Below, piece after piece: positions 1-31,201 of a DNA stretch of 31,201 nt. Numbering within the stretch: position 1 is the stretch's first letter; every line of letters starts with the position of its first letter. The stretch is from an uncultured Candidatus Saccharibacteria bacterium (GTDB lineage: Bacteria; Patescibacteriota; Minisyncoccia; Phycocordibacterales; JACOZG01), in assembly GCA_964364525.1 (NCBI GenBank), contig CAYIMH010000001.1:1-31201 (forward strand), in the 5' to 3' direction. The translations under genes were made by a program, and so were the position numbers. The notes under the pieces were generated by a model. The model had not been told where the DNA came from. It worked only from the letters and a program-made list of their open reading frames with translations, and ran no database searches.

Positions 1-516
1 TTTGAGTAAAAAACTGATTTCCGAAGTCATGCCGCCGGATTTGGAGAGAACGGCGATATCACCGCTCTGATAAACCAGCTCTGGCTGTCGACCGCCAATC
101 ACCCCGAGTTTTAATTCCCGCCGAGGATTTATCAGCCCCACCGAACTCGGTCCAAGCACCGCCGCCCGATGTCGCCTGACCAAACTCAGAATCAGTGCCG
201 TGTCCCGCACCGGCACTCGCTCGGCACCAATCAGGATGAAAGGCACGCCAGCATTAAGCGCCTCTTCGCAAGCCACTTTGGTCAAAAATGGCGGGACAAA
301 CTGGATGCTGGCGTTCACCGGCCCGACGACCGTGAGCGCTTCTTTGACCGTGTTAAAAATCGGCACCCCGTTAAGTGACTGGCCACCCTTGCCGGGCGTT
401 ACACCAGCCACCAGTTTGGTGTGATAGGCGAGCATTGCGGCGGCGGCAATTCGCCCCTCTTGACCGGTAATTCCCTGCCCCAACACCCGAGCGCCGTTTG
501 GTAAAAGTAAGTTCAT
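1..516 (-). CDS. Succinyl-CoA synthetase alpha-family CoA-binding subunit (SucD/CcsB-like); 3' end runs off the window
   Basis: Not in the ORF track. My translation from the ATG at 516 (ATGA overlap with the upstream stop) is MNLLLPNGARVLGQGITGQEGRIAAAAMLAYHTKLVAGVTPGKGG...VLGPSSVGLINP...AVLSKSGGMTSE. The QGITG, AGVTPGKGG, GPxxxG and SKSGG motifs are SucD-family. The frame stays open to position 1. Confidence 0.9.
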   Translation of the reverse strand, partial: MNLLLPNGARVLGQGITGQEGRIAAAAMLAYHTKLVAGVTPGKGGQSLNGVPIFNTVKEALTVVGPVNASIQFVPPFLTKVACEEALNAGVPFILIGAERVPVRDTALILSLVRRHRAAVLGPSSVGLINPRRELKLGVIGGRQPELVYQSGDIAVLSKSGGMTSEISFLLK

Positions 517-1688
517 TGATGTTTGCGTTTTCGATAGGCGGCGGCCAAAGCCGTCATTTCTTCAGCTGACTCACTGATGGAAACTTCCGGACCGAAGAGA
601 TGGAAGTCGAAGTCAGCGGCCGATCGAAGCAAAGTTAGCGCCTCGTTCACCCGCGGTCCGCCACGCCGAACGACGATAGGGAAATCGAGCGGCCGGTGAC
701 AATTGGTCCGCACTCGCCGCAAGCCCGCCAAAACGCCGGAGAGTGTCTCAAAGATGTCAGTGAAGTTCGCCACCGCCCCGACCACCCACAGGCCGTTTAG
801 ACCAACCTTATCTAAAACAATTTCGGTTAACCTTTCGACTTTCCCGCGCGACGGATTGCCCGAATACTCGGTGTAATTAGCCGGCGCGCCACCGGCAGTG
901 GCGAGAGAATCAAGCGCCAACAATGAGGCACCGCCACCGGAAGCCAAAATGGCGATGTCGCCCGGCAAATCAAAATAGGTGCTGCCCGCTACTCCGCGAT
1001 AATCGGCGGCATCAATTTCTTTGGCGGCACGCTCACGAGCCGTGGCCGCTGGATACCCAACGCGGGGCGAGAAAGACCGGTTCGGATGACGAGCGGCGGC
1101 AGTGTCATCTAGCTTGATTTTAGCGTCTAGGGCGTACCAATCCTCCCGTTCATCCAAACCCCGGCCAAGAACCAGCGGATTGATTTCCAACAACAGACAG
1201 TCTTCTCGGAGAAACAACTCCACTAGAGTCAAGGCCAACGCCCTTGGCAAAGTTTCAATCTGGGGGATTCGTGGCGCGAGCGGATCTAAAATAACTGAAT
1301 GCGCTCCTCGCTCCTCAATACCAGCGCCGCCTGTCATCGACCAACTTAAAACCAAGCCGCGCGGGTCGGTACTGTAGGACAACGACAGATAATATGCGGT
1401 CTGATGAGTATCCAGGTCTTCGGCCAAAATGGTCTCGACCCTTGCGCCGTTAATTTGCCGACCGAACATTCTCTCAATCGCGGTTAGCAATTCTGTCGGT
1501 TGTCGAACAACCGTGATTCCCTCTTCCGCCGCCCGTTTACCAGACAATGTTTGTGCCTTAAGCACCAGTGGGCCGGTCCAGTTTGGCGGCGGCGAAGTTG
1601 GGTTCAATAATTGACCGCACGGGACGGAAAGACCGACCTGCCGTAAGAGCGCCTTACCTTCGTGCTCGTAGAGAATCACGTCCTCCAT
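513..1688 (-). CDS. ATP-grasp acyl-CoA synthetase beta-type subunit (SucC fold), probably citryl-CoA synthetase / ATP-citrate lyase beta-like
   Basis: SucC-fold motifs LYEHEGK, LKAQ, LLEINPL, ALDAK and GGGA are present. The C-terminal ANYTEYSGNP, GAVANFTD and VRRGGP motifs match the ACL/CCS type rather than SucC. Confidence 0.85.
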   Translation of the reverse strand: MEDVILYEHEGKALLRQVGLSVPCGQLLNPTSPPPNWTGPLVLKAQTLSGKRAAEEGITVVRQPTELLTAIERMFGRQINGARVETILAEDLDTHQTAYYLSLSYSTDPRGLVLSWSMTGGAGIEERGAHSVILDPLAPRIPQIETLPRALALTLVELFLREDCLLLEINPLVLGRGLDEREDWYALDAKIKLDDTAAARHPNRSFSPRVGYPAATARERAAKEIDAADYRGVAGSTYFDLPGDIAILASGGGASLLALDSLATAGGAPANYTEYSGNPSRGKVERLTEIVLDKVGLNGLWVVGAVANFTDIFETLSGVLAGLRRVRTNCHRPLDFPIVVRRGGPRVNEALTLLRSAADFDFHLFGPEVSISESAEEMTALAAAYRKRKHQ

Positions 1689-1741
1689 TAAATCATTTTG
1701 AACTTGTCTCTGTCCATCCGACCTGTTAAACTGGGCAAATC

Positions 1742-3085
1742 TTGTTTCGAGCCAAACTTCATCAATTGTTGCAAGGACGGTTTTGGCTCCTGGTCCTCTT
1801 TGCCATAATTTACCTGGTTTTACTGTTTTGGCGTGGCTGGATAATTCTACCGCTCATCGGACTAGAACTTATTTTGCGTCTGCTTTTGCGTCTGACCTAT
1901 GGCCAACAGTATCGCTATTCTCTCTATAATTATTTCCTGGTTGACCATCCAGTTTACGGCAATTGCTTCCGGCCCCACGCGAACAATCGGCAGTTGGACT
2001 TTTTGATTTGCGATAAGTATGTTTTCCGCTACGGCCCGGTTAATCCACTTAATTTAGCCGCTAACCGAAGTGGGCGAGTTGATTTCTCCATCAACTCGCG
2101 CAGTTTCCGCGGACCGGAATTCGCTCCCCGAAAAGCACCGGGGGTGTTCCGGATTTTTTGCGTTGGCGGTTCTACCACTGCCGGCAATTGGGTAAATAAT
2201 GATGAGACTTGGCCAGCTTACCTAGAACAATTTCTCCAACCGCACGGCCAGCGAGTGGAGGTCATTAACGCAGGCGTCCAAGGTTGGTGTTCCTATCAAG
2301 ATTTGCTCCGGTTTCAGGCGGAGATCGTCAATTATCAACCAGATTTGGTCATTATCAAACAAGGCTGGAATGAGGAGTTCATTTACAGCTCCCAGAACCT
2401 TGGCCGTTGGTGGCAACCGCAAGTTGCTCGCCATTTTATGGAGGAAAAGTACCTCTTTATCCCCCCCAATCCAATCCTTGCCGACACCCACTCCCTGCTC
2501 TATTTTATGTTGATTCGGACTTATTTTAAAAACTTTGTCTTTGACAAAAAAATGCCATTTACCAATCCCAAACGCTGGGCTTGTCTCAAACAACCGGACT
2601 ACTTGACAGCTTGGTTTGACAATCTAGTTGAATTTGCCCGAATCGCCTCGACTCACGACATCCCTTTAAGAATTATCAACGCGCCGCTCCTGACCGACTT
2701 CGCTGACACTAAAGACGAACGGGATTTTTACCTGACTCAAGCTAAACTGCCACCGCTCAAAGCCGACTATCTAGCGGTGGCTCAAAAACGAGTGGAAAAA
2801 ACTCTCAAGGCGATAAATGAATTTATTCCGGTCATCAATGTCGCCGCCCCTTTCCGTCAGCTCCGAGGCGCCGCCCGCTTGCCGCTTTTTCATGACAATA
2901 TTCATCCCAGCGCCAGCGGTAACAGGCGACTGGCAGAAATTGTTAGCCAGGCTCTCACCCCACTGAAACTTCAAGCGACCAAGTTGCCGAACAAGGCGCG
3001 GTTAAGAGAACTGCGCCAACAAGTTGCTTCCAACGATACCGCCATAGATAAATTTATCGATCGGCAGATTTCCCAATTAACCTGA
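1742..3085 (+). CDS. Membrane-anchored SGNH/GDSL-family hydrolase (possible glycan O-acyl esterase or transferase)
   Basis: Hydrophobic N-terminus; block I FCVGGSTT, block II INAGVQG, block III GWNE, block V DNIHP. The TTG start is uncertain. Confidence 0.8.
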   Translation: MFRAKLHQLLQGRFWLLVLFAIIYLVLLFWRGWIILPLIGLELILRLLLRLTYGQQYRYSLYNYFLVDHPVYGNCFRPHANNRQLDFLICDKYVFRYGPVNPLNLAANRSGRVDFSINSRSFRGPEFAPRKAPGVFRIFCVGGSTTAGNWVNNDETWPAYLEQFLQPHGQRVEVINAGVQGWCSYQDLLRFQAEIVNYQPDLVIIKQGWNEEFIYSSQNLGRWWQPQVARHFMEEKYLFIPPNPILADTHSLLYFMLIRTYFKNFVFDKKMPFTNPKRWACLKQPDYLTAWFDNLVEFARIASTHDIPLRIINAPLLTDFADTKDERDFYLTQAKLPPLKADYLAVAQKRVEKTLKAINEFIPVINVAAPFRQLRGAARLPLFHDNIHPSASGNRRLAEIVSQALTPLKLQATKLPNKARLRELRQQVASNDTAIDKFIDRQISQLT

Positions 3086-4316
3086 CTACCCCATCAATCG
3101 CATTTCGGCGAACCAGATGCTTGTCATACTGGTCGGGCATTGTCCCTCCTTGCCACTGCGCCAGCAACTTGTCAAAAGTTGGCCAGTCGGTAACCACCTG
3201 CTTGATGTGGTAATGCCGCATCATTGGAATGTTTCTTTTCGGCCAAGGCGTAAAATTTTCAAAAATTGCCGGTCGGCCGCTAGCGGTAACCATATAATTG
3301 GCCGTCGTCCAAATCCCAGAAACAACCAGGTCGGACAAACAAATTAATTCGTCGGTCTGAGCCTCGTCACCGTAAACCGCAACACCCAAACTTTCAAACT
3401 GACGATAAAAAGATGGGCTGTCCGACGGATGAAGTTTCAGCAAAATCGTGGCCTCGGGCACAATCGAGCGCAGATGAGTAATCATTTGTCCGTAATAAGC
3501 CAACTGGTAATCAATGGTCTTGCCGGTCCAAGAACGAAGATGGAAGCCGTGAGCAATAATCAAAATTCTGGTCTGGCCCGAACTAAGACGGTATTTGTGT
3601 TCCAGCCGGCAGCGCTCAATCGAGTCCGCGCCCAAGCGTTGATTAAGTTCGGACACGATCTGACTGTCGGCCATACCAACTACCGAGATACGGTCGCGCG
3701 GGAAACCGTAACCGGCGGCGTACCCTTCGGCCGCTTGCTCGTCAAAAACACCGATCTTGGCCGGCAATCGGTGGGCTTTAAGATACCGCGGGCCGACGAA
3801 GATGAAATCAAGAAGCCAAAGCAAAACGGTCGTCAGTTTAAAATAGATAAAACGGTGGCCAAGAAAACCGGGGTCGGCCCCCTTGACTTCAGAGACAAAA
3901 ACCGGATCGGAGGAGTGGAACGACCACTGAAGGATGATAACATCAGTCCCTAACCGCGCCGCCTCGCGAACAATGGTATCATGAGGCGGTAGAGTTTTCA
4001 TTAAAATAACTTTGGCCGGGAGTGTTTCGCGTATGAAGCGGCGGCAAGCTCGGATATGCCGGAAATGCTTCCAAAGCGAGGTAAGGACCGGGAGACGCCA
4101 AGTGGCGCGGGCCAGACCCTGATCCAAAACTCGGAAAGGCAGGCCTTGTTGCTGGGCGTAAGCCACCATTTGCTCGCGCCGCCGATCCGGTCCACGAACG
4201 AACAAAAACTCGGCGTCATAATCCTCCCGCAGGCGGGGCCAAAAACGAGCGAAATATTTTAACGAGCCGGTATAAGCCGGGACTAGAAACAATTTTGGTT
4301 TAGACGAGACAGTCAT
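3054..4316 (-). CDS. Putative GT-B fold glycosyl/glycerophosphate transferase (capsule-biosynthesis-like)
   Basis: Start refined to the ATG at 4316 (ATGA overlap with the 4313 stop), giving 420 aa beginning MTVSSKPKLF. Contains LLKLHPSD and ELICLSDLVVSGIWTT, and sits among glycan genes. Confidence 0.55.
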   Translation of the reverse strand: MTVSSKPKLFLVPAYTGSLKYFARFWPRLREDYDAEFLFVRGPDRRREQMVAYAQQQGLPFRVLDQGLARATWRLPVLTSLWKHFRHIRACRRFIRETLPAKVILMKTLPPHDTIVREAARLGTDVIILQWSFHSSDPVFVSEVKGADPGFLGHRFIYFKLTTVLLWLLDFIFVGPRYLKAHRLPAKIGVFDEQAAEGYAAGYGFPRDRISVVGMADSQIVSELNQRLGADSIERCRLEHKYRLSSGQTRILIIAHGFHLRSWTGKTIDYQLAYYGQMITHLRSIVPEATILLKLHPSDSPSFYRQFESLGVAVYGDEAQTDELICLSDLVVSGIWTTANYMVTASGRPAIFENFTPWPKRNIPMMRHYHIKQVVTDWPTFDKLLAQWQGGTMPDQYDKHLVRRNAIDGVVRLIGKSADR

Positions 4317-4936
4317 TTTTTTAGCACATAGAAATGGTGATATTGATTTTCGTAGGGAACAAAGTCCTCCAGGATTTGAAAATGATTCACCAGCACTTGC
4401 CAAATCCGCCTCGCCGAATGGCTCCGCCAACCAATTTCCCACCAGTGAGACTCTGGGCCGGTTGGCTTGAAGCGTGGCCGGCGGGGAAAAGGCAGTTTGA
4501 CCGCTTTTTGCAACCGAGGTAAGAGTGGTAATTTGGCGGAGAATCGAAGGTGGGCTCGGCAATCGGGTAGGCTGATAACAACGTAACGTTGGGCCACCCG
4601 CTTAAGTTCGATAAGGGCCTGTTCGAGATCAGCAAAAGGCAAATGCTCCAAGACCTCAAAAGCCGCCACTAGGTCGAAAGAGTCGTCCGGCGTTGGGATT
4701 TGGCGCACATCGCCGATTATGTCCGGCCGAAGTTGGTGGTCAAAATCTAAACTACGATAATCAATGGCCGTTCTATTTTTAATATAATCTCTGACCAAAC
4801 CGCTACCTAGGCCGATCTCCAGCATCGTTTTCGGTGCCAAGCGAGAAATTATTTTCAGTTGATAATAAAAACTGGCCCAGCGGTCAAAGCTGATATAATC
4901 GTTAAGCGAGTATTTAGTTCCGGATATTGGAGACAC
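4313..4936 (-). CDS. Class I SAM-dependent methyltransferase
   Basis: MLEIGLGSG (motif I), LDFD, IIGDV, SFDLVAAFEVLEHL. Confidence 0.88.
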   Translation of the reverse strand: MSPISGTKYSLNDYISFDRWASFYYQLKIISRLAPKTMLEIGLGSGLVRDYIKNRTAIDYRSLDFDHQLRPDIIGDVRQIPTPDDSFDLVAAFEVLEHLPFADLEQALIELKRVAQRYVVISLPDCRAHLRFSAKLPLLPRLQKAVKLPFPRRPRFKPTGPESHWWEIGWRSHSARRIWQVLVNHFQILEDFVPYENQYHHFYVLKK

Positions 4937-6704
4937 GATAAAAGTAAGACTGTTTATCCTTAAGCAGTTCGGCCGGCGGGGCGTCTTCGACTACTCGCCC
5001 CCGCTCTAAAACAATCAGCCTGTCGGCGGCGGCCACGGTTGAGAGCCGGTGCGCAATCACCAAAATCGTCATCCGGCCTTTCAATTCCTCCAGCGCTCGT
5101 TGAATCGCCAGCTCTGACTCATTATCCAGAGCGCTCGTCGCCTCATCTAGGAGTAAGATAGCCGGCCGTTTAGCTAGGGCTCGAGCAATGCCCACTCGTT
5201 GGCGCTGGCCAGCCGAGAAGCGCACGCCCCGCTCGCCAACTAAGGTTTGATAGCCCTCCGGCAAATTTGACACGAAAGTGTCTAGTTGAGCCAGTCGGCT
5301 AGCCGCCTTAACCTGCTCATCACTGATAGCGGGATTAAAGAAACGAATATTATTCTCAATGGTGTCGTTCAACAAAAAGGTATCCTGGGGGACATAGCCG
5401 AGATGGGCCCGCCAGGTGGGCAGATAAATCTGGTCAATTACTTGGCCATCCAGCTTAATCGTCCCGGCACTCGGCCGGAACAGCCGGAGTAGTAGATCAA
5501 ACAAGGTGGTTTTGCCGGCCCCAGATACGCCAATTATTCCGACCAGCGATCCCCGCGCGACCTTAAATGACAACCGGTCTAAAACCGGCGGTTGGCCGGC
5601 ACCGTAACCAAAGCAGACGCCAGAAAAAACCAGTTCGTGCTCGAAGCTAAAGCCGCTCTGACCGCCCTGGTCCTCACGCCCCCGCCCGACCCCCGCCCCA
5701 TAACGGGCAACGTCATCGAGATAGGGGGCTAGATCAACTATATGTTGGAGATTGTTTTGCACTATTTGAATATAGCTGAAAATCCGATGAATCAGATAGA
5801 CCAAGGCGATTAGGGCAGCAAAAGAAAAGCCGGGGTAATAGCGATTGATGGCCGCAAAAATCAACAGGAGATAAAGGACAGAAAACGGTTGAACGAAGAC
5901 CGTCGACAAGGTGCTCAAAATCGAGGCCCTGATTTGCAGGCGCCGCCAGAGATCGAAATGCTCTCGACCCCGTTCGAGAAATGACGCCGTGGCATCGAAA
6001 GCTTTGATCGTTTTCAACCCGCCGCTACTCTCGCCGACCAAGTGAGCCACCTCTTTGTTGATGGTCGAGGTCCGGCGAGCCAGGTCCTTAATCCGGCGCA
6101 AAATCGGTCTGACCACCACAAAAAAAACACCGCCAAGCACGAGCGTGAGTAGTGTCGACCACCAAGAAATATTAATCGCGACCGAAAGATAGACCAACAA
6201 ACTAGTCCCGAGAATGATGGAGTCAGCGATAATTTCAAATAACTTAGCGCTCATACGGACATCCATAATGAGGAGCGTCTCAAGATGACCAATTCGTTGG
6301 GCCAGGAGATGCGGCCAATCAGCGGCCAACATTTTGCGTAATAGTTGACCCCGACTATCGTTTTCGAAATTGGATCGGACCAAAATTCGGATATAAGTAG
6401 AAAGCAGTAAGACTAAGGATTTCAAGAAAAACAGGGCGGCGATCAAAATCAGGAAAGTGGAAAACTTAACTTCAATCCGCAAGCTGGAGAAAAACCAAAT
6501 AATCGCCTTGGAAATAATGTCATCACCAGCTGCCCCACCCTGGTTGATTAAAGAAAAAAGCGGGATCAGGGTATTGATACCTACCGCCTCAAAGAGACCG
6601 CCCAAAAAACCCAGACCGACCAGTAAGGCAATCTGCAGTCGGTAGGGCCGGAAAGCTGACCAAAACGGAATAGCGATCTTTTTTAATCTGGTAAAGATGT
6701 TCAT
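4914..6704 (-). CDS. ABC exporter, fused permease plus ATPase (MsbA/PglK-like; possible glycan flippase)
   Basis: N-terminal multi-TM domain; Walker A GVSGAGKT, Q-loop VPQD, signature FSAGQRQR, Walker B LLLDEATSALD, H-loop IAHRLST. Confidence 0.92.
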   Translation of the reverse strand: MNIFTRLKKIAIPFWSAFRPYRLQIALLVGLGFLGGLFEAVGINTLIPLFSLINQGGAAGDDIISKAIIWFFSSLRIEVKFSTFLILIAALFFLKSLVLLLSTYIRILVRSNFENDSRGQLLRKMLAADWPHLLAQRIGHLETLLIMDVRMSAKLFEIIADSIILGTSLLVYLSVAINISWWSTLLTLVLGGVFFVVVRPILRRIKDLARRTSTINKEVAHLVGESSGGLKTIKAFDATASFLERGREHFDLWRRLQIRASILSTLSTVFVQPFSVLYLLLIFAAINRYYPGFSFAALIALVYLIHRIFSYIQIVQNNLQHIVDLAPYLDDVARYGAGVGRGREDQGGQSGFSFEHELVFSGVCFGYGAGQPPVLDRLSFKVARGSLVGIIGVSGAGKTTLFDLLLRLFRPSAGTIKLDGQVIDQIYLPTWRAHLGYVPQDTFLLNDTIENNIRFFNPAISDEQVKAASRLAQLDTFVSNLPEGYQTLVGERGVRFSAGQRQRVGIARALAKRPAILLLDEATSALDNESELAIQRALEELKGRMTILVIAHRLSTVAAADRLIVLERGRVVEDAPPAELLKDKQSYFYRVSNIRN

Positions 6705-6709
6705 GGGAA

Positions 6710-8101
6710 TTATTTAATCAACTCGCCGACCAGATGGGCGAAGCGTCGGCCCGCATTACCGTCAAAAGGCCCCACAAAGCGCTGACGGAGGCGAGCCCGA
6801 CCAGTAGTATCAAGTGTCGGCTGATTTAAATAATCTTGCAGAGCCGACAAAAATTCTCCTCGTGACCGAACCACCTTAGTTCCTTTGGTTTTCACAATCT
6901 CCAAAAAATAATCACTCTCATAAGATAGCGCCAGGGCCTGGTCTTGGGGCGGGACATTAATCCGGGGCTCAAAGGCCACGTTAACAATTGGCCTGTCAAA
7001 AGCAGCCGCATCAAGGGTGATCGTCGAGGCAACGTTGACCACTACCGCGGCATGATAAAGGCTATTGGCAAAACGCGCCATTGCTTCGAGGCTGAAATCA
7101 CCGGTATCCTTAAAACCAGCAGAGGGATTATTAACCCGATCAAGCGCCACCTTGGGTCTAGCTTGGAGACAAGTGAACTTCTCTTCGTCGCGACGATAAC
7201 TAAAGTGGGGGCGAATTAATAAAACACTGTTTGGCAAGTCCCCTTTTTCAATAAATTCAGCCAGCAACCAGGCAATATCGGCATCCTCGGGCACTGATTT
7301 GCCTTCAGAGGTAAACAGGACAATTTTTCTCTTTGGATCGATGTTGAGCTGCCGACAAAATTGCTCTCGAGACCAGATAAATTCTCCAGTGTAATAATTA
7401 TCAAATTGCGGGATACCAATAATCTTAATTTGATCGGAGCGATAGCGTTGGAGTGAAGTGGCCTGATCAGCCATAAATTGATTCCAGACAACCAAAAAAT
7501 CAGCTTTGGCCCGAAAACCCGCGCGCGATAAATTGTCCCAACTCTTGGGCATCCCAACACTCCAGATCCCTTCACGTTTAGCGGCCTTAATTAGGGCAGC
7601 CTCACCGTTAGAGGAAATCGAGGTGCTGATGACTAAGGCTGGTGCCTGTTGCCTAAGTAGCTCTCGGAGCCGCTTGACTGGCCGACGTTGACCGAGATAG
7701 AGATCCGACCAGCGCGCCAGATCTCTTAACCACACTAAGCGCGATAGCGGACGAAAGATCAAGGAAAACAGCAGAAATCTGGTGAGACTTAAATCTTCGG
7801 GCTTGGTCAGGGCTCTAGTACCATAGCGGAGTTTAAGAGCGATAAATTTACTCCAGATCAAGTACTTATGAAGCCCCAGCCAGACAATATCAGCGGCACC
7901 ATGACTCTCTTCGGTAAACCACTCGAAGGAAACGTTGGGATGAGCAAACTCCAAGCAAAAGCGTTGATCTCGCGCCGCCGGCGTGAGGATAATCAACTGA
8001 TATTTTTCTCGGAGCAGTTTGAAGAAGTCGTTTTGCAACAAATTACGCACGATCATACTGCGGCCAATAGTGAGTAAGATTTTTTTCTTATTGTTGGTCA
8101 T
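6710..8101 (-). CDS. Putative GT-B fold transferase (CDP-glycerol glycerophosphotransferase-like)
   Basis: SWDNL, IGIPQFDNY, IVLFTS, LLIRPHF and VVVNVASTITLDAAAFDRPIVNV resemble TagF-like/GT-B C-terminal domains; located in the glycan operon. Confidence 0.55.
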   Translation of the reverse strand: MTNNKKKILLTIGRSMIVRNLLQNDFFKLLREKYQLIILTPAARDQRFCLEFAHPNVSFEWFTEESHGAADIVWLGLHKYLIWSKFIALKLRYGTRALTKPEDLSLTRFLLFSLIFRPLSRLVWLRDLARWSDLYLGQRRPVKRLRELLRQQAPALVISTSISSNGEAALIKAAKREGIWSVGMPKSWDNLSRAGFRAKADFLVVWNQFMADQATSLQRYRSDQIKIIGIPQFDNYYTGEFIWSREQFCRQLNIDPKRKIVLFTSEGKSVPEDADIAWLLAEFIEKGDLPNSVLLIRPHFSYRRDEEKFTCLQARPKVALDRVNNPSAGFKDTGDFSLEAMARFANSLYHAAVVVNVASTITLDAAAFDRPIVNVAFEPRINVPPQDQALALSYESDYFLEIVKTKGTKVVRSRGEFLSALQDYLNQPTLDTTGRARLRQRFVGPFDGNAGRRFAHLVGELIK

Positions 8102-8739
8102 ACTGGTTCAATTTCTCCTTTTAGCTTGGCCACAATCTGTTCGGCTGGCTCGAGACTCGAGTCAAAAACTAAAACCAGCAACCCGGCAACTGGCTTGGCA
8201 TCAAAAAACGAGCGCAGACTTTCGGTCTGGCGACCAAGTTGTTGCTGCCAGGCTTGATGGTCTTCAGAAAGTCCGGCGCGGGGGAAACGGCCTCGCCGCC
8301 TCATCCGTTCGGAGCGGAGTGGTTCCGGCGCCGAAACAATCACTAATACTTGGCAGTCAAGACAACGCCCGACATAAGTGGCCAGCTCGACCTCGCTGGC
8401 TGATCGCTCGTGGAGAGTCAAGAGATATTGCGTCAAGCCACCATCTAAAATAACGGATCCCCGTCGGCCAAGTCGCCAGGCTTTCTCGTTAACCGCTAGG
8501 TGTTCGGAAAGAAGAAAAAGTTTATGCCACCACAGAGCCCAGGAGTGAGCCCCCGACCACAGCGTTTTAATCAAGAGCCAAAAAAAACGGCCGGGCGAGC
8601 GGGTCAAAGAGCACCATAGATAAAGCCTTTTTTCGGAGCGACCGGCCAACGCAATATACTCTTTTTTTAACCTCAAGGCAAGTTGCTGAGCAATTGTTGT
8701 TTTACCGCTACCGGGCGGCCCGAAAAATTCAATGATCAT
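8098..8739 (-). CDS. P-loop NMP-kinase-like protein
   Basis: Start refined to the ATG at 8739 (MIIEFFGPPGSGKTT, Walker A), overlapping the upstream stop by 11 nt. Has ILDGG and an Arg-rich lid (RSERMRRRGR). Confidence 0.75.
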   Translation of the reverse strand: MIIEFFGPPGSGKTTIAQQLALRLKKEYIALAGRSEKRLYLWCSLTRSPGRFFWLLIKTLWSGAHSWALWWHKLFLLSEHLAVNEKAWRLGRRGSVILDGGLTQYLLTLHERSASEVELATYVGRCLDCQVLVIVSAPEPLRSERMRRRGRFPRAGLSEDHQAWQQQLGRQTESLRSFFDAKPVAGLLVLVFDSSLEPAEQIVAKLKGEIEPV

Positions 8740-9943
8740 GATAGATAAAACCCAAAATGGCCCCGGCCCGGGCTGACCAGGAGTATTGTTGGACGTCAAT
8801 TAAGGCCCGACGGGCCAGTTGTTTGGCGAGCTGACTATCAGCCAGCGCGCGTTTAATCCCCTGAGCCAGAGAACTGGAATCGTTAGGCTTAACTAGGACG
8901 GAGTTATGTTGGTTAAGAATCTCGCTGGTGGCGGGCAAATCGGTCGCCACAATAGTGGTCCCGCTGGCCAAATATTCAAACAGCTTGATGGGTGAGGTAT
9001 CGTAGGTGGCGAAATGAGACAGGCGACTCTCGCTAGACAAGCCGGGGTTGGGCTGAACCAGCACATCGGCCGATCGGAGATAGCCGGCAATGTCAGAGTA
9101 AGGCTTCCGCCCCAGGATCATCAGGTTGGATCCTTTAAAGCGTTGACGGAAATTTTTGCAATCTTCATCGCTGCCACCGATAAATACGCAGTCGATTTCT
9201 GGTAGTGACTCGGCCGCCAGAGCAAAAACGTGGGCCCCCTTCCAGTCGTAAAGGTGGCCAGCGTAGAGAGCAATCGGCCGGGTGGGATTCGACACCAGGC
9301 TCTGGCGGATTTTTTGTCGATCAATCGGCCGCCCATAGGCCTCGGCGTCAAAACCATTGGGGGCCACCAATATTCTGTCGTCCTTGATCTTAAAGAGCTT
9401 CCGACAACGCTCGGCCTTCCAATGATTAGTCACGGTCAAACCATCAAAACGCCTCAAGATCAAACGCCAGAACCATTGGAAACGATAAGGGAAGCCATGC
9501 ATGTCATAATAAATTTGATAGCCTAAAATTTTGAGTCCGGAGCCGACTAGGACGCTCCGGGTATAAATTACCGGCCGGCGAGAACCTAGGCTAAAATACA
9601 CCCAGATAGAAATCGCTAATAATAATTGGTCAAGCAAAAACGCAAAATAAAGCCAGCGCCAAGAAAACACCGGCCGAGAAGTAATTCCTCTCCGCCATAA
9701 CCACAAGTTAAATGATAACGTATAGTGGACAAGGTCAATCGACGGAAGGAAGGCAACAGAAAATGACTGCGCTGCTCCGTAGTACTCATAGATATTTTTC
9801 TCCGCCAGCTGACGAAGGCGTGGGGTGATAAGCCTTAGGTCTGTCTCCTGTTTGCCTAGGGCCTCGCAGGTCTTAACCATGTTAACCCCATAGGCCTTCT
9901 CGGTCGGAAGCCGAAGAGTCGAAATATAATAGATGACATTCAT
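8729..9943 (-). CDS. Glycosyltransferase family 4
   Basis: APNGFD, LYAGHLYDWKG, ADVLV, SPIKLFEYLASGTTIVATDLP. Confidence 0.92.
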   Translation of the reverse strand: MNVIYYISTLRLPTEKAYGVNMVKTCEALGKQETDLRLITPRLRQLAEKNIYEYYGAAQSFSVAFLPSIDLVHYTLSFNLWLWRRGITSRPVFSWRWLYFAFLLDQLLLAISIWVYFSLGSRRPVIYTRSVLVGSGLKILGYQIYYDMHGFPYRFQWFWRLILRRFDGLTVTNHWKAERCRKLFKIKDDRILVAPNGFDAEAYGRPIDRQKIRQSLVSNPTRPIALYAGHLYDWKGAHVFALAAESLPEIDCVFIGGSDEDCKNFRQRFKGSNLMILGRKPYSDIAGYLRSADVLVQPNPGLSSESRLSHFATYDTSPIKLFEYLASGTTIVATDLPATSEILNQHNSVLVKPNDSSSLAQGIKRALADSQLAKQLARRALIDVQQYSWSARAGAILGFIYHDH

Positions 9944-10623
9944 TGCTTTTCCTTGTGTCGGACAATTTTTTTCAGTTGGGCATGCAACCTAGCCAATGTA
10001 GGAAAGACGCTTTTGAGGCTCTTTTTCCATAAATTCTTATTTTGTTGCCGCAAAAAAGCCTGAACCGGCCCAAGATCATCGCCCACAAAACAAATAAGGG
10101 AAGCCTCGTTCGGGATAAAGACGCACGGAGCAAAAACACGGAAATGCTTTTCTGTCCACTGGGAGACATGGTTCTCGAACTCATTGCCATAGAGAGCTGT
10201 CTGGTGACCGACTCTGTTGGGGGTACTTATCAAGACATTTCGTCCTACCCGCTCCAGTTCTCTTAATAACTCCAGCCCACGATCATGATTTAGGTGTTCA
10301 ATAACATCGATCAATAAGACTAAGTCGTATTTATGAGTGATGGTCGGTAACACTGACGCAGCTTCGCCGACATAAATTTTGTTATAAATAAAATCATGGA
10401 GCGGGGTCAAGTAGCCCGCGTAGGCCTCCACGCCATCCACCCGCCGTTGCCATTGGCAATAAGCTTCCCTATTTTTTCCTTCTCCCTCCCACAAATCAAG
10501 ATACTCCCTAGCCAACACCCCATATTTACCAAAGCCCACCCCCACATCAAGAATACTCATCGGCTTAAGGAAGATCATTAGGCCAACGATTTCGTTAATT
10601 TGCTGAGAGTGACTGCCGGGCAT
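9940..10623 (-). CDS. Class I SAM-dependent methyltransferase
   Basis: ILDVGVGFGKYG, VDGVE, YDLVLLIDVIEHL. Confidence 0.88.
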   Translation of the reverse strand: MPGSHSQQINEIVGLMIFLKPMSILDVGVGFGKYGVLAREYLDLWEGEGKNREAYCQWQRRVDGVEAYAGYLTPLHDFIYNKIYVGEAASVLPTITHKYDLVLLIDVIEHLNHDRGLELLRELERVGRNVLISTPNRVGHQTALYGNEFENHVSQWTEKHFRVFAPCVFIPNEASLICFVGDDLGPVQAFLRQQNKNLWKKSLKSVFPTLARLHAQLKKIVRHKEKQ

Positions 10624-10645
10624 GAGTACCTAGATTTGGAACTCC

Positions 10646-10658
10646 ATTATGATACAAT
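10646..10658. promoter_or_regulatory. Possible overlapping divergent -10 elements (TG-n-TACAAT on +, CATAAT on -)
   Basis: The sequence attatgatacaat lies in the 58-nt gap between divergent genes, about 22-23 nt from each start codon. Confidence 0.3.
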
Positions 10659-10681
10659 AGCAGGACTAACTAGGCAACAAT

Positions 10682-11842
10682 ATGCTGGCGATCAATCTTC
10701 TCTGGGTATCCGCGCAGGACAAAACTGGTGCTTTTATTTATGTCAAGAATTTGCTCGACAATCTATTTTCGCTCGACAATACGACCACCTACCTGATTAT
10801 CGTCCGCGCCAGAGATTACCATTACTTCAACGCCACCTATAGTCAACCGCCACGAATCCAAGTGGCAATCAATGATATTCGTGTCAATATTACTCGCCAC
10901 CCGCTTCGCGCCCTGGTCAAATTCTGGTACAAGTTACGACACAATGAACGCAAGATTGAGCAGATTATTGCCGCCGAGCTAACAGAGTTGGCTCAACGGA
11001 AAAACGTAAAGAAAATGTTCTTCCCGACTCAAGTGATATATCCCCGTGGTCTGGTCGGTATCGAACATTATGTTACAGTGCTTGATTTGCAACATGAATA
11101 TCTACCAGAAAATTTCTCGGCCAAGGAGTTAGCCCATCGTCGCGATAATTTAGATTATATCTGCCAAACCGCCCATCACCTGTTCGCTATTTCTGAATAC
11201 ACCAAAAAAACGCTATTGGAAAAATACCAATTACCAGAAAATAAAATCACCGTGACGCCACTGGCCCCCCACGAAACCAACGCCAAAGCAGAATCAATTG
11301 ATTTGCCCTCGAAATACCTTTTTTACCCAGCCGCCCTTTGGTCACACAAAAATCACCGGCTGATAATAGAGGTCTTGAACAAACTCCGCCTGGCCCATCC
11401 AGATCTACATGTGGTCTTCTCCGGATTAATAAAAAAAGTGTCCATAAAAAAAGAGCTGGACGAACTAGTAAAAAAATATGACCTAGTTAATCAGGTACAC
11501 TTCTTGGGCCTAGTTTCCGACGAGGTCCTAGAATATCTCTATCGGCAAGCGACCCTAATGATATTCCCCTCTTTATTCGAGGGTTTCGGTATGCCCATCT
11601 TGGAGGCCTATCGACATAATCTACCAGTCGTTGCTGCCCGCAATTCCAGCATCACCGAAGTCGCTGGCGATGCCACCCTACTCTGCGAAACAAATAATGT
11701 GCAGGAATTCACCGAAGCAATTAAGACCCTTTTGGAAAATAACGAGTTAAGAAAATCCTTGATTCCTAAGATGCAATCTCGATTAGCTTTTTTTTCCTGG
11801 CAGAAAACAGCAAAACTAACATTGCAACAACTCACACAATAG
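10682..11842 (+). CDS. Glycosyltransferase family 4 (mannosyltransferase-like)
   Basis: TVLDLQHEYLPENF, FYPAALWSHKNH, FPSLFEGFGMPILEAY, EVAGDA. Confidence 0.92.
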   Translation: MLAINLLWVSAQDKTGAFIYVKNLLDNLFSLDNTTTYLIIVRARDYHYFNATYSQPPRIQVAINDIRVNITRHPLRALVKFWYKLRHNERKIEQIIAAELTELAQRKNVKKMFFPTQVIYPRGLVGIEHYVTVLDLQHEYLPENFSAKELAHRRDNLDYICQTAHHLFAISEYTKKTLLEKYQLPENKITVTPLAPHETNAKAESIDLPSKYLFYPAALWSHKNHRLIIEVLNKLRLAHPDLHVVFSGLIKKVSIKKELDELVKKYDLVNQVHFLGLVSDEVLEYLYRQATLMIFPSLFEGFGMPILEAYRHNLPVVAARNSSITEVAGDATLLCETNNVQEFTEAIKTLLENNELRKSLIPKMQSRLAFFSWQKTAKLTLQQLTQ

Positions 11843-11882
11843 ACGCACCGACGCCATTAAGCTAATGATACATTACGTGGGC

Positions 11883-11911
11883 TTGACTTTTACGGCCGAT
11901 CGTGCTAGGCT
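11883..11911 (+). promoter_or_regulatory. Sigma70-type promoter with extended -10 upstream of the Nudix gene
   Basis: TTGACT, 17-nt spacer ending in GTGC, then TAGGCT. AGGAG Shine-Dalgarno lies 8 nt before the ATG at 11976. Confidence 0.55.
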
Positions 11912-11975
11912 AAACTAGGAGTGAAAAGTGCCCGATGAAAATGTTCTTTAACTAATAGAAATAGGAGTAAACGCA

Positions 11976-12587
11976 ATGTCAAAACCTCGTTTTCTGGCTC
12001 AACCGCTGGGCAAATCACCGCTCGGTGCTTTCGGTCTCGACCTGTGGGTAGAAGATCTGGATTTTGAGGCCAAGCCAACACCCATGGATGATGCGGCCTA
12101 TTCCCAGGCGCTTTCCTCGATGGTCTTAGTCTGCAACGATACCCTGATCATCGACGCCAAAAGCAAAGAGCCCTTTGTTGCTCGCCGGCGGGCCAAACCC
12201 ATGCAAGATCAGTGGTGGTATATTGGCGGACGACGACGGTTCGGCGAGGTGCCTCTCCGATCTATGGCCCGGTCTTTTAAACGAGAGACCTCCTTAGATC
12301 TTCCAGAAAGACGCTTTCTGTTCTTGGCTACCTACGAATATATATTCAAGGATAGACAACAGAAGCCACAATCCGGGGGCACACACACCCTCTCCCACAC
12401 CTTCGCCGTTGAGCTCGATCCCAATGAGATCGAGGTGGCCTCCGGCGCCCTTGATCCCAAGGAGTATTATGCCGAACAGGGATTGAGACCATTGGATAGC
12501 ATCGACCCCAGACACCACGAAGTGCACCCGTTCATCTTCGATGCTTGGGAACGATACATGAGTGCTCGCAAGCGGGGATTGCTGTAA
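11976..12587 (+). CDS. Nudix hydrolase, GDP-mannose mannosyl hydrolase (Gmm/WcaH)-like
   Basis: Degenerate Nudix box GGRRRFGEVPLRSMARSFKRETSL lacks the first RE/EE glutamates, as in Gmm. Also has PFVARR..KP..QWWYIGG and a TH motif, and is adjacent to gmd-fcl. Confidence 0.7.
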   Translation: MSKPRFLAQPLGKSPLGAFGLDLWVEDLDFEAKPTPMDDAAYSQALSSMVLVCNDTLIIDAKSKEPFVARRRAKPMQDQWWYIGGRRRFGEVPLRSMARSFKRETSLDLPERRFLFLATYEYIFKDRQQKPQSGGTHTLSHTFAVELDPNEIEVASGALDPKEYYAEQGLRPLDSIDPRHHEVHPFIFDAWERYMSARKRGLL

Positions 12588-12617
12588 ACTTGAATACGGC
12601 TCAACAGCCAGGAGGTG

Positions 12618-12643
12618 AGGCCGCTCTTCGGAGCGGCCTTTTT
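12618..12643 (+). terminator. Intrinsic terminator
   Basis: Perfect 9-bp stem AGGCCGCTC-TTCG-GAGCGGCCT followed by a T-run, 30 nt after the Nudix stop. Confidence 0.85.
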
Positions 12644-12669
12644 ACTTAAATTAAAGATTGTGCTAATGT
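12641..12669 (+). promoter_or_regulatory. Probable promoter for gmd-fcl
   Basis: TTTACT, 17-nt spacer ending in TGTGC, then TAATGT, immediately after the terminator. Confidence 0.4.
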
Positions 12670-12687
12670 TGCGGAGACTTTTATTTT

Positions 12688-13734
12688 ATGAGAAAGAAAA
12701 AACGCGCGCTCATTACCGGCATTACCGGGCAAGATGGTTCTTATCTGGCAAAGTTTTTGCTTAACAAGAACTACGAGGTTTTTGGTCTAGTCAGACGCAG
12801 TAGCACCGATCCCTTTGGGCGTTTTCCCAAACTGGCAATTGATAGGAAAATTCATGTGATTTACGGAAATTTGCGTGATTCGGCCTCGATCGCTCGAGCG
12901 CTGGAAATTGCCCTGCCAAATGAGATCTACAATCTGGCCGCTCAATCAGATGTCGGCATTTCTTTTCAATGCCCAGAAGAAACGACTGAAATAAATTATT
13001 ATGGTGTCGGGCGACTAGTAAACGAGGCGATAAAAATCATCCCCAACGTTCGCATCTACCAAGCCTCTACCAGTGAGATGTTTGGTAATTCACCGCCACA
13101 ACAGAGTGAACGAACACCGTTCCAGCCAGTCAGCCCTTACGCCGAGGCCAAACATAAAGCGCATCTAGATTTTGTGGTTAATTATCGCGAGCGCTATGGC
13201 CTATTTATTTGCTCCGGGATTTTATTTAACCACGAGTCCCCGAAGCGCGGTAAGCATTTCGTTACCCGAAAGATAACCCACTCTCTGGCCAAAATAAAAC
13301 ATGGCCTACAAACTAATTTTCATCTCGGCAACCTAGAGTCCAAACGAGATTGGGGTTTCGCCGGTGATTACGTCGAAGCAATGTGGCAAATGCTCCAACA
13401 GGACAAGCCAGATGATTTTGTTGTCGCCACCGGACAGAGCTACTCGGTGCGACAATTTGTAGAAGCCGCGGCGGCGGAGGCCGGTTTGCCAATTACCTGG
13501 GAGGGTAAGGGGGTAAAAGAAGTTGGCCGTGATCCTGAAGGCAATATCATTGTTGGAATCAACCCGGAGTTTTACCGCCCACAGGAGGTAAATTATCTCT
13601 GCGGAAACGCAAACAAGGCTAGGAAAGTTTTGGGTTGGAAACCAAAACTGGACTTTGGGGGTCTGGTCTCTCTTATGGTTAAATCAGATCTTCAGAGGGT
13701 GCCCATGGAGCACAGCCTGCATTATGACCATTAA
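12688..13734 (+). CDS. gmd: GDP-mannose 4,6-dehydratase
   Basis: [70 protein letters not shown]. Confidence 0.97.
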
Positions 13735-14662
13735 CTTGCAACGGAAAAAAATCCTAGTGTCGGGCGGTGCCGGTTTTCTCGGCTCGCATGTTGTTGCTAA
13801 ATTACGTGATTTGGGGGTCAGAAAAAGCCAATTAACAATCCCCCGCTCAAGCACCTGCGATTTGCGAAATTGGAGCAATTGTCTGCGGGCAGTAAAGAAT
13901 CAGAACATCGTCCTACATCTTGCCGGCCATGTCGGTGGCATTGGCTTCAACAGAGAAAAGCCGGGTGAATTATTTTATGACAACCTGCTAATGGGTATCC
14001 AATTGATGGAGGCCGCTCGCCAGGAGGGTGTCGAGAAATTCGTCTGCCTAGCCACGATCTGTTCTTATCCCAAATCCACGCCCGCACCATTCCAGGAGAG
14101 CGCCCTCTGGAACGGCTATCCCGAAGAAACAAATGCCCCCTATGGCTTGGCCAAGAAGATGCTGCTGGTTCAAGCTCAAGCCTATCGTCAGCAATATGGT
14201 TTCAATGCCGTCACCCTATTCCCCGTTAACCTCTATGGCCCACGAGACAATTTTAATCCGCGAAGTTCCCATGTGATCCCTGCCCTCATCAGAAAAATAG
14301 CCGAGGCTCGATTGTCCAAAAAAAAATTTGTTGAAGTGTGGGGTACTGGGCGAGCAACGAGGGAATTTTTATACGTAGCTGATGCGGCTGAAGGAATTAT
14401 TCTGGCGCTCCAAAAATATGACAAACCGGAACCCGTAAATCTGGGTTCCGGCAAAGAAATTACGATCAATGATCTAACTAAGACAATTTGCCAGCTGATG
14501 GATTACCAAGGCAAGATTCGCTGGGACAATTCCAAACCAGACGGCCAACCCCGGCGCCAATTAGATATCACGCGCGCGGAAATCGAGTTTGGTTTTCGAG
14601 CCAAGACTGGTTTTAAAGAAGGACTAAAAAAAACGATCGACTATTATCTTAGGGGAAGTTGA
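13724..14662 (+). CDS. fcl: GDP-L-fucose synthase
   Basis: Start refined to the ATG at 13724 (11-nt overlap with gmd). [68 protein letters not shown]. Confidence 0.95.
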
Positions 14663-15735
14663 GACTCGGTAATGATTTGCAGAAAACGAGCCGCGATTAC
14701 TTGTGGAGTAAGTTGTTGATTGTAGAGGGCCAAACTATTTTTAGCAAGTCGTCCTCTGAGATCTGGGCTGTTTTTCAAATTTAGAATTTTTTCTGCCAGA
14801 TCTTTGGCGTCTGCCGCTTTGACAAATAAACAATCCTCGTTGTCTGTTAGTAATTCTCGATTACTAACAGAATCACGAGTGATGTAAGGCAAACCTAACG
14901 CTAAAGTCTCAAAAGTTTTATTTTGAATAGTTCGATCTAGACGAGGATGATCAGAAAATTGCCCCAGTGATATGTAACAAGACAACATCTGCCGTCGCAA
15001 TTCCTCTTCCGACAAAAAAGCGGTGATCAACTCGACGTTAGTGAGTCGGTCGGCTTCAATTTTTTCTTCCACCGCGTGAAGCATGGGCCCCCGGCCAATG
15101 AGCAAAAACTTGATTGGCCCGTCCTTTAATAGACGAGCCGCTTCCAAGACATATTCTACGCCAGTGGCTGGAACAAACCAGCCGCGAAAGACCGCCGTAA
15201 ATTCATTCCGTTTTTTGACTAAATGATCCGGATGAAAAATAGTGTTATCAGCACCGGTAAATAATCTAGCGAGTTTCCGTTTGGAAATCCAAAAGTGTCT
15301 CTGGAGAAATCGGCTTTGGGCTTCGCTCTCTACCAACACCAGATGAGCCAAGTGAAAAGCCATAAAGTCGATAAACCAGATTAGGTAGCGACGGAAAGAA
15401 AATATGGAGTGGCCGCGACGATCTAAAACTGCGCCTTCGTACATAGAATTAAGGGCATTGTAAACAACCCGATGTCTGGATATAAGGCGAGCCAACGGAA
15501 CCAACATATTACTGAGATAGCCAACCAGCATTACATCGTAAGAATTCTTAATTTGATGATGCTTTCTGATAAGATTGACGAATTTGGCCCAGAATCGAGG
15601 GGAAGAGTCGGTACAGTTAATAATTTTTATCCCGCGATTTTCCAACCCCTTCAATAAAACCGAGTCGCGAGCCATGACCAGCCCGGGAGTTAAGCCAAAA
15701 TAACAAAAGGTCTTGATGGGAGAGCGGAGGGCCAT
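14644..15735 (-). CDS. Glycosyltransferase family 4
   Basis: [39 protein letters not shown]. Confidence 0.88.
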
Positions 15736-15745
15736 AGGAATCGAT

Positions 15746-16966
15746 TCAGATAAAATTATTTTCTCGCAACACTCGCCGGATAAAGAAACCCATGTCCGCT
15801 AGAAATTTGTTCCGAGAGAAATCCCGGAGCGCCAGGGCTTGGGTCTTGACAATCTCCGTAGCCAAAACCGCTTGGTTTTTCCCGATGGCCTTGGCGATTT
15901 CTCTCTCGAGCCCAGAAATGGACTGATCCTCCAAATAAATGCCGGCATCGGGGGGCAGATCAACGCCAGTATCACGGCTAATCAGGGGGTAGAGGCCAGC
16001 TCGCATAATAGTTACCACGGCGGTAGAGATTGACTCAGTGGCAGTGGGGGCGATAAAAGCAAAACATCTCTTAATAACCCGATTAAAGTGATCACTGCCC
16101 GGATTTAAGTAACCGTGAAAAATAATATTCGGCGTTTCGTAAAGTTCTTTATGATAAATCTTTATAAAATCGGGTTCTTGGTCCACCAGGCCAATGATAT
16201 TCAGAGTCCATTCGGGGTGGCGAGGAAAGATTTCCAGTAATAGATCAAGCCCCTTTCTGACCGCACCATTGCCGAAATACCACAAAAATTCTCTGGTGGG
16301 GGGAACAAAATCATTGGCGGTTTTAATATAAGTGAGAGGTGAAGCAGAAACAGTTACTCTGGTAATTTTATGATGAAAATCTTTAGGAAAAGTACTCTGA
16401 ACGTGCTGGTTACCGATCAACACACAGTAATCTGCCAAATTCATTAACTCGGCCTGGATATTCTCGTGAGGTTCCTGACGTTTGGGGAAATATAAAACGC
16501 CGGGACGTCGTTTAGACAGTTCCCTTATTCGGCTAATTTCTGCCGCGTTATTATAAGTTACCGCACTGATAACCGAATGCCAAATTTTTATTACCCTAGA
16601 AAAGGAGGGGGCTTGGGCGACCAAACGATACAGTTCTCCAGTACAAGCAAAAATAATATCGTAATTCTCCCGCGGCACAAAGGTCTTATTAGTATAGTGG
16701 ATACAATCCACAATGAAACCATACTTGAGAAAAAGGCGAATAATCTGATTACTTTCCCATGGTCCGGTATGATAAGCAAACATCGGATGGTCTTCAGGCA
16801 GGCCAGCCGAGCTTAAGGCATAGCTCACTAACACTCGACCCTTGACGGGCCCCGACGGCAGTAAGGTCACACACTTAAAATATTTCCTTTGAGCGGCCAG
16901 TGGAAGCCGGTGGCGATACCGATATAAGCCCGAGCGAACTATTTTTTTTAACCCTCTAACTATCAT
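15746..16966 (-). CDS. Glycosyltransferase (GT4-like, GT-B)
   Basis: FLWYFGNGAVRKGLDLLLEIF, FIAPTATESISTAVVTIMRAGLYPLIS. Confidence 0.78.
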   Translation of the reverse strand: MIVRGLKKIVRSGLYRYRHRLPLAAQRKYFKCVTLLPSGPVKGRVLVSYALSSAGLPEDHPMFAYHTGPWESNQIIRLFLKYGFIVDCIHYTNKTFVPRENYDIIFACTGELYRLVAQAPSFSRVIKIWHSVISAVTYNNAAEISRIRELSKRRPGVLYFPKRQEPHENIQAELMNLADYCVLIGNQHVQSTFPKDFHHKITRVTVSASPLTYIKTANDFVPPTREFLWYFGNGAVRKGLDLLLEIFPRHPEWTLNIIGLVDQEPDFIKIYHKELYETPNIIFHGYLNPGSDHFNRVIKRCFAFIAPTATESISTAVVTIMRAGLYPLISRDTGVDLPPDAGIYLEDQSISGLEREIAKAIGKNQAVLATEIVKTQALALRDFSRNKFLADMGFFIRRVLRENNFI

Positions 16967-17592
16967 AGTCTATTGGCTACCACAAGATAGCCAAGAGGGT
17001 AATCTTGAGACCGATATTTCCTCCCAAAGCGTTCAACTACTTTCGCGACCACTCGATCTAAAACTATGATTAACCTAGCAAATATCCAATGAAGTGGGGA
17101 GGGGGAAAAGCGATGAATCATATGGTAACCAGCGCTGAAGGCGCCATAACCCAGGACCGATACTTCTACCTTAGCAAATTTTTGCTCTGCTAGCAACTTC
17201 TTCAAGGCTTCTTCGGTAAAACGAAAATAATCGTGGGGGCTAGGATGAATGTAATAAAGAAAGGGAACAACTATAACAATAATCCCCCCATCTTTTAGTG
17301 CTCGGTGGCTCTCCTTGAGAAGGGTGGCGTAAGAATAAATATGCTCCAAAACATTAATCAATAAGACCGCGTCAAATTGCTGGTCGGACACTGGCCACGG
17401 AGTTTGTTCGATGTCCCAATTAAGGTCCGGCGCCACGTCGGGATTAAGGTTTAAAGTGGTAAACCGGTGCCGCCCGTGGAGGAGGTTCCGGTAAGCAGAG
17501 CGGGCATCGCCACCGACATCCAAAATTTCGCCGTCAATCGTCAGGGCAGTCAGAGCGCGGTGGGTTAATGTGCGGAAAAGGCTAACGGTCAT
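16963..17592 (-). CDS. Class I SAM-dependent methyltransferase
   Basis: ILDVGGD, DIEQTPWP, FDAVLLINVLEHI, HPSPHDYFRFT. Confidence 0.85.
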   Translation of the reverse strand: MTVSLFRTLTHRALTALTIDGEILDVGGDARSAYRNLLHGRHRFTTLNLNPDVAPDLNWDIEQTPWPVSDQQFDAVLLINVLEHIYSYATLLKESHRALKDGGIIVIVVPFLYYIHPSPHDYFRFTEEALKKLLAEQKFAKVEVSVLGYGAFSAGYHMIHRFSPSPLHWIFARLIIVLDRVVAKVVERFGRKYRSQDYPLGYLVVANRL

Positions 17593-18628
17593 ATAATTCT
17601 TGATTTAATTTGTCGGCCAATTTATCTAGACTTTGGGTTTTAGCAAACTCAATGTTTTGGTCAATCAGCCTAACTCTTTCTCGGTCGGACAGAAACAGGG
17701 CCAAACATAATTTATTAGCCACTTCGGCCGCGGTTCTATTGGCAATAATTAGTCGCTCATCGATTTGGCCCCTTAAATTATCGTTGCTGGCAAGGACTAG
17801 ACAGCCACAAGCCATGGCTTCGAAAATCGTCTTGTCGTACATTCCACTCGGACTCAAATTAACAAAAATTTCGTGCCGATTGTAGTTGGCCGGGGTCTGG
17901 TCATTAGGAATGCCCGGCTGGAATTTCACCTTATTGAGCATGCCATAACTTGCCACCCTTTGCTTCAGTAAATTAAAATATCGCTGGTCAACCAACGACG
18001 GGTCGCCATATAAACTGGCTCTAAATTCAATCCCTTGATCGTTTAAAATTTTTAGCGCCTCTAATAATAAATCCGGCCCCTTAACCGGCGCTATTCGAGC
18101 CAAGAATAAAATTGAATTGGGGTGTCTAGCGATATTTGGGGCGGGTTTAAAAATATTCGTATCAATCCCTACTGGCATTAAGACTGTCTGTTTATATTTA
18201 GCGGTATAAGAAAACTTGGAAGTGCAAAATACTCGGTGGCAAAAAGTAGCGGCAATATCAGTCAGCCAACTGCCAGCTTGATGATTGCGCCACAACACCA
18301 CTTTCTTACCGGTTAGTCGCCACCACCAACCAGCCAAGAGGATGTACTCCTGATTCATGTGCACAAACACTACATCATAATTTGTCCGCTCGCGCCAAAG
18401 ATATTTATAAAAGCACCAAAGATATTTAAAGCGAGACGACCCTTCTTCTTTGCCAAGCGATAAAACTTCCACATTCGCCGGCAAATTATACTTGCCTTTT
18501 TCTAAACAGATCACCGTCAACTTCTCATTATGCTTAGAAAATTCTCCGACCCAACGATGGAAAAAACCTAGGACGGGATTATCTAGATCAATAGCTTGGG
18601 TGATGATCAGTAATTTCAACTTAGCCAT
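17582..18628 (-). CDS. Glycosyltransferase family 4
   Basis: PVGIDT, LFLARIAPVKG, SGMYDKTIFEAMACG. Confidence 0.92.
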   Translation of the reverse strand: MAKLKLLIITQAIDLDNPVLGFFHRWVGEFSKHNEKLTVICLEKGKYNLPANVEVLSLGKEEGSSRFKYLWCFYKYLWRERTNYDVVFVHMNQEYILLAGWWWRLTGKKVVLWRNHQAGSWLTDIAATFCHRVFCTSKFSYTAKYKQTVLMPVGIDTNIFKPAPNIARHPNSILFLARIAPVKGPDLLLEALKILNDQGIEFRASLYGDPSLVDQRYFNLLKQRVASYGMLNKVKFQPGIPNDQTPANYNRHEIFVNLSPSGMYDKTIFEAMACGCLVLASNDNLRGQIDERLIIANRTAAEVANKLCLALFLSDRERVRLIDQNIEFAKTQSLDKLADKLNQELYDR

Positions 18629-19758
18629 GATTGCTGATATTGATGCAAGTAATCCGCTCGACTACTGTAAGGCAAACTAATGTCTACCGCTGGCGGTTTA
18701 GCTACCAAATGTTTATTTATTAATTCGACGATATTGTTATCAGTAATCACCGTTAGACCTTGATAGTTGGCCTCATTGACTAGACCCACGTCGGTGCTTA
18801 GGACCGGACAACCAGTCGCGAGCGCTTCGACAATAGTCCGACCATAACCCTCATAGTAAGAAGTATTGATAAACAAATCGGCAGTTTTGTAGTACGAAAT
18901 CAAATCATCGGTCCAGGGTTCGAAAACTACATTAGTTTTCAGTTTGGAGCTTTCGGCCTTCAGCTTCAGTCTGGATTCCTCTGGTCCGGAACCAACGACG
19001 ATTAGACCAGTCTGGAGATATTGTTTAACGACTTCGCGCATCGCTTCAATCGCCAGGCTGATATTTTTCTCTCGTGTCAGGCGTGAGGCCATGAGAATTA
19101 TTTTGTCGAATTGCGGATATTTTTTACGTAAATCAGTTTTAATCGGCATTTGTTTAATTTTTTCTATGTTAACAAAGACCGGCAAAATAATTGGGACAGC
19201 TTTCAGCTTATCGCCTTTAGCTTTTAGGGAATTGACAATGCGTTGACTTACCACTCTAATTTTATCGGCCCGGGGCAGGAGAAAGCTGGCCAGTTGGACC
19301 CGCAGACGATTTAAAAGAGATTCCGAGATGAAATGGGGATTGAGAAAATCGGTGTGAATCTGGAGTTGTAATTTTATCTTAAAAAATCTAGCCAAGAACC
19401 AAGCCACTAAGCCAGATTCAAAGGGATCTTGGGCCGAAATTCCTTCTACCGGCGGCAAAAGTCTGCCGATTCGCCAAGCATCCCAAATATACAACCAGGA
19501 AGAGCGGGAATTGGTGGCATAAAGCCAAATGTTGGGCTCGACAAAAACTGGTTTTGCCGGCAACCTCTGACTGGTCTTAGAAAAAACAATAATGTGAAGT
19601 TGAGAAAAAGATGGGGCATAGCCCTGTAGCCGTTGACGGGCTTCAGAATTTGGTCTGAATAGCCCCGCCTCACTCCCTATAATTATGAGAGAAAGTCGTC
19701 TATTATTATAATCATGAAAAGCCTGATTTGGTACTTTTTCTATATTCTGAGACTTCAT
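18616..19758 (-). CDS. Glycosyltransferase family 4 (start uncertain)
   Basis: QDPFESG, QIHTDFL, ASRLTREKN, NTSYYEGYGRTIVEALATGCPVLSTDVG. The only ATG start overlaps the divergent gene by 45 nt. Confidence 0.88.
   Translation of the reverse strand: MKSQNIEKVPNQAFHDYNNRRLSLIIIGSEAGLFRPNSEARQRLQGYAPSFSQLHIIVFSKTSQRLPAKPVFVEPNIWLYATNSRSSWLYIWDAWRIGRLLPPVEGISAQDPFESGLVAWFLARFFKIKLQLQIHTDFLNPHFISESLLNRLRVQLASFLLPRADKIRVVSQRIVNSLKAKGDKLKAVPIILPVFVNIEKIKQMPIKTDLRKKYPQFDKIILMASRLTREKNISLAIEAMREVVKQYLQTGLIVVGSGPEESRLKLKAESSKLKTNVVFEPWTDDLISYYKTADLFINTSYYEGYGRTIVEALATGCPVLSTDVGLVNEANYQGLTVITDNNIVELINKHLVAKPPAVDISLPYSSRADYLHQYQQSWLS
18932..18966 (-). repeat. In-frame degenerate heptamer array (consensus AARCTRA, 5 units)
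   Basis: Coding strand reads AAGCTGA AGGCCGA AAGCTCC AAACTGA AAACTAA, encoding KLKAESSKLKT. Confidence 0.6.
19196..19230 (-). repeat. In-frame degenerate heptamer array (consensus AAGCTRA)
   Basis: Coding strand reads TCCCTAA AAGCTAA AGGCGAT AAGCTGA AAGCTGT, encoding SLKAKGDKLKA. Confidence 0.6.
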
Positions 19759-20721
19759 AGGGTATTTCGCTGGCTAAACCGCCACCGATTGATTATTCTT
19801 CTTTATCATGGAGTAACCGACCAACAAACTAATCAGCTCTCCCTCTGGAATTATCGCAGCAAACATCTAAGCCGAGCAATTTTTAAGCGCCAATTAGCCT
19901 ATCTGAAAAAGTACTATAACATACTACCCCTAGATCAGGCCATCAGCCATTTAAAGACTTCCCGTTTACCCCCCCATTCTTTATCCATCACTTTCGATGA
20001 TGGCTACAAGAACTTTTTTCTAGAAGCTTATCCGATTATTAAAGCTCGGGAAGTCCCCGTCACCATCTTCTTGACAACTAACTTTGTCTGTCGCCGAGTC
20101 CCCTTGTGGACGGATCGGCTCGAGTACGCCCACAGTCTAATATATACTGATCGACTTGAGGTGGGAAAGAAAACAGACCATAATCGAAGAACCCAGCTAA
20201 AATTAGTCTCCGACTGTGACAAAGAGGTCCAAGTAGCACAAATCGAGCGGGCCGCCAAAGCGGGGCTAAGAGATTTTGCCGGTCCGCGAGCGGTTTATGC
20301 TCCTCTGGACATCGAAGATATACGCCAGATGGATACCGCTCCAGAACATCTAATCGCCTTTGGGCCACACACCCAAAGTCACCCGATCTTAACCCAAGTA
20401 AATTTAAGTCAGGCGCGCGAGGAAATTCGAGGATCAAAAATTGAGGTCAAGGCGATGGCAAAAAATTTCTCCAATGTTATGAGCTACCCTAATGGACAAC
20501 CGACAGACTGGGATGATAATATTGAAAGCATTAGTCGAGAAGAAGGTTTCCTGGCTGCCGTTACTACTATACCGGGACCGGTCAGAACCAGTGATAACCT
20601 ATTTGCCCTGCGACGCTTTACCATGGACCAGACAAACCATTGGCCCTTATTTTTAGCTACCAGTTCTGGCCTACGCGCTGCTCTTCAGTCAATCAAGAGA
20701 AAATATGGACCCAGCCGTTAA
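19714..20721 (+). CDS. Polysaccharide deacetylase (NodB/CE4 family)
   Basis: LLYHGV, SITFDDGY, HTQSHP (metal-binding), SYPNG. Confidence 0.9.
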   Translation: MKSLIWYFFYILRLHRVFRWLNRHRLIILLYHGVTDQQTNQLSLWNYRSKHLSRAIFKRQLAYLKKYYNILPLDQAISHLKTSRLPPHSLSITFDDGYKNFFLEAYPIIKAREVPVTIFLTTNFVCRRVPLWTDRLEYAHSLIYTDRLEVGKKTDHNRRTQLKLVSDCDKEVQVAQIERAAKAGLRDFAGPRAVYAPLDIEDIRQMDTAPEHLIAFGPHTQSHPILTQVNLSQAREEIRGSKIEVKAMAKNFSNVMSYPNGQPTDWDDNIESISREEGFLAAVTTIPGPVRTSDNLFALRRFTMDQTNHWPLFLATSSGLRAALQSIKRKYGPSR

Positions 20722-21466
20722 TTATTTTAATAATACCAGCCAACTCTACATCGCAGAATATGAACGGCTTACCCCCGAGGGATATTCTTTCCGGATTCGT
20801 CGAAAAAAGGTTTTGGCCCTAATCCCATCCGTATCCCGAGGTCTCGCCTTAGACATAGGCGCCGGCCCGGGTATACTGATCTCAGGACTAGAAGACCTAG
20901 GCTATAGCGTGACCGCGACTGATGCCGCTCCCAATATGGTTAGAACAATCTCTAAGCAACACCCCCAGGCTACGGCAATCACGGCCCCAGCGGAACGTCT
21001 GCCCCTACCGGACAAAACTTATGATGTGGTAACCATGCTGGGCCTGCTAGAATATCTAAGTCACGAGGATCTTGCCCTGAGCGAGGTCTGGCGGGTTTTA
21101 AGGCCTGGCGGATTACTGGTGGTAACTTTTCCTCATGCATACAGCCCTTGGAGATTATGGAACAGGCTGTTGGTCTCTACAGTTGGCATCTTCGGACGTT
21201 ACTTCAGAATAATATTTGATAAACCATCGGCCGCTATTGTTCATCGGGAATACCGACCCAGGGTGGCCGAGCAACTTCTAGCTAAAAACGGCTTTGAGAT
21301 TTTACGGGTGTACTTTTATAATTTCAAATTAATCCCTTACCCCCTAGATAAGTTCTTTCCTCTCCTGACAGTTAAAACCTCAGAGTGGTTAGAAAAATTA
21401 GACCGCGGCCCATTATCTTTCTTGGGCACCGGCTTTATCTATCTAGCCCGAAAACCCCTGGAGTAG
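20705..21466 (+). CDS. Class I SAM-dependent methyltransferase
   Basis: ALDIGAGPG, ATDAAPNM, AERLPLPDKTYDVV, VLRPGGLLVV. Confidence 0.92.
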   Translation: MDPAVNYFNNTSQLYIAEYERLTPEGYSFRIRRKKVLALIPSVSRGLALDIGAGPGILISGLEDLGYSVTATDAAPNMVRTISKQHPQATAITAPAERLPLPDKTYDVVTMLGLLEYLSHEDLALSEVWRVLRPGGLLVVTFPHAYSPWRLWNRLLVSTVGIFGRYFRIIFDKPSAAIVHREYRPRVAEQLLAKNGFEILRVYFYNFKLIPYPLDKFFPLLTVKTSEWLEKLDRGPLSFLGTGFIYLARKPLE

Positions 21467-22444
21467 TTCTGACGCGATACTGGGCCAATTATGTAGATGA
21501 CTAAATTCCTTTACTTTCTGCTGAAGCTTTAAATAATCTTGACCATCAATCATTTGCCAGATTGCCGCCTTAAGATCATCTACTGAGAGTGGGTCCACTA
21601 ATAAGGTACGGCTACGCAAGAGGCTGGCCAAACCACATTCCCTCGTCATAATCACTGGCTTATCATAGACAAGGGCCTCAAGGACAAGATTAGGACTAAC
21701 TTCGCTGATAGAAGGTAAGATGACGGCGTAAGCACTGGCTATTTTGTTCATTAATTCGGCATGAGACAGGCTGACTGATTCTAAAATTATATCCGGCTGA
21801 AGTTTTTTCACCTCGGTAAAAGCGCGATTTAAAGTTTCCAGATTTTTAAGTTTTAGCGGGCGGCTAGCAAAAATAAAATTTTTCCGCGTCGGTTCTTGAC
21901 TGGCTTCCTTCGGTCCATAATAATTTTCGACGATCGCTGTTCGAGATAAATCCAGGCCATAGGGATTACGCCAAATTTGCCTCTGCCAGTCAGTACTGAA
22001 AACCAATTTGGTGGCGTGGTGAAGAGTCCAGCGAGTGAGTCGAAAAATAATTTTTTCCTTCAGCGACAATTTGCTCAAGTTGGTTTGGTAAAATTTCCTA
22101 AGTAAAACTAAGTCCCCAGTCCGCTCGACATAACCCTCCCACAAGAAGTCACCGCCAGTTCGAATAATTACTTTTTTGCGCCAAAGCCGCCCGGCAGCGA
22201 CCGTTGGCAAACCGACACTGAAAGTGTCCAAGGCTAAAATAAAATCGGCCCGCCAGATTGCCGGTAAAATTTTCAGAAAAAAATAAAGGTGACGAATGCC
22301 GGTCGGTAGCTTTTTTTCTGACTTATAAGTTTTTACTGCCACCTCGTGGCCTAATTGTTGGAAGGCCTCGGCCAGATTCTTAGCATATTGTGCCGGACCG
22401 CCAATGTCTGGTGGATAGATGCCAGTCGTAATCAGAATTTTCAT
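21443..22444 (-). CDS. Glycosyltransferase family 4
   Basis: MKILITTGIYPPDIGGPAQY, ILPSISEVSPNLVLEAL. Confidence 0.9.
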   Translation of the reverse strand: MKILITTGIYPPDIGGPAQYAKNLAEAFQQLGHEVAVKTYKSEKKLPTGIRHLYFFLKILPAIWRADFILALDTFSVGLPTVAAGRLWRKKVIIRTGGDFLWEGYVERTGDLVLLRKFYQTNLSKLSLKEKIIFRLTRWTLHHATKLVFSTDWQRQIWRNPYGLDLSRTAIVENYYGPKEASQEPTRKNFIFASRPLKLKNLETLNRAFTEVKKLQPDIILESVSLSHAELMNKIASAYAVILPSISEVSPNLVLEALVYDKPVIMTRECGLASLLRSRTLLVDPLSVDDLKAAIWQMIDGQDYLKLQQKVKEFSHLHNWPSIASELLQGFSG

Positions 22445-23634
22445 GGTTTACTTAGAATCTCGGCAAACCTCAACGCCAATTTATCCCAATTATAATTTTC
22501 GCTAACTAATTGCTGGGCCTGTTGAATTACCGTCCGCACCGCCACCTCGTTCGCCGGTGCCAAAATAAATCTGACTTGTTCGGCGACGCTCTTGGGATCA
22601 TTAACCCGACAGAGCCAGCCAGTCTGGCACTTGGACACCAGGTGTCCAAGTGCTTCGGGACTACTTGGACACCTGGTGTCCAAGTGCTTGCCGCCATGTA
22701 AAAAATCCGGGATACCGCCGACCGGCGTACCAATCACTGGCAAACCGACGGCCATGGCTTCCAAGAAGGAATTGCCAAGACCCTCACTGCGCGAGGGACG
22801 GCAGAAAACATCGGCCCTCTCCAAGTACTGGGGTAACTCCAAACTCGGTTTATAGCCCAAAAATGACACCCTAGAGGCCAATCCCAAGCTCTCGACTAGA
22901 CGCTTCAGCGCCTCCTCTTCCTCTCCCGCCCCCACAATCTCCAATTTGACGTTATCGGACAAAAAAGTCAAGGATTTGATCAGATCATCAATGCCATTCT
23001 TTTTCACTAAACGCGAAGTAGTAATAATGATTGGATCAGCCTTTAGCTTACCCGCCTTGTCGTCGGGCAGGTAGCTTTTAGCTTTTAGCTTAAATCTCTC
23101 AAGATCAACTCCATTCGGCATAACCGTAATTGGACAAGTCGCGCCCATTAGTCTCGCCCATTTTCCCAAATACCGCGAGATCACCTGGATCTGATCGGGC
23201 AACCTAAAAACACCGAGCGCTTTCGGCAAAAATAATTTTAAGCGGTAGCTTAGAGAATCCAGATCGTCGCCTTCTTGCAAAGTCAGCAAAAAAGACACGG
23301 TGGGAAATATTTTTTTAAATTTGGCTGCGGCCATTCCCGCCTGATTGGCCATCATCCCCCAGATCAGATCATAAGGTCGAAGTTGGTGACGGCGAGTCGC
23401 CCACCGCGCCGCCCGCCACGGGAAAAGATATTTCCCCCAGAAACCGCCCGGCAGACGGAAAACTCGGACATTGCCGACCATTTCTTCAATAGCCTGACTA
23501 TCACCCAAATTGACCGTCACTAATTCCCAATCATATTGCGGCAAGCGATCGGTCAGCTCGCGAATGGCCACTTCAGCACCACCCACCCATGGGTAGTAGG
23601 CGAGAGAAAAAATTAATACTTTTTTCTTATTCAT
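22441..23634 (-). CDS. Glycosyltransferase family 4 carrying two in-frame repeat-derived segments
   Basis: GGAEVA, PNGVD, TTSRLVKKNG, RPSRSEGLGNSFLEAMAVGLPVIGTPVGGIPDFL. Confidence 0.92.
   Translation of the reverse strand: MNKKKVLIFSLAYYPWVGGAEVAIRELTDRLPQYDWELVTVNLGDSQAIEEMVGNVRVFRLPGGFWGKYLFPWRAARWATRRHQLRPYDLIWGMMANQAGMAAAKFKKIFPTVSFLLTLQEGDDLDSLSYRLKLFLPKALGVFRLPDQIQVISRYLGKWARLMGATCPITVMPNGVDLERFKLKAKSYLPDDKAGKLKADPIIITTSRLVKKNGIDDLIKSLTFLSDNVKLEIVGAGEEEEALKRLVESLGLASRVSFLGYKPSLELPQYLERADVFCRPSRSEGLGNSFLEAMAVGLPVIGTPVGGIPDFLHGGKHLDTRCPSSPEALGHLVSKCQTGWLCRVNDPKSVAEQVRFILAPANEVAVRTVIQQAQQLVSENYNWDKLALRFAEILSKP
22627..22689. repeat. Double palindrome / 27-nt direct repeat (63 nt, in frame within a GT4 gene)
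   Basis: GCACTTGGACACC-A-GGTGTCCAAGTGC (22627-22653) and ACTTGGACACC-T-GGTGTCCAAGT (22663-22685). The two 23-mers (22629-22651 and 22663-22685) are exact reverse complements. Confidence 0.95.
23036..23091 (-). repeat. AAGCTAA heptamer array interrupted by a 21-nt hairpin-forming segment
   Basis: Coding strand reads AAGCTAA AAGCTAA AAGCTAC [CTGCCCGACGACAAGGCGGGT] AAGCTAA AGGCTGA. The stem is TACCTGCC/GGCGGGTA (8 bp, one G-U). Confidence 0.8.
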
Positions 23635-23657
23635 CTCCGTTCATACTTTAATTAGAA

Positions 23658-25394
23658 TTACACTTTCAGCAAGCGTCGAAGATCATCCTCGGTCACTTCA
23701 CCCTTATTACTCGGAGTGGGCGGAGTAGAGGGAATAGGTGGCGGCGGAGAGGACGGTGGCGGCGGAACCGATTTGGGCACATTGAAAGTCTCCCGCGGTG
23801 GCAAGGCGGCCTTAAGCTCCGCCTGCACCGACTTCAAAACATCGCGTAAATCGGCAGAGTGTTTACCGGTACTTTTTTCTTTTTCCTGTTCAGCCTTGTT
23901 CTGTAAAGTTTTCAGCGAGAGTGATTGGGCCTCACGTGGCGGGCTTACCACTTTAGCCAGAGGCGATTCTGGTGGAGGGAGTGGTGGCCGATTAAGCACT
24001 GGCGTCGTTTTGGTATTAATTACCGCCTTGGCCATTGCCTCGCGCATCCCGCCACTACGAGGCGGAGCCGGTCGCGGCGACGATGTTGACGCGCGCGGTC
24101 GAATCTTATTCTCCTCGTGCCAGCGGTTGATTTCAGCTTCCACCACCTCCCGCCCGTGAGCATAATTTTTCCGTGAAGCGGTGATAATTTCCTCCCGATG
24201 CGAAGGCCCCCCTTGAGCAATCGGCCCCATCCCCCGCGCCGAGAAGGGTTGCGAACCGACACCGTTGATCATCAGCGTCAAATACATTTGGTAGAGACCC
24301 AGGTTGACCATGTCCTCCTTCATAAAAGTCGGACCAAAAATCTTTTCGAACACCTCGGCGTCGAAGGGACCGACACGATAGGAAATAATCGAGCCGACGT
24401 TACCGAAGACAGCCGCCCGTACCTCCTCCGACATTTGTTCGATGTATTGATGTGCGATCGTTAACGATAATTTATATTTCCGCGCCTCGGACAGAATGTT
24501 GGCAAATGATTCATTGGCAAAAGACTGAAATTCATCCACGAAAAAGTAGAGGGGCGGTAGAGCGCGCAAGACCGCCGGCGCGACGTTGGCTCGCGACATC
24601 GCCGCCAAATAAATTTTGGTAATAATCATCGAGCCGAGCAAATTAGCATTGGACTCGCCCATCCGCCCCTTGGACAAGTTGATAATCAGAATTTTCTTAT
24701 CATCCATCACCCGACGAAAATCGAAGGAGGACTTGGGCTGGCCGATAATATTCCTAATGAGAGGGTTGGCCGTGAATTGACCGATCTTGTTCTGAATCGC
24801 CGGTACCGCCTCGAGCGCCATCCGCTCGGTATAATTGGCAAATTCGTCCACCCAGAAGGAGCGGACGGAGGGGTCAGTGATATTGGCGACCACCTTCTGG
24901 CGATAATCTTTATCAGACAAAACCCGATTGACTCCAAGCAGGGTGGAGCCGGGAAATTCAAGCAGGGCGAGGAGAGTGTTCTGTAAAATATATTCCATCC
25001 GGGCTGACCAAGCATCGACCCAAATCTTCTTGAACGCCGACATCAGACCGTTAACCACCAAGTGACGCTGATCCTTGCCGATATCTTCCATCACATTAAA
25101 AGAGATGGGGTGATCCAAATCAAAGGGGGCAAAATAGACCACATCGTTGATGCGCGAGGCCGGCACATAGTCGAGCAACTTCTCGGCCGTGCCACCGTGT
25201 GGATCAATAAAGGCCACCCCGTTGCCATTCTGGATATCCTGGATCGCCATATTCTCGAGCATGGTGGACTTACCCATGCCCGTCTTCCCGATCACATAGA
25301 CGTGCCGGCTACGATCCTCGCTCTTGATGCCAAAGCGCGTCCGCTTGCCGCGGAAATCGGTCTCGGCGAAATAGGTGATGTCCTGGGGGGTCAT
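23658..25394 (-). CDS. VirD4/TrwB/TraD-like coupling-protein ATPase with Pro-rich C-terminal tail
   Basis: Start refined to the ATG at 25394. RHVYVIGKTGMGKS (Walker A), FIDPHG, YFFVDEFQ (Walker B), SEARKYKLSLTIAHQY, FGNVGS. The C-terminal ~150 aa is low-complexity Pro/Ser. Confidence 0.85.
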   Translation of the reverse strand: MTPQDITYFAETDFRGKRTRFGIKSEDRSRHVYVIGKTGMGKSTMLENMAIQDIQNGNGVAFIDPHGGTAEKLLDYVPASRINDVVYFAPFDLDHPISFNVMEDIGKDQRHLVVNGLMSAFKKIWVDAWSARMEYILQNTLLALLEFPGSTLLGVNRVLSDKDYRQKVVANITDPSVRSFWVDEFANYTERMALEAVPAIQNKIGQFTANPLIRNIIGQPKSSFDFRRVMDDKKILIINLSKGRMGESNANLLGSMIITKIYLAAMSRANVAPAVLRALPPLYFFVDEFQSFANESFANILSEARKYKLSLTIAHQYIEQMSEEVRAAVFGNVGSIISYRVGPFDAEVFEKIFGPTFMKEDMVNLGLYQMYLTLMINGVGSQPFSARGMGPIAQGGPSHREEIITASRKNYAHGREVVEAEINRWHEENKIRPRASTSSPRPAPPRSGGMREAMAKAVINTKTTPVLNRPPLPPPESPLAKVVSPPREAQSLSLKTLQNKAEQEKEKSTGKHSADLRDVLKSVQAELKAALPPRETFNVPKSVPPPPSSPPPPIPSTPPTPSNKGEVTEDDLRRLLKV

Positions 25395-25401
25395 TGACCT
25401 A

Positions 25402-25407
25402 ATTGTA
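25402..25407 (-). promoter_or_regulatory. -10 element implying a leaderless transcript
   Basis: TACAAT lies exactly 7 nt before the ATG at 25394, with no Shine-Dalgarno sequence. Confidence 0.45.
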
Positions 25408-25486
25408 TGACTTCCGGCAACTTTGGGCAAGAAAAAAGAACCCACGCGCTGGGCGACGGGTTCTCAATGAGATCAATGATTCCAAT

Positions 25487-25918
25487 CTACAAATACAGAC
25501 GCATGGCGTCGCCGGCGGTCTCAAAGCCAAATTGCTCATAGAATCTGGACAAATTCCGTTCGCAACCCAAAACGACCTTGTAGCACTCGCGTCGCTTGGC
25601 CTCGGCCACCGCCGCGCTGACTAGAGTCGAAGCAACGCCCCGCCCCTCCCAGCCACGGCATGTGACGACATCCTCGATGTGAGCGGCAACGGCACCGCCG
25701 CGAATAAATTTCTGCTCGAAGAGGACAGTCACCGCCCCGACAATATATTCCCCCACCACTGCCACCAAGATAAGATGATCGGGATTGGCGGTGATTTTTC
25801 GGAAAATCGCCAAGGCCCCGTCTTGGCTCAAATTCCCCACCGGCTTCAAGTTCTCCAAAGCATCGAGAAAACCCCGGAACAAATCGTCTTCTTTCAGCGG
25901 TCTAACCAACATATACAT
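25487..25918 (-). CDS. GNAT acetyltransferase, glucosamine-6-phosphate N-acetyltransferase (GNA1)-like
   Basis: Start refined to 25918 (AAAGGAG 5 nt upstream). EQKFIRGG, AHIEDVV, GRGVA, CYKVVLGC, FYEQFGF. Confidence 0.78.
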   Translation of the reverse strand: MYMLVRPLKEDDLFRGFLDALENLKPVGNLSQDGALAIFRKITANPDHLILVAVVGEYIVGAVTVLFEQKFIRGGAVAAHIEDVVTCRGWEGRGVASTLVSAAVAEAKRRECYKVVLGCERNLSRFYEQFGFETAGDAMRLYL

Positions 25919-25986
25919 ACCGACTCCTTTCTGGTATTTAAGGACCAAAAAAACGACCAACGCCGCCTAAACTTATAGCACAGCGA

Positions 25987-27231
25987 CTACTCCGCTTCAA
26001 GCGCTTCGCGCGTATATCTATTCGACGGCGCCCAGAGCATCCAGCTGGTTAGACCAGCATCATAAGTGGCTTGGATTTGCGCGCGAACTTCGGCCGGACC
26101 GTAATTGCCGCCGTAATCAAAGTCCTGGAGCCAGGGGCGGATTTTATTCTTATCGTAAACCGGCTTGGCGTAGATCGCCGGCGTAGTGGTGCCCATCCGC
26201 GCATGGGCCGCCGCCGCGACCGGCGTGGTGCTGGCGGTCGTTCGCGCCGCCGCGCTGTCCAGCGCTAATTTAATTACTTCGTAAATATGCTCGTTGGGAT
26301 TGCTCCAATTATTGAAACCGCGGGGATAATGTGAAGGGTAAATCATCGGCGCGACATAATCGAAATAGGGCAGGGCGCGCTCGAGAACTTGGCCGATATT
26401 TAAATCATCGGTATTGGTGGTAGTCATGCCAAAAAGATCGACCGACAAAATCGCGCCGGTAGAATCCAATTGATCGCGGAGATAATTAAAAAACTCTTCT
26501 AATTTTTCTGGCTTACTTTTTCCTTCACTATAGGCGAAAGCGATATCCTGCATATTGCCGTCGGAGGGATAGCGCACGTAGTCAAAATTCAATTCGTCGA
26601 AACCGAGCGCGTAAGATTCCTCCGCCAAGGTAACGATGTAATCCCAAAAAGGCTTGGCCCCCACGTCAATGAAGGCCAAACCTTTTTTATCTTTCCACAC
26701 GCCGCCGTCACTTGTCCGCTTAACCGCGAGCTCGGGGTGAGCGGCAGTATAAAGCGGATCCTGAAAAACAGTGATCCGCCCAATGACATAAATTTCTTTA
26801 CTGTGCAAATGAGCGACAAAATCCTTCATGTCCGTAGCGCCGCATTTATCCGAGACGTAGGGCGCGAGGGCCAGTGTGTCGGTGGGGAAAGCAATGCCTC
26901 CAGAATAATCTTTGATGTCAATGATGACGCTGTTTAGTTCGGTCTCGTCAATTAATTTGACTAACTCGGCGCGGAAGGAGGGCGTCCCGGCCACGCATTG
27001 AGTCATGTAGATGGCCTTCAACGGTTCGGGTGTCGGCCGGCGAGCGACCAGCGGCGGTAAAGCAGGAGCAACAGCGTCGTTGGCCGCCGCCGTATTATTG
27101 CTAGCAACGGTGTAGACGAACGGTGCCGATAGAACCGGCCAAACAAAAAAGACCAGCCAGCCGAGGGCGGAAGCCGACAACAAAACCACCACCAAGTGTG
27201 GCCACCTAGCTTGGAGACATCGCTGATTCAT
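25987..27231 (-). CDS. Membrane-anchored putative glycoside hydrolase (DUF4015-like TIM barrel)
   Basis: Start refined to the ATG at 27231. N-terminal TM helix; KAIYMT, IDIKDYSG, GRITVFQDP, GFDELNFDYVRYPSDG, PMIYPSHY, IRPWLQDF, SWMLW. Confidence 0.8.
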   Translation of the reverse strand: MNQRCLQARWPHLVVVLLSASALGWLVFFVWPVLSAPFVYTVASNNTAAANDAVAPALPPLVARRPTPEPLKAIYMTQCVAGTPSFRAELVKLIDETELNSVIIDIKDYSGGIAFPTDTLALAPYVSDKCGATDMKDFVAHLHSKEIYVIGRITVFQDPLYTAAHPELAVKRTSDGGVWKDKKGLAFIDVGAKPFWDYIVTLAEESYALGFDELNFDYVRYPSDGNMQDIAFAYSEGKSKPEKLEEFFNYLRDQLDSTGAILSVDLFGMTTTNTDDLNIGQVLERALPYFDYVAPMIYPSHYPRGFNNWSNPNEHIYEVIKLALDSAAARTTASTTPVAAAAHARMGTTTPAIYAKPVYDKNKIRPWLQDFDYGGNYGPAEVRAQIQATYDAGLTSWMLWAPSNRYTREALEAE

Positions 27232-27427
27232 CACCTTTAAGATCTGGAATCTTGGGTGCCGGCGACCGGCGACCGCGAACGCGCGCCAGCGAGAATAGGA
27301 CAATAAGCAGAGCTAAAAAGCTAATCAGGCCCGCCCGTAATTTCTCCGGCAGACTCAACCAGGGCAGGATAACCACCAGTAGACCGAGGAAAAAATTATT
27401 CCAATTTTTAGCTTCTTGGTTATACAT
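27206..27427 (-). CDS. Small hypothetical membrane protein (two hydrophobic segments)
   Basis: 73-aa ORF (NFFLGLLVVILPWLSLP...GLISFLALLIVLFSL) fills the gap between murC and the hydrolase on the same strand. Confidence 0.6.
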   Translation of the reverse strand: MYNQEAKNWNNFFLGLLVVILPWLSLPEKLRAGLISFLALLIVLFSLARVRGRRSPAPKIPDLKGDESAMSPS

Positions 27428-27454
27428 TCCGTTAGCAAATTAGGGACACGAAAA

Positions 27455-28789
27455 TTATACCAGACTGTCGCCAAGACGCGAAATATCGCCGGCGCCAAGG
27501 AGAATAATCACCTCATCCGCCACCGCCACCCGCTTTAAATAAGAAATAATTTCAGAGAAAGAGGCGAGGTGGCGCGCCGTTTTACCAGTCTGCCTTATCG
27601 CCGCCGCCAAGTCCACGCTGCTGACCCTGGAATCCGGCTTCTCTCGCGCCGCATAAATATCAGTAACAATCACTTCGTCAGCGTCAGTAAAAGAAATGGC
27701 GAAGTCGGCAAACAAGGCCCTGGTCCGGCTATACAGATGGGGCTGGAACACGGCGATAATTTTTTTACTCGGGAAGGCTTCACGCGTCCCCTGGAGAGCC
27801 GCTCGAATCTTCGGCGGATTATGGGCGTAATCGTCGTAGACTAAAGCGCCGCTTGACATTCGGCCAACAAACTCAAAACGCCGCCAGACACCCTTAAAAT
27901 GACTGAGGGCCTCGAGCGCCCTAGCCGGAGCTATTCCCAAAGCTTCGGCCGCCCCGAGCGTCGCCCGAGCATTAGCCAGGTTGTGGCGTCCCGGCACCAT
28001 TAACTTCAACTCATCGCTCCGACCCGCCAGCGCCGAGTAATCAATCCGCTTAGCCGTAACCGCTTCGATCACCGGCGCTAGATTGGCTTGAGCGCCGTCA
28101 TAAATCACAAACCCGTCGGCTGGCACTTTAGTGGCCAGCGCGACAAAAGCTGACTGGATATCAGCCAGGTCATGATAATAATCCAAATGATCAAGATCAA
28201 TGTTGGTAATGACTAATACTTGCGGCGAGAGACTAAGAAAGGCGCGCTGATATTCGTCCGCCTCGACCAACAAATAATTCCGACCGCCGGCTCCGAACCT
28301 CGTCGAAGGGGCGATAAAATTAGTCAGCTCGGCCGTCGGGCCATCTAAGAGTAGCGCCCCCACCACCACCGTCGGGTCAAGACCGGCCTCCATCATTATT
28401 TTGGCCAGCATCGCGGTCGTCGTGGTTTTACCGTGCGTCCCGGCCACCGCGATAGTGTAATAACCGCAGGCAATTTCCCCCAAAACGGCCGGATAAGATT
28501 GGAGCGGTAGGCCTAGTGTGCTTAATTCTTCTAAGAATTCCGGCGCCGCCACCTTAATCGCATTAGAATAAACAATCAGATCAAGGTCGCGTGGAACCAA
28601 CTCCAGACTCTGGCCGATATCTACTTTGATACCAGTGCGCATGAGCATTTCGGTAATCTTAGACCGATTCTCGTTGCAACCGCTAACCCTTTTGCCGGCC
28701 ACCAAGAACAGACGCGCCAGGGCCGAGATACCAATGCCGCCGATGCCGACGAAATAAACCCGCTCCACTCGAGTTAAAATATCACTCAT
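27455..28789 (-). CDS. murC: UDP-N-acetylmuramate--L-alanine ligase
   Basis: FVGIGGIGISALA, AVAGTHGKTTTT, VEADEY, ITNIDLDHLDYY, PGRHNLANA, GVWRRFE, DDYAHNP, FQPHLYSRT, LGAGDI. Confidence 0.95.
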   Translation of the reverse strand: MSDILTRVERVYFVGIGGIGISALARLFLVAGKRVSGCNENRSKITEMLMRTGIKVDIGQSLELVPRDLDLIVYSNAIKVAAPEFLEELSTLGLPLQSYPAVLGEIACGYYTIAVAGTHGKTTTTAMLAKIMMEAGLDPTVVVGALLLDGPTAELTNFIAPSTRFGAGGRNYLLVEADEYQRAFLSLSPQVLVITNIDLDHLDYYHDLADIQSAFVALATKVPADGFVIYDGAQANLAPVIEAVTAKRIDYSALAGRSDELKLMVPGRHNLANARATLGAAEALGIAPARALEALSHFKGVWRRFEFVGRMSSGALVYDDYAHNPPKIRAALQGTREAFPSKKIIAVFQPHLYSRTRALFADFAISFTDADEVIVTDIYAAREKPDSRVSSVDLAAAIRQTGKTARHLASFSEIISYLKRVAVADEVIILLGAGDISRLGDSLV

Positions 28790-28800
28790 ACAGTAGCGCC

Positions 28801-28806
28801 ATTATA
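28801..28806 (-). promoter_or_regulatory. -10 element of murC (near-leaderless)
   Basis: TATAAT lies 11 nt upstream of the ATG at 28789, with no Shine-Dalgarno sequence. Confidence 0.4.
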
Positions 28807-28831
28807 ACGCGCTAGTTAAAACCAAGTGAGA

Positions 28832-28860
28832 TTGACAAGATAACCGCATTGTGCTAGCCT
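28832..28860 (+). promoter_or_regulatory. Sigma70-type promoter with extended -10
   Basis: TTGACA, 17-nt spacer ending in TGTGC, then TAGCCT. AGGAG at 28906-28910 precedes the GTG at 28919. Confidence 0.6.
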
Positions 28861-28918
28861 AACAATTAGCGGTGATATTGGGTCACCTCAATTCGAACAA
28901 TAAACAGGAGACCAGTGA

Positions 28919-29212
28919 GTGTATAGTAAAAAAAATTTGCGATACGTGGTTTGCGTTCCTGACGGCCAAGGCGGAACGATTTTTCAGACTAGCAATAAAC
29001 TCCCCCGGGGTGTTAGTCTCGATCTCCGAGCGGGAAACTGGTCGTTCGACGGCGGGCTATTCACCATCGGCCACGGCCTACGAGTGACTGATGACGATGA
29101 GTTCTTGTTTGGGCCAGTCTTTGTTTATGACTCGACAGTGGAAGAAGAATGCCGCGCCCGCCAGCAGCTGATCAACGACAAAATCGAGTATAACCGGGCC
29201 GTTACGGTTTAA
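28919..29212 (+). CDS. Hypothetical protein (97 aa)
   Basis: The ORF has its own promoter, Shine-Dalgarno sequence and downstream terminator. No family recognised. Confidence 0.65.
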   Translation: MYSKKNLRYVVCVPDGQGGTIFQTSNKLPRGVSLDLRAGNWSFDGGLFTIGHGLRVTDDDEFLFGPVFVYDSTVEEECRARQQLINDKIEYNRAVTV

Positions 29213-29238
29213 CTAAGATCATTGTTCAACAGCACCCC

Positions 29239-29271
29239 GACCTCCTGGCCTAGAAGCTTGGAGGTCTTTTT
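29239..29271 (+). terminator. Probable intrinsic terminator between convergent genes
   Basis: GACCTCC...GGAGGTC stem followed by TTTTT, abutting the murD stop codon. Confidence 0.6.
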
Positions 29272-30589
29272 ATTTTAATTTCTTGACTAAGCCAGCAAAT
29301 TTCTCCCCCCGGTCAAATTCGTTTTTAAATAGACCAAAGGAAGCAAAACCGGGGCTAAAGAGAATGGTGTCACCGCGCCTAGCTGATAAGATCGCCGCAC
29401 TTACCGCTCGGCGCAAGTCAGTCGCATCAATAATTTTAATTTTCAAATTCTGAATTAGAGGTTTCAACTTCTCCGTACCAGCCCCGGGCAACAAGATAAG
29501 CTCTTGGCAATATCTAGAGAGCGGACCAACCAAGTCGCCGAGAGGCAAATTTTTATCCGCGCCACCGGCGATTAAAATCACTTTTTTCTGCTGACCCAGA
29601 GCCTTCAGGGCTGCCAACAAGGCGTCGGGGGTGGTCGAGGTGGTGTCATTATAAATTTTTACCCCCCGGACCACCCGCAACCATTCCAAACGGCCGGGCA
29701 AACCGACAAAATTCTCGACGACCTTTTTCACCAACTTTTTATCTAGGCCCAAGATCTCGGCGACTCTTATTGCGCAGGCAATATTTTTGTGATTATGCTT
29801 ACCGAGTAATTTTATTTTCCAATTCTTTGGTACTACTGTCGTCAATTCCCAACCCCGGATCGCGTAATCACCCGGCTGTTGCCATTTGAAAATGTTTTCC
29901 TTGTCGGCCCAATATCTAGCCATCGCTTCGTTGGTGGTGAGCGTCGTTGAACCATAATAATTTAAGTGATCGGTCATAAAGTTAGTAAAAATAGCAATGT
30001 GCGGACTGATTTTTGCCTCCCCAAAACCCTGCAATTGCCAAGAATCCAACTCGAGTACTGCCCAATCCCCCGACTTAACTTTTTTTAACAAGGCTAGAGT
30101 CGAAATGCCCTTCACGTTGCCACCAAGCCACACCCGACGACCAGATTTTTTCAAAATCTCATAAATAAGTTGCGTCGTTGTGGATTTGCCCCGCGTGCCC
30201 GTGACGCCAATAATCTTAACGCCACGTTCCATCGCCATCTTGGCAAACAGAGCCACGCTGGTGATGACCGCCACGCCCGTTCGTCGCGCCTCGGCCAAGT
30301 ACGGCGAATTAAGCGGGGTATTGGAAGTTTGAATAATCAGATCGCGATGATGGAAATCGTCCAAACGATGTTGGCCTAAAATGAATTTGATGTTTTCATA
30401 ATTTTTAATCGGCTGTAATTTTTTCAATGACAGCGCCAATTCGTCTTTGGTCTTTAGGTCCGTCACGATTAAACTCGCCCCCGCCTCGGCCAAAAACTGG
30501 GCATCACCAACGCCGCGCCCCAGAAGACCCAAACCCATGAGCGTAATTTTCTGACCGGCAAAATAATTTCGATCGATTACCGACTTCAT
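29270..30589 (-). CDS. murD: UDP-N-acetylmuramoyl-L-alanine--D-glutamate ligase
   Basis: MGLGLLGRG, IGVTGTRGKSTT, GGNV, VLELDSWQL, FTNFMTDHLNYY, PGRLE, YNDTTSTTP, IAGGADK, LFSPGFASFGLFKNEFDRG. Confidence 0.95.
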   Translation of the reverse strand: MKSVIDRNYFAGQKITLMGLGLLGRGVGDAQFLAEAGASLIVTDLKTKDELALSLKKLQPIKNYENIKFILGQHRLDDFHHRDLIIQTSNTPLNSPYLAEARRTGVAVITSVALFAKMAMERGVKIIGVTGTRGKSTTTQLIYEILKKSGRRVWLGGNVKGISTLALLKKVKSGDWAVLELDSWQLQGFGEAKISPHIAIFTNFMTDHLNYYGSTTLTTNEAMARYWADKENIFKWQQPGDYAIRGWELTTVVPKNWKIKLLGKHNHKNIACAIRVAEILGLDKKLVKKVVENFVGLPGRLEWLRVVRGVKIYNDTTSTTPDALLAALKALGQQKKVILIAGGADKNLPLGDLVGPLSRYCQELILLPGAGTEKLKPLIQNLKIKIIDATDLRRAVSAAILSARRGDTILFSPGFASFGLFKNEFDRGEKFAGLVKKLK

Positions 30590-31200
30590 AAAGTTAATAA
30601 GCGGGCCGATAAGACCGGAGCAAAGATCAATCCGACTACCAGTGCGACCAAGCCGAGAACGGCACAGGCGCGCAGCCAGCGCCGGCGCTTCAGATCATCG
30701 CCGCTGGCCACTTCGACCTCCGGCTTCAATAACTTCAACCGCAAATAAATTTGAAAAAAATAAATTAGGCTAAGTGGCGAAATCAGCAACGCCGACACTA
30801 TCACGCCGAGGAATTTGCTAATCAGAAATGTCGCGCTAGCCACCGGCAGAGCCGCCGCCAAGAGCAAGAGCAGGCGACCAAAAATTGACCACCAATAATG
30901 TTCCACGTACGCCCAACTTGCCACCAGGGTCGAGAGGCCGCGCGTCTTCTGGTCAATCAAGATAAACAAGGCGAGCGTCAAATAAATCATCCAGACCAGA
31001 CCGGGAATCGCCAGAGCCACCAGGCCACCCAACACCACCAAGATCAACAGACACGTCAACCAGATGAGGGGCAGAAATAAAACTAAAGCCCGACGATAAG
31101 CGACGCCACAAGTCAGCTCCGCCGAGTCGCCCTCGCTAACCAACAGGCTAATCAGCGCCGCCTTAGCCAGCAAGGCCGCAAGTAAACCTAAAATGAGCGC
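30586..31200 (-). CDS. Multi-pass membrane protein of unknown function; 5' end beyond the window
   Basis: Several hydrophobic helices. The frame stays open upstream of 31173 to the window edge, and the stop overlaps the murD start (ATGA). Confidence 0.75.
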   Translation of the reverse strand, partial: ALILGLLAALLAKAALISLLVSEGDSAELTCGVAYRRALVLFLPLIWLTCLLILVVLGGLVALAIPGLVWMIYLTLALFILIDQKTRGLSTLVASWAYVEHYWWSIFGRLLLLLAAALPVASATFLISKFLGVIVSALLISPLSLIYFFQIYLRLKLLKPEVEVASGDDLKRRRWLRACAVLGLVALVVGLIFAPVLSARLLTL

Positions 31201-31201
31201 G

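Follow-up and report, generated by a model that had tools for sequence, protein, structure and literature searches.

A 63-nt double palindrome that is translated in frame within a glycosyltransferase gene of an uncultured Candidatus Saccharibacteria bacterium is, with high probability, a REPIN-like doublet of REP hairpins that belongs to a REP/RAYT system, the transposase of which is encoded on another contig. The block lies at positions 22627–22689 of the 31,201-nt stretch of DNA that was analysed (the window), in a genome assembly of 744,870 bases on 132 contigs that is estimated to be 95.6% complete. A preliminary description, made from the letters of the window, had read it as an inserted, protein-coding palindromic element; the observation is confirmed by the analyses reported here, and that reading of it is supported.

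The two 27-nt units of the block (22629–22655 and 22663–22689) start 34 nt apart, as had been described, and are alike at 26 of 27 positions, the exception being the central W (A versus T). Each had been called a near-perfect palindrome, and each even proves to be a perfect one, with a single central base and stems of 13 and 11 bp, respectively. Copy 1 (22627–22653) is a 27-nt palindrome with a 13-bp stem and a central A on the forward strand, and its 19-nt core equals the 15 other genomic copies except for the central W. Copy 2 (22663–22689) comprises a 23-nt perfect palindrome and a GCTT tail, and its central T marks it as inverted with respect to copy 1. Taken singly as DNA, the hairpins of copies 1 and 2 have folding energies of −13.8 kcal/mol (z = −6.5) and −9.7 kcal/mol (z = −4.7). 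The copies can also pair with each other: arms of 25 nt each (22627–22651 and 22663–22687) are 100% complementary and lie 11 nt apart, and the whole block, folded as a single strand, forms one 25-bp stem (−33 kcal/mol, z = −8.0, as DNA; −56.4 kcal/mol, z = −8.4, as RNA). The 11-nt spacer (22652–22662), the first 2 nt of which overlap the palindrome of copy 1, is the loop of this long hairpin. The single long stem with an 11-nt loop that had been foreseen is therefore present, with fully complementary arms; the CTTCGG noted in that loop is there on the forward strand, but it is antisense to the gene, so that the loop of the mRNA reads AGUCCCGAAGC. The A and T centres and the complementary 25-nt arms define, within the window itself, a doublet of two inverted REPs. 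The window contains two occurrences of the 19-mer core, compared with 0.01 expected from shuffled sequences.

The host gene (22441–23634, minus strand) has an intact reading frame and encodes a GT4-family glycosyltransferase of 397 aa (Pfam Glycos_transf_1, 1e-33, and Glyco_transf_4). On this strand the doublet supplies codons 316–336 (KHLDTRCPSSPEALGHLVSKC), between GGIPDFLxxG and (E/Q)TGW, and, in agreement with the preliminary description, it amounts to exactly 21 codons in which the copies are read in different frames, copy 1 as LGHLVSKC and copy 2 as HLDTRCPS. That these residues were inserted, as had been suspected, is borne out by the homologs. Orthologs in three relatives, 47–66% identical, all align with the flanks on both sides and cleanly lack the 21 residues that separate GGIPDFLxxG from ETGW; one is from a member of the same genus (G001, 66% identical), and the other two (G010 and G002) come from two further genera of the same family. 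No insert is present in 98 of 120 homologs from the databases. At the level of codons the edges of the insert are GGC|AAG...TGC|CAG, where relatives have GGN GAG, and no target duplication is visible at the junction in this comparison. In an AlphaFold model of the protein (67 homologs; pLDDT 90.1, pTM 0.89), the mapping that had been proposed places the insert in the lone segment with pLDDT below 50 (residues 317–334), a coil between conserved elements. These comparisons show the block to be a lineage-specific, in-frame gain inside a disordered surface loop.

The same loop has a wider history of such events. On a tree of 119 GT4 homologs built with the insert loop masked, the window's protein is placed together with two proteins that have no insert (support 99), and the doublet is thus a gain within its own lineage. 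The presence of an insert requires at least 11 changes on this tree, of which at least five are forced by well-supported branches; the loop has therefore been repeatedly colonised or cleared. Three insert-bearing homologs were inspected at the DNA level, and in every one this loop carries a palindrome dimer, the palindrome differing from case to case (TTGGACAC-gga, TGGCAAGG-tgagt and TTGGACGC-cgt). Two details of the gene and its surroundings may be added. A gene for a TraG/VirD4-like coupling protein (window 23658–25445) precedes the GT4 gene, as it does in two distant relatives (loci L045 and L046), and in L046 a further copy of the palindrome proper to that genome lies at the 3′ end of the coupling-protein gene (4893–4911). 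In a further relative (G013), the GT4 ortholog (L022/L023, contig C7, 20424–21286) consists of two abutting open frames of 178 and 191 aa and may be split or frameshifted.

The preliminary description had advised a search for the motif elsewhere in the genome, and the search found it: there are 16 exact copies of the 19-mer, mostly within ORFs, and about 8 diverged ones, compared with none of a reversed control. The hairpin has the consensus ACTTGGACACC-W-GGTGTCCAAGT, frequently extended by GC on either side or by GCTT. It belongs to a superfamily of the form TTGGA-N9-TCCAA, with 36 sites in the genome against 2 for a control, in which we distinguish the hairpin of the window (family A) from a second one, TTGGAGGC-NNN-GCCTCCAA (family B), with about 11 copies. 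Perfect hairpins in general, with stems of at least 9 bp, number 101 in this genome and 14–23 in shuffled versions of it, and 59 of the 101 lie inside ORFs. Beside the copies, a conserved target motif or target-site duplication was sought, and only the partial GC/GCTT extension was found. The GTAG and CGTC tetranucleotide tags, which define the catalogued REP superfamilies (PMC3733652), are absent from the ends of the hairpins; the flanks are variable, GC and GCTT being the commonest.

About 21 of 31 good copies are inside ORFs. As the estimated coding fraction of the genome is 0.87, intragenic copies are fewer than random placement would give (p = 0.005), although they still form the majority. 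Many of the hosts are housekeeping genes. According to Pfam, family A is hosted by the genes for UvrA, UvrC, KsgA (two copies), TsaD, ArgRS (two abutting copies), a cysteine desulfurase, a sugar isomerase and HolA, and family B by those for DnaE, topoisomerase I, Dus, an SMC/RecN-like ATPase, a thioredoxin-reductase-like protein and a ComF-like protein. Read in any of its six frames, the hairpin is free of stop codons, and its three phases are translated as LGHQVSK, LDTRCPS and TWTPGVQ. Because copies are read in all three frames, what is conserved is the DNA and not a peptide motif; because there is no stop codon in any of the six frames and its length is a multiple of three, the doublet in the GT4 gene survives as 21 extra residues. 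In the two main families, 14 of 21 copies within ORFs are read in the L-G-x-x-x-S-K phase (p = 0.002 against an expectation of one third), a bias that suggests a filter at the protein level, with the caveat that the copies are not all independent. Copies of the 19-mer are found in intergenic DNA as well.

A candidate partner gene lies on contig C6 of the same genome (locus L005, 3310–3963) and encodes a Y1/HUH transposase of 217 aa with the hairpin on both sides. Six copies of the hairpin occur there within 1.3 kb; two immediately flank the transposase ORF (3273–3295 and 3965–3989), their central T and A indicating inverted orientation, and two are inside it. The protein passes the Pfam Y1_Tnp (IS200-like) model with 37 bits (cutoff 23), and the residues N84-H85-x-H87, the HUH motif, and Y145 are invariant among 8 paralogs and 54 homologs. 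A phmmer search of the PDB sequences with the single transposase sequence returned nothing relevant, and profile and fold searches were needed: a profile search aligns its HUH motif to that of ISDra2 TnpA, and an AlphaFold model of it (pLDDT 87) has as its top PDB match 4ER8 (E = 4.5e-5), the E. coli REP-associated tyrosine transposase with a bound REP hairpin, followed by IS608 and ISDra2 TnpA. The NCBIfam equivalog for RAYTs (REP_Tyr_transpos, NF047646) gives 24 bits against a cutoff of 80, so the protein is only distantly related to the curated RAYTs. Its homologs are numerous in Patescibacteria, and some of them have been named RayT by JGI. Over-representation throughout the genome of the 16-mers that flank the gene is diagnostic of RAYTs (PMC5581495), and the 16-mers flanking the transposase gene, with 17 occurrences, are the second most abundant in this genome. 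The gene adjoins ksgA in both members of the genus, and the best paralogs within the genome are 49–51% identical; this synteny and this divergence indicate that it is not multiplying as an insertion sequence. Beside the gene for UvrC (L006, contig C5, 11526–12251), the final 7 codons of which before the stop are a family-B hairpin, there is a possible transposase pseudogene (11577–12191), a paralog whose reading frame contains a TGA, and upstream of this paralog is a third copy of family B.

Hairpin and transposase vary together. In nine paralogs and orthologs from the window's genome and its relatives, each gene has a different palindrome at its flanks, and most also have a copy of it inside the ORF. 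A further 80 transposase loci were taken from public genomes, of which 72 could be analysed. A perfect palindrome is present within 200 nt upstream of the transposase at 49 of these 72 loci and downstream of it at 46; upstream and downstream palindromes have a common sequence at 31 loci, and at 25 an internal palindrome matches the flanking ones. Away from the transposase gene, the background is 0.07 palindromes per 220 nt. The internal copies are confined to two positions, aa 52–70 and aa 145–154, both of them lower-confidence loops in the transposase model, the second following the helix that bears Y145. This second position is not a simple insertion, since close paralogs show no difference in length there. 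Together, these data show that the hairpin family is linked, physically and evolutionarily, to the RAYT-like gene.

If it works in the manner of E. coli TnpA-REP and IS608, the transposase would recognise the hairpin on single-stranded DNA, cut it and rejoin the ends, and might in this way spread or remove single hairpins and doublets. The doublet, two inverted copies with an 11-nt spacer, would be the mobile unit, and in this lineage it would have inserted into the GT4 gene. Selection would then act as a filter, with only those copies persisting that are in frame and in permissive loops, and the GT4 protein would presumably remain functional. No transposition event was observed, and no empty site or joint skipping 22627–22689 was present among the Logan contigs (assembled contigs, not raw reads); in the lack of any contig with an empty site, no polymorphism is seen.

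The member of the same genus, G001, offers a view of how such sites change. Its TsaD, ArgRS and cysteine desulfurase (IscS) genes have hairpins at the same loops as those of the window's genome, in a different stem variant. The sites of G001 are often doublets with the 34-nt period, and those at TsaD, ArgRS and IscS have the arrangement of a 23-nt palindrome, an 11-nt spacer and a second 23-nt palindrome, whereas the sites in the window's genome are singlets or an abutting pair. The exact, CCWGG-centred form of the hairpin occurs in the window's genome only; in G001 the same stem is combined with different loop triplets, and each of the 39 remaining relatives has at most one inexact match to this form. 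Since either the variant or the copy number differs between the two genomes at these three loops, simple one-off transposition is insufficient to account for them, and one would have to invoke re-insertion, excision or gene conversion. Excision of REPINs is reported to leave long palindromic singlets (Bertels and Rainey, PMC3337134), and singlets derived by excision would, by analogy, fit the TsaD, ArgRS and IscS sites.

These sites also give some ground to another account of the repeats, namely that the REP-like hairpins owe their spread and uniformity chiefly to gene conversion or recombination, or are binding sites of a host protein, the RAYT not being the main driver. The TsaD, ArgRS and IscS loops and the two sites within the transposase gene are filled in both sister genomes with species-specific variants; the second of those transposase sites is not a length insertion among paralogs; and at several host sites the net change in length is +2 to +4 aa, not the length of the element, which resembles the replacement of a patch. 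The doublet in the GT4 gene is, however, a clean gain of 63 nt at a site where the orthologs have no hairpin-like sequence, the hairpin tracks the adjacent transposase paralog across the 80 loci, and the predicted fold of the transposase is that of a hairpin-cutting enzyme. We therefore regard this account as improbable, and a REP doublet mobilised by its RAYT-like transposase as the better explanation. A transcription-factor operator, a parS-like site or an uptake sequence is likewise not favoured, as the sequence tracks the transposase paralog and copies are identical over 19–23 nt, and a CRISPR-like array for the six copies on contig C6 was rejected, the spacings of 195–320 nt being the coding sequences of the transposase and ksgA.

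Two explanations that would dispense with a mobile element altogether are less probable still. A native feature of the GT4 loop at the protein level, with incidental palindromy, might be suggested by the extra residues that about 20 of the 120 homologs have there; the three inserts checked as DNA are lineage-specific palindrome dimers, however, the identical 19-mer recurs in unrelated genes in three frames as well as in intergenic DNA, and the loop has a pLDDT below 50, all of which makes this explanation very unlikely. The chance that a mis-join or read-through at a repeated k-mer created the double palindrome during assembly appears slighter yet. It is true that some Logan contigs end inside or near the repeat, X2 at 22692 and X3, from a groundwater run of a second study, at 22687, that the other copies of the hairpin act as branch points, and that loose contig ends at the repeat match those other genomic copies. 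Against this, record 3 of X1 (22373–22900) and record 24 of X4 (22555–22725) span the two copies with 0 differences, the same orthologous protein is continued in frame on either side of the block, and similar doublets are found in other genomes that were assembled independently. The check for mis-assembly that had been recommended thus came out in favour of the sequence as given, with independent contigs from two runs spanning the repeat without differences.

The preliminary description had likened the block to the Rickettsia palindromic elements (RPEs). The comparison is apt in concept, as both are palindromic repeats translated in frame within functional genes of a reduced genome; RPE-1 is Rickettsia-specific and measures about 100–150 bp, and we know of no partner transposase for RPEs. 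Here the unit is far shorter, 23–27 nt (57–63 nt as a doublet), a cognate Y1 transposase gene is present and the host belongs to the Patescibacteria, and the element is better named a REP/REPIN-type hairpin. With IS200/IS605 elements (IS608, ISDra2), the system would share the transposase fold, the HUH and tyrosine chemistry and the recognition of a hairpin on single-stranded DNA, as the structural model and analogy suggest. In contrast to these elements, the unit of gene plus ends is not multi-copy here (paralogs are at most 51% identical), and it is the bare hairpin that has spread.

The closest likeness is to the REP/REPIN-RAYT systems of E. coli (TnpA-REP, 4ER8) and Pseudomonas (REPINs; PMC3337134, PMC5581495). 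Shared features are a Y1/HUH gene flanked by inverted copies of its cognate hairpin, a dispersed hairpin, hairpins specific to each paralog, a gene that is not duplicated together with its flanks, and doublets in which the centre bases mark orientation, as is the practice for REPINs (PMC3337134). The differences are that the hairpins here are perfect palindromes of 23–27 nt, that there are only about 30 copies in the 0.75-Mb genome, about two thirds of them within ORFs, that the transposase ORF itself contains copies, at two fixed positions, and that the transposase, at about 217 aa, is longer than curated RAYTs and scores well below their NCBIfam cutoff. Intragenic REPs have been described in other phyla, where more than half are dimers or grouped repeats that encode 20–30 aa (Di Nocera et al., 2013, PMC3733652), and where they are enriched in replication and repair genes and in genes for tRNA synthetases (PMC3733652). 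The copies reported here resemble them as in-frame singlets and dimers inside genes and in a range of hosts that includes UvrA, UvrC, DnaE, TopA, HolA and ArgRS. They differ from the intragenic GTAG/CGTC REPs of that study (PMC3733652) in having no tag, in the phylum of the host, Patescibacteria, and in that intragenic copies are the majority and not a small minority.

Both REP/REPIN-RAYT systems and intragenic REP dimers are accordingly already known (PMC3337134, PMC5581495, PMC3733652). In our searches of the literature, we came across no account of REP/RAYT hairpins in Patescibacteria; one preprint mentions only a KEGG RAYT orthologue, in an archaeon. What differs here is an untagged REP, a distant and longer transposase, an intragenic majority, fixed cognate copies inside the transposase ORF and the recurrent use of one protein loop. 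An 'extragenic' hairpin repeat is found mostly inside essential genes of a gene-dense, ultra-small genome, where its copies, translated as short disordered loops, are a concrete and testable source of lineage-specific protein insertions in the CPR. For annotation, it follows that such hairpin inserts are not errors, that they are able to break assemblies and that they put hairpins of great stability (about −56 kcal/mol as RNA) into mRNAs.

A broader proposal, which we put forward tentatively and hold to be somewhat less than an even chance, is that REP/RAYT hairpins quite generally give rise to lineage-specific insertions in the loops of Patescibacteria proteins, that doublets are gained and lost repeatedly at the same permissive or targeted loops, and that the copies of its own hairpin at two fixed in-frame positions of each transposase are cis recognition or regulatory sites. 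Support for the generation of loops comes from the GT4 protein, in which at least five well-supported events affect the IPDFL..TGW loop among 119 homologs and four lineages have four different palindrome dimers at this place. The repeated arrival of different hairpins makes this loop a natural experiment on protein loops that tolerate insertion. The transposase genes, for their part, bear their own target within the reading frame, and if the proposal is true, part of the sequence of each enzyme is therefore set by its own mobile repeat.

Several other repeats and hairpins were seen in the window and in its genome. In the window, a GC-rich hairpin outside ORFs with a 9-bp stem and a TTCG loop (12618–12639) is terminator-like, and a perfect hairpin with a 12-bp stem lies within an ORF (14843–14871); neither is a member of the TTGGA..TCCAA superfamily. 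In the ksgA gene on contig C6 (L005, 4578–4612), a sense-strand copy of the hairpin with a 13-bp stem is followed by TTTTTT, which forms the gene's own Phe-Phe codons, and the two make up a signal in mid-gene that resembles an intrinsic terminator. Further hairpin families are present on contigs C2, C5, C17, C27, C40, C52, C57 and C76, with stems CAAGGTT..AACCTTG, ATCAAGGA..TCCTTGAT and TGTTAAACAT..ATGTTTAACA and a 32-nt AAAACC..GGTTTT palindrome; the ATCAAGGA family matches the hairpin of a transposase fragment on contig C83. The top 16-mer family of the genome, with 26 copies and the core CTGTGAATAACGAAATG, is located near the ends of 26 contigs, within about 120 nt of the end and mostly at 30–75 nt (for example, L011 on contig C2, 17852–17868; L007 on C14, 12610–12626; and L145 on C67, 3724–3740). 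These copies run on into one of two different sequences, a pattern that suggests the two ends of an insertion sequence that is present in multiple copies and breaks the assembly.
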